Positions 1 through 35,790 of a stretch of DNA of 35,790 nucleotides are shown one piece after another. Each line of letters begins with the position of its first letter. Within the stretch, counting starts at the first letter, position 1. The notes under the pieces are model-generated. The model had not been told where the DNA came from and made no database searches. It worked only from the letters and a program-made list of their open reading frames with translations. Origin of the DNA: an uncultured Clostridia bacterium. GTDB lineage: Bacteria > Bacillota > Clostridia > Christensenellales > CAG-917. Both the position numbers and the translations under genes were made by a program. The stretch lies in assembly GCA_947629635.1 (NCBI GenBank), contig CANREO010000003.1, positions 1 through 35,790 on the forward strand, read 5' to 3'.

Positions 1-1202
1 AGCGCGCTCTTTCGTCTTGCGCTCTCTCTCGCCATCCTTGCCGCTTCGCGAGCGCGCTGTGCGGTGATTGTTTTAAGCACAAGTTCCTTTGCTTCTCTGG
101 GATGTTCCTCTAGATAAGTTCCGAAGCCCTCCGTAACTCCCTTTGCGACGGCGCTCCTCATACTGCTGTTGCCGAGTTTGGTTTTGGTCTGCCCTTCGAA
201 TTGCGGCTCCGCCAACTTTACGGAAATGACTGCCGTAAGTCCCTCTCGCACGTCCTCGCCGCTCAGTTTTTCGCTGCCCTTCAATATTCCGGCTCTGCTG
301 CCGTAATCATTTATTATCTTAGTCAACGCCGCCTTAAAGCCGTCCAGATGCGTGCCGCCCTCTTCGGTATTTATATTGTTGGCAAAGGCAAGGATGGTCT
401 CCGAATAGCTGTCATTGTATTGCATCGCGACTTCTATCTCGCTATCCACATATTTTTCGTCAAAATATATGACTTCGGGGAATATTGTTTCCTTTGTCTT
501 GTTCATCTCCTCGACAAACGACACTATTCCGCCCTCATAGCAGAACGTCTCCTTTCGCTCCGGATCGCAACGATGATCGCAAATGTCGATCACAAGCCCT
601 TTGTTGAGGTAGGCAAGTTCTCTCAGCCTTGATTTCATCGTGTCGTAGTTGAATTCAAGCGTTTCGAAGATCTCGTCGTCCGGGTAGAAAGTAATGGTCG
701 TACCCGTTCCCTCCGCTTCGCCTACGACAGCGAGAGGGCGCTCCGCAATGCCTCTGTTGAAGCGAATGCGGTATAGCTTGCCGTTTTGTCTTACCTCTGC
801 CACGAGCCACTCGGAAAGCGCGTTGACGCAACTGACGCCCACTCCGTGCAATCCTCCCGAAATTTTGTAGCCTCCGCTGCCGAATTTGCCGCCCGCATGA
901 AGCTTGGTCAACACCACTTCGACTGCGCTTTTGCCCTCTTTTTCGATAATGCCCGTAGGTATGCCGCGGCCGTTATCCGTCACGCGTACCGCACCGTCGG
1001 CAAGTATTTCCACCGAAATGTGCGTACAAAAACCGGCGAGCGCTTCGTCTATGGAGTTGTCCACGACCTCTGTCACCAAATGATGCAGACCGCGCACGTC
1101 CGTTGAGCCGATGTACATGCCCGGACGCTTTCTAACGGGGTCGAGCCCTTCCAGCACCTGAATGTCGCCGGCGTCGTAACTGTGTTTCACTTCGTCTGAC
1201 AT
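1..1202 (-). CDS. gyrB: DNA gyrase subunit B, N-terminal part (runs off the window's left edge; absent from the ORF track)
   Basis: Manual translation MSDEVKHSYDAGDIQVLEGLDPVRKRPGMYIG...EVVDNSIDE...DNGRGIP...LHAGGKF...SGGLHGVGVSCVNALS...PQFEGQTKTKLGN (GHKL motifs). GGAGG RBS at 1207-1211. ParE is not fully excluded, but the origin context favours gyrB. Confidence 0.93.
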   Translation of the reverse strand, partial: MSDEVKHSYDAGDIQVLEGLDPVRKRPGMYIGSTDVRGLHHLVTEVVDNSIDEALAGFCTHISVEILADGAVRVTDNGRGIPTGIIEKEGKSAVEVVLTKLHAGGKFGSGGYKISGGLHGVGVSCVNALSEWLVAEVRQNGKLYRIRFNRGIAERPLAVVGEAEGTGTTITFYPDDEIFETLEFNYDTMKSRLRELAYLNKGLVIDICDHRCDPERKETFCYEGGIVSFVEEMNKTKETIFPEVIYFDEKYVDSEIEVAMQYNDSYSETILAFANNINTEEGGTHLDGFKAALTKIINDYGSRAGILKGSEKLSGEDVREGLTAVISVKLAEPQFEGQTKTKLGNSSMRSAVAKGVTEGFGTYLEEHPREAKELVLKTITAQRAREAARMARESARRKSA

Positions 1203-1268
1203 TTTTCCTCCAACATAAATATATACACATCAAGTATATATTCTATATACATTGTAATATTTAAACAT

Positions 1269-1297
1269 ATAGTAACACTTATATTAGGAAAAATCAA
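1269..1297 (-). promoter_or_regulatory. sigma-A promoter for gyrB
   Basis: TTGATT-17bp-TACTAT, with TG extension. Confidence 0.55.
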
Positions 1298-1372
1298 CAA
1301 AAAAATAGGGCGTCGCTCAAAAATGCGCCAAACGCCCCAAAATTTAATATTGAGTTGTCTTTGTGTTTGTCC

Positions 1373-3517
1373 CTATGCGCCGCGCTTACGCCTCAAATAA
1401 GCGCCTCTGAAGAGTTTTATCGCCACAATCGCGCACGCAGCAAGCGCCACGGAAAAAGCAAGACCTACGCAAAGACCGATGAGCGACGTCCGTTTTTGCG
1501 CAAGCTTTTCGGGGTATGTATAGTTTATAAACGCGCTCATTTCGTATTCGGCGCCGACTTCGTTGACGCGCAAAATGTCATGTTTTGCCGTCAATGCCTT
1601 AAATCTTTCAAATGCTTGCTCTTTTTCGGCAAACGTTGTGGAATCGGCCATCATTAACGCATAGTCGACATTCACTTGAAACTCTTCCACAAAGAAGCGC
1701 GTCGCGTCATCTTGCGCCAACTCGTAAGCCTCTGACAGGAGCTGCGAATATTTGCGCAAATTCTTCTTGCTCAAATAGTCCCTCTCATGGTAGGTTATCT
1801 CGTCATAAATATCCATCTCCCACGCCTTTTCCGCCTCGTTGTGCATAATATCCAGGTACTCGGCGATCTTCGGCGCCGCTTCTTTATACGTCACCTTCAA
1901 ATACTTGCCTGTCAGCTTATTTACGTCGACGTCGATGTCCCAAAGTTGTCTTGCAAGTAGATAGCTGCGCAGCCTTGCCTGTTCGTCGTTTTTCTCGCGG
2001 CTTCCCTGATGGAAGACCATATCCACGCCGTTCTCCTTATAAAACTTAAGATTTTCCTGTTGCACGGCATAATTGGGGAAAGGACAAAGCAAATGGCGGA
2101 AATTGACCGTATAATCCCAAATTGCGATATGTTTGCTTATTTTTGACCAGCCCTCTACCATTTTTTTGGCTTGAGCAGAGTTCATAAACCCATATTTAGA
2201 CGAATGCAATTGCGAGGAGCTCAGCGGCGCTATGGTTATGCTGACGTTGTCTCTGAGCGTTATATTGCGAGGCACGACTTTGGTGTAAAAATACGCAAGC
2301 GTGCATATGCGCTTGTCGGGATGCCGACTTGCGATCTCGTTTATGATCTCAAGCATCACGCCGGCGTGTGAGCCGTATTTCAAAAATTTTGCCGTACATT
2401 GTGAGCATTCGCAATGCATTCTGCTGTCATTTATGGAAAAATCCCAATAGATAGCGTCGGGATATTGTTCCATAAGTTCGGACATGCCATTGTCAATGAT
2501 ATCCACGATGTCGGGATTCGACAGGCACAGCTGACCCGGAAGCCCGTTATATTCCGTACGTCGTTTGCCGGCGATCAACGAATAATATTCGGGGTGAGTA
2601 TCGAAATACTTTTCTGGCGGCACAAACGTATAGACGCTGTGGCACCAAGTCCCCCACTGCGCGTTGCCGTCGTTCAGTCCGCTGCCTTTATCCGTAAAGA
2701 TGTAATCGCCGGTCCCGTTGGATTTTATACGTCTACTCCAATTTAGCTTTGTTACGGGGACTTCTTTGCTTACGAAATCGTTAACTTCGTATTGATATAT
2801 TCTGCGCCAGGCAAAGTCCGGGTTGTCCACTCTGCCGCCGTCGGCCGGAAGGCATATCGTCCTCATTTTGGGGATGTAGTCGTACTTTGCCTCTTCACGC
2901 ACAAACATGCAACCGAGGTCGTTTTCCAAGAAGCAATATATGCCGTTTGCAGTGCCCGACGTGCCGTCGTTGGAAACCTCTTTTCCAAGTTCTTCATATA
3001 CAGTTGTACGTTTTTGTCCGCAAATGTATATATTTCCTCCGCCGTACATCAGCCTGTATCCGTCGTCCTTGACCTCTTCTAACAGTTTGTCCGCTTGTTC
3101 TCCGCTTGTGGGCACGTCGTTAAGCACGATCATCGGCGAACTCGACGCTTCGCTTATTATCTCAAATCCGTCTGCGTCGCCCACTTCATCTATACTTTTG
3201 CCGCTGACCATCTGTCTGAGCACACTCTGCATATAGATGGCGTCCGCCTCCAATGATTCGGCGTACTCGGGTCTCAACAGTATTTTAAAGTCGGAGACTC
3301 CGTCGCGAGCAAGATAGATCCCTCCTTCCTTGTCGGCGGCCATCTCCGAGACAAATTTCTCCTCGTCCCAATCGTCCAAATGCTCGCCGATCGCAATTTT
3401 ATACATATTTGTTTTTATGAGAGTATAACAGCAAGCAAGTACTATACCAAGCGCCGCGATAAACGCGACAAGCGCGATGAGAAATATTTTAAGCTGCTTT
3501 TTTGCTTTCTCAGACAT
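1373..3517 (-). CDS. DUF4838-like putative glycoside hydrolase with N- and C-terminal TM anchors
   Basis: HSVYTFVPPEKYFDTHPEYYSL...QLCLSNP, TLAY, IWDY...PFPN and YLLARQLWD are typical of DUF4838 proteins. Start moved to MSEK at 3517 because the upstream ATG (3550) overlaps a -10 box. Confidence 0.75.
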   Translation of the reverse strand: MSEKAKKQLKIFLIALVAFIAALGIVLACCYTLIKTNMYKIAIGEHLDDWDEEKFVSEMAADKEGGIYLARDGVSDFKILLRPEYAESLEADAIYMQSVLRQMVSGKSIDEVGDADGFEIISEASSSPMIVLNDVPTSGEQADKLLEEVKDDGYRLMYGGGNIYICGQKRTTVYEELGKEVSNDGTSGTANGIYCFLENDLGCMFVREEAKYDYIPKMRTICLPADGGRVDNPDFAWRRIYQYEVNDFVSKEVPVTKLNWSRRIKSNGTGDYIFTDKGSGLNDGNAQWGTWCHSVYTFVPPEKYFDTHPEYYSLIAGKRRTEYNGLPGQLCLSNPDIVDIIDNGMSELMEQYPDAIYWDFSINDSRMHCECSQCTAKFLKYGSHAGVMLEIINEIASRHPDKRICTLAYFYTKVVPRNITLRDNVSITIAPLSSSQLHSSKYGFMNSAQAKKMVEGWSKISKHIAIWDYTVNFRHLLCPFPNYAVQQENLKFYKENGVDMVFHQGSREKNDEQARLRSYLLARQLWDIDVDVNKLTGKYLKVTYKEAAPKIAEYLDIMHNEAEKAWEMDIYDEITYHERDYLSKKNLRKYSQLLSEAYELAQDDATRFFVEEFQVNVDYALMMADSTTFAEKEQAFERFKALTAKHDILRVNEVGAEYEMSAFINYTYPEKLAQKRTSLIGLCVGLAFSVALAACAIVAIKLFRGAYLRRKRGA

Positions 3518-3548
3518 TCGACCGCCCCCCCGAATTTTTAACGCGCTC

Positions 3549-3577
3549 ATTATATCATATATACAGAATAATGTAAA
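3549..3577 (-). promoter_or_regulatory. sigma-A promoter for the DUF4838 gene
   Basis: TTTACA-17bp-TATAAT, with TG extension. Confidence 0.6.
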
Positions 3578-3937
3578 TATTTAGTTGCTATTGGCAGCTT
3601 TTGATCGGCCTTTTGCGTAGAAGGCAGAAATTCGCACGCCATTAAGTGTACGCGCATGACGATTATAAACGTTGAGCATTAGAAAAACTCTCGTAATTTG
3701 TTTACAATTAAACTTATTTCAGTCGTCTGCAATATATTGCGCCGCAGCGTGCAGGTCTCTCGTCACCGGCCATGCAAAAATACACAAAAAAACAAGATGC
3801 GAAACGTGTGAAACTCCCGTTTTTCAAGCCGCGGAAAAATTTGGGTGAAAGACCCCTATAATTTTACATGGAGTAAACGCAAAACTTTCCGCATCATCCC
3901 TAAAAAGCCCACTGTTTAGTGGCATTTTAGCACAATT

Positions 3938-3953
3938 TGTTTTACATGAAACA
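3938..3953. promoter_or_regulatory. parS site (degenerate)
   Basis: TGTTTTACATGAAACA; 2 mismatches to TGTTTCACGTGAAACA. Confidence 0.7.
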
Positions 3954-3970
3954 ATCCCGAATTTTTTCAT

Positions 3971-3986
3971 TGTTTCACGTGAAACA
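3971..3986. promoter_or_regulatory. parS site (perfect palindrome)
   Basis: TGTTTCACGTGAAACA, about 2.5 kb from parAB. Confidence 0.95.
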
Positions 3987-4244
3987 TAGATTTTTCATTG
4001 CGAATTGCCCAATATGGGAAATAATTAACGATGTACACAAGTTCGAGACGATCAAACGCATATCGGCTATTTTCCATGTCGATGCCAGGGTGATAAACTT
4101 GCAAAAATATTAACGCCACCGTAAAATGTATGTCCAAAACAACAAACGCTCGCCGGTTTTTTACCAACGAAAAAATCAAGTGCGGCTCATCGCGCAAAAA
4201 ACACGGCCTCTCCTAATTATTATCTTTATATAATTCGAGTGCTT

Positions 4245-4260
4245 TGTTTCATGTGAAACA
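4245..4260. promoter_or_regulatory. parS site
   Basis: TGTTTCATGTGAAACA; 1 mismatch. Confidence 0.85.
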
Positions 4261-4744
4261 TTTTTGCACATTATAATGATCATATGCAAAATAAATTGAG
4301 TTCGATAACATGGCTGATATGGCGCACAATCATTAATGTAAACAGAAAATAAATGTATAGGGACGGCGTTTTTAAATGTTGTAAGTTGGCAGTAGTTTCT
4401 CCATTTGATATGTTTTTGGCAAATTAGATTGCCGAATTTCTAAAATTTGTAACACAAATAAAGTTTAGCCTCTCAGCCAATTATTGCTTAATATTGCGAC
4501 CCGTTTTAAAAACTATGAGTTTTTTTACATCATCCATCACACAACATTGATACAACGTTTCGATTAAACTGTTAACGCGTAAAAACCATTACATGAAAAC
4601 GTAACGTATGGTTGCGCGTCAAAACATCCAATTTATCGACAAGACAATGGAATTATAAGCTAAAAGGATTTGCGCTCATGTGTTTGTAAAAATAGGCCGT
4701 TTTATAGATCTGACAATGTTTTAGTCTATAAATTTGTTTACAAC

Positions 4745-5467
4745 TTAACTATTTTTGACGGGAGGCAATGTTCCGACATTGTCCGTGGCTGCCGCCAGGA
4801 TGTCGGGCATAATTTCTTCGTACTTTGTAAGCCCTTTTGAAACCGCTTGCACAAAACAATCTTTGGCGTTGCCGTCCGCGCTATCGGAAACCACCTTTAC
4901 GGAAAGTAACGGGATGGAGTTGCGCTCGCAAGCAATGGCAAGGCCCGCAAGTTCCATGTCGCAAATGTCGCAATCCATAGCTCTGAGGGCCTTCTTTTGC
5001 TCGTCAGATCCTATAAAAACATCGCCGCTTGCTACGCTCACTCTTTTCAAGGGACGTTTTGTTGCCGCCAGTACAAGAGTGATAAACCGCTCGTTCAAAT
5101 AAAAATATTCATCACTCTTACCGTCGTACTGTCCGCGCTTTGCTCCGTCGATGAGGGAAGTGTCAAATTGATAGTGGCACACTCTGGATGCAAGCACGAG
5201 TTCACCTACGCCGAGGGAGGGGCGCAACGCGCCCGCAAAACCGAAATTGACAACCGCTTCCACGTCAAAAAGGTCCTTCAGCAGTTGCACCGCCATTGCC
5301 GCTCTTATTTCTCCGACGCCGCCGGTGGCAAGATATACGAGATGCTCTCCAATGGCAAACTTGCACACGCGTACGCCGCTTATAAAGCTTTCCGCCTCCA
5401 AATTGCCAAGTTTTTCGTAAACGGGCATGGTTTCTTCCGCCATAGCCGTAATAATGCCGATCCTCAT
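4745..5467 (-). CDS. mtnN: 5'-methylthioadenosine/S-adenosylhomocysteine nucleosidase
   Basis: MRIGIITAMAEE, GGVG, VVNFGFAGAL, ASGDVFI, DMELAGLA and VVSDSAD motifs. AGGAGG RBS before the ATG at 5467. Confidence 0.88.
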   Translation of the reverse strand: MRIGIITAMAEETMPVYEKLGNLEAESFISGVRVCKFAIGEHLVYLATGGVGEIRAAMAVQLLKDLFDVEAVVNFGFAGALRPSLGVGELVLASRVCHYQFDTSLIDGAKRGQYDGKSDEYFYLNERFITLVLAATKRPLKRVSVASGDVFIGSDEQKKALRAMDCDICDMELAGLAIACERNSIPLLSVKVVSDSADGNAKDCFVQAVSKGLTKYEEIMPDILAAATDNVGTLPPVKNS

Positions 5468-5483
5468 AAGCGCCTCCTTTTTT

Positions 5484-5512
5484 ATTGTATCACATGGGGC
5501 TGTAATATTCAA
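5484..5512 (-). promoter_or_regulatory. sigma-A promoter for mtnN
   Basis: TTGAAT-17bp-TACAAT, with TGTG extension. Confidence 0.7.
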
Positions 5513-5532
5513 GATACGCTTACTCAAATTTG

Positions 5533-5561
5533 TTGCTTTATATTATTGCAAATGCTAAAAT
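5533..5561 (+). promoter_or_regulatory. sigma-A promoter for rsmG (leaderless geometry)
   Basis: TTGCTT-17bp-TAAAAT with TG extension; 6 nt to ATG; no SD. Confidence 0.7.
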
Positions 5562-5567
5562 TTAATT

Positions 5568-6263
5568 ATGGACGCAAAAAATCTCGCTCTGCTAAAAGAC
5601 ACCGCCGCCGATCTGGGCATAAGCCTCGACAAAACGCAACTTGCAAAGTTCGAGGCCTATTATAGCGCGGTCACAGAGAGCAATAAATCGTTCAATCTCA
5701 CATCTATAGTGGATGAAAGGGAGTTTGTAATAAAACATTTTATAGATTCGTTGACGGGGTATGAATATATAAAAGAGCAAGGCTCTCTCATAGATATTGG
5801 CAGCGGCGCCGGATTTCCGGCCATACCGCTTGCAATCGCCGGAGTCAAAAGAGTCGTCGCGCTCGATTCCACTATGAAAAAGGTGAATTTTATTAATTCC
5901 GCGTGCTGCGCGTTGAATATTGCCAACGTCAAAGCGATTTGCGGCAGGGCAGAGGAATCAAGAGCGTATTTTGAACAATTTGACGTTGTGACGGGAAGAG
6001 CCGTCGCCTCTCTTTCCACGCTGATGGAACTTGCCGCGCCCTTTTTGAAGGTGCACGGTCTTTTTGTCGCATACAGAACGGACGGCTCTGAGGCGGCCGC
6101 CGCAGTGCACGCCATGCAAGAACTTAACATGCGCTTGGTAAAGGCGCATGACTTGACGCTTCCCAACGGCGATCCGCGCGCAATAATCGTATATGAAAAG
6201 TTAGCTCCCACTCCGAAAAAATATCCCAGAGCCTGGGGCGCAATAAAGCGTAATCCTCTATAG
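5568..6263 (+). CDS. rsmG: 16S rRNA m7G527 methyltransferase
   Basis: NLTSI...KHFIDSL, DIGSGAGFPAIPLAI, RAV, TPKKYPR; lies upstream of parAB. Confidence 0.95.
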   Translation: MDAKNLALLKDTAADLGISLDKTQLAKFEAYYSAVTESNKSFNLTSIVDEREFVIKHFIDSLTGYEYIKEQGSLIDIGSGAGFPAIPLAIAGVKRVVALDSTMKKVNFINSACCALNIANVKAICGRAEESRAYFEQFDVVTGRAVASLSTLMELAAPFLKVHGLFVAYRTDGSEAAAAVHAMQELNMRLVKAHDLTLPNGDPRAIIVYEKLAPTPKKYPRAWGAIKRNPL

Positions 6264-6377
6264 TTATCATGGACAATTTGCACAAAAAGGGCGTATTATT
6301 CTTAAAATTTTAAAACCCGATCAGCGATCCTCCGATGATTTTTGTTTATCTGACAATACAATTTATACAATTTGTGT

Positions 6378-6403
6378 TTTGTGAAACATTTTTGTGAAAC
6401 ATT
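6378..6403 (+). repeat. 13-bp tandem repeat (TTTGTGAAACATT x2) containing parS half-sites
   Basis: Read directly; ends 1 bp before the parA -35 box. Confidence 0.75.
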
Positions 6404-6404
6404 G

Positions 6405-6433
6405 TTGATAAAAATTTTACTATGTGCTAAAAT
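6405..6433 (+). promoter_or_regulatory. sigma-A promoter for parAB (leaderless geometry)
   Basis: TTGATA-17bp-TAAAAT with TGTG extension; 6 nt to ATG; no SD. Confidence 0.75.
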
Positions 6434-6439
6434 TTTGCT

Positions 6440-7207
6440 ATGGCAAAAATCATTTCATTTGCAAATCAAAAGGGCGGAGTGGGCAAGACAACGACTTGCG
6501 TAAATCTTGCCGCTTACATCGCCGCCCTCGGCAAGCGCGTGCTAGTTGTGGATTTCGACCCTCAAGGCAACGCCTCGAGTGCGCTGGGCCTTTTCGATAA
6601 AAAGGCAAAAAACAGCATATATGACGTCATTTGCGACGATTCCGACACGACAAGCGCTGTCCGCGCCGCGGAAGTGAACGGGCTGTTTTTTATTCCGTCA
6701 TCCGACGATCTTGCCGGCGCGGAACTGGAGCTCAGTCAAATCGTCATCGGACGAGAACGGGTGCTTGCCGAAAAGTTGGAACTTCTTAAGGACAATTTCG
6801 ATTACATCTTTATTGACTGTCCGCCCTCCCTCGGGCTGTTGACGGTCAACGCGCTGACCGCTTCAGACGGCGTGATAGTGCCCATACAATGCGAGTATTT
6901 TGCGCTTGAGGGACTGAGTCAGATGATGAATACCGTGCGTCTGGTCAAAAAGCATCTCAATCCGACTCTCGAAGTGCACGGAGTTGTGCTGACCATGTAT
7001 GACAGCCGCGCAAAACTTTCTCGGGGCGTGTTGGAAGAGATCGTAAAATTTTTCGGGGACAGGGTGTATGACGCCAAAATCCCTCGCAACATACGCTTGG
7101 CGGAAGCGCCGAGCTACGGGAAGCCGGTGTTGCTGTATGACAAAAGGTGCGCGGGCGCTATGGCTTACGCCGCGCTTGCAAAAGAGTTTTTAAATAAGGA
7201 GGCATAA
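6440..7207 (+). CDS. parA: ParA/Soj chromosome partitioning ATPase
   Basis: NQKGGVGKTT, DFDPQGNAS, IDCPPSLG, QCEYFALEG, IPRNIRLAEAPSYG. Confidence 0.97.
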   Translation: MAKIISFANQKGGVGKTTTCVNLAAYIAALGKRVLVVDFDPQGNASSALGLFDKKAKNSIYDVICDDSDTTSAVRAAEVNGLFFIPSSDDLAGAELELSQIVIGRERVLAEKLELLKDNFDYIFIDCPPSLGLLTVNALTASDGVIVPIQCEYFALEGLSQMMNTVRLVKKHLNPTLEVHGVVLTMYDSRAKLSRGVLEEIVKFFGDRVYDAKIPRNIRLAEAPSYGKPVLLYDKRCAGAMAYAALAKEFLNKEA

Positions 7208-7208
7208 T

Positions 7209-8105
7209 ATGGCAAACTCCCGAGGCGGACTCGGAAAGGGCTTAAACGCGCTTTTCAACGACAACGAAACAAATATTTCGGTGGAACTCTCCGAAGATCT
7301 TCCCGTACAAGAGGTTGAGATTTCTCAAATCGACCGCAACCCGAATCAACCCAGAAAGACCTTCAATGAGGAAAGTTTGAGAGAAATGGCGTCCTCTATT
7401 GCCACATACGGCGTGCTACAACCGCTGTTGCTGGTCAAAACGGAAGGCGATCGCTATCTCATCATCGCGGGCGAGCGCCGCTATCGTGCAAGTTTGTTGG
7501 CCGGGCTGAAGCGCGTGCCGGCGATCATACGCGATTTTACTACACAACAAATTCAGGAAATATCCTTGATCGAAAATTTGCACCGCGAGGACTTAAACGC
7601 CATAGAGGCTGCCGAAGGCATGCGCGAGCTTATGGAAAATCATGGCCTTACACAAGAAGAAGTTGCGATAAGGATAGGAAAATCGCGTCCATACGTCACA
7701 AACACTTTGCGTCTTTTGCAATTGCCGAAAGAGGTCACCGCGATGGTTCGCGACGGGTCTCTTTCGCCCGGTCATGCCAGGACGCTTATCTCAATAGATG
7801 ACAAAGAATATCTCATCTCTCTTGCAAAACAGGCATGCCAAAAGAAAATGTCCGTGCGCGAGTTGGAAAACAGCGTCAGACTTTATTTCATTCGCAAAAA
7901 CATTCCGCAAGGGCCGAAAGATCAACAAATCATGCCTCTTGAGTTGAGAGAGCTTGTCAACGATATGAAGAGAGTATTTGCGACAAAGGTCAAAGTGAAG
8001 GGGACAAAAAACTTGGGGCGCTTCACTATAGACTACTTTTCGGAAGACGACCTAAACCGTATACACGATCTTATAGAACTGCTTAAGGGATATAAAAATT
8101 ATTGA
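7209..8105 (+). CDS. parB: ParB/Spo0J partition protein
   Basis: GLGKGLNALF N-terminal peptide, NPNQPRK, GERRYRA arginine patch, ENLHREDL, HTH. Confidence 0.97.
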   Translation: MANSRGGLGKGLNALFNDNETNISVELSEDLPVQEVEISQIDRNPNQPRKTFNEESLREMASSIATYGVLQPLLLVKTEGDRYLIIAGERRYRASLLAGLKRVPAIIRDFTTQQIQEISLIENLHREDLNAIEAAEGMRELMENHGLTQEEVAIRIGKSRPYVTNTLRLLQLPKEVTAMVRDGSLSPGHARTLISIDDKEYLISLAKQACQKKMSVRELENSVRLYFIRKNIPQGPKDQQIMPLELRELVNDMKRVFATKVKVKGTKNLGRFTIDYFSEDDLNRIHDLIELLKGYKNY

Positions 8106-8110
8106 TAATA

Positions 8111-8150
8111 AAAATAAGGGTCATCGCGTTGCGACGATCCTTATTTTTTT
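8111..8150. terminator. bidirectional intrinsic terminator between parB and recF
   Basis: AAAATAAGG-GTCATCGC-GTT-GCGACGAT-CCTTATTTT hairpin between convergent genes. Confidence 0.75.
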
Positions 8151-9226
8151 ACGCTTCCGTTTTCTATCTTAAACTTTGTTGCCGGCACGTTCAACAAAAA
8201 TTCGGTGCAGGTGAGTAAGGTTTGAAAACCTGTCGTCATTTCAAGCAACGTCCTTTGCCTCGTCTCGTCAAGTTCACTCAGCACGTCGTCCAATAAGAGC
8301 ACAGGGGGTTCGCCGATCTCGTTTTTGTAAATCAACACCTCGCCCAACTTCATTGCAAGCGCGACGGTCCGCTGTTGTCCCTGAGATGCGAATTTGCGAC
8401 TGTCCTTTCCGTCTATCTCTATCCTTATATCGTCTCTATGCGGCCCGACGGTGCAAAATCCCAATTCCTTATCTTTTTGTCTTGCTTCTTTCAATGCCGA
8501 AAGCAAGCGTCTCTCGATATCCGATTCATCGCCTTCGCAATCTATCGAACATTCATATTCAAGCGTAAGCTTTTCCTTTTGTCTGCTGATCGCCGCATGA
8601 AAACGCGCGGCCGCGTCCAACAGCGTAGCTACATATTGCGTGCGCTTTTTTATAATGACCGCTCCCTCTTTGGCAAGGCCGACATCCCACACGTCAAGCA
8701 TATCGTCGATGTTTGAACTTTTGTGCTCTTTAAGCAGATTATTTTTCTGTTTCAGGGTTTTATTGTATCGTTGCAATGCGGTAAAGTAGCTTTTCTGTTG
8801 TTGACTTATGCCGACATCCATAAATTTTCTTCTCTCCTGAGGCGCCTCTTTGACAAGTTTCATTTCGTCGGGAGAAAAGAATACTACGCCCAAAAGTCCA
8901 AGCATTTCGCCGGCTCTGTTTACGGGGATCCCGTTGACGGCTACTCTTTTTTTGCCTTGAGAGTCAATTTGAATGTTGATCGTATGACGTCTGTATTTTT
9001 TTTCCAACACAAGTTTTACGGTCGCATTGTCGGCGCCGAGGCGAACAAGTTCTTTATCCTTCGAAGTGCGAGGGCTGTGAAAAACCGAGCAAACGTATAT
9101 GCTTTCAAGCATGTTGGTTTTGCCGCTTGCGTTTTTTCCGTACAAAACATTCAGCCCCTCTCCGAGATTGACGGATGCAGAGGCATAATTTCGGAAATTT
9201 TTCAGCTCGAGAGATATAATCCTCAT
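8141..9226 (-). CDS. recF: DNA replication/repair protein RecF
   Basis: NFRNY, GKNASGKTN, GPHRDD, ASQGQQRT, LLLDDVLSELD; start set at MRIISL. Confidence 0.96.
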   Translation of the reverse strand: MRIISLELKNFRNYASASVNLGEGLNVLYGKNASGKTNMLESIYVCSVFHSPRTSKDKELVRLGADNATVKLVLEKKYRRHTINIQIDSQGKKRVAVNGIPVNRAGEMLGLLGVVFFSPDEMKLVKEAPQERRKFMDVGISQQQKSYFTALQRYNKTLKQKNNLLKEHKSSNIDDMLDVWDVGLAKEGAVIIKKRTQYVATLLDAAARFHAAISRQKEKLTLEYECSIDCEGDESDIERRLLSALKEARQKDKELGFCTVGPHRDDIRIEIDGKDSRKFASQGQQRTVALAMKLGEVLIYKNEIGEPPVLLLDDVLSELDETRQRTLLEMTTGFQTLLTCTEFLLNVPATKFKIENGSVKK

Positions 9227-9234
9227 ACACAAGC

Positions 9235-9263
9235 AGTATATCAAAGCGACGATTTTTTTTCAA
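9235..9263 (-). promoter_or_regulatory. sigma-A promoter for recF (leaderless or near-leaderless)
   Basis: TTGAAA-17bp-TATACT with TG extension; 8 nt to ATG; no SD. Confidence 0.7.
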
Positions 9264-9297
9264 CATCTTGTGTTTGATTTTTTTTTTGATTTTTTGC

Positions 9298-9325
9298 TTG
9301 AAATATTTATTTATTTTGCTATAAT
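9298..9325 (+). promoter_or_regulatory. sigma-A promoter for dnaA (leaderless geometry)
   Basis: TTGAAA-16bp-TATAAT with TG extension; 7 nt to ATG; no SD. Confidence 0.7.
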
Positions 9326-9332
9326 TCTACAC

Positions 9333-10694
9333 ATGGCAAATATTGAGGAATTATGGGCGCAAGCCAAAAATCAGCTCTCGATTTCGATGAATATTACCGT
9401 TTACGAAGTATGGGTGGAAAAACTTAATCCCGTATGTTTCGTAGACAGTTCTCTCGTGCTTTCAACCATTACCGTTTCCGCAAAGCGCACCATCGAAGCC
9501 CGCTATCTCGACACTATACGAGAAGCTGTTTCCTCTGTAAATCCGTTGATCACAGATGTCATTATTACCACGGAAAACGAAAAGGAAGGCTATTTGCAAA
9601 AGCAGTCCGTTTATGTGGAAAAAGACGGTTTTAAGCCGCTTGAAAGCATAAACAAAAACAAGAACGCTTTCCTTGAAAAATACACTTTCGACAACTTTGT
9701 GGAAGGCAAATCCAACGCTTATGCATTTGCAGCTTGCAAAACCGTCGCGGACGAGCCGGGTGTAAAATATAATCCTTTATTCATTTATTCCGGAGTCGGC
9801 TTGGGAAAGACCCACCTTTTGCACGCCATAGGTAATCATCTTCAAAAACATGCGCCTTATAAAAAAGTGCTTTACGTAAGCGCGGAAACTCTTATGAACG
9901 AACTTATATCCGTCATAAGAAACAAGTCTATGGACGAAAATAATAAATTTCGCGAAAAATACCGTTCTGTCGACGTTTTGATGATAGACGATATTCAATT
10001 TTTGATAGGTAAAGAGGCTACACAAGAGGCGTTTTTCCATATATTCAACGATCTATATTACAACAATCGTCAAATCATCATAACTTCCGACAGAGCTCCT
10101 AAAGATCTTACAACGCTCGAAGAAAGGCTGCATACGCGTTTCAGTTGGGGGCTTACTGTCGACATTCAAGCCCCGGATATGGAAACGCGCGTCGCAATAT
10201 TAAAAACAAAAGCAGCCCAGGCAAAATTTACGCTTTCCGACGAAGTGGCTCATTTTATTGCCGAAAAATCAACTTCAAATATACGCGAAATGGAGGGCCT
10301 GCTAAATAAAATAGTATTTTTCAGCTCTCTTACAAATACCGTAATCAACACTAAAGAGATGGCAAACGAAGCTCTGAAAGATTATATTGACGATAAAAAG
10401 GATGCTATTGACGCAAGCGATATTATCGACGCGGTTTGCCAATACTTCAAAATTTCATCCGCAGATATATTTTCAAAGAAAAAAACAAAAAATATAGTTG
10501 AACCGAGAATGGTGGCAATATATCTGATCACAGACCTTCTTCCCATACCTTTGGTGCAGATAGGCGAAATGTTTGGTGGTAGAGATCATACGACCATCAT
10601 TCATGCAAGAGACAAAATAAGCGACGAAATTAAATCAAATCCGAGAATGAAAATTATTGTCATGGATTTGAAAAACATGCTTCTTAATAGATAA
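9333..10694 (+). CDS. dnaA: chromosomal replication initiator DnaA
   Basis: YTFDNFV, YNPLFIYSGVGLGKTHL, IDDIQF, RFSWGL, NIREMEG, FGGRDHTTIIHA; start set at MANIEELW (9333). Confidence 0.98.
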   Translation: MANIEELWAQAKNQLSISMNITVYEVWVEKLNPVCFVDSSLVLSTITVSAKRTIEARYLDTIREAVSSVNPLITDVIITTENEKEGYLQKQSVYVEKDGFKPLESINKNKNAFLEKYTFDNFVEGKSNAYAFAACKTVADEPGVKYNPLFIYSGVGLGKTHLLHAIGNHLQKHAPYKKVLYVSAETLMNELISVIRNKSMDENNKFREKYRSVDVLMIDDIQFLIGKEATQEAFFHIFNDLYYNNRQIIITSDRAPKDLTTLEERLHTRFSWGLTVDIQAPDMETRVAILKTKAAQAKFTLSDEVAHFIAEKSTSNIREMEGLLNKIVFFSSLTNTVINTKEMANEALKDYIDDKKDAIDASDIIDAVCQYFKISSADIFSKKKTKNIVEPRMVAIYLITDLLPIPLVQIGEMFGGRDHTTIIHARDKISDEIKSNPRMKIIVMDLKNMLLNR

Positions 10695-10720
10695 AAAACG
10701 GTGATTTACACCGTTTTTTT
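10693..10720. terminator. bidirectional terminator between dnaA and dnaN
   Basis: AAAAAACGGTG-ATTTA-CACCGTTTTTT. Confidence 0.85.
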
Positions 10721-10733
10721 GTTTTATTTTCTT

Positions 10734-11834
10734 TCAACCTATAACTCTCAAAGGCAAGATGAGATACAACCAATTCGGATCTTCTCCGTTAATTATAGAA
10801 GGAGCTGTGGAAGTCGTAAAGTTGAGTTTTATTACTTTATCCTCTATCGCTCTCATGCAGTCTATAAGATATTTTGAGTTAAATCCTATCGTAAGATCTT
10901 TTCCTTTGAGACCTATCGCCATTTTTTCGTTTATCTCGCCGTCATCGCTGTGCGCGTAAAGTTGAAGTATATCTTCTTTTATTTCCATTTTAACACATGA
11001 TCTCTTGTCAAGTCTATTTATGAGAGCAGCGCGATCTATTGCTTCTTCAAAAGCCTTTTTATCAAGCGTTACTTCAGTGGTAAATACATTTGGTATTATC
11101 TTTTCGTAATTTATATATTCCTCACTGATAAGCCTTGTCACTATCTTTGTATGGAAGAGATCTATCATTATATAATTATCTTCAACATATACAGTGATCG
11201 TCTCCTCTCCTTCGTCTATAAGACGCGCTACTTCCGCCATACTCTTTGCCGGAACGACTATCCTGTCTATAACTCCGTTGTTTTTTATCATGGTTTTTGT
11301 AAGCGCAAGCCTATATCCGTCAGACGCAACAGCTTCGACCTCATCATCTTTTATATTCATGCAAACGCCGCGAAGCGTCGGACGCGCGTCATCGACAGCA
11401 ACGTTGAAAATTACTTTATTTATGATTTGTTTGAGGTCTTTTTTCAACACTATAAAACTTTTTTGAGTGTCTATTTCTTTGAAAATGGGGTATTCCTCAT
11501 TGTCAAAACAGTTTATAAACAGTTCGCTGTCCATATAACGGATATTTAGTCTGGACGGATTTGTGCCATCAAGTTCTACTTCCTCATGTTCTATCTTTTT
11601 TGCATAATCCGCAAACAATTTGCCGGGAACAACGATTTCTCCCTCAATCAAAACTTGAGCGTTTATCTTTTTTTCTATTGCCAACTCCAAATCGGTGGCA
11701 AAAAGAGTAAGAGTGTCGCCTATGGCAGTAATTTTAACTCCATCCAAAATGGGAGTTGTCCTTTTTATAGGCAAAGCTTTCACAACTTTTGCCAGTGCGT
11801 CGCTCAACTCATTTCCTTGACATACAACTTTCAT
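10734..11834 (-). CDS. dnaN: DNA polymerase III beta sliding clamp
   Basis: 366 aa; ATDLE, RPTLRG, VASDGYRLA, IGFNSKYLID, YLILPLR. Confidence 0.97.
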   Translation of the reverse strand: MKVVCQGNELSDALAKVVKALPIKRTTPILDGVKITAIGDTLTLFATDLELAIEKKINAQVLIEGEIVVPGKLFADYAKKIEHEEVELDGTNPSRLNIRYMDSELFINCFDNEEYPIFKEIDTQKSFIVLKKDLKQIINKVIFNVAVDDARPTLRGVCMNIKDDEVEAVASDGYRLALTKTMIKNNGVIDRIVVPAKSMAEVARLIDEGEETITVYVEDNYIMIDLFHTKIVTRLISEEYINYEKIIPNVFTTEVTLDKKAFEEAIDRAALINRLDKRSCVKMEIKEDILQLYAHSDDGEINEKMAIGLKGKDLTIGFNSKYLIDCMRAIEDKVIKLNFTTSTAPSIINGEDPNWLYLILPLRVIG

Positions 11835-11859
11835 ATTTCGCCTATATCTAATTATTATT

Positions 11860-12040
11860 TTTCTTTAATAATGATAACATAAATAAGCAGTGTTGACAAG
11901 TGGAAAATAATTTTCAAACACAACACTTTGTTATATTAAAATTTATGTTCCCTATATTTAGTAATATTTAATTTTAATGGCTGTGGATAATTTAATTTTA
12001 TTATCAACATTTAATATACCTTTTTTAAAGTTGTCCACAA
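11860..12040. other. putative oriC (DnaA boxes, DnaA-trios, AT-rich)
   Basis: Perfect box TGTGGATAA at 11982-11990. Near-matches TTATCAACA at 12001-12009 and TTGTCCACA at 12031-12039. Overlapping tandem degenerate boxes at 11891-11907 lie next to a GCAG spacer and TAA-TAA-TGA-TAA-CAT-AAA-TAA trios, upstream of dnaN. Confidence 0.8.
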
Positions 12041-12042
12041 GT

Positions 12043-13071
12043 CTATATTGAAAGAGGATCAAATCCGAATATTAGGGAGAATATATAAGATATAAAAACA
12101 CTGATTATAAGCATCAATAATAATACTTTCATATTTCTTTTTATGTTTTTAGCGTCTTTGAAAAGTATCATAAATGCAACGCCGGCATTCATTGTCAAAC
12201 CTCCGAGAGTAGCGCCGAAACCCAAACCTCCGAATATATAAAGTTCGCTTATTATTATAGATGAGGCGCAATTTGGGATTGATCCCACGATCACCGTTAG
12301 AAGAGGAGCAAGATATTTATTTGATGACAAAAATTCTATTATTTTCTCTTGTCCAACATTATAGATAATAATGCCGAAAATAATATTTATAATAAATACA
12401 TATATAAAGATCTCAAGCGAATGAAGCAAAGGCTTTATCAAAAATTTGTCTATATTTGCCCTTTTATTGTCTTTCAATTGCTTTTTATGTGCATAATCGC
12501 TCAATATTCCGTTGCCGGTTATTTCCGTTTTTATAATATTATGTTTATTGCAATCGCTGTTTAGACATTCATCGCAGTCGCATATGTCGCTTTTTTCACA
12601 TTTGCTTATAAGTTCCGCGCCTTCGCAATGCATAAGCTTTATAGCATATTTGTCTTCGCAATGTTCGAGATGATGACGTACGGACTTTTTGTCTTTTATA
12701 AAAATTAAATCGATTAAATAACCGAATAGAATGCCTAAAACAAGTTTTAACGCAAGTAGCGGCAATACGTGCAGCGCTTTATTCGGGTAACTCAGAAAGA
12801 CCGGCAGAGCTTCATCTGAAGTGGCGATAAAAACGGCTATCAGAGTACCGAGTGTGACGTGATGTTTTTTGTACAGATCGGCGACTACAACCGAAAATCC
12901 GCACTGTGGCAAAAGGGAAACGGAAGCGCCTATCAATGGCGCAAATTTTCCGTAAAGACGGATTTTTTCGGACAGCTTCGGCTCTATAAAAGCTATGATG
13001 TATGTGAATACAGCCACCACAGCCAATAATTTAAGGCTGTCTATAAACGAGTCTAATATAACGTCTCCCAT
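12043..13071 (-). CDS. putative heavy-metal/manganese permease (DUF2899-like) with His/Cys-rich loop
   Basis: Multi-TM protein. LLPQCGFS...TLGTLIAVFIATSDEALP and GSIPNCASS form duplicated PxC motifs; central HHLEHC...CDCDEC loop. Confidence 0.7.
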   Translation of the reverse strand: MGDVILDSFIDSLKLLAVVAVFTYIIAFIEPKLSEKIRLYGKFAPLIGASVSLLPQCGFSVVVADLYKKHHVTLGTLIAVFIATSDEALPVFLSYPNKALHVLPLLALKLVLGILFGYLIDLIFIKDKKSVRHHLEHCEDKYAIKLMHCEGAELISKCEKSDICDCDECLNSDCNKHNIIKTEITGNGILSDYAHKKQLKDNKRANIDKFLIKPLLHSLEIFIYVFIINIIFGIIIYNVGQEKIIEFLSSNKYLAPLLTVIVGSIPNCASSIIISELYIFGGLGFGATLGGLTMNAGVAFMILFKDAKNIKRNMKVLLLMLIISVFISYIFSLIFGFDPLSI

Positions 13072-13310
13072 AGATGTGATTTATTATAAATCATTTTCCG
13101 AAAAAATCAACAAATCAAGCGGATTAAAGATATATTGCGCTTATATTTTTAATGACGCCTAGTTTTATTTGCTTGAAAAATATTATATGTAGACAGTACA
13201 AGTTTAACATTCGAAAAATTTAGTTTAAATTATTCGCCCTCTCTTGACAGTTATGTTAAATTATGTTTAACTTTTGTTAAGATAGAATAATATTAAGCGG
13301 AAAATATGAT

Positions 13311-14627
13311 ATGGGAAGAGAAAAGTGCAAGACGAAAAAAAATTTGATTTTGACTGCGGTGATTTTAGGTATTTTAGCTTGTTTGTCTGTAATAATAATC
13401 GTGCCTATTTATTATCTCACCTACCAAACTACAGATCCGTTTGAAAGTTTCGATCTTTCCGTCGTAGATATAGAAAAAACCAACGCTATCTATTCCGTTG
13501 TGGAAAAAAGCAATAAATACTTAGCTCATCCCGATCTTGTATATAAGGACGGAAAATATATAACGATGTATGTTTTGGGACACGGGAAAGGGCAAATAAT
13601 CACCAAAATATCCGGAAACGGCGTCAATTGGGGAGATAGAGTACAAGATACGCCGAAAACATGGGAAAAATCACAGGAAACTCCAACTTTGTATGAATTG
13701 AAATTTGTTGACGAAAACGGCGAATTTACGCAAAAAAGCGCGCTTATAATGATTTCGGGTTGTCCGAAATGGCCCGGAACAACGTATAAGGCAGACGGTT
13801 TTCAATTTTCGATTTCCGAGGACGGCGGAGCAAATTGGACGGAATTCGAAAAATGCTACGGCAGGGCTTGGGGAGACGCATATGATTGTATCGTGGCAAT
13901 GTCGTCCTTGACGCAGATCAAGGAAAACGGTCGATTTGTCAACAAATGGATGGGCACTTTTCATGACAGATCGTTTATAAATTACAAGACATATCTCACT
14001 TTTGAAGAAAGTTACGATGGCAAATTGATAGCGCATTGGACCAAGCCGGAAAAACTTTTCGACAATCATAGGGAAGATGAACTCAAATATAATATTTGCG
14101 AAGTCGAAATAATACGCACTCCTTCAGAAGACGGTAGCGCTCTCACCGGCAACACGCTTATTTTGCTTGCGCGCGCAAACAAACATGAGACGGGCTCGTT
14201 GATCCTTTTTTCTAACGACGAGGGAGAAACGTGGAGCAAGCCGCGCGAACTTCCGGCGGAGCTTACCGGCGACAGACACAAAGCGGAATATGATCCGATT
14301 TCAAAAAAACTGATCGTAAGTTTCAGACAAGTGTGGCACGGAATGTATAAAAACGCTTTCGGGCAAGGACCGAAAGCCGTGGGAGCAGGTTGGCTAGGTT
14401 GGGTAGGTACGTTTGAAGATCTGTTGAGCTACCGTACGGAAAGCCCTACGATCGGCGAAAAAGTATTGCTGCTCGGCAAAGATTACGGAGGAAAAATAGA
14501 TTGCGGCTACAGTGGCACGGCATGTGTGGACGGCAGATTTACGTTGGTTGCATATGGGCAGTTTGACAAAGACGCCAAAGTGCCATATATAAGGAGCGTG
14601 TCGTTTGCGCTTTCGGACGTTTTATAA
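13311..14627 (+). CDS. membrane-anchored BNR/Asp-box beta-propeller (sialidase-like) protein
   Basis: N-terminal TM; Asp boxes SEDGGANW and SNDEGETW, degenerate SGNGVNW; C-terminal DCGY. Confidence 0.75.
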   Translation: MGREKCKTKKNLILTAVILGILACLSVIIIVPIYYLTYQTTDPFESFDLSVVDIEKTNAIYSVVEKSNKYLAHPDLVYKDGKYITMYVLGHGKGQIITKISGNGVNWGDRVQDTPKTWEKSQETPTLYELKFVDENGEFTQKSALIMISGCPKWPGTTYKADGFQFSISEDGGANWTEFEKCYGRAWGDAYDCIVAMSSLTQIKENGRFVNKWMGTFHDRSFINYKTYLTFEESYDGKLIAHWTKPEKLFDNHREDELKYNICEVEIIRTPSEDGSALTGNTLILLARANKHETGSLILFSNDEGETWSKPRELPAELTGDRHKAEYDPISKKLIVSFRQVWHGMYKNAFGQGPKAVGAGWLGWVGTFEDLLSYRTESPTIGEKVLLLGKDYGGKIDCGYSGTACVDGRFTLVAYGQFDKDAKVPYIRSVSFALSDVL

Positions 14628-14675
14628 TTAAGCATATATATGTTGTTTGAGATCGCTCCCTAATGACAGGGTAAA

Positions 14676-14705
14676 TAAAAAGCAGAGCAAATACTCTGCT
14701 TTTTA
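14676..14705. terminator. bidirectional terminator between the sialidase-like gene and tRNA-Asn
   Basis: AAAAAGCAGAG-CAAATA-CTCTGCTTTTT. Confidence 0.85.
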
Positions 14706-14708
14706 TCA

Positions 14709-14784
14709 TGGCGCCTGTTGAGGGACTCGAACCCCCGACACTGCGGTTAACAGCCGCATGCTCTACCGACTGAGCTAAACAGGC
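14709..14784 (-). tRNA. tRNA-Asn (GTT)
   Basis: 76-nt cloverleaf GCCTGTT-TAGCTCAGTCGGTAGAGC-A-TGCGG-CTGTTAA-CCGCA-GTGTC-GGGGGTTCGAGTCCCTC-AACAGGC-G-CCA. Confidence 0.97.
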
Positions 14785-14804
14785 ATTTTTCTTGACGCTT
14801 GTAT

Positions 14805-14833
14805 ATGATAATATTTATCGTAGCATTTGTCAA
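14805..14833 (-). promoter_or_regulatory. sigma-A promoter for tRNA-Asn
   Basis: TTGACA-17bp-TATCAT. Confidence 0.8.
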
Positions 14834-14887
14834 GAAAATTTAATTCAAAACTGCGCGGAATAACGCAATTTCAAAAGTTTTCGGTTG

Positions 14888-17800
14888 TCAATTGCCGTAT
14901 CCGTATAGCTTTTCCATATTGATGACGAGACCTTGCGAGTCCTTGAACTCGACGCTCAAAATGAAGTTGGGGATTTTTACGCCGGCAAGGGCAGTGCGAA
15001 CTTCCGCCGGAACGCCGTCGACGTTTGCCCAGGCGATGAGATCGTCCATCGTCATATCGGCGAGCAGTTTTTGCAATTGCACGCCCATAGTGTTCAGAGT
15101 CGCTTCGCGAATAAACGGATTGTCGAACATGGAATCGGGCGTGATATCAATGATTTGTTCCATTGTGGCGTTGGATACTGCCGTATTCAAGTCCTTCATG
15201 GTCCCACCGGCAAGCAAGCGCAATATTGCCGCGCTCTTTGCGCGCACGGTGTTTGTGACTTTGCGTATTTTGCTTGTATCGAGCTCAGTCTCGAAACCGC
15301 CGTTTTTCTCATAATATATTTCGTTGCGAGTTGCGATATAACCCTTTTTGAGGGAGAAACGCATTTGCCCATCGTGATTGGGGTTTGCATTGCTGTATTT
15401 GACGTATTCGCCGTTTATAAATACATATTCTCCGTTGGCATCCGCTATATATACATTTTCGGCGTAGTGTTTGGAGTAGACGAGTCCGTCGGTGCTAACA
15501 CCGTCTCCGAGCTGCTCCTTTACGACGATAAACGAGTTGTTTTCGGCTGTTTCTTTACGATACATTTGCAGATCCCAGAAGGAAATATACGTATCGTTAG
15601 AGGACAAATATGCCGTCTTCTTGCCCAATACGTCGACATAAAGATTTTGCCCGTCTTTATATTTGTAGCCCATAAATACGGTGTTTTCGTTGTTGGCTTT
15701 GCCCTCGGTCACACTGCTTGCGTCGCTTTTTACTTCGCGATAGTACAACTTGGCGTCGTTGCCTTCCTGTTGCGTTTTGGTCACGTTTGCGGCAAGATAG
15801 GCGCAAAGCGCCGGATTGAATACCATATTGTCGTTTTTAGCGTCGTAATAGTAAATATTGTTTTTAGCAAGATATTCGCCCGCCGCCGCTCTCGCTTTCA
15901 AATCATCGGTATTAAAGTCCAGACCGAAAGAGGGGATGCTTACCATATCGTTTGGTGTTGTGGGAACTTTTTTGTAGACGAAATAGAATTCCGATCTGTC
16001 GTTCGTAAGTTCGGATGATTCGGGATCCAACGCGACATAGCGCTCGTTTGTCTTTGTATACTTGCCGAGATTGTCATATAGATATATGACTTCTTTGCCG
16101 TTTTCTTTCGCGTCTCCTTCGGTCCATTCCACAAAATACAGAGAATCTTCGGACGGATCAGATTCCGAGGCAAAGGATTCTTCCACTTCGACGGCATAGG
16201 CGTCGTAAATGTCGATGATCTCGCTGAGCAACATATCGTCAATGATCTTGCCGAGCGACGGACCCATGCTGTCTATATTGACATACGCGAGCTTTCTCAA
16301 CACGGCATTCCCCGTTCCCGCGGATTTGATATAATACAGCGAGTTGTCGTCATGATGTTGATTGATATAGTCCTGGCTTGCGAGGCGGAATAGGCCGTCT
16401 TCTTCTGCGTAATAGAACAGACGTTGTTCGTTTCCGTCCTCGTCTACAAAATAGTAGTTGGTCGCGCTTTCGCCTTCTTGGCGGCTCTGAAGCCCCGTGG
16501 CTGCTGCGTAGATGTCTGCGTCTATATCCATGACGTCAAACACTTGCAGATTGCCGAACGCGGACGAAAAGTCGCCGAGCGAAGTTGCTGCAAAGCGTTG
16601 CAATATCTTCGAGGAAGCTTCGTCTTTGGGCGTGCGATCGTATCTCTCTTTGCCGACATGATCCGGATTTGCCGGGTTAAACAGGGTATAATAGCATTTT
16701 TCCCCTTCGGTATCGGTGGCGTTTGCAAGAACGATTTTGACATATTTGCCGTTTTCGTTTGGCGTATAGTCGTCGTAAACTATGTCTATCATGTCTCCGA
16801 TCGCAAGCGTGTCGGTGACGGTGGCAAGCTCATTTATCTTTGTCTTTCTTGCCTTAAGAGTTTTCATGAGTTTGGACGCGTTGTCGCCGATCTCAATGAC
16901 GTCGGAGATCTTGAGTTCGTCTATCTTTTCGTCGAACTCATCCAGTTTTACGTTCAACTTGGCAAGCGATTGCATAATTTGCGCGGAATCCGCGTCTATG
17001 CGCATGAGCTCGCTTATATAAAGCTCGTTCATGATAGTGCCGAGTTCGGGGATGGTGCAGCCGCGGCGCGCGATGGATTGCATCGCGATCGCAGTGTCGG
17101 CGGCTTGCGTCAAATTATATCTTTGCATCTCCGCCTGCGTTTCGTCTTCTTCGTTGTCTCGGGTGTAGTAGTAAACGCGGACGTATTCGCCGTCATCGGC
17201 TTGTTGATAATCGCCTTCGTCGAGTTTATTGTAGCGCTTTACGTAGTCGAAGTCCGCGGATCCCGGCTCCGGATTGTGTGAAGGCGCATAGGCGTTGTAT
17301 TTGACGTAAACGGGTATTCTGACGTACATGCCATCGGGCGCCGCGGTATATTCGTCGTAATTGACCTCGATTATTTCGCCGAGAGTGAGTTTGTCCGCGA
17401 CGGATGCCAATTCGCTTATCTTGCAACCTCGTTTTGCAAGCGATTTCATGATCAGCGAAGTGTCTTCGCCGTCGACGTCGAAGAGGTCTCCCACCTCCAG
17501 TTCGGAGATCCTGTCGCCGATATTTGACAGCGTGCAGTCCGCGATCGCGCTTAAAATTTTGGGAGATGATTCGTCTATAGATACGACGTCTTTGATCTTG
17601 ATGTTGTCAAGCAAACCGTCGGCGTTGCGAAGGTCGCTTATACTCATATAGTTGATGGTCTGCAAGACGGCTTGCGAGGTGCCGACATGCGTGCGGAAAT
17701 AGTATTTGCCGTCAGTCGGATCTGTAATCTCCGTGAGTTTGCTGCTTTTTGTGATCGTGCCTTCGAATCCGAATTTCGGACTTTCCGTCAGCGCTTCTTC

Positions 17801-19000
17801 TTGAGTATAATAGCCTACGCGGTCAATGTTTACAGTGCCCGACGTCCTGTCTATTGCGGCGACGTGCGAGGCGTCGGCATAGCTTTTGCCTTCGGGGTCA
17901 ACGATAGTTTCCAAAGAGATGAATCCTTTGTCTATTATGTCGTCGGCGTTTGCGCTTGCAAGACTGTTGGAATACGCGAGCACGCAGAGATCCGCCGCGT
18001 CGCGATTGTTGTCAATGTTTGCGTCATAGCGCCTGTATATCATGTGACGATAGTATGTTTCGGTCGGAGCTTCCTCTGTAGCGGCATAGCAGGAATTGTC
18101 GACGACGTATTTGTAAGAGGTGACGCCGTCCTTTTCTATGGATTTTTTGATGTAGCGCAACTCTCTTATGTCAAGCCCTGTTGAACCGTCCGCCAGAGTT
18201 TTTCCGCCTGCGATATAAGTCTCTGCCCCCGGCGTGATATCGAGCGAAGTAAGTTTGTCCGATGGAATTTCGACATATGCGTCGTCCGAATCCTGCTCCG
18301 CGGCAAGATACAGATCATTGACGCCAACCGGCACATACGTATCGGTGTCGCCGTTTAGGAAAGTGCTTATCCTCAGCGCGTCTATTACGCTGCCGAAACT
18401 GTTGAGAGGAATGTCCTGGAGGGCGGCGATCATGTCGCTGCCAGAGGCGAGATCGATGTTGAATTTGTCTTTTATGGCGCGCAACGTCAAACCGTCGCCG
18501 CTGAAAGACTTCATGATGTTGTCAATGGCGGAAGGGATGCCGCTGTCCAGATTTTCTTCGAGAACGGGAAGATTGTAAGAGGCAAAATCCAGCCCCGTAA
18601 GATTGCCTATGTCGTTTAATGTGAATGAATCAAGTACTATTGACAAATTGCCGATAATCTCGGTCAGAGGCGTGTTGTAAAGGTCTTCTTTTGTCGTAAA
18701 GTCAATGCCGCTCACGCCGTTGAAAAGGGCTATGCCGTAGTGTTCGTACAAAACTTTCAAAGAAAGCTCGTGAAAATTTTGATAATCGTTCCATACGCCT
18801 TTTATTGCTTCAAGCAATGTTTCGCCGTACAGTTTGCTGTCGGGACGTATTACCTCGGCGTCGGTGAGGGAGCTTTGCAGCTGCCCCACAGTCATAGAAG
18901 TGCCTATGGCAAGGACGGCGCCGCCAATCGCAAGCACAAGCAACACGATGCCCAATACAATGCCCAATACAAAAGTCAAAGTACACCGAAAAACCTTCAT
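14888..19000 (-). CDS. large (about 1370 aa) acidic membrane-anchored repeat protein of unknown function
   Basis: N-terminal hydrophobic helix; recurring about 34-36 aa helical repeat interrupted by Tyr-rich inserts; AAGGAG RBS before ATG at 19000. Confidence 0.85.
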   Translation of the reverse strand: MKVFRCTLTFVLGIVLGIVLLVLAIGGAVLAIGTSMTVGQLQSSLTDAEVIRPDSKLYGETLLEAIKGVWNDYQNFHELSLKVLYEHYGIALFNGVSGIDFTTKEDLYNTPLTEIIGNLSIVLDSFTLNDIGNLTGLDFASYNLPVLEENLDSGIPSAIDNIMKSFSGDGLTLRAIKDKFNIDLASGSDMIAALQDIPLNSFGSVIDALRISTFLNGDTDTYVPVGVNDLYLAAEQDSDDAYVEIPSDKLTSLDITPGAETYIAGGKTLADGSTGLDIRELRYIKKSIEKDGVTSYKYVVDNSCYAATEEAPTETYYRHMIYRRYDANIDNNRDAADLCVLAYSNSLASANADDIIDKGFISLETIVDPEGKSYADASHVAAIDRTSGTVNIDRVGYYTQEEALTESPKFGFEGTITKSSKLTEITDPTDGKYYFRTHVGTSQAVLQTINYMSISDLRNADGLLDNIKIKDVVSIDESSPKILSAIADCTLSNIGDRISELEVGDLFDVDGEDTSLIMKSLAKRGCKISELASVADKLTLGEIIEVNYDEYTAAPDGMYVRIPVYVKYNAYAPSHNPEPGSADFDYVKRYNKLDEGDYQQADDGEYVRVYYYTRDNEEDETQAEMQRYNLTQAADTAIAMQSIARRGCTIPELGTIMNELYISELMRIDADSAQIMQSLAKLNVKLDEFDEKIDELKISDVIEIGDNASKLMKTLKARKTKINELATVTDTLAIGDMIDIVYDDYTPNENGKYVKIVLANATDTEGEKCYYTLFNPANPDHVGKERYDRTPKDEASSKILQRFAATSLGDFSSAFGNLQVFDVMDIDADIYAAATGLQSRQEGESATNYYFVDEDGNEQRLFYYAEEDGLFRLASQDYINQHHDDNSLYYIKSAGTGNAVLRKLAYVNIDSMGPSLGKIIDDMLLSEIIDIYDAYAVEVEESFASESDPSEDSLYFVEWTEGDAKENGKEVIYLYDNLGKYTKTNERYVALDPESSELTNDRSEFYFVYKKVPTTPNDMVSIPSFGLDFNTDDLKARAAAGEYLAKNNIYYYDAKNDNMVFNPALCAYLAANVTKTQQEGNDAKLYYREVKSDASSVTEGKANNENTVFMGYKYKDGQNLYVDVLGKKTAYLSSNDTYISFWDLQMYRKETAENNSFIVVKEQLGDGVSTDGLVYSKHYAENVYIADANGEYVFINGEYVKYSNANPNHDGQMRFSLKKGYIATRNEIYYEKNGGFETELDTSKIRKVTNTVRAKSAAILRLLAGGTMKDLNTAVSNATMEQIIDITPDSMFDNPFIREATLNTMGVQLQKLLADMTMDDLIAWANVDGVPAEVRTALAGVKIPNFILSVEFKDSQGLVINMEKLYGYGN

Positions 19001-19042
19001 AATCACTCCTTATTTCGTATATGCGCGCCGAGGCGCGCACGA

Positions 19043-19810
19043 TCAGCCGAATATCTTTGATAAAACTTGCGCAAGGGGATTGTGCAAGTAGAGATAGCCG
19101 CATACGGGCGAATTTGTCAAATATTCGTCCACAGTCGGCAAAGTGTTGCGCAAGGATTTGAGTATGGCAAGCACAAGCAGCATCGTGATTATGGTCAGCG
19201 CCGCGCCGATTATGGCGCCGAAACTCCTGTCTACGATGCGCAATGTGACGCTCTCGGATTTGTGCATTCGCCTGAAGATCTTCCGGAACAGCCACATTAT
19301 TATGCCCAACGCGACGCAATATATGATAAACATGACGATCGCTACCACAATGGACACTATAAAGTCCGCCGCGACGCCGTTCAACGACTGTCCGTCCTCA
19401 TGGATGAAGCGCTTTGCCAGCCATAGCGCCAACTTGCCGCGCGTTTTGCTTACAAGGCCGCTGCCCGCCGCCTCGTCAAGCGGGATCTGCCTGACTTCGC
19501 CGTCTATTTCCACATTCATGAAGTAGGAGCCGTCCTCGGCAATGTGTATCGGCTCCGTAAAGACCTCGCCCCAGGATGAGGATTTTTCGGTGAGGGAGGC
19601 GGTCATATTTTGTATAAAAGAAAGACCTTTTATCCCGTTGATAGAGGCTCCGACCAAAAGCAAGGAAAGCAAAATAATTGTGATGGACATAAATAAGCCC
19701 TTTGCGGATCTTGCCGCGCCGCCTATGATACCCAAGATCAAGCCGACTGCCAAAACGGCAAAAAACGCAATGTCCGCATATGATATGACTGCAAGCGTCA
19801 ATTCAAACAT
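19043..19810 (-). CDS. CvpA-like membrane protein
   Basis: DIAFFAVLAVGLILGIIGG N-terminus; LRIVDRSFGAIIGAA and C-terminal NSPVCGYLY are CvpA-like; GGAGG RBS before ATG at 19810. Confidence 0.6.
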   Translation of the reverse strand: MFELTLAVISYADIAFFAVLAVGLILGIIGGAARSAKGLFMSITIILLSLLLVGASINGIKGLSFIQNMTASLTEKSSSWGEVFTEPIHIAEDGSYFMNVEIDGEVRQIPLDEAAGSGLVSKTRGKLALWLAKRFIHEDGQSLNGVAADFIVSIVVAIVMFIIYCVALGIIMWLFRKIFRRMHKSESVTLRIVDRSFGAIIGAALTIITMLLVLAILKSLRNTLPTVDEYLTNSPVCGYLYLHNPLAQVLSKIFG

Positions 19811-19861
19811 ATATCCTCCACGCAGCGAGCTCGCGCGCACTTATACTACAAATATATTTAG

Positions 19862-19890
19862 ATTATAACCAAATTAAAAGCCTTTTGCAA
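19862..19890 (-). promoter_or_regulatory. sigma-A promoter for the cvpA-like/repeat-protein operon
   Basis: TTGCAA-17bp-TATAAT. Confidence 0.7.
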
Positions 19891-19959
19891 CTGCATTTTC
19901 AAAATTGACAGGATATGACACCGTTTTTTGACTTAACAAATCGTTTTTTACTCTTCGAG

Positions 19960-19989
19960 GTTTAGAAAAACTTGTTGTGGGTCACAATT
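19960..19989 (+). promoter_or_regulatory. forespore sigma-F-type promoter for yyaC
   Basis: GTTTA-15bp-GGTCACAATT fits GYWTA-15-GGnnAnAnTW; 5 nt to ATG. Confidence 0.6.
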
Positions 19990-19994
19990 AAGGA

Positions 19995-20621
19995 ATGAAA
20001 AAATCACTGAAAAAAGATATCGAACAGATTCTGCTTGAGGACGCCGTAAGGCAACCCGTAGAGAGCGGAAAGCGAAAAAAGGACGAGCAAGCCGTCTCCG
20101 TCGTGCCTGCCGACGACAACAAGCTTGCGCCATTTGTCAGCCTGACGCTCAAACCGCTGATAGACAGCGCGCACAAACAGGTGGTAGTGGTCTGCTTCGG
20201 CACTACGTCTATATCGGGCGACGCGCTGGGGCCGATGGTCGGCACGATGCTCAAGGATAAATACAGATTGCCGACCTTTGTCTATGGCACCGAACAGCTG
20301 AACGTAAACGGCAAAAATATGAGCGAGTGGATGGCATTTATAAAAGAAGTACACTCGGACGCCGTCTTCGTCGCCGTAGACGCGAGCTTGGGTTCATCCG
20401 ACAAAGTGGGACAAATATTGGTGCGCGAGGATGGGGTATGCCCGGCGGCGATAAAAGGCAAAAGGACGCGCTTCGGAGACATCGGCATACTTGCCGTCGT
20501 CGCCGAAAATAAGGGCGACGCGCTTATGCAATTGATGTCCGTATCGCCCGTCGATGTGGAGAAAATGGCGGTGAAAATAGCGGCGATGATAGATATGAGT
20601 TGCGGCAGAAAAATCGCATAA
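19995..20621 (+). CDS. yyaC: spore protease YyaC (DUF1256, GPR-related)
   Basis: VCFGT...GDALGPMVG...VYGT, VAVDASLG...VGQI...P...GDIGI. Confidence 0.85.
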   Translation: MKKSLKKDIEQILLEDAVRQPVESGKRKKDEQAVSVVPADDNKLAPFVSLTLKPLIDSAHKQVVVVCFGTTSISGDALGPMVGTMLKDKYRLPTFVYGTEQLNVNGKNMSEWMAFIKEVHSDAVFVAVDASLGSSDKVGQILVREDGVCPAAIKGKRTRFGDIGILAVVAENKGDALMQLMSVSPVDVEKMAVKIAAMIDMSCGRKIA

Positions 20622-20680
20622 TAAGATTTTTATATATTCAAAACGCACATATAAACCATGATTTTTGAAAGTTATTTAAA

Positions 20681-20712
20681 TTCGTCGCCGCTGAAACGGC
20701 GGCGGATTTTTT
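20681..20712 (+). terminator. intrinsic terminator after yyaC
   Basis: TCGTCGCCG-CTGAAA-CGGCGGCGG-ATTTTTT. Confidence 0.7.
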
Positions 20713-20877
20713 GATTTGAGGAAAGGGGTGTCTCGGGCAAAAGAGAATAAAAATCGCGCACAAAAATCCGTAATAATTTGACCGAGCTGCTTTTTCCCGG
20801 AAACAAATTTTCGAACCCGAAAGTTGCCTAGAAACGAAACATTTTTTTAATTAAAAAAAATTATGCGACAAATCATA

Positions 20878-20906
20878 TTGAAATATCGATTGTGGTATGA
20901 TATTAT
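20878..20906 (+). promoter_or_regulatory. sigma-A promoter for the twin membrane-protein operon
   Basis: TTGAAA-17bp-TATTAT with TG extension. Confidence 0.6.
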
Positions 20907-20964
20907 ATGAACAGTACTATGTATACGCATATATGCGCGCATACATAAGAACAAGGAGAAAATT

Positions 20965-23772
20965 ATGACGCAAGAGCAAAAACAGGTTAAGAGGGCCAAG
21001 AGGTACCGCATCTTAAAAGTGTTGTTTTATTTTCTGGGCCTGCCACTGTTTATCTTCACGGTGTTTTTGACCAGCATTTCGATGCTAGGGCACGCACCGT
21101 ATGTCGGGACTAGCAAAATTACCTCGACCATAGGCACGCTGACTTATTTCGAGTCCTTGCTGACTTCGCCCGCGCTTTACGGTTTTTGGTTGGCGGTAGT
21201 GCTGTGGTTGACGGTGTCCATCATTCATATTATCCTCAGCAAGACGGTGAAAAACCGTAGGGTGAGGCTTTTTACCGTCTTGGTGTGCATTTTCGTCTTT
21301 ATGTTTGGCGGCACGCTGCTTATGGACACGGTGCTGGACGCGAAACTGACCAATCTGGCGGCAAGCGCGCCGGAAGGGGTCACCATCGACGACTATAAAA
21401 CGGAGTTGTCTTACTATAGGGCGCACAGCGCGCAATATCGTGACGACAGGACGCTTTCATTGATCGACGCCGTCAAAAATAAACTTAACGTATACAACGT
21501 CGGGCTGACCGGCGGCAATAGCGGCGGCACGGCGACCAACATGGAAAATAAGCCGATCACTTATTATAACATCATCAGCGACGATGGCGAAACGGGCGTC
21601 GATATTTCTTTCAGAAAGAACAATACTACGGGATTTTGGGAGCTCGATTACGATCCGACGGACGGACACAACGTCTTTTGCGGCACTGACGGCATCTCCA
21701 AGGACGTAGAAGGCGCACAGCTTATAAGGCTTAAGCCCAATAGCGCCGGAATGCTGGAAATAAACGGGAAAATTTATTCGCATTATTATTGGGTCAACAG
21801 AGGCTCCATGCAAGGACAGCCCGTATACATTTGGTATACCAAAGATATGGTGTCCGATTCGTTTACTTTCGATCCTGCGACGGGCGTGAGACAGATCCCC
21901 ACTACCGAAGGCCCGTACGGTCCCGGCGTATATACAAAAGCCGGCATGCTGAACGATGGCTGGATCTTCGGCCTTGACAACGTCATGCGTATCCTTGAAG
22001 ACTATTACGAGGCGCAGCAGGCGTTTGCCGAATGGGAAAAGCAGGACAGCAAAAGGCTTTCGGAAGTGCGTGCGGAAATGTTTTCATCTGCAGCCGAGAG
22101 GCGCGAAAGATATTATCATGGCGAACTTGTCGATCAGACGACGGGCGAAGCCGCCGACGAATGGTTGCAAGCTCTGTACGAGCAGGAATCGGACTATCAA
22201 AACAGATTTTCCCTTACACACGGCAGGTTGGACGCGCTCATTTCGCAAGTGGCGGCGTTGCTTGGCGACAACAGTTTGTTTGACTATCTTCTTAAAAACG
22301 CGGATGAGTTGGACATAACGTATCAGGGCTTCAATATCGGCGAGATCTTGGCTCCGATACTGAAAGATTTGGCAGGAGGCATGAGCCTCAGAAATCTGCT
22401 GACACAACTCTCGGGAATAATCAGCGGCATGGATGTGGATAAAATCTGCGGCACGGTTGCGGAAATATTCAACTATTTGATGGATCGCAGCGACATAAAA
22501 GACATATATATCGTGCTTGTCTATAAGGCGCAAGATCCATGGGGACACGACCGTAACAATCTGTATCTTGCAGTGGTCAAGGACAACGGCGCGGACGCAA
22601 TGGGCACGGAGGACGATATATTGTTTAAGCTGGATCTTATGGACGCGCTTGACGATCCGGAAGATCCGGCAAGCGAATATAAGTTCGATTTGGACAAGGT
22701 CAGCAAATTCCTTTCGACAGCGCTCAACAATCTTTTGACAAACTATAACGGCGGCTCCATAAAGGGCATTGTCAATACCGTATTGGATTTATTGTCCAAT
22801 CTCGGCATACTCGTCAAAGATGTCAACGTTGACGGCGTGACATACAAGGGCATCAACATACTTGGGTTTGACATTCCGCTTATAAAGGTCGAGCGGATCG
22901 ATGAAAACACCGTAAATTATATCATCGATATCGACATCGGCATGATTGCGCGCAATATACTTTCTTCGCTTTACGATTACACTTCCTCCATCTTTTTGCC
23001 CGTATGGGAGTTCTATGACGCGGCAAGATGGGGCGAGGACGCGAATGAATATGAAAGGGCTGTGCAGCAAATGCAATGCCAATACGAGCGCGCATACTTC
23101 GAGGGCGCCGTATATGGCAAGATGATAGCTTCTACCGTCATAGGCGACTCTCTCGGCACCGGCAATTACCCCTCTTCGTTCGGTTTTCAAAACTTGAATG
23201 AAGTGAGACAATTTATGATAGATTTGACCTATCTGCCCAAGCTGTATCCAATGCTTGCCTTCCGCGATATGATGCTTATGTGCGGCGGATTTGTAATTTT
23301 GTTCTATCTGTGCAGTTTCATTGCTGCGGAAAAGGAAGAACAATATGCGTCAGGACAACTTGTCGTCAAAAAGCGCAAGAAAAAAGACAAAAATAAAAAG
23401 AAGGAAGAATCTTTCGCAGACGAGATGAGAGAGGATATCGCCGCGCTCAAAATTCTGGACGATCAACCTACGCTATTCCCGATCGAGCCGGAGCAGACGG
23501 CGGATACAAAAGATGCGGAAGATATGGTCTTGCCCGATATAGACGCCGTTGCGACGGACGAGAAGAAGCCGGCGGAAGAAATAACGCCGGATGAGCCTAT
23601 GGCGACGGAAGACGGACTGCAAGCGAAAGATGCGCCCGGAGACGGGGCGGATATAGCTGCGGACGAAGTAAAAGCGGCGGAAGGGCATGCTCCCGAAGGC
23701 GCTCCCGAGCAAAACGCAAGCGAGGCGACCGCCTTGCCTGTGAATGAAAATACGGACAAGGAGGTGCACTGA
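20965..23772 (+). CDS. large membrane protein of unknown function (3 TM + large domain + 1 TM + acidic tail)
   Basis: 935-aa ORF; AAGGAG RBS; hydrophobic segments read from the translation. Confidence 0.85.
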   Translation: MTQEQKQVKRAKRYRILKVLFYFLGLPLFIFTVFLTSISMLGHAPYVGTSKITSTIGTLTYFESLLTSPALYGFWLAVVLWLTVSIIHIILSKTVKNRRVRLFTVLVCIFVFMFGGTLLMDTVLDAKLTNLAASAPEGVTIDDYKTELSYYRAHSAQYRDDRTLSLIDAVKNKLNVYNVGLTGGNSGGTATNMENKPITYYNIISDDGETGVDISFRKNNTTGFWELDYDPTDGHNVFCGTDGISKDVEGAQLIRLKPNSAGMLEINGKIYSHYYWVNRGSMQGQPVYIWYTKDMVSDSFTFDPATGVRQIPTTEGPYGPGVYTKAGMLNDGWIFGLDNVMRILEDYYEAQQAFAEWEKQDSKRLSEVRAEMFSSAAERRERYYHGELVDQTTGEAADEWLQALYEQESDYQNRFSLTHGRLDALISQVAALLGDNSLFDYLLKNADELDITYQGFNIGEILAPILKDLAGGMSLRNLLTQLSGIISGMDVDKICGTVAEIFNYLMDRSDIKDIYIVLVYKAQDPWGHDRNNLYLAVVKDNGADAMGTEDDILFKLDLMDALDDPEDPASEYKFDLDKVSKFLSTALNNLLTNYNGGSIKGIVNTVLDLLSNLGILVKDVNVDGVTYKGINILGFDIPLIKVERIDENTVNYIIDIDIGMIARNILSSLYDYTSSIFLPVWEFYDAARWGEDANEYERAVQQMQCQYERAYFEGAVYGKMIASTVIGDSLGTGNYPSSFGFQNLNEVRQFMIDLTYLPKLYPMLAFRDMMLMCGGFVILFYLCSFIAAEKEEQYASGQLVVKKRKKKDKNKKKEESFADEMREDIAALKILDDQPTLFPIEPEQTADTKDAEDMVLPDIDAVATDEKKPAEEITPDEPMATEDGLQAKDAPGDGADIAADEVKAAEGHAPEGAPEQNASEATALPVNENTDKEVH

Positions 23773-23773
23773 T

Positions 23774-26203
23774 ATGAGAAAAAACGCGCAAAAGCCCATT
23801 ATCAATCTCGATGCAAACGGCAACGCGATCCCCGAAGCGTTTCCCGTGAGTAAGGGCGCAAAGAAAGATCACAGAAAAACATCGGTGATATATACGTTGC
23901 TCGCATTTTTGTTGCATTTGCTTGCAGTATTGCCTCCCGTCGGTGTAACGCTGTTTTTGGCGCTGAAGACGTACGATCTCGTGCCGTATTATTCCTTCTG
24001 GCCTTTTGTGGCCGTGATCGTAGTAGGCGTCATGGCAATAATATTTACCGTTGTCACGCTTATAGTGACAAGACCCAAAACCAAGAGCAGTATCATGTCG
24101 CAGACTGCAAAGGTCGCGGCAACGTTTGTATGCGTCACATCGGGTCTTGGGATCATCGTCACATACGTGTCCCCCGACATCATCGCGACCGCAACGTCAT
24201 ATACGCTGTTTAACGAAGATCTGTATTACAACGGCGAAAATCAACTTCAGACAAACGCCAAATACGATCGCGAGTTTATCATGGCAAACCTCGTGACGGG
24301 CACCCTGAACGATAGCGAAGACCCGGACGGAGACTTCTCGTATAAAACTCTTTCCAAGCAGATTGAGCAGCCAAACGGCAACTTCTTAAGTTATGAAAAC
24401 GACGAGATACAGACCTATTACGACGGCTACATGCAAAACAGGACCAAAGAAGTTTTGCAAACGGAAGTATTGGACGTGCTTAAAGAAAAGAGCCCGAGAA
24501 AGTATGAGCTGTATGAGTTTATTTACAACAATTTTGTGTTGCTTGACTTCGACTATGCGCTGACAAACGGCTTGCAAAGGCGCGCCTTTACGCTGTCTAT
24601 GGTGGATTATATTTACAATCACTTCGACTACGAGGGCTTGCTTAAAGAAGGATTCCACAATCAGCGTTTGCTCGATCTGTTCCATAGAAATTACGATTCA
24701 TTCAACCAAGACGGCTATCAGACGTTTGACGATTCGCTGTTGCTTTATGCGCAGCTCGGTCCGCGTATGACGGTGCCCGTAGTGCTACGTCTTATTCTCA
24801 ACGGAGGATGGAAATACTCGCAGCCCTCTATGGACGACGAGGGAAATATGTATTACACCGAAGACGGACAAAACTTCCTGTATGAAATGTACAGCGCCTC
24901 TGCTTTGGAGGAGTTTAAGGCTGCTGGCGGCACATTCGATTATACGGGCAAGATGCGCAACAACAAAGGCGAGGAGATAGAGGTCAACTATGGCTTCAAC
25001 AAGGACGGTTGGATGGTGTTTGAAAACGGTATGATCAGACGCCCCATAGACTGGCTGGTGTTGGATATGTTGGGCACGCCTATGGATGTCACCCAACTCG
25101 ATCTTGCCGAACTGATCGGCAATCCGACCATAATGACGCTCGTTGAAAAAATACTCAACAGTTTGGGTTCGCTTACCGACGCCGTCGGCGACCTCATAAC
25201 CGAAGATTTGCAGAATGTTATAGAATACGCCACAAACGGATGTAACCTCAATATAGCGATATATATGAACGACAATGACCGCCTGGCGATCAGCATTGTG
25301 CCTATGAACTATCATTACGGCATACTCGGCTATCAGCAAGCGACATATATGCAGTCAAACAACTTGCTTATGGCGGTTATCAACGTTATGGGGGCACGCA
25401 ATTGGTTGTACATTTTCGGCTCGATAGGCACGATATTGGTTATCGCTGCCGGCATACTCCGCGAGTGTGGCAAGAGGACTCGCGAGCGTACGGAAGTGTC
25501 GCGCGACAGGATCATAAGAGCTAAGTCGCAACCTGTAGGCGACCTCTCTGCTTTGCCCGAAAAGTATGAGCAACGAATGGAAGCCAAGGAAGAAGAGCAA
25601 AACGCGTTCGCTATAGATGATGACGAGATAAAAGTTGTCGAAGAAAAGGCGCACGAGGGCGAGGAGAGCGAGAAGGCAGAGCCGATTTCGGAAGAAAAGA
25701 CGACCGAGCCTATAGAAACGGCGCACATTGAGAGCGTGTCGTCGGAAGCGTCCGAAGAAAAACCGGTGTCCGAACAAAAGGCCGAGTCTGTGCCCGAAGC
25801 GGAAGAAGTTGCGGAGCAAAAGACGGAAGAGCCTGAAGTGGCCGAGGAAAAGAAGAAAGAAAAGAAAGCAAAAGAGCCTAAAGCTCCAAAGGAGCCTAAA
25901 GAACCGAAGAAAGCCAAGGAGCCTGAAAAAAAGGAGAAGGAAGAGAAAAAGCCCTCCGCCCGTCCGACGTCTGCCGGGACTCAACGCCCGACAAACGGCG
26001 CTGCCAGACCTACAAACGGCTCGGCTCGGCCCGTACAACGCCCGGCGAACGGAGCAGCGAGACCTACAAACGGCCAACGCCCCACGACAAACGGCCAACG
26101 TCCGGCTAACGGCTCCAGACCTGCGAGCGCAAGACCTGCCGGCCAGCGTCCCACAAACGGCGCCCCCAGGCCGAGGCCCACAAACGGCTCGCGACCCAGA
26201 TGA
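23774..26203 (+). CDS. large membrane protein of unknown function (3 TM + large domain + 1 TM + E/K-rich and RPTNG-repeat tail)
   Basis: GGAGGT RBS at 23760-23765; ATG 1 nt after the upstream stop. Confidence 0.85.
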   Translation: MRKNAQKPIINLDANGNAIPEAFPVSKGAKKDHRKTSVIYTLLAFLLHLLAVLPPVGVTLFLALKTYDLVPYYSFWPFVAVIVVGVMAIIFTVVTLIVTRPKTKSSIMSQTAKVAATFVCVTSGLGIIVTYVSPDIIATATSYTLFNEDLYYNGENQLQTNAKYDREFIMANLVTGTLNDSEDPDGDFSYKTLSKQIEQPNGNFLSYENDEIQTYYDGYMQNRTKEVLQTEVLDVLKEKSPRKYELYEFIYNNFVLLDFDYALTNGLQRRAFTLSMVDYIYNHFDYEGLLKEGFHNQRLLDLFHRNYDSFNQDGYQTFDDSLLLYAQLGPRMTVPVVLRLILNGGWKYSQPSMDDEGNMYYTEDGQNFLYEMYSASALEEFKAAGGTFDYTGKMRNNKGEEIEVNYGFNKDGWMVFENGMIRRPIDWLVLDMLGTPMDVTQLDLAELIGNPTIMTLVEKILNSLGSLTDAVGDLITEDLQNVIEYATNGCNLNIAIYMNDNDRLAISIVPMNYHYGILGYQQATYMQSNNLLMAVINVMGARNWLYIFGSIGTILVIAAGILRECGKRTRERTEVSRDRIIRAKSQPVGDLSALPEKYEQRMEAKEEEQNAFAIDDDEIKVVEEKAHEGEESEKAEPISEEKTTEPIETAHIESVSSEASEEKPVSEQKAESVPEAEEVAEQKTEEPEVAEEKKKEKKAKEPKAPKEPKEPKKAKEPEKKEKEEKKPSARPTSAGTQRPTNGAARPTNGSARPVQRPANGAARPTNGQRPTTNGQRPANGSRPASARPAGQRPTNGAPRPRPTNGSRPR
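25961..26200 (+). repeat. coding imperfect tandem repeat RP(T/A)NG
   Basis: About 8 RPxNG-type units plus partial RP units; recurring ACAAACGGC at DNA level. Confidence 0.85.
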
Positions 26204-26206
26204 TGA

Positions 26207-26235
26207 GAGCGGTGCGCAAAGCGCGCCGCTTTTAT
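26207..26235 (+). terminator. intrinsic terminator
   Basis: AGCGGTGCGC-AAA-GCGCGCCGCT-TTTAT. Confidence 0.7.
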
Positions 26236-26312
26236 ATTTCGGTTGTGATGATTATGCTTGCAAAAAGTATTTAATATGATATTATATATATAGAAAATAA
26301 AGGGGAAAAAAG

Positions 26313-26924
26313 ATGTTTTCCAAGAAGCACAAAATACGCTCTATATTGTTTGCATTATCTATAGCCCTCATACTTTTGGGCATACTTTTTCTTGTCAACG
26401 CAATGGGCGCGGCGCGCATTTTCCCCGCCTTCTACGATATAAAAAACGTACTTGCAAAGTACATAGTCGTCATTGTCACGATGGCGTGCGGTATAATGCT
26501 CTTTTCCAACCTCGCCTCGCAGGTTGAGCAGGATAAATTGAGGAATGGGCTTACTATAGGCATAACTACTTTTTCCACTATACTCACGGTGCCGCTTGTG
26601 TACGTATTTATCGCGATCTTTCCTGCCAAGGCAAACGGCAAGATAGGGCCGGTGGGCAGAGTGATGGCATTGGACAAGATCTTGGAAGGCTTTGAAGAAT
26701 GGTTTGGCAACGGCGCGTTTTTATATGTAGTATTGGCGTTTATGCTCATCTTGTCTTTGATATTTATTGCTTTTCCGCTTGTCACGGGGATATTTACCGT
26801 TAAAGGCAAAACAATCGCCATAGGCAAAAACCCCGATACGGGGAAGTTTGGCATATACCTTGCGCCGCTCCCCGTGATCGCAAAGCGCGAAAGCGTACAA
26901 TCTACGGTGGAATACAAAAAATAA
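26313..26924 (+). CDS. 4-TM membrane protein of unknown function
   Basis: 203-aa hydrophobic ORF; AAGGGG RBS; own promoter-like TTGCAA-16-TATTAT at 26258-26285. Confidence 0.8.
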   Translation: MFSKKHKIRSILFALSIALILLGILFLVNAMGAARIFPAFYDIKNVLAKYIVVIVTMACGIMLFSNLASQVEQDKLRNGLTIGITTFSTILTVPLVYVFIAIFPAKANGKIGPVGRVMALDKILEGFEEWFGNGAFLYVVLAFMLILSLIFIAFPLVTGIFTVKGKTIAIGKNPDTGKFGIYLAPLPVIAKRESVQSTVEYKK

Positions 26925-26967
26925 GCGTGTCGATTTAAACGCGCTTTAATTTAACTAAAAACATTAT

Positions 26968-26999
26968 AAAAACCGAAAGATAATGATCTTCGGTTTTTT
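26968..26999. terminator. bidirectional terminator
   Basis: AAAAACCGAA(A)GAT-AATG-ATCTTCGGTTTTT between convergent genes. Confidence 0.75.
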
Positions 27000-27042
27000 A
27001 TTTGGGTTTTAGCGTCTAAAATTTGTGAAAAACGGATAGAAC

Positions 27043-28254
27043 TTAATATTTTACAAGCAAGTCTCCCGGCAAAAGTGAATAGGGGCAGGGCAAGATATAG
27101 CGTCGTTGCACGAGCAGAGCGTCGTCCGTAGTTTCTCCGCTGTCTTTAATAGATATTGCAGTCACGGCGAACTCTTTTCCGTCCGCGCCTTCATTGGGCG
27201 ACAAAACGGTCAATATGTCGCCGACGCGAAAACGATTGCGCATTTCTACGGCGATGAGCCCATTGTGATATTCTTCTACAATGGCAATAAATTTTGCCTT
27301 TTCCTCGAGTTTGGATACGTTTTCGCTGATAGTCTCAATATTTTCGCCGTCGAAATAGGCATTTGTATAAGGCCTATGGGAAATCGTTTCCAACGCGGCT
27401 TCCAATCTATCGAGGTTTTGTATTTTACCGGTTTGCAGGTAGCTGTCTATTGCGCGACGATAAGTTTTTGCAACCGTGGCGATATAAAATTCGCTCTTCA
27501 TGCGCCCCTCTACTTTGAATGAAGTCAAGCCTGCGTCAATAAGCGCGGGCACGCGAGACAGCAAGTTCAGGTCGCGACTGTTCATAAAATATGTGCCGCG
27601 CGCGTCTTGTTCAACGTCAAGCGGCTTGTCGGGTTGCTTGTCTTCGGCAATGCGATATCCCCATCTGCAAGGCTGTATACATTCGCCCCTGTTGGCGCTC
27701 CTGCCCGAAAAATACGTGGATAGCAGACATCTGCCGCTATAGCTAACGCACATGGCGCCATGCACAAACGCCTCAAATTCCATTTGGGGGACGGCGGAGC
27801 GTATTGCCATAATCTCTTCCAGGCTCAACTCTCTTCCGAGCACCGTGCGTTTTACGCCTTGTTCCAACCAAAAGCGTACTGCACGGCTGTTTAGAGTATT
27901 TGCCTGTGTGGAAAGATGGATATCGAGATTCGGAGCGACTTCGCGGCAGAGGGAGAGAAGCCCGACGTCCGAGACGATGACTCCGTCCGCGCCAATCCGC
28001 GCCAAAAATACAATATAATTGCGTGCTGCAAGTATGTCGGCGTCCCGTGCGAAAATATTTACGGTCACATAGATTTTTTTGCCCAGCGAATGAGCGTATT
28101 CGACACCGCTTCGTATGTCCTCGTCCGAAAAGTTGTCCGCAAATGCGCGCAAAGAAAAAGCTTTGCCGCCGATATATACAGCGTCGGCACCAAAGTGAAA
28201 AGCGGTTTTCAATTTTTTGAGATTGCCTGCGGGCAAAAGAAGTTCGCAACTCAT
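27043..28254 (-). CDS. peptidase U32 family protein (TrhP-like tRNA hydroxylation protein)
   Basis: ELLLPAG, GADAVYIGG, HLSTQAN, EAFVHGAMCVSYSGRCLLS...NRGECIQPCR (Fe-S Cys), KVEGRMKS. Confidence 0.88.
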   Translation of the reverse strand: MSCELLLPAGNLKKLKTAFHFGADAVYIGGKAFSLRAFADNFSDEDIRSGVEYAHSLGKKIYVTVNIFARDADILAARNYIVFLARIGADGVIVSDVGLLSLCREVAPNLDIHLSTQANTLNSRAVRFWLEQGVKRTVLGRELSLEEIMAIRSAVPQMEFEAFVHGAMCVSYSGRCLLSTYFSGRSANRGECIQPCRWGYRIAEDKQPDKPLDVEQDARGTYFMNSRDLNLLSRVPALIDAGLTSFKVEGRMKSEFYIATVAKTYRRAIDSYLQTGKIQNLDRLEAALETISHRPYTNAYFDGENIETISENVSKLEEKAKFIAIVEEYHNGLIAVEMRNRFRVGDILTVLSPNEGADGKEFAVTAISIKDSGETTDDALLVQRRYILPCPYSLLPGDLLVKY

Positions 28255-28302
28255 AATTTATCGTGTTAGAATGCGCAAATCCTCGCATAAGCAGAGGGAT
28301 CG

Positions 28303-29748
28303 TCAATAGCTTTTTGCAAAATATACGACCTTAGTGGCAGGTTTTTTGCAGCACACGCAGACATCGCCAACGGGCGTTTGATCAAAAGGCATTACGCGAG
28401 TTGTGGCGGCAAGTTCCTCTTTGATTTTGTCCTCGCATTCGCGACAACCGCACCACATCGCCTTGACGAAGTTTTTATTGTCGAGGGCGGTCTTCATTTC
28501 TTCCATATCGCCGCAAACGCATATGTGCGAGTGCAAAAATTCTCGGGACATCTCATACAAATTTTCATGTATATCGTCCAAAAGTTTCGGAATCTCCGTT
28601 TCGAGGGCGTCCAAAGCTACCGGGATCTTTTCGAGCGTGTCGCGGCGGACGGCCATTGCCTGTCCGTTTTCTATATCGCGCGGACCGATCTCCAGTCTGA
28701 TGGGCACGCCCTTCATCTCCCATTCGTTATATTTCCATCCCGGGGATTGATCTCTGTCGTCAAGCTCTACGCGCACGCCTGCTTTTTTAAGGCGGTCGGA
28801 GACCTCGATTGCTTTTTGGAGTACTCCGTCCTTATGGAAGGCAACAGGCACTATGACCGTCTGTACGGGGGCCACGCGCGGAGGTAACTTTAGCCCACGT
28901 TGATCGCCGTGCGCCATTATAAGAGCTCCTATAAGTCGCGTAGACACGCCCCAACTGGTTTGATATGGGTTTTTCAATTGCCCGTCGCGGTCGAGATATT
29001 TGATCTCAAATGCGGAAGCAAAGTTTTTGCCGAGATAGTGTGAAGTGCCTGCTTGCAAAGATTTGCCGTCCAACATCATTGCCTCCATCGCATATGTATC
29101 GACGGCGCCGGCAAATTTTTCTTTTTCCGTTTTGACGCCTGTCAGCACGTCAATTGCAAGCACGTTTTGCATGAACTCTCTGTACAATTCGAGCATTTTG
29201 AGAGTTTCTTCTCTCGCTTCCTCTTCGGAGCAATGCAAAGTGTGCCCTTCCTGCCACAAAAATTCGCTGGTCCTGAGGAAGGGACGCGTTGTTTTTTCCC
29301 ACCGGACAACGTTTGCCCATTGATTTATAAGCAGCGGCAGGTCGCGATAGCTTTGCACCCATTTTGAATACATGGAGCAAATAATTGTCTCCGAAGTCGG
29401 ACGAACGACAAGTTTCTCTTCAAGCGGCGTATCGCCGATGTGCGTGACAAGAGCGACTTCGGGCGCGAAGCCTTCCACGTGCTCAGCCTCTTTTACCAGA
29501 AAGCTATAGGGAATAAACATGGGAAAGTATGCGTTTTTGTGCCCCGTGGCTTTAAAGCGCTTGTTTAATTCCTCTTGTATATGCTCCCAGATCTCATAGC
29601 CGTAGGGACGAATGACCATGGTGCCTTTGACGGGACCGTAGTCTACAAGCTGAGTCTTTAAGATGACGTCGGTGTACCATTGAGGAAAATCCTCGTTCAT
29701 ATCCGCGATTTCTTTTACAAATTGTTTGTCCTTAAGCTCTTTTGCCAT
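28303..29748 (-). CDS. proS: proline--tRNA ligase, archaeal/eukaryotic-like type without INS domain
   Basis: EAEHVEGFAPE, RPTSET, QWANVVRWE, PFLRTSEFLWQEGHT, TSWGVSTR, C-terminal Zn domain ending FAKSY. Confidence 0.97.
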   Translation of the reverse strand: MAKELKDKQFVKEIADMNEDFPQWYTDVILKTQLVDYGPVKGTMVIRPYGYEIWEHIQEELNKRFKATGHKNAYFPMFIPYSFLVKEAEHVEGFAPEVALVTHIGDTPLEEKLVVRPTSETIICSMYSKWVQSYRDLPLLINQWANVVRWEKTTRPFLRTSEFLWQEGHTLHCSEEEAREETLKMLELYREFMQNVLAIDVLTGVKTEKEKFAGAVDTYAMEAMMLDGKSLQAGTSHYLGKNFASAFEIKYLDRDGQLKNPYQTSWGVSTRLIGALIMAHGDQRGLKLPPRVAPVQTVIVPVAFHKDGVLQKAIEVSDRLKKAGVRVELDDRDQSPGWKYNEWEMKGVPIRLEIGPRDIENGQAMAVRRDTLEKIPVALDALETEIPKLLDDIHENLYEMSREFLHSHICVCGDMEEMKTALDNKNFVKAMWCGCRECEDKIKEELAATTRVMPFDQTPVGDVCVCCKKPATKVVYFAKSY

Positions 29749-29871
29749 ATAGCCTCTCTATAATATATATAATTAGTTTTTTACAGACATCTATATTATA
29801 AATCTCAAATATTCTATCACGGCGACGGAATTTATGCAACTGCCGATATACATATTGTTTCGATTCGCAAT

Positions 29872-29896
29872 AAAAAAACCTGCCCTTTCGGGCAGG
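29872..29896 (-). terminator. intrinsic terminator after the PH-domain gene
   Basis: CCTGCCC-GAAA-GGGCAGG-TTTTTTT on the minus strand. Confidence 0.9.
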
Positions 29897-29926
29897 AAAT
29901 AGAAAAGGGATGGATACATGTCTTCT

Positions 29927-30343
29927 TTAGTTGTTTTTGATTGCGGAAGCCATAGCTTGAGCCATTTGAGCGGCCTGCGCCTTTGTTTTTTCTTCCTCAA
30001 AGATATCCATTTGATTGAACACCGCAGTCTTGAACTCTTCCGCTTTTTTGATGCCATAGAAAGCGATCTTGTCCTCAGAACCCGCAGTTTCAACCTTTAT
30101 GGTGCCGTATTTGAAAATTTTGCCAAAGAAACCGCTGGAAACGCTGACATTTTGTATCTTGTTGAGGGGAGCATTGAGCGCCTTTGTGCGAATAAAACCT
30201 GCCTTACCGATTACACTCTTATTTGTGAGCGCGATCTCATTTGTAAAAAACAGGATAGGATGAGAAAAGAAAGTCAAAAAGTGCTTTTTTGCCTTCAGAA
30301 CCACTGTCTCATTGCGACCCAAGTGTTTGTCTACATAACTCAT
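29927..30343 (-). CDS. bacterial PH-domain (bPH_2-like) protein
   Basis: LTNKSVIGKAGF...PLNKIQNVSVSSGFFGKIFKYGTIKVETAG; GGAGG RBS; start MSYV. Confidence 0.78.
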   Translation of the reverse strand: MSYVDKHLGRNETVVLKAKKHFLTFFSHPILFFTNEIALTNKSVIGKAGFIRTKALNAPLNKIQNVSVSSGFFGKIFKYGTIKVETAGSEDKIAFYGIKKAEEFKTAVFNQMDIFEEEKTKAQAAQMAQAMASAIKNN

Positions 30344-30375
30344 TTGTTTGAATCCTCCATATGTTTTGTACATAC

Positions 30376-30404
30376 ATTATAATGTAAGAATTCTTAAATG
30401 TCAA
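30376..30404 (-). promoter_or_regulatory. perfect-consensus sigma-A promoter for the PH-domain gene
   Basis: TTGACA-17bp-TATAAT. Confidence 0.9.
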
Positions 30405-30425
30405 CTTATAAATTAAGAATTCTTA
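30385..30425. promoter_or_regulatory. two identical palindromic operators TAAGAATTCTTA (30385-30396, 30414-30425)
   Basis: Perfect 12-bp palindrome present twice between the divergent PH and XRE genes. Confidence 0.8.
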
Positions 30426-30437
30426 TATTTTGATTAT

Positions 30438-30644
30438 ATGAGAAACAATGTGATCGGAGAAGCAATTAAAAGCAATAGACTGGCCCAACATATGACGCAA
30501 AAACAGCTTGCGGCAAAGATAGGGGCTACGCATGCGGCAATCAGCTATTGGGAAAATGGAGTGAACATCCCCAACGTTCGCGATTGCTGGAAAATCGCCG
30601 ATGTTTTTCAAATATCATTGGACGAGCTTGTCGGCAGGGGTTGA
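30438..30644 (+). CDS. XRE/Cro-CI family HTH regulator (68 aa)
   Basis: MTQKQLAAKIGATHAAISYWENGVNIP...IADVFQISLDELVG. Confidence 0.9.
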   Translation: MRNNVIGEAIKSNRLAQHMTQKQLAAKIGATHAAISYWENGVNIPNVRDCWKIADVFQISLDELVGRG

Positions 30645-30773
30645 AGGAGATTGCGCCAAGCGAGAGAGCGCGGCGCGAAACAGTGGCGCGCCCGATATGA
30701 GAAAGACAAACGAATTTGGGCAAAATGAAAGCGACGCCGTTTGGCGCCGCCGTAGTAGCTAAAGAGCGGAAAA

Positions 30774-31226
30774 TCATAGATCCTCTTCCTCTTCTTCCTC
30801 TTCGTCTATATCCTCGATGTCGTCTATATTGCCTATTTCTTCAAAATCGTCGGACTGAGCTTCTTCCTCTTCGAAGTCTTCTTCCTCCTCTTCTTGAAGT
30901 TGGGAGAGAGAAACTTCGCCGTCTTCTTCCGCAATCGGCTCATCGTCGACGTAGTCCTGCCAATCGTCGCCCTCCTCGGACTCTTTATCAATGTTCTTTT
31001 GGGCTTGTTCGGCGCGACAAGTAGCGCAAATATCCTCATCTGCTTCAAGATAGTTGACCTTGCAGACGGGACAGATCCTGTCTTCGAGGATAAATTCATC
31101 CTCATCGTCTTCCAGCAAACTTATTGTGCTTGCCTTGCCCAATTCGGCCTTGCACACTTCGCAAAGCTCTTCTTTTTCATTTATCCAATTCAGCTCACAG
31201 CGTGGACATTTTTTATATTTTCCCAT
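30774..31226 (-). CDS. small acidic protein with two tandem 4-Cys Zn-ribbon-like repeats
   Basis: CPRCELNWINEKEELCEVC and CPVCKVNYLEADEDICATC; D/E-rich tail; GAGGT RBS. Confidence 0.8.
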   Translation of the reverse strand: MGKYKKCPRCELNWINEKEELCEVCKAELGKASTISLLEDDEDEFILEDRICPVCKVNYLEADEDICATCRAEQAQKNIDKESEEGDDWQDYVDDEPIAEEDGEVSLSQLQEEEEEDFEEEEAQSDDFEEIGNIDDIEDIDEEEEEEEDL

Positions 31227-31573
31227 TTACACCTCTGTACGGATTGGCTTTCATATATTATATTTATATATAACCATTCTGTAAACTGATTTTTTGCATT
31301 TTTTGCAAAAAAATTCAATCGGCTCTATCTTGTAGCGATTAGTCGACGATTTTCAACATATTGTGGTTTGAAAAAATGGTGAAAATAATTATTGAAAATC
31401 TTTCAAAAAAGGCTTAAAATACGCTCGAATTGACAGAAATATAAAGAATTCACCTGTACATAATTGAATAAGACAAATGTTAAAAAATTACGACAAAATA
31501 CGATTTTTTTACCGTATTTTTGCCCCAAACCAAAAATTTATAATATGCTATCATTTGTTTGCGGAGGAATCCT

Positions 31574-32323
31574 ATGAATAAAACAATTTTGATTGCTGAT
31601 GACAATGTTGCCCTATGTACGAGCCTCAAAGAGTTTTTTGAGACAAAGGATGGGTATGAAGTAGTAGGCGTCGCGCACAACGGCGTCAGCGCTCTCGACC
31701 AGATCGAAAATCTGCGCCCCGATTTTATTTTGCTCGACATCGTTATGCCGGAGCTTGACGGATTCGGAGTGCTCAGCGCGCTTGAAAGTAAAAAGTCGGT
31801 GGTAATTATGATGTCGCAGCTTGCGACGGACGGATTCGTGCAAAAGGCGATGCAATATGGAGCAAGTTATTTCCTCGCCAAGCCTTTTGACTTCGGCATG
31901 GCACAGAAACTGTTGGACGAATTGTCGTCGCCGTCTATGGCGCCTCAAAAGCCTACGGCCGTGACCAAACGTAACAAGTCTTTGGATGAGAAGATATCGA
32001 ATCTTTTTATTTCGGTCGGTATTCCGGCGCATATCAAAGGATACCAGTTTTTGAGAGAAGCGATCAAGATGACCATCGAAACGCCCGACATCATAAATTC
32101 AATCACAAAGCGGCTGTATCCCAGCATTGCCGATTTATATCAGACTTCGCCGTCGAAAGTGGAGCGCGCGATCAGACATGCCATAGAGGTGGCCTGGAAC
32201 AGAGGTAAGATCGAAAATATCAACAACGTTTTCGGCATCAAAATATATTCTCCGAACGAGAAACCCACGAACGGCGAATTTATCGCCCTAATAGCGGACA
32301 AATTGCTGTTGGAGTCCGCATAA
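31574..32323 (+). CDS. spo0A: sporulation master regulator Spo0A
   Basis: Receiver domain (ADDN, LDIVMP, KPF) plus GIPAHIKGYQFLREAI...TKRLYP...PSKVERAIRHAIEVAWNRG...KPTNGEFIA; GGAGG RBS. Confidence 0.97.
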   Translation: MNKTILIADDNVALCTSLKEFFETKDGYEVVGVAHNGVSALDQIENLRPDFILLDIVMPELDGFGVLSALESKKSVVIMMSQLATDGFVQKAMQYGASYFLAKPFDFGMAQKLLDELSSPSMAPQKPTAVTKRNKSLDEKISNLFISVGIPAHIKGYQFLREAIKMTIETPDIINSITKRLYPSIADLYQTSPSKVERAIRHAIEVAWNRGKIENINNVFGIKIYSPNEKPTNGEFIALIADKLLLESA

Positions 32324-32367
32324 AACGCAAGTCCATCGGGACCTTCCATCTTTTCCCCTTTTATCCA

Positions 32368-32401
32368 AAGACAAAGGCGTCTCAAAGGACGCCTTTGTCT
32401 T
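32368..32401. terminator. terminator between spo0A and the HAD gene
   Basis: 14-bp stem AAGACAAAGGCGTC-TCAAAG-GACGCCTTTGTCTT. Confidence 0.8.
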
Positions 32402-32415
32402 GTTGCGCAAATGTA

Positions 32416-33090
32416 TCAAAGCACGATTTTTACATCGGCGATTTTGTCAATGATCATGTCCGCTTCGTCACCCTTATACGGGATTTTGTCGTGATTGTAC
32501 CAGCACGTCCTAATGCCATATGCCCTTGCTCCGCGGATGTCGGCGTTGAGAGAGTCGCCTATCATCACCGTTTCGTCGGGCGTGACGTCGGGGAGAAGGG
32601 CGAAGCATGCGTCGAAAAATTCTCTTTGCGGCTTCGGATGGCCTATCTCTTCCGAGATGAAAAATTTTTCGATATACTGCAGCATATTTGCCTTTTCCAT
32701 ACGAAGTGGCTGTTGGCAGGTCGGCGCATTGCTTGCCACGCATACGCGATATTTGGACGCAAGATATTTGAGCGCGTCCGCGGCGCCGTCTATGGGTATA
32801 GCGCTGACATTGAGAAAATCATGGAAGCGAGTCTCAAAAGCCGCGCCGTCAACATCTATGCAAAACATGCCGAACACGTTGACCCATCTGACGTCAAACA
32901 GCTCTCCTTTTGTAATTTCGCCGTTTTCCAGTCGATGCCAAAGCCCCTTGTTTATTTTTTTGAAAGCGTCAAACATTTCCGGTTTGAACGTTATCCCAAA
33001 ATCGAGACAGGTATTGAGCATGGCGTCTTCGGAGCATTTGTCGAAGTCAAGCAGAGTATTGTCTACGTCAATGAAAATCACTTTTGTCAT
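32416..33090 (-). CDS. HAD-family hydrolase (YjjG-like nucleotidase)
   Basis: FIDVDNTLLDF, ASN, FISEEIGHPKP, MIGDSLNADIRGA; start MTKV. Confidence 0.88.
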   Translation of the reverse strand: MTKVIFIDVDNTLLDFDKCSEDAMLNTCLDFGITFKPEMFDAFKKINKGLWHRLENGEITKGELFDVRWVNVFGMFCIDVDGAAFETRFHDFLNVSAIPIDGAADALKYLASKYRVCVASNAPTCQQPLRMEKANMLQYIEKFFISEEIGHPKPQREFFDACFALLPDVTPDETVMIGDSLNADIRGARAYGIRTCWYNHDKIPYKGDEADMIIDKIADVKIVL

Positions 33091-33096
33091 GATTTC

Positions 33097-33125
33097 ATTA
33101 TATGTAAAAACGTTGTCGTGGGCAA
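33097..33125 (-). promoter_or_regulatory. sigma-A promoter for the HAD gene (leaderless geometry)
   Basis: TTGCCC-17bp-TATAAT; 6 nt to ATG; no SD. Confidence 0.72.
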
Positions 33126-33198
33126 GCAATATTTGCGGAACATGGTTCAAGCAATACGGATCTGACTATGCGGCAACAAACGGCCGCGCTCGCATTAT

Positions 33199-33228
33199 AA
33201 AAAAAGACCGAAGCAAGAAGCTTCGGCC
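33199..33228 (-). terminator. intrinsic terminator after the trxB-like gene
   Basis: GGCCGAAGC-TTCTT-GCTTCGGTC-TTTTTTT. Confidence 0.85.
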
Positions 33229-33232
33229 GATA

Positions 33233-34162
33233 TCATTTTTCCGCATTTATTTTATCGACGTAAGCGCAAGCGGCATAGGCTGCTACAGTCCCATCGGCGG
33301 CGGCAGTCGTCAATTGCCGTATCTTCTTTGTGCGGCAGTCGCCCGCGGCAAATACGCCATCACAGGAAGTGACGCAACTTTCGTCGGCAATCACGTAGCC
33401 CTTGTCGTCCAAATTGACGAGTTCCTTAAAAGGAGCATTTTGCGGGATCTGTCCGACGCAAATAAAAGCGCATTTGCAATCGACAAAATGCTCGGTATGC
33501 GTTTTGGTGTTTTCGAAACGCAATCCCGAAAGTTCGTCTGTGCCCAAAAATTCTTTAAGTTCGATTTCGTAAGTAATGTCAACGTTGTCGCGCGCTTTTA
33601 CAAGATCGACAAGAGCTTTGTCCGCAAACAATCTGTCAAACAGCGCGCATATGTGCACACTCTTGCAATAGCCTGACAGCAAGAGCGCATATTGCAACGC
33701 GGTATTGGCGTCTCCTATGACCGCGACGTCCTCGTCTTTATAAAACGCACCGTCGCACAGCGCGCAATAGCTGACGCCTTTGCCCGTCAACTCTTCTTCT
33801 CGCGCGACGCCGATATGGCGGTGTTTGCAGCCTGTGGCAAGAATAAGCGAAGTACATTCATAAGTTGCATAATCCGTAGTTACAACAAACTTTTTGCCGG
33901 TTTTAACTGCCGATTTTGCGTTTTCAAGTTCGATATCCGCACCCCAGTCGACGATTTGTTCGTACAGTTTGTCCATGATTTCCGCGCCTGCGGTCTGCTT
34001 GTATGAGGGAAAGTTTTCCACTCTCGGAGAGAGCGCTATTTGTCCGCCGAAGGTATCGCTTTCAAGCACAAGCACGCTTTTGCCGGCTCTCAGACAATTG
34101 AGCGCGGCGGTCATGCCGGCAGGGCCGGCGCCAATAATGATAATGTCGTATTTCAGTGACAT
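33233..34162 (-). CDS. trxB: thioredoxin reductase-like flavoprotein with altered NADPH-binding motifs
   Basis: IIGAGPAG, GGQ, VENFP, ATG, GVSYCALCDG, GVFAAGD, QLTTAAADG. Confidence 0.85.
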   Translation of the reverse strand: MSLKYDIIIIGAGPAGMTAALNCLRAGKSVLVLESDTFGGQIALSPRVENFPSYKQTAGAEIMDKLYEQIVDWGADIELENAKSAVKTGKKFVVTTDYATYECTSLILATGCKHRHIGVAREEELTGKGVSYCALCDGAFYKDEDVAVIGDANTALQYALLLSGYCKSVHICALFDRLFADKALVDLVKARDNVDITYEIELKEFLGTDELSGLRFENTKTHTEHFVDCKCAFICVGQIPQNAPFKELVNLDDKGYVIADESCVTSCDGVFAAGDCRTKKIRQLTTAAADGTVAAYAACAYVDKINAEK

Positions 34163-34176
34163 GGGTGCTCCTTATT

Positions 34177-34209
34177 AAACAGAGGACGGGTTGTGCCCGT
34201 CCTCTGTTT
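34177..34209. terminator. perfect 14-bp hairpin between nrdD and trxB (terminator or mRNA stability element)
   Basis: AAACAGAGGACGGG-TTGTG-CCCGTCCTCTGTTT. Confidence 0.6.
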
Positions 34210-34217
34210 GATGGGTT

Positions 34218-35790
34218 TTATCTTACACTTTCGATATATGCTTTTATGTTGCTCGCGTTTTCGTAAACAACCAATTTTTTGCCTTTTGGCACGAGCAGGG
34301 TGGGCGCTTTCTTTACGCCGTAGGCTCTTGTAATATCCGCATTGTCCTCCGCGTCTATGACCGTATATTTGATGCCTGCCTTGTCAAGCATGCTCTTGGC
34401 CATCTTGCAGTTTGGGCAGGTCTTGGTAGTGAAAATGAGGATGCCGTCGAGTTTTGATGCGTCGACTTTTGTGGGCTCTGTTGCAGGAATTTCATTTTGC
34501 GGCGCGGCGTTTTTTATCTCCTGTTTGCCTCTGACCATGGGCGCCTCGTCGGTGCACACGAATTCGCTTATCGGCTTGCCGTGATATTGCGAAGTGGCAA
34601 TGTCGTAAACTTTGCGCTCTTTAAATTCCGCCACCTTGCCGTCATTCCAATTTTGAACGGGACGATAATATCCTGTGATGCGGCTGTAGACTTCCGTCTT
34701 CTTGCCGCAGATGGGGCAAACGTATTGCTCGCCTTCCAGATACCCGTGATCAGCGCAAATGGAATATGTCGGGGAGAGTGTATAGTAGGGCAGTTTATAA
34801 TTTTCGGCGATTTTTCTGACGAGGTTTGCCGCCGCCTGCCAACTGTCGAGCTTTTGCCCGAGGAAGGCATGGAAAACAGTGCCCGACGTGTATAGCGTCT
34901 GCAATTCGTCTTGAATGTCGAGCGCGGAGAAGATGTCCGACGTATAGCCCACCGGCAGGTGCGAACTGTTGGTATAATAAGGCGTGTTGTCGGCGCTCTT
35001 TGCGCAGATGATGTTGGGATATTTTTCTCTGTCGTGTTTTGCAAGCCTATACGACGTGCTTTCGGCCGGAGTCGCTTCGAGGTTGTAAAGGTCGCCGTAT
35101 TCTTCTTGATAGTCGCTCAACTTGTTGCGCATGAAGTTGAGTGTCTTCTTGGTGAACTCCTGCGCTTCGGGATGCGTGAGGTCTTTGCCAACCCAACGGG
35201 CGTTGAGGCAGGCTTCGTTCATTCCCACGAGTCCGATTGTGGAAAAGTGGTTGCTGAATGTGCCGAGATATCTCTTTGTGTAGGGGTACAGACCTTCGTC
35301 AAGCAACTTTGTGATGACGTTGCGTTTGATTTTCAGAGAGCGCGCCGCAATGTCCATAAGGTGCTCGAGCTCTTTGAAATATTCCTCTTCGGTTGTGGAA
35401 ACATAGGCTATGCGAGGCATATTTATTGTTACGACGCCAACGGATCCGGTGGATTCGCCGCTGCCGAAGAAACCGCCCGATTTCTTGCGGAGCTCTCTCA
35501 AGTCCAGCCTCAGGCGGCAGCACATGCTGCGCACGTCGCTCGGCTCCATATCGCTGTTGATATAGTTGGAGAAGTAGGGCGTGCCGTACTTCGAAGTCAT
35601 GGTGAAGAGCAGACGGTTGTTTTCGGTGTCGGACCAATCGAAGTCCTTTGTGATCGAATATGTGGGAATGGGATATTGGAAACCTCTTCCGTTTGCATCG
35701 CCCTCTATCATGATTTCGATGAACGCTTTATTTATCATGCGCATCTCGTCGACGCAATCTTTATACTTGAAGTCCATATCCTTGCCGCCT
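34218..35790 (-). CDS. nrdD: class III anaerobic ribonucleoside-triphosphate reductase with C-terminal glutaredoxin/NrdH-like domain (5' end outside the window)
   Basis: FQYPIPT, RSMCCRL, TGSVGVVTIN, YNLEATPAES, SGTVFH, CADH...CPIC, YSRITGYYRP glycyl-radical loop; then IFTTKTCPNC...GVKKAPTL. Confidence 0.95.
   Translation of the reverse strand, partial: GGKDMDFKYKDCVDEMRMINKAFIEIMIEGDANGRGFQYPIPTYSITKDFDWSDTENNRLLFTMTSKYGTPYFSNYINSDMEPSDVRSMCCRLRLDLRELRKKSGGFFGSGESTGSVGVVTINMPRIAYVSTTEEEYFKELEHLMDIAARSLKIKRNVITKLLDEGLYPYTKRYLGTFSNHFSTIGLVGMNEACLNARWVGKDLTHPEAQEFTKKTLNFMRNKLSDYQEEYGDLYNLEATPAESTSYRLAKHDREKYPNIICAKSADNTPYYTNSSHLPVGYTSDIFSALDIQDELQTLYTSGTVFHAFLGQKLDSWQAAANLVRKIAENYKLPYYTLSPTYSICADHGYLEGEQYVCPICGKKTEVYSRITGYYRPVQNWNDGKVAEFKERKVYDIATSQYHGKPISEFVCTDEAPMVRGKQEIKNAAPQNEIPATEPTKVDASKLDGILIFTTKTCPNCKMAKSMLDKAGIKYTVIDAEDNADITRAYGVKKAPTLLVPKGKKLVVYENASNIKAYIESVR

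Follow-up and report, generated by a model that had tools for sequence, protein, structure and literature searches.

The window (the whole 35,790-nucleotide stretch of DNA that was analysed, from an uncultured Clostridia bacterium) contains a cvpA-like gene followed by a gene for a 1370-residue repeat protein, both transcribed on the minus strand and separated by a 42-nt gap (19042..19001). The best explanation of the pair is that it encodes a lineage-specific cell-envelope structure. We propose that the large protein is anchored in the membrane and spans the wall as a surface stalk, with the CvpA-like protein as its base and binding modules on display, a reading that we place somewhat short of probable and that draws on the gene structure, the repeats, the phase of the inserts among them, conservation, synteny and confident fold predictions.

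The gene pair and its expression signals

The cvpA-like gene (19043..19810, minus strand) reads as 255 codons plus stop, from an ATG at 19810 behind a GGAGG to a stop codon at 19043-19045. The large gene (14888..19000, minus strand) lies in a listed frame that is open over 14888..19006; its start is the ATG at 19000 in the database form and in all relatives, giving 1370 codons plus stop, and the database form (P0001) is 100% identical to the window protein over 1370 aa. An AAGGAG ribosome-binding site (19007..19012, minus strand) can be read 6 nt 5' of this ATG. A sigma-A-type promoter-like site, TTGCAA-17-TATAAT (19862..19890, minus strand), lies 5' of the cvpA-like gene with 10/12 consensus matches, and a terminator-like hairpin (14844..14875, minus strand; consensus scan only) is located directly 3' of the large gene. 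Vegetative-type, sigma-A-like sites with at least 9/12 matches are present no more than 130 nt 5' of cvpA in 16/16 relatives' loci examined, and in 13 of those 16 the promoter-like sequence is TTGCAT-17-TATAAT. The promoter and terminator calls are consensus matches only, with 14 promoter-like sites found against 7.8 +/- 2.8 expected.

The gap between the two genes holds a GC-rich 8-bp hairpin (19021..19040, minus strand; RNAfold -16.3 kcal/mol, z -2.7), which is found at the same place in the window and each of 16 loci (L002-L018 and L030), and is absent from loci L019, L020, L022, L035 and L042. Its RNAalifold consensus contains seven pairs, six of them with compensatory changes, and many relatives have a T-run behind it and a terminator-like form of it. 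Judging from this conserved element, expression of the two genes may be partly uncoupled. The first-pass annotation had described a two-gene operon with a 42-bp gap and one promoter; the gap and the promoter-like site 5' of cvpA both stand, and the conserved hairpin within the gap adds a nuance.

Divergent from the cvpA-like gene in the window is yyaC (19995..20621, plus strand; DUF1256, spore protease YyaC-like), whose product matches Pfam DUF1256 at E 9e-28 and scores 80.3 bits with TIGR02841, slightly below the cut-off of 84.9. A yyaC gene adjoins the cvpA-like gene in 19/20 loci, and the adjacency also occurs in other families of the order. The neighbours p935 and p819 do not resemble the large protein (BLASTP E at least 0.043).

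Repeats and inserts of the large protein

The large protein contains 220 acidic and 124 basic residues (net charge about -96), 6.4% Tyr and one transmembrane (TM)-like stretch, in agreement with its initial description as a large acidic protein with one N-terminal TM segment. The N-terminus and TM helix (residues 1-40; 18881..19000, minus strand, as are all segments below) include a short basic start (K2, R5) and a single AF2 helix at residues 2-35, and are the best conserved segment, with 65-70% identity to relatives versus about 36% overall. Basic residues precede the TM and the remainder is acidic, and distant relatives carry long Lys-rich tails ahead of it; by the positive-inside rule, an extracytoplasmic location is supported for the predicted ectodomain.

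The TM helix is followed by an N-terminal helical domain (residues 41-222; 18335..18880) of degenerate units, modelled as short helices at pLDDT 80-94, whose sub-profile matches 103/148 representative proteins. Insert 1 (residues 223-440; 17681..18334) is a beta-rich autonomous domain containing KYVVDNSCY and modelled as strands at pLDDT 93-98. Repeats R1-R3 (residues 441-546; 17363..17680) and R4-R6 (residues 635-740; 16781..17098), each identified by HMM, profile-profile comparison and AF2, are separated by insert 2 (residues 547-634; 17099..17362), which consists of beta hairpins with 15.9% Tyr. Insert 3 (residues 741-793; 16622..16780), recognised by AF2, composition and its homology to insert 2, precedes repeat R7 (residues 794-826; 16523..16621; HMM and profile-profile), and insert 4 (residues 827-895; 16316..16522), the least conserved part at 18-22% identity, precedes repeat R8 (residues 896-931; 16208..16315), which has 78-90% probability to R6, R7 and R9 and is not significant alone in the shuffle test. 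Insert 5 (residues 932-1252; 15245..16207) is a large mixed beta/alpha region, after which repeat R9 (residues 1253-1286) and a helical cap at the C-terminus, which includes one or two degenerate units, complete the protein (14891..15244).

Nine copies of the repeat, a unit of about 34 aa, are firm in the window protein and correspond to nine matches of the repeat HMM. In a leave-one-out HMM test six of the nine scored better than all 500 shuffles (r443, r898 and r1257 did not), and profile-profile comparison of family sub-alignments joins all nine, mostly at 90-99% hhalign probability, with five control insert segments at about 0. Two to five degenerate copies flank the nine, among them an N-terminal unit (189) with 88% hhalign probability to repeat 481, a C-terminal unit with 71% and three weaker ones, for a total of 11-14 copies at most. 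An earlier estimate of roughly 10-12 copies of a 34-36-aa unit agrees with these numbers, and every example peptide quoted for it was found. AF2 models each unit as three short helices, of 8, 8-10 and 4 residues, bearing out the helical-repeat core proposed for the protein, and the repeat consensus has regularly spaced Leu/Ile/Val. Among the 4479 six-frame ORFs of the genome the repeat HMM matches only the large protein.

The five inserts (218, 88, 53, 69 and 321 aa) each start where a unit ends with its closing I/V, contain 10.1% Tyr versus 2.1% in the helical parts, and are modelled by AF2 as strands. The earlier observation that Tyr-rich inserts always begin just after a closing IxI thus holds for all five, at one repeat phase. 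In close representatives 126/156 inserts come after a repeat matched to the last HMM position, a biased count, since the HMM would miss any repeat that an insert divides. Insert 2 is homologous to insert 3 (hhalign 98.4%, E 5e-15, 75 columns), and in P0242 the insert 1 domain also occurs, on the C-terminal side of Peptidase_M13 (sub-profile E 1.3e-37). With identities to relatives of 18-41% versus 35-60% for the repeats, the inserts diverge faster, and they occupy the same sites in relatives. An extracellular rod displaying variable modules had been suggested; beta modules at a constant phase fit this, but their sites are shared among relatives and the modules are not freely variable. In their Tyr-rich beta hairpins on a probably extracellular protein, the inserts resemble the choline-binding repeat (PF19127) and kindred aromatic-rich beta-hairpin wall- or glycan-binding repeats. 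Membership in PF19127 was rejected, the one matching stretch (residues 1041-1064) scoring 14.2 bits against a cut-off of 27.

Two AF2 models of the large protein, of 520 and 941 residues, have pLDDT 85.4 (pTM 0.61) and 89.6 (pTM 0.77), and at a pTM of 0.61 the domain arrangement is uncertain. From the predicted secondary structure, the geometry may be that of a rod or solenoid. The likeness to ARM/HEAT-like alpha-solenoid proteins is one of tandem units of about 34 aa with three short helices each; whole-model fold searches gave no match to solenoids of this type. Foldseek searches of the PDB with both whole models gave best E values of 0.15 (C part) and 0.058 (N part) with TM-scores of at most 0.08, and a search of BFVD, with whole models only, gave a best E of 0.077 and no fold match. 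Profile A1 and P0202, searched against PDB sequences, yielded nothing relevant, the large protein matches no Pfam or NCBIfam family, Pfam revealed neither a wall-anchoring nor a known glycan-binding domain in it, and the ESM Atlas returned 'hypothetical protein' clusters only (0.83 and 0.76). The initial failure to recognise a named family is thus upheld across Pfam, NCBIfam, PDB sequences and whole-model PDB and BFVD fold searches, and a limited literature search found no paper on the family. Among other relatives, P0200 scores 35.9 bits with Pfam DUF6447, yet no stretch passes by itself, and the model does not match the window protein. The SpoVAA N-terminal domain (PF12164) was also rejected, with relatives at 13.7-23.8 bits against a cut-off of 25 and the window protein without a match at E <= 0.1.

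Distribution and the CvpA-like partner

The large protein is present in 106/108 genomes, covering 16/16 genera, of one family in the source organism's order of Clostridia, and a profile search recovers 525 clusters (50% identity) at E <= 1e-3. The superfamily is defined by an N-terminal TM, an N-domain profile match and at least two repeat-HMM matches, all of which the window protein has, with nine of the last. No explanatory Pfam domain was found in 78/78 members scanned, the sole real-stretch pass of a Pfam gathering score being the M13 peptidase on P0242. In a rod-like manner, the length of relatives varies between 362 and about 1900 aa as repeats, and blocks of three repeats plus an insert, are gained or lost. 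The large gene is the fastest-evolving of its block, at 36% identity versus 43-50% for the cvpA-like gene, 53-68% for YyaC and about 79% for DnaN; such a pace is common among exposed proteins. Uncultured Bacilli have unannotated repeat-array proteins (among them P0202, titled 'MAG: hypothetical protein [Bacilli bacterium]') with the same repeat in 4-15 copies, an N-terminal TM anchor and a similar post-TM motif; unlike the window protein, their arrays are mostly uninterrupted, and 19 representatives share a C-terminal W-K-Y-L-L-type motif. No relative turned up when metagenomes were scanned with P0218 and P0202. The source organism is from the gut, as four rabbit-gut runs of one study contain 66-81% of the sampled words.

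The cvpA-like gene lies directly upstream of the large gene in 20/20 loci and 12/12 further ones, i.e. 32/32 close loci, and also in 2/2 genomes of a second family (f95). In distant genera it is upstream in 2/5 and the pairing is lacking in 3/5, with the genes on different contigs in G401, 28 kb apart in G404, and cvpA not found in G471. The conserved pairing anticipated at the outset therefore applies to close loci and the second family but not to these three genera. In four genomes, from three other families, loop-bearing cvpA-like genes occur without a repeat protein, which shows that the CvpA-like protein can do without the large protein as a partner.

The CvpA-like protein passes the gathering score of Pfam Colicin_V (PF02674; E 4e-8, 33.8 bits versus 29.3), its f95 ortholog scores 30.8 bits, and 39/41 homologs found (150-298 aa) carry PF02674 in a precomputed column. 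It has four TM segments, with hydropathy windows at 11, 44, 151/170 and 205, and basic loops after TM1 and TM3 (alignment A5), obeying the positive-inside rule; between TM2 and TM3 is an extracytoplasmic loop of about 85 aa, which is conserved in the same alignment together with the C-terminal tail. Although it shares the family model match and the four-TM layout with CvpA / Colicin_V, it is 255 aa long versus a 144-position profile, a larger size than usual that is due to the inserted loop of about 85 aa, the Pfam match spans only residues 137-250 (ORF numbering), and the conserved tail is a further difference. It is also paired with a giant repeat protein, whereas the partner of E. coli cvpA is purF. 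In the MarP family (NF033740) a CvpA-like TM domain is fused to a periplasmic serine protease, and the likeness is in coupling a CvpA-type TM module to an extracytoplasmic part; the CvpA-like protein of the window has no protease domain, and its extracytoplasmic partner is a separate polypeptide. MarP membership was rejected at 19.3 bits against a cut-off of 250, the match covering the TM part only (residues 158-250, E 4.7e-4). According to Warr et al. (bioRxiv 10.1101/2020.09.25.314492), CvpA function is 'largely unknown', the family was once tied to colicin V export, CvpA is required for deoxycholate resistance with a proposed role in triggering sigma-E, and its phenotypes (colicin V production, bile resistance) are known only for enterobacteria.

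Proposed function and alternatives

We suggest that the large protein enters the membrane by its one TM helix, with the N-terminus inside and the remainder outside the cell. About 15 short three-helix units (some four degenerate ones, the nine clear 34-aa repeats and the cap) would form an elongated alpha-repeat core acting as a stalk through the Gram-positive wall, and the five Tyr-rich beta modules, leaving this core from the same inter-repeat loop, may bind polymers, namely glycans of the wall, the capsule or the gut habitat. The conserved TM helix and N-terminal domain would dock on the presumably co-expressed CvpA-family four-TM protein, whose loop of about 85 aa and C-terminal tail are also predicted to face outward, so that the CvpA-like protein could be the membrane base or assembly partner of the large protein. 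Complex prediction for A5 (the CvpA-like protein) with A4 (large-protein residues 1-230) gave ipSAE 0.00 in two runs with the controls not folded, and speaks neither for nor against contact.

The tight pairing and conserved TM helix would also suit an envelope sensor, whose ectodomain might read the state of the wall or surface, bile or other gut stresses, with the CvpA-like protein relaying the signal by analogy with E. coli CvpA, for which genetics points to activation of the sigma-E envelope stress response. The organism's gut origin and the link of E. coli CvpA to deoxycholate resistance and proposed sigma-E triggering (Warr et al., bioRxiv 10.1101/2020.09.25.314492) agree with such a role, but E. 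coli sigma-E lacks a demonstrated counterpart here, the transcription unit was found to hold neither a signalling domain nor a regulator or anti-sigma gene, the cytoplasmic parts of the CvpA-like protein are short loops only, and the length range of 362-1900 aa fits a structural spacer better than a receptor; we regard the sensor as unlikely. An involvement in sporulation, in which the pair would work with the neighbouring yyaC in spore formation or germination, e.g. at the forespore or spore membrane or in the cortex space, seems improbable as well. The adjacency of yyaC described above is in its favour, as are the retention of spo0A, spoIVA and spoVAC/EB in the genome, recurrent sub-threshold matches to Pfam SporV_AA in the repeat regions of four relatives, and the listing of yyaC among sporulation genes common to spore formers in Galperin et al. 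2012 (PMC3533761). However, the conserved promoter is sigma-A-like with no recognisable sporulation type (consensus reading only), the SporV_AA matches all fall below the cut-off with none in the window protein, and the repeat-array relatives occur in uncultured Bacilli, which need not be spore formers. Moreover, yyaC is divergent in the window and two loci, and in Bacillus subtilis too it maps close to the origin; its place beside the cvpA-like gene may thus reflect an old positional synteny.

As an alternative, the first-pass annotation had offered a hydrophobic-groove transfer protein acting with the CvpA-like protein, which we read as one for lipid or polymer. In its favour are the spaced Leu/Ile/Val of the consensus and a partner that is integral to the membrane and whose family has in the past been connected with colicin V export (Warr et al.). 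The same hydrophobic positions are what a packed core of short helices needs, and no known lipid-transfer fold was matched in whole-model searches, which are weak. Omp85 was not found in the organism's own genome (85% complete) or in 5/5 relatives (97-100% complete), and with none in 6/6 genomes there is probably no second (outer) membrane to supply, which leaves transfer very improbable.

The membrane-anchored stalk has a wider form, which we consider rather doubtful: the pair may be a first sighting of a widespread Firmicute envelope apparatus, in which a CvpA-family four-TM protein is the socket for a TM-anchored extracellular solenoid, a wall-spanning spacer and display stalk whose length is tuned by 34-aa units and by blocks of three repeats plus a beta module. 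If true, this would be the first structural role for the CvpA family, that of a platform on which extracytoplasmic partners dock, and the MarP fusion hints at it. The pairing with a specialised CvpA-family gene offers a concrete candidate partner for a membrane protein family of open function. The large protein itself is a member of a sizeable unnamed superfamily with a 34-residue helical repeat undescribed before, and this repeat, with its fixed-phase inserts and duplicating block of three repeats plus insert, lends itself well to a new family entry and to structural study. As a universal, fast-evolving and probably surface-exposed core protein of a small-genome family of gut Clostridia, it is a natural candidate for a part in surface architecture, adhesion and phage or host recognition in these barely cultured organisms.

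The gene pair near the replication origin

The window is the chromosome origin region of a Clostridia, with gyrB, recF, dnaA, dnaN, parAB and gidB, and with spo0A farther along. The source assembly (1.09 Mb, 85% complete) is small compared with those of relatives (1.3-1.9 Mb); genomes in other families of the order are just 0.8-1.1 Mb. A cvpA-like gene coding for 255 aa (19810..19043, minus strand) lies 42 nt upstream of a large gene (19000..14888, minus strand) coding for 1370 aa from the ATG at 19000, the form used for residue numbering unless noted. Both genes have good ribosome-binding sites, and a terminator-like hairpin lies directly 3' of the large gene. Upstream of the cvpA-like gene is a consensus match (TTGCAA-17-TATAAT), and consensus matching finds a sigma-A-like promoter in this position in 16/16 loci, which leans towards vegetative expression of the pair. 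In several relatives (L004, L012 and L016, in each around 5113-5135) the leader between promoter and ribosome-binding site carries a GCGCATA(C/T)GCGC-like palindrome; the window has a loose version only (about 19811-19860, minus strand), and with up to two mismatches the motif occurs 194 times across the 1.09-Mb genome.

The intergenic gap (19001-19042, minus strand) contains a GC-rich hairpin of 8-10 bp immediately after the cvpA-like stop codon, also present in the same gap of loci L002-L018 and L030. Its stem sequences vary among lineages, and six of the seven consensus pairs have compensatory changes. Because a T-run follows it in many relatives, this hairpin may fix the relative amounts of the two products, either by terminating partially or as a stabiliser.

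The cvpA-like product is a divergent member of the known CvpA family; its Pfam Colicin_V score of 33.8 bits exceeds the cut-off of 29.3. Of its four transmembrane (TM) segments, TM2 is separated from TM3 by an acidic loop of ~85 aa, and its C-terminal tail is conserved; loop and tail are predicted by the positive-inside rule to face outward.

On its plus strand the window also encodes two large acidic proteins of 935 aa (20965-23772) and 819 aa (23744-26203). They belong to no recognised family, have no Pfam or NCBIfam match, do not resemble the repeat protein and were not found in relatives' loci by tblastn; each begins with three TM-like segments, continues with a long central part and has one more TM-like segment late in the chain. 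A 438-aa protein (13311-14627, plus strand) with an N-terminal TM-like segment has BNR/sialidase-like matches, all sub-threshold (BNR_2, E 0.0018), and its gene lies in the segment, variable in length among relatives, that separates the repeat gene from arsP.

Repeats and inserts of the large protein

The first-pass annotation described the 1370-aa protein as a helical-repeat scaffold of no named family with inserts at a fixed position, and all three points are borne out. Scans of Pfam and NCBIfam assign it to no family. In a leave-one-out HMM test, six of nine proposed repeat copies outscore all 500 shuffles and three fail to do so. When per-unit sub-alignments from the 24-sequence family alignment are compared profile to profile, all nine units are mutually linked, mostly at 90-99% probability, and five control segments derived from the inserts score about 0; the repeats are real. 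One N-terminal and one C-terminal flanking unit reach 88% and 71% probability respectively, and for three further flanking candidates the match is weak. The family-wide repeat HMM recovers nine copies in the protein and no other match among 4479 six-frame ORFs of the same genome (next E 0.16). Sub-threshold Pfam SporV_AA matches (13.7-23.8 bits, cut-off 25) recur in the repeat regions of P0217, L035, L040 and L043, always to the same part of the profile (positions about 16-66); these may be coincidental or reflect a remote relationship with the SpoVAA N-terminal domain.

Two AlphaFold2 models built with family alignments cover residues 1-520 (pLDDT 89.6, pTM 0.77) and 430-1370 (pLDDT 85.4, pTM 0.61), and from these we infer the overall shape. 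Residues 2-35 form a single long helix. Each repeat unit is modelled as a helix of 8 residues, a helix of 8-10 and a one-turn helix, connected via single beta-bridges; residues 41-222 (the N-domain) and the last 84 residues share this texture, and the five inserts are strand-rich. Whole-model searches gave no fold match in any library.

The inserts contain 10.1% tyrosine, against 2.1% in the helical parts, and each of the five directly adjoins the end of the preceding unit. Counting inserts of 30 aa or longer in representative relatives, 126 of 156 in close kin come after a repeat whose HMM match runs to the final position; for the more distant proteins the count is 101 of 162. These counts are biased because an insert within a unit would probably go undetected. 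Insert 2 is homologous to insert 3 (98.4% probability, E 5e-15), and the protein therefore carries in duplicate a block made of three repeats and a beta module; precisely such a block is missing in some relatives. Insert 1 is an autonomous domain: its sub-profile matches the C-terminus of P0242 (E 1.3e-37), the rest of which is the two Peptidase_M13 domains of a neprilysin-type peptidase, although pairwise BLASTP aligns P0242 only weakly with the window protein (E 0.068). With its occurrence on an M13 peptidase, the domain is thus mobile between extracytoplasmic proteins.

Distribution and pairing with the cvpA-like gene

A word-based search yielded 275 relatives, none with a name beyond 'hypothetical'. 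Genome searches place the large protein in 106/108 genomes of the window's family (16/16 genera; 72/73 high-quality genomes), and a class-wide sample in only 3/401, all from that family. Identity to relatives is about 36% overall, from 65-70% in the TM segment and 47-49% in the N-domain to 35-60% in the repeats and 18-41% in the inserts; neighbours in the same loci have 43-50% (CvpA-like), 53-68% (YyaC) and about 79% (DnaN). At least one further family, f95 of the same order, has shorter relatives (362 and 558 aa) that carry the TM segment, the N-domain and 2-6 repeats and lack large inserts. When 1.84 billion representatives were searched with a profile, 525 proteins matched at E <= 1e-3, many through the repeats alone. 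Example members are TM-anchored, 600-1900 aa long and have as many as 15 repeats, mostly without interruption; one cluster is labelled 'MAG: hypothetical protein [Bacilli bacterium]', and none of 78 proteins scanned has a Colicin_V or wall-binding domain.

Pairing of the two genes is conserved at close loci and in f95 but is not universal. The cvpA-like gene lies directly upstream in all 20 loci with upstream DNA, in 12/12 further loci (some probably from the same genomes) and in both f95 genomes, where minimal pairs (L035 of G552, 1561-3423; L040 of G518, 48-2504) join it to the 362-aa or 558-aa protein gene within 4 nt. Among five distant genera the pairing is kept in G462 and G468 and absent in G401 (other contig) and G404 (28 kb away); in G471 the query used found no cvpA-like gene. 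Loop-bearing cvpA-like genes lacking a repeat-protein neighbour occur in four genomes of three other families.

Possible roles of the pair

The DUF1256 gene yyaC adjoins the cvpA-like gene at most sites, including one in a genome lacking the repeat protein. A sporulation-linked role for the pair is suggested by this neighbour (PMC3533761) and by the genome's retention of the spore genes spo0A, spoIVA and spoVAC/EB (contigs C66, C129 and C58); SASP was not found in the 85% complete assembly. By analogy with E. coli CvpA genetics (bioRxiv 10.1101/2020.09.25.314492), the pair might instead be an envelope sensor. Lipid transfer, in line with the hydrophobic-groove transfer protein raised in the first-pass annotation, is unlikely, since none of the six genomes searched yielded an Omp85.

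The libraries and limited literature searched hold no description of this repeat with fixed-phase inserts and a CvpA-family partner. Gram-positive surfaces are known to carry membrane-anchored repeat proteins in general; the repeat superfamily that includes the large protein is unannotated. Tentatively, the evidence best fits a membrane-anchored extracellular stalk bearing binding modules, for which the CvpA-like protein would be the base or an assembly partner.

Follow-up and report, generated by a model that had tools for sequence, protein, structure and literature searches.

A glutaredoxin-fused class III ribonucleotide reductase and its linked thioredoxin reductase-like flavoprotein without NADPH-binding motifs in gut Clostridia

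The window analysed here is the entire contig CANREO010000003.1 (35,790 nt) from an uncultured Clostridia bacterium (assembly GCA_947629635.1). The public sequencing runs in which this contig occurs are DNA runs of rabbit and other gut metagenomes, with no RNA run among them. The assembly is 85% complete, and gene absences in the source genome carry that limit. The minus strand carries the 3′ part of nrdD, whose product ends in a redoxin domain, followed by a gene for a thioredoxin reductase (TrxR)-like flavoprotein. The features of this locus are the following.

34218..35789, minus strand: 3′ part of nrdD, 523 codons plus stop; 5′ end lost at the contig end
35511..35525, minus strand: finger-loop motif MCCRL (Met and Cys pair), from the ORF translation
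35058..35081, minus strand: LEATPAES (active-site Glu), from the ORF translation
34698-34763, minus strand: zinc-ribbon region with Cys/His, ahead of the glycyl motif
34665..34682, minus strand: glycyl-radical motif RITGYY, from the ORF translation
34443..34604, minus strand: linker of 54 aa, residues 396-449, the stretch left between the Pfam matches to NRDD (up to 395) and Glutaredoxin (from 450)
34221..34442, minus strand: C-terminal glutaredoxin/NrdH-like domain, with the CPNC active site at 34407-34418
34163-34217: nrdD-trxR spacer, 55 bp
34171..34215, minus strand: spacer hairpin with a 14-bp perfect stem
33233..34162, minus strand: TrxR-like gene of the GDANTA type, 309 aa (ORF, Pfam, NCBIfam)
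34115-34132, minus strand: TrxR FAD motif GAGPAG, residues 11-16
33755-33766, minus strand: TrxR redox motif CALC, residues 133-136
33698-33715, minus strand: TrxR GDANTA, in place of GGGxxA
33623-33646, minus strand: TrxR ALFDRLFA, in place of HRRxxxR
33206..33228, minus strand: terminator-like hairpin past the trxR stop, 9 bp with 6 G-C pairs, then a T7 run

The nrdD reading frame is open at 35789, where the contig ends, and stops at 34218-34220 on the minus strand. A separate contig of the same assembly (G000:C73:2-637) encodes the first 212 residues of NrdD and with them the ATP-cone; about 80 residues between that piece and the present one are missing from the assembly. The motifs and coordinates assigned to nrdD-grx and to the TrxR gene in an earlier sequence-only reading of this DNA agree base for base with the DNA and its open reading frames. 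That reading had placed the TrxR start 55 bp downstream of nrdD on the same strand, which is the measured length of the spacer, and had estimated the linker at about 50 aa, close to the length given by the Pfam domain borders.

The NrdD piece matches Pfam NRDD (PF13597) over residues 8-395 of its 523 residues with an E-value of 5.9e-129, and scores 676 bits on the NCBIfam NrdD model NF006126, above the cut-off of 548. It is a class III ribonucleotide reductase (RNR) by its NRDD domain, RITGYY motif and finger-loop Cys, and by the presence in the genome of an activase, NrdG2, on contig C35 (206.8 bits, above cut-off). No RNR other than NrdD was found in the assembly (85% complete). RITGYY, whose Gly we take to be the radical site, is kept in 49/49 related NrdD proteins. 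Among the relatives that span the respective regions, LEATPAES is kept in 48/48 and MCCRL in 46/47. The Cys pair and the active-site Glu are the combination that marks the thiol-dependent NrdD subtype. The lack of a finger-loop Met that characterizes NrdD2 is not seen, since MCCRL retains its Met. Published work ties the active-site Glu to thiol-dependent class III RNRs (PMC9669993, PMC4390871) and the finger-loop Met to formate chemistry, while reading enzymes that keep this Met as equipped for formate or for thioredoxin (PMC9669993).

The domain fused to the C-terminus of NrdD is matched by Glutaredoxin (PF00462; 1.1e-9, 38.7 bits against a cut-off of 22.9, residues 450-489) and also by PF00085 (4.8e-6, 27.0 bits against 23.5). 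An alignment of 13 such domains shows that C25, P26, N27 and C28 are invariant, together with APTL of the cis-Pro region. Across 49 relatives the CxxC reads CPNC in 44, CPKC in 4 and CAKC in 1, and it lies 55-77 aa after the glycyl motif. The fused domain falls under the cut-off of every NCBIfam redoxin model; with 24.7 bits against 85.75 it is not a member of the NrdH subfamily (TIGR02194), and the YruB-family model gives it 30.2 bits against 88.55.

The neighbouring flavoprotein matches Pyr_redox_2 (Pfam, 2.5e-42). On the NCBIfam TrxR model TIGR01292 it scores 299.5 bits, below the cut-off of 343.45, while the other, canonical TrxB of the same genome reaches 346.2 bits. Its AlphaFold2 model has a pLDDT of 89.4, and the best structural matches found by Foldseek are canonical TrxRs (TM 0.84). 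The HMMER alignment to the solved canonical TrxR 5uwy places CALC with CAVC, GDANTA opposite GGGDSA and icALFDRLFA opposite vvHRRDQLRA. The replacement of GGGxxA and HRRxxxR, as first read from the letters, is thus borne out against a solved structure. Among the 120 best TrxR homologues (59-100% identity), GDANTA is kept in 118 and CA[LIV]CDG in all 120, and HRR occurs in none. This pattern argues that the motif changes go beyond chance or decay; the intact fold of the model and its structural matches likewise speak against decay. Ten positions distinguish the GDANTA type, and seven of them belong to the NADPH site (D151, A152, Y158, L174, F175, F179 and D181). In the pyrophosphate loop one G has become D and another A; in the 2′-phosphate site H-R-R...R has become A-L-F...F, and an E/D has become Y. 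The former NADPH pocket thereby loses positive charge, and it is likely, judging from the residues replaced, that the GDANTA-type enzyme has lost NAD(P)H binding. The same loss of positive charge is not what one would expect if an acidic ferredoxin docked in that pocket.

A maximum-likelihood tree of TrxRs was built with the motif columns removed and rooted on L109, a short TrxR paralogue of the TRi type (best PDB match 5nii). The NrdD-linked TrxRs form a single clade (support 100/98) apart from the housekeeping TrxBs, which, with the source genome's own, constitute the sister clade (90/92). Within the NrdD-linked clade the basal members retain canonical NADPH motifs, and two derived lineages have a rebuilt site, the GGG...QNL type, which is the commonest, and the GDANTA type. 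The latter is monophyletic (22 leaves, 100/97). The absence of both NADPH motifs, noted originally for a single gene, is therefore a fixed trait of a clade, as the tree and the 120 homologues attest.

The linkage of the two genes is conserved. At the 22 GDANTA-type loci, NrdD-Grx lies immediately upstream in 17, a Grx fragment stands at the contig edge in 1 and the contig is cut in 4; no locus of the 22 contradicts the linkage, which the sequence-only reading had made a point on which its proposal depended. In the whole 59-leaf NrdD-linked TrxR clade, a same-strand NrdD-Grx is directly upstream in 49 members, the window included. Contig ends truncate another five, of which 2 show a Grx fragment, and the partner is absent next door in 5 of the 54 assessable members (L047, L049, L050, L061 and L085). 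Seen from the other side, in a sample of 200 genomes of the class each of the 29 best NrdD loci has the fused redoxin; the TrxR is directly downstream in 22 of these and no TrxR is adjacent in 7. The fused NrdD type occurs in about 44 of the 200 sampled genomes, and the module of NrdD-Grx followed by TrxR recurs in many MAGs assigned to Clostridia, Bacilli and Lentisphaeria. A scan of 401 genomes for the exact pattern GDANTA[x]QY returned 4, a lower bound because a GDGNTA variant of G168 escapes the pattern.

The intergenic gap is ≤16 nt in 10/13 GDANTA-type loci, start calls being approximate. In the window the spacer contains a hairpin with a ΔG of -28.4 kcal/mol (z -5.7, equalled by 0/200 shuffles), with only UUU on its 3′ side and then the trxR ribosome-binding site, AAGGAG. 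Its candidate roles are partial termination and stabilisation or processing of the RNA. The hairpin and T7 run past the trxR stop read as an intrinsic-terminator-like end of the two-gene unit. Prediction of a complex between the TrxR and the CPNC domain gave a median score of 0.43, with one control at 0.25, and the required margin was not reached.

A general thiol-reducing system exists beside the module. One or two free thioredoxins and a second TrxR are encoded in 5/5 complete GDANTA-type relatives, and the source genome also encodes a canonical housekeeping TrxB, at G000:C2:20383-21264. This separate Trx/TrxB system fits a dedicated relay. The relay suggested earlier, from ferredoxin or another donor through TrxR to the fused redoxin and the RNR, has two parts that fared differently. 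The dedicated line from TrxR through redoxin to RNR is well supported by the linkage, the clade and the second system. For ferredoxin as the donor, the data go no further than allowing it: the source genome encodes PFOR and a 56-aa 2x[4Fe-4S] clostridial-type ferredoxin, and none of the 40 neighbour ORFs at 14 GDANTA-type loci encodes a linked ferredoxin, flavodoxin or other donor; apart from a radical SAM gene resembling nrdG, these neighbours are unrelated. A gene for a clostridial 2x[4Fe-4S] ferredoxin lies at G000:C2:41428-41628. Like the ferredoxin-dependent flavin TrxRs (FFTRs), the protein has no NADPH-binding motifs. A specific kinship with these clostridial enzymes was not supported, the protein standing no nearer to them than does the genome's own canonical TrxB. 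The protein scores 212.9 bits against the canonical NADPH TrxR 5uwy and 131.7, 112.6 and 110.3 bits against the solved FFTRs 6gnc, 6gna and 5j60, a distance measured by PDB bit scores only; the genome's canonical TrxB scores 114.8, 121.7 and 154.5 bits against the same three structures. Ferredoxin dependence, if any, would thus have arisen independently. Two other identities were excluded: dcTR1/TR3 because VSY, not VHY, precedes the CxxC, and TRi because there is no TQ/NGK motif.

Taken together, we propose that the two-gene module is the class III RNR's own disulfide-reducing line, with a TrxR probably fed by a donor other than NAD(P)H, a reading that we hold with a slight balance of probability in its favour. 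The TrxR belongs to a derived lineage of the NrdD-linked reductases with a rebuilt pyridine-nucleotide pocket, and because the pocket is rebuilt its electrons would probably no longer come from NAD(P)H. Our best guess for the donor is ferredoxin, flavodoxin or another low-potential carrier supplied by PFOR. Electrons would enter at the FAD of the flavoprotein and pass to its CALC disulfide; the reduced CALC would in turn reduce the CPNC domain, tethered to NrdD by the 54-aa linker, and the CPNC domain would reduce NrdD cysteines, most likely the finger-loop Cys-pair disulfide made at each turnover. A bolder version, which we put forward tentatively and consider rather doubtful, is that the GDANTA type is a new, independently evolved pyridine-nucleotide-independent flavin disulfide reductase with a single client, the NrdD-fused redoxin, connecting the low-potential ferredoxin/flavodoxin pool to deoxyribonucleotides. 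If so, this would be the pool that must also reduce the NrdG activase, small-genome gut Clostridia could supply DNA precursors without need of NADPH or formate, and the HRR, GGG...QNL and GDANTA types on one operon scaffold would form a natural series of donor switches.

Other explanations concern the flavoprotein itself or the chemistry of NrdD. That the TrxR-like gene should be a duplicate in decay, without catalytic role, is extremely unlikely: its score under the equivalog cut-off and the loss of both NADPH motifs could be taken in that sense, yet 120 homologues down to 59% identity conserve the FAD motif, the CxxC and the new motifs, the frame is open, the model confident and the synteny kept. 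The enzyme could also still use a pyridine nucleotide, most plausibly NADH, through its remodelled site, so that the module would be an ordinary but dedicated NAD(P)H-TrxR-redoxin-RNR chain. Its ancestry among NADPH-type NrdD-linked TrxRs, the complete nucleotide-binding domain with its confident fold, the first Gly and last Ala of GxGxxA and the Asp following the former HRR, all still in place, agree with such a chain, as does the lack of a linked donor gene; moreover, HRR-less TrxRs that prefer NADH have been published, from T. maritima and as DvTR3 (PMC5627308). The pocket itself nevertheless makes a pyridine nucleotide an unlikely donor. Ala stands in place of the second Gly, the one in contact with the pyrophosphate, and has an Asp beside it; Leu, Phe, Phe and Ala occupy the positions of three Arg and a His; and these replacements are invariant or nearly so within the clade. 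The sister GGG...QNL lineage, which has lost only HRR and kept GGG, looks the more natural NADH candidate.

The proposed thiol line may also be questioned from the side of NrdD, where formate could be the turnover reductant and the redoxin and TrxR serve activation or repair. They could keep the zinc-ribbon or other Cys reduced for radical installation by NrdG, or rescue oxygen-damaged enzyme. The retained Met of MCCRL (46/47), a residue linked to formate chemistry (PMC9669993), is in keeping with this role, and so is pyruvate formate-lyase (PFL). A true PFL is found in 24/41 sampled genomes with the fused NrdD and in 11/33 with the unfused type only, counts that are descriptive because the genomes are kin and not independent, and at one locus (L020) PFL adjoins nrdD. 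Formate independence is unsupported, given the kept Met of MCCR and the PFL of 24/41 fused-type genomes. The same counts led us to reject, at the family level, the idea that the fused module substitutes for missing formate. Against formate as the turnover reductant stand the Glu of LEATPAES (48/48) and the Cys pair, which are marks of thiol-dependent turnover. PFL was not found in the source assembly (85% complete) nor in 3/3 sampled GDANTA-type relatives, each 100% complete. Finally, a stoichiometric tethered redoxin with its own reductase would be costly for occasional repair. We regard formate-driven turnover, and the specific activation or rescue duties that go with it, as improbable.

The fused redoxin and the linked reductase with its rebuilt NADPH pocket point to an electron source other than the usual NADPH behind the DNA precursors of one group of gut Clostridia. 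The re-reduction of class III RNRs is settled for only a few enzymes, with formate, Trx or NrdH, and here a large NrdD subfamily, found in about one-fifth of the 200-genome class sample, comes with a redoxin and in most cases also a reductase of its own. In the literature searched, whose coverage was partial, we found no description of the NrdD-Grx plus TrxR module. With three versions of the cofactor site on one scaffold, it offers a comparative system for donor change in the TrxR fold. It also allows thiol and formate chemistry to be tested in MCCR-plus-Glu enzymes, a question that PMC9669993 does not settle. For TrxR biology, the sequences suggest an added lineage without NADPH motifs, probably of separate origin from FFTR, TRi and DFTR and with a defined physiological client.

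Each part of the module has known counterparts: thioredoxin-dependent NrdD2 and NrdH-dependent NrdD3 (table of PMC9176816), a fused Grx shown to reduce a class I RNR (PMC6187632), and NADPH-independent flavin TrxRs (PMC12796991, PMC5627308). In Facklamia ignava Grx::NrdB, as here, a Grx-fold domain is covalently attached to an RNR component, and that fusion is an RNR reductant; the enzyme is however class I and its reduction glutathione-linked (PMC6187632). [quoted passage not shown] Other atypical low-Mr TrxRs, namely DvTRi (5nii, TQ/NGK), T. acidophilum TrxR (3cty), TR3/dcTR1 (VHY) and the F420-linked DFTR, are likewise TrxB duplicates of anaerobes with an altered NADPH pocket and a kept FAD and CxxC (PMC5627308). 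The protein described here differs from them by GDANTA and ALFDxxF and by keeping VSY before the CxxC, and it scores only 100.8 bits against DvTRi 5nii; RNR linkage is not reported for them in the available part of PMC5627308.

FFTRs are reduced by ferredoxin rather than NADPH and have a very negative FAD potential (PMC12796991), and in Clostridia they coexist with NADPH-type TrxB (PMC10880999). The FFTR/DTR structures compared (Clostridium 6gna, 6gnc and 6gnd; Gloeobacter 5j60 and 6xtf) share with our protein the low-Mr TrxR fold, the FAD, the CxxC and the lack of GxGxxA/HRRxxxR. In contrast, its 309 aa make it about 20 aa longer than the 288-294 aa clostridial chains, and it lacks a Trp tail at the C-terminus. 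Its origin lies within the NADPH-type NrdD-linked TrxRs, and instead of a WCGPC thioredoxin it has a fused Grx-like domain as partner.

The reductase of the Methanosarcina barkeri NrdD3 system belongs to the iron-sulfur FTR type rather than to the flavoproteins. The order of that system, from a low-potential donor through a dedicated disulfide reductase and a Grx-like redoxin to a class III RNR, resembles the one proposed here, its partners being an NrdH-like redoxin and a ferredoxin:disulfide reductase (PMC9176816). Both the Met and the Glu are missing from NrdD3 (PMC9669993), and its redoxin is a separate protein. The Neisseria bacilliformis NrdD2 system with TrxA, TrxB and NADPH has, like the present one, a glycyl-radical NrdD with a finger-loop Cys pair and a Glu, and a thioredoxin-fold protein with a flavin TrxR as electron line (PMC9669993, PMC4390871, PMC9176816). 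Unlike in that system, the finger loop here reads MCCR rather than SCCR, the redoxin forms the C-terminal end of NrdD itself, and a dedicated TrxR paralogue without NADPH motifs is encoded next to it.

The window is one entire contig of a 1.09-Mb assembly (133 contigs, 85% complete), and a Spo0A gene (31559-32323) assigns it to the Clostridia. [quoted passage not shown] Coordinates were rechecked, and every motif that the sequence-only reading had assigned to the two products was found at its position:

35789 (contig end) to stop 34218-34220, minus strand: nrdD reading frame
35511-35525, minus strand: MCCRL motif of NrdD
35058-35081, minus strand: LEATPAES motif of NrdD
34665-34682, minus strand: RITGYY, glycyl-radical motif of NrdD
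54 aa: linker from the NrdD core to the redoxin domain
34407-34418, minus strand: CPNC of the glutaredoxin-fold domain of NrdD (PF00462, 1.1e-9)
34162-33233, minus strand: TrxR-like reading frame, 309 aa, 55 bp after nrdD
33755-33766, minus strand: CALC motif of the reductase
33698-33715, minus strand: GDANTA motif of the reductase
33623-33646, minus strand: ALFDRLFA motif of the reductase

The N-terminus of NrdD, including the ATP-cone, is on another contig (C73), with about 80 residues between both pieces unassembled. The reductase gene is followed by a hairpin resembling a terminator, with a T7 run (33228-33206), so that the unit consists of two genes. Among public sequencing runs, none of RNA contained the locus. 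The 55-bp spacer between them contains a perfect 14-bp hairpin at 34171-34215 (dG -28 kcal/mol, z -5.7) followed by three U only. This hairpin resembles a strong terminator for the opposite strand, on which no gene is present there. Unlike in the window, the two genes abut or overlap in most relatives.

Elsewhere in the window, the genes dnaA (plus strand, 9270-10694) and dnaN (minus strand, 10734-11834) converge instead of following each other on one strand as is usual, and beside them, at 10000-14000, G+C falls from about 48% to 36%. This stretch may be an origin region, a rearrangement or an assembly join. Frames of 1372 aa (14888-19006, minus strand) and 438 aa (13311-14627, plus strand) gave no Pfam match at 1e-5. 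A 150-aa frame (30774-31226, minus strand), with N-terminal CxxC pairs and a very acidic Asp/Glu-rich tail, is also without Pfam match.

In a HMMER alignment of the reductase to 5uwy, a solved NADPH-dependent TrxR, GDANTA faces GGGDSA and ALFDRLF faces HRRDQLR. The top structural matches to its confident AlphaFold2 model (pLDDT 89.4) are ordinary low-Mr TrxRs (TM 0.84). The score against the NCBI TrxR equivalog, 299.5 bits, is under the cut-off of 343.45, and database entries for its relatives read just 'FAD-dependent oxidoreductase'. Among the best 120 database matches (59-100% identity), GDANTA is kept in 118, CxxC in all 120 and HRR in none. The motif changes are fixed and do not reflect decay. 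Ten positions distinguish this GDANTA type, being conserved in at least 85% of its members but found in no more than 10% of canonical-motif members. Of these, seven are in the pyridine-nucleotide site (D151, A152, Y158, L174, F175, F179 and D181); the remaining three are L24, K87 and F92. Ala, with an Asp alongside, replaces the second Gly of GxGxxA, the residue that has to touch the pyrophosphate; Ala-Leu-Phe...Phe replaces the 2'-phosphate-holding set His-Arg-Arg...Arg; and Tyr replaces an acidic residue after the loop. These changes look like a closing or refitting of the nucleotide pocket and not like drift, and they suggest that NAD(P)H binding was lost. One locus inside the GDANTA clade, L081 from a Bacillales MAG, reads GGSDTALQY ... 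CMRRNTY; its pocket again holds two Gly and two Arg, as either a partial reversion or an intermediate.

The clade alignment was used to scan one genome per species, and neighbours were scored at 80 loci kept of 594 confirmed. NrdD with the fused redoxin (NrdD-Grx) lies directly upstream on the same strand in 17 of the 22 GDANTA-type loci; one other has a redoxin fragment at the contig edge, four are cut by contig ends and none contradicts the arrangement. The linkage on which the sequence-only reading depended is therefore conserved. The same 80 loci include 21 with a QNL-type TrxR, in which GGGxxA is kept and QNLxxxTGE stands for HRR (18 linked, 1 cut, 2 unlinked), and 13 in which NrdD-Grx precedes a TrxR with fully canonical NADPH motifs. 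The 49 linked NrdDs are of a single type (MCCRL in 46/47, LEATPAES in 48/48, RITGYY in 49/49), and their redoxin CxxC is CPNC in 44, CPKC in 4 and CAKC in 1. In the reverse direction, NrdD matched 77 of 200 sampled genomes of the class: 44, the window's genome included, at 65% identity or more in frames mostly of 784-868 aa, and 33 with solely a type of 49-57% identity and about 700-745 aa. The redoxin is fused in all 29 best NrdD loci, and a TrxR lies directly downstream in 22 (14 QNL, 1 QNL-like, 4 canonical, 3 GDANTA); no TrxR was found within 1.5 kb in the other seven. An exact-pattern scan for GDANTA hit just 4 small genomes (0.9-1.7 Mb) among 401 sampled from the class, all belonging to the same taxonomic order as the window; this is a floor, because a GDGNTA variant escaped the pattern.

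The QNL type makes up another derived branch of the NrdD-linked TrxRs, with GGGN(S/T)A retained and (V/I)QNLxxxTGE at the HRRxxxR site. It is the commonest NrdD-Grx partner in the class sample (L120-L122, L125, L129, L131, L132, L134, L136, L139-L142, L145) and also occurs in Lentisphaeria MAGs; the neighbour-scored scan contributed L028, L033, L035-L039, L041, L043, L045, L054, L056-L060, L064 and L072. It is a candidate for NADH or another donor specificity.

For 84 TrxRs, a careful maximum-likelihood tree was computed after removal of both motif regions and rooted on a TRi-type paralogue. The NrdD-linked TrxRs form one clade of 59 members (100/98), whose sister clade comprises 23 housekeeping TrxBs including the window genome's own canonical TrxB (90/92). 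The GDANTA group is monophyletic (22 members, 100/97), the QNL group holds 21 members and one odd row (86/95), and canonical-motif members lie at the base of the NrdD-linked clade. On a plain reading, a TrxB duplicate would have been committed to the RNR at a time when it still used NADPH, its pocket being rebuilt twice afterwards. An Acutalibacteraceae isolate encoding a canonical-motif NrdD-linked TrxR also has a 279-aa TRi-type TrxR (L109, G404:C1:110467-111303; best PDB match 5nii, 191.8 bits); the NrdD-linked enzyme is its sole TrxR above the TIGR01292 cut-off.

NrdD is the only RNR found in the 85%-complete assembly; large subunits of class I or class II were not detected. NrdG activase is encoded on another contig and a canonical TrxB (GGGNTA, HRRDSLRA) on contig C2. 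No free thioredoxin or glutaredoxin frame was detectable in this assembly, again at 85% completeness, the only thioredoxin-fold frame being the one fused to NrdD. Each of five GDANTA-type relatives, of which four are 99-100% complete, encodes 1-2 free thioredoxins and, in addition to the NrdD-linked TrxR, a further one. The missing thioredoxin gene is thus probably in the unassembled part, and a general thioredoxin system exists alongside a separate RNR-dedicated one.

Synteny, clade structure and the parallel general system make it probable that the two genes form a TrxR-redoxin-RNR line of their own, dedicated to this enzyme. A donor would reduce the FAD of the TrxR, from which electrons would pass through the CALC dithiol to the tethered CPNC domain and on to the NrdD cysteines. 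By analogy with thioredoxin-dependent NrdD2, the likeliest target would be the finger-loop Cys pair, oxidised at each turnover. The sequence-only reading had proposed such a relay, NADPH-independent and fed by ferredoxin or another donor; the dedicated line remains probable. Against the full chain stand the retained finger-loop Met, the presence of PFL in many fused-type genomes and the loss of positive charge from the pocket. We somewhat favour a GDANTA lineage that no longer uses NAD(P)H over the rival of a remodelled NADH site. Ferredoxin or flavodoxin as donor is less likely than not. PFOR, a 56-aa 2x[4Fe-4S] ferredoxin and a weak flavodoxin-like match in the assembly permit a ferredoxin-fed line without pointing to one; in 14 GDANTA-type loci the module has neither a ferredoxin nor a flavodoxin gene beside it, and the gene most often found there is an NrdG-like radical SAM gene (6/14). 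The lost charge is also not what one would expect if an acidic ferredoxin docked at this site.

In the other rival reading, formate would be the reductant at turnover and the redoxin would act in activation or repair. A passage of PMC4390871 notes that thioredoxin activates the E. coli enzyme, and the linked NrdD type retains the finger-loop Met. Most double-Cys class III enzymes keep this Met, and they apparently have the components for either formate or thioredoxin, according to part of PMC9669993. Of the sampled genomes, 24/41 that carry the fused NrdD type have true PFL, versus 11/33 that carry the unfused type only, a comparison confounded by relatedness; the module is thus no substitute for absent formate across the family. 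At L020, a GDGNTA-variant locus, a PFL gene adjoins nrdD. PFL was not found in the window's 85%-complete genome or in any of three sampled GDANTA-type genomes, relatedness again confounding. It was also found in none of the seven genomes (G180, G099, G096, G070, G158, G038, G011) of the NrdD-Grx loci without neighbouring TrxR (L123, L124, L126, L127, L128, L130, L143), versus 12/14 QNL-type genomes, which may reflect kinship alone.

Every element of the module has precedent. Class III RNRs dependent on thioredoxin or NrdH are listed in a table of PMC9176816, which also cites a study that, by its title, reports a ferredoxin:disulfide reductase feeding the M. barkeri class III enzyme. An NrdB-fused Grx domain acts as RNR reductant, and one grx::nrdD fusion is listed from RefSeq, in sections of PMC6187632. 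TrxR-fold enzymes independent of NADPH occur in Clostridia and cyanobacteria (parts of PMC10880999, PMC8154056 and PMC12796991). Full-text searches yielded no description of NrdD-Grx with TrxR as a widespread unit, or of a clade of RNR-dedicated TrxRs with two rebuilt-site lineages; earlier mention is possible. Kinship of the GDANTA type with known ferredoxin-dependent flavin TrxRs (FFTRs) was also considered and rejected on bit scores. With the solved FFTRs of Clostridia the reductase gives 112.6-131.7 bits and with that of Gloeobacter 110.3, versus 212.9 with a canonical TrxR; the genome's own canonical TrxB gives 114.8-121.7 and 154.5 bits with the same clostridial and Gloeobacter entries. 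The GDANTA type differs as well from TRi, with its TQ/NGK motif, from TR3/dcTR1, with VHY, and in its motifs from the remaining atypical TrxRs set out in parts of PMC5627308.
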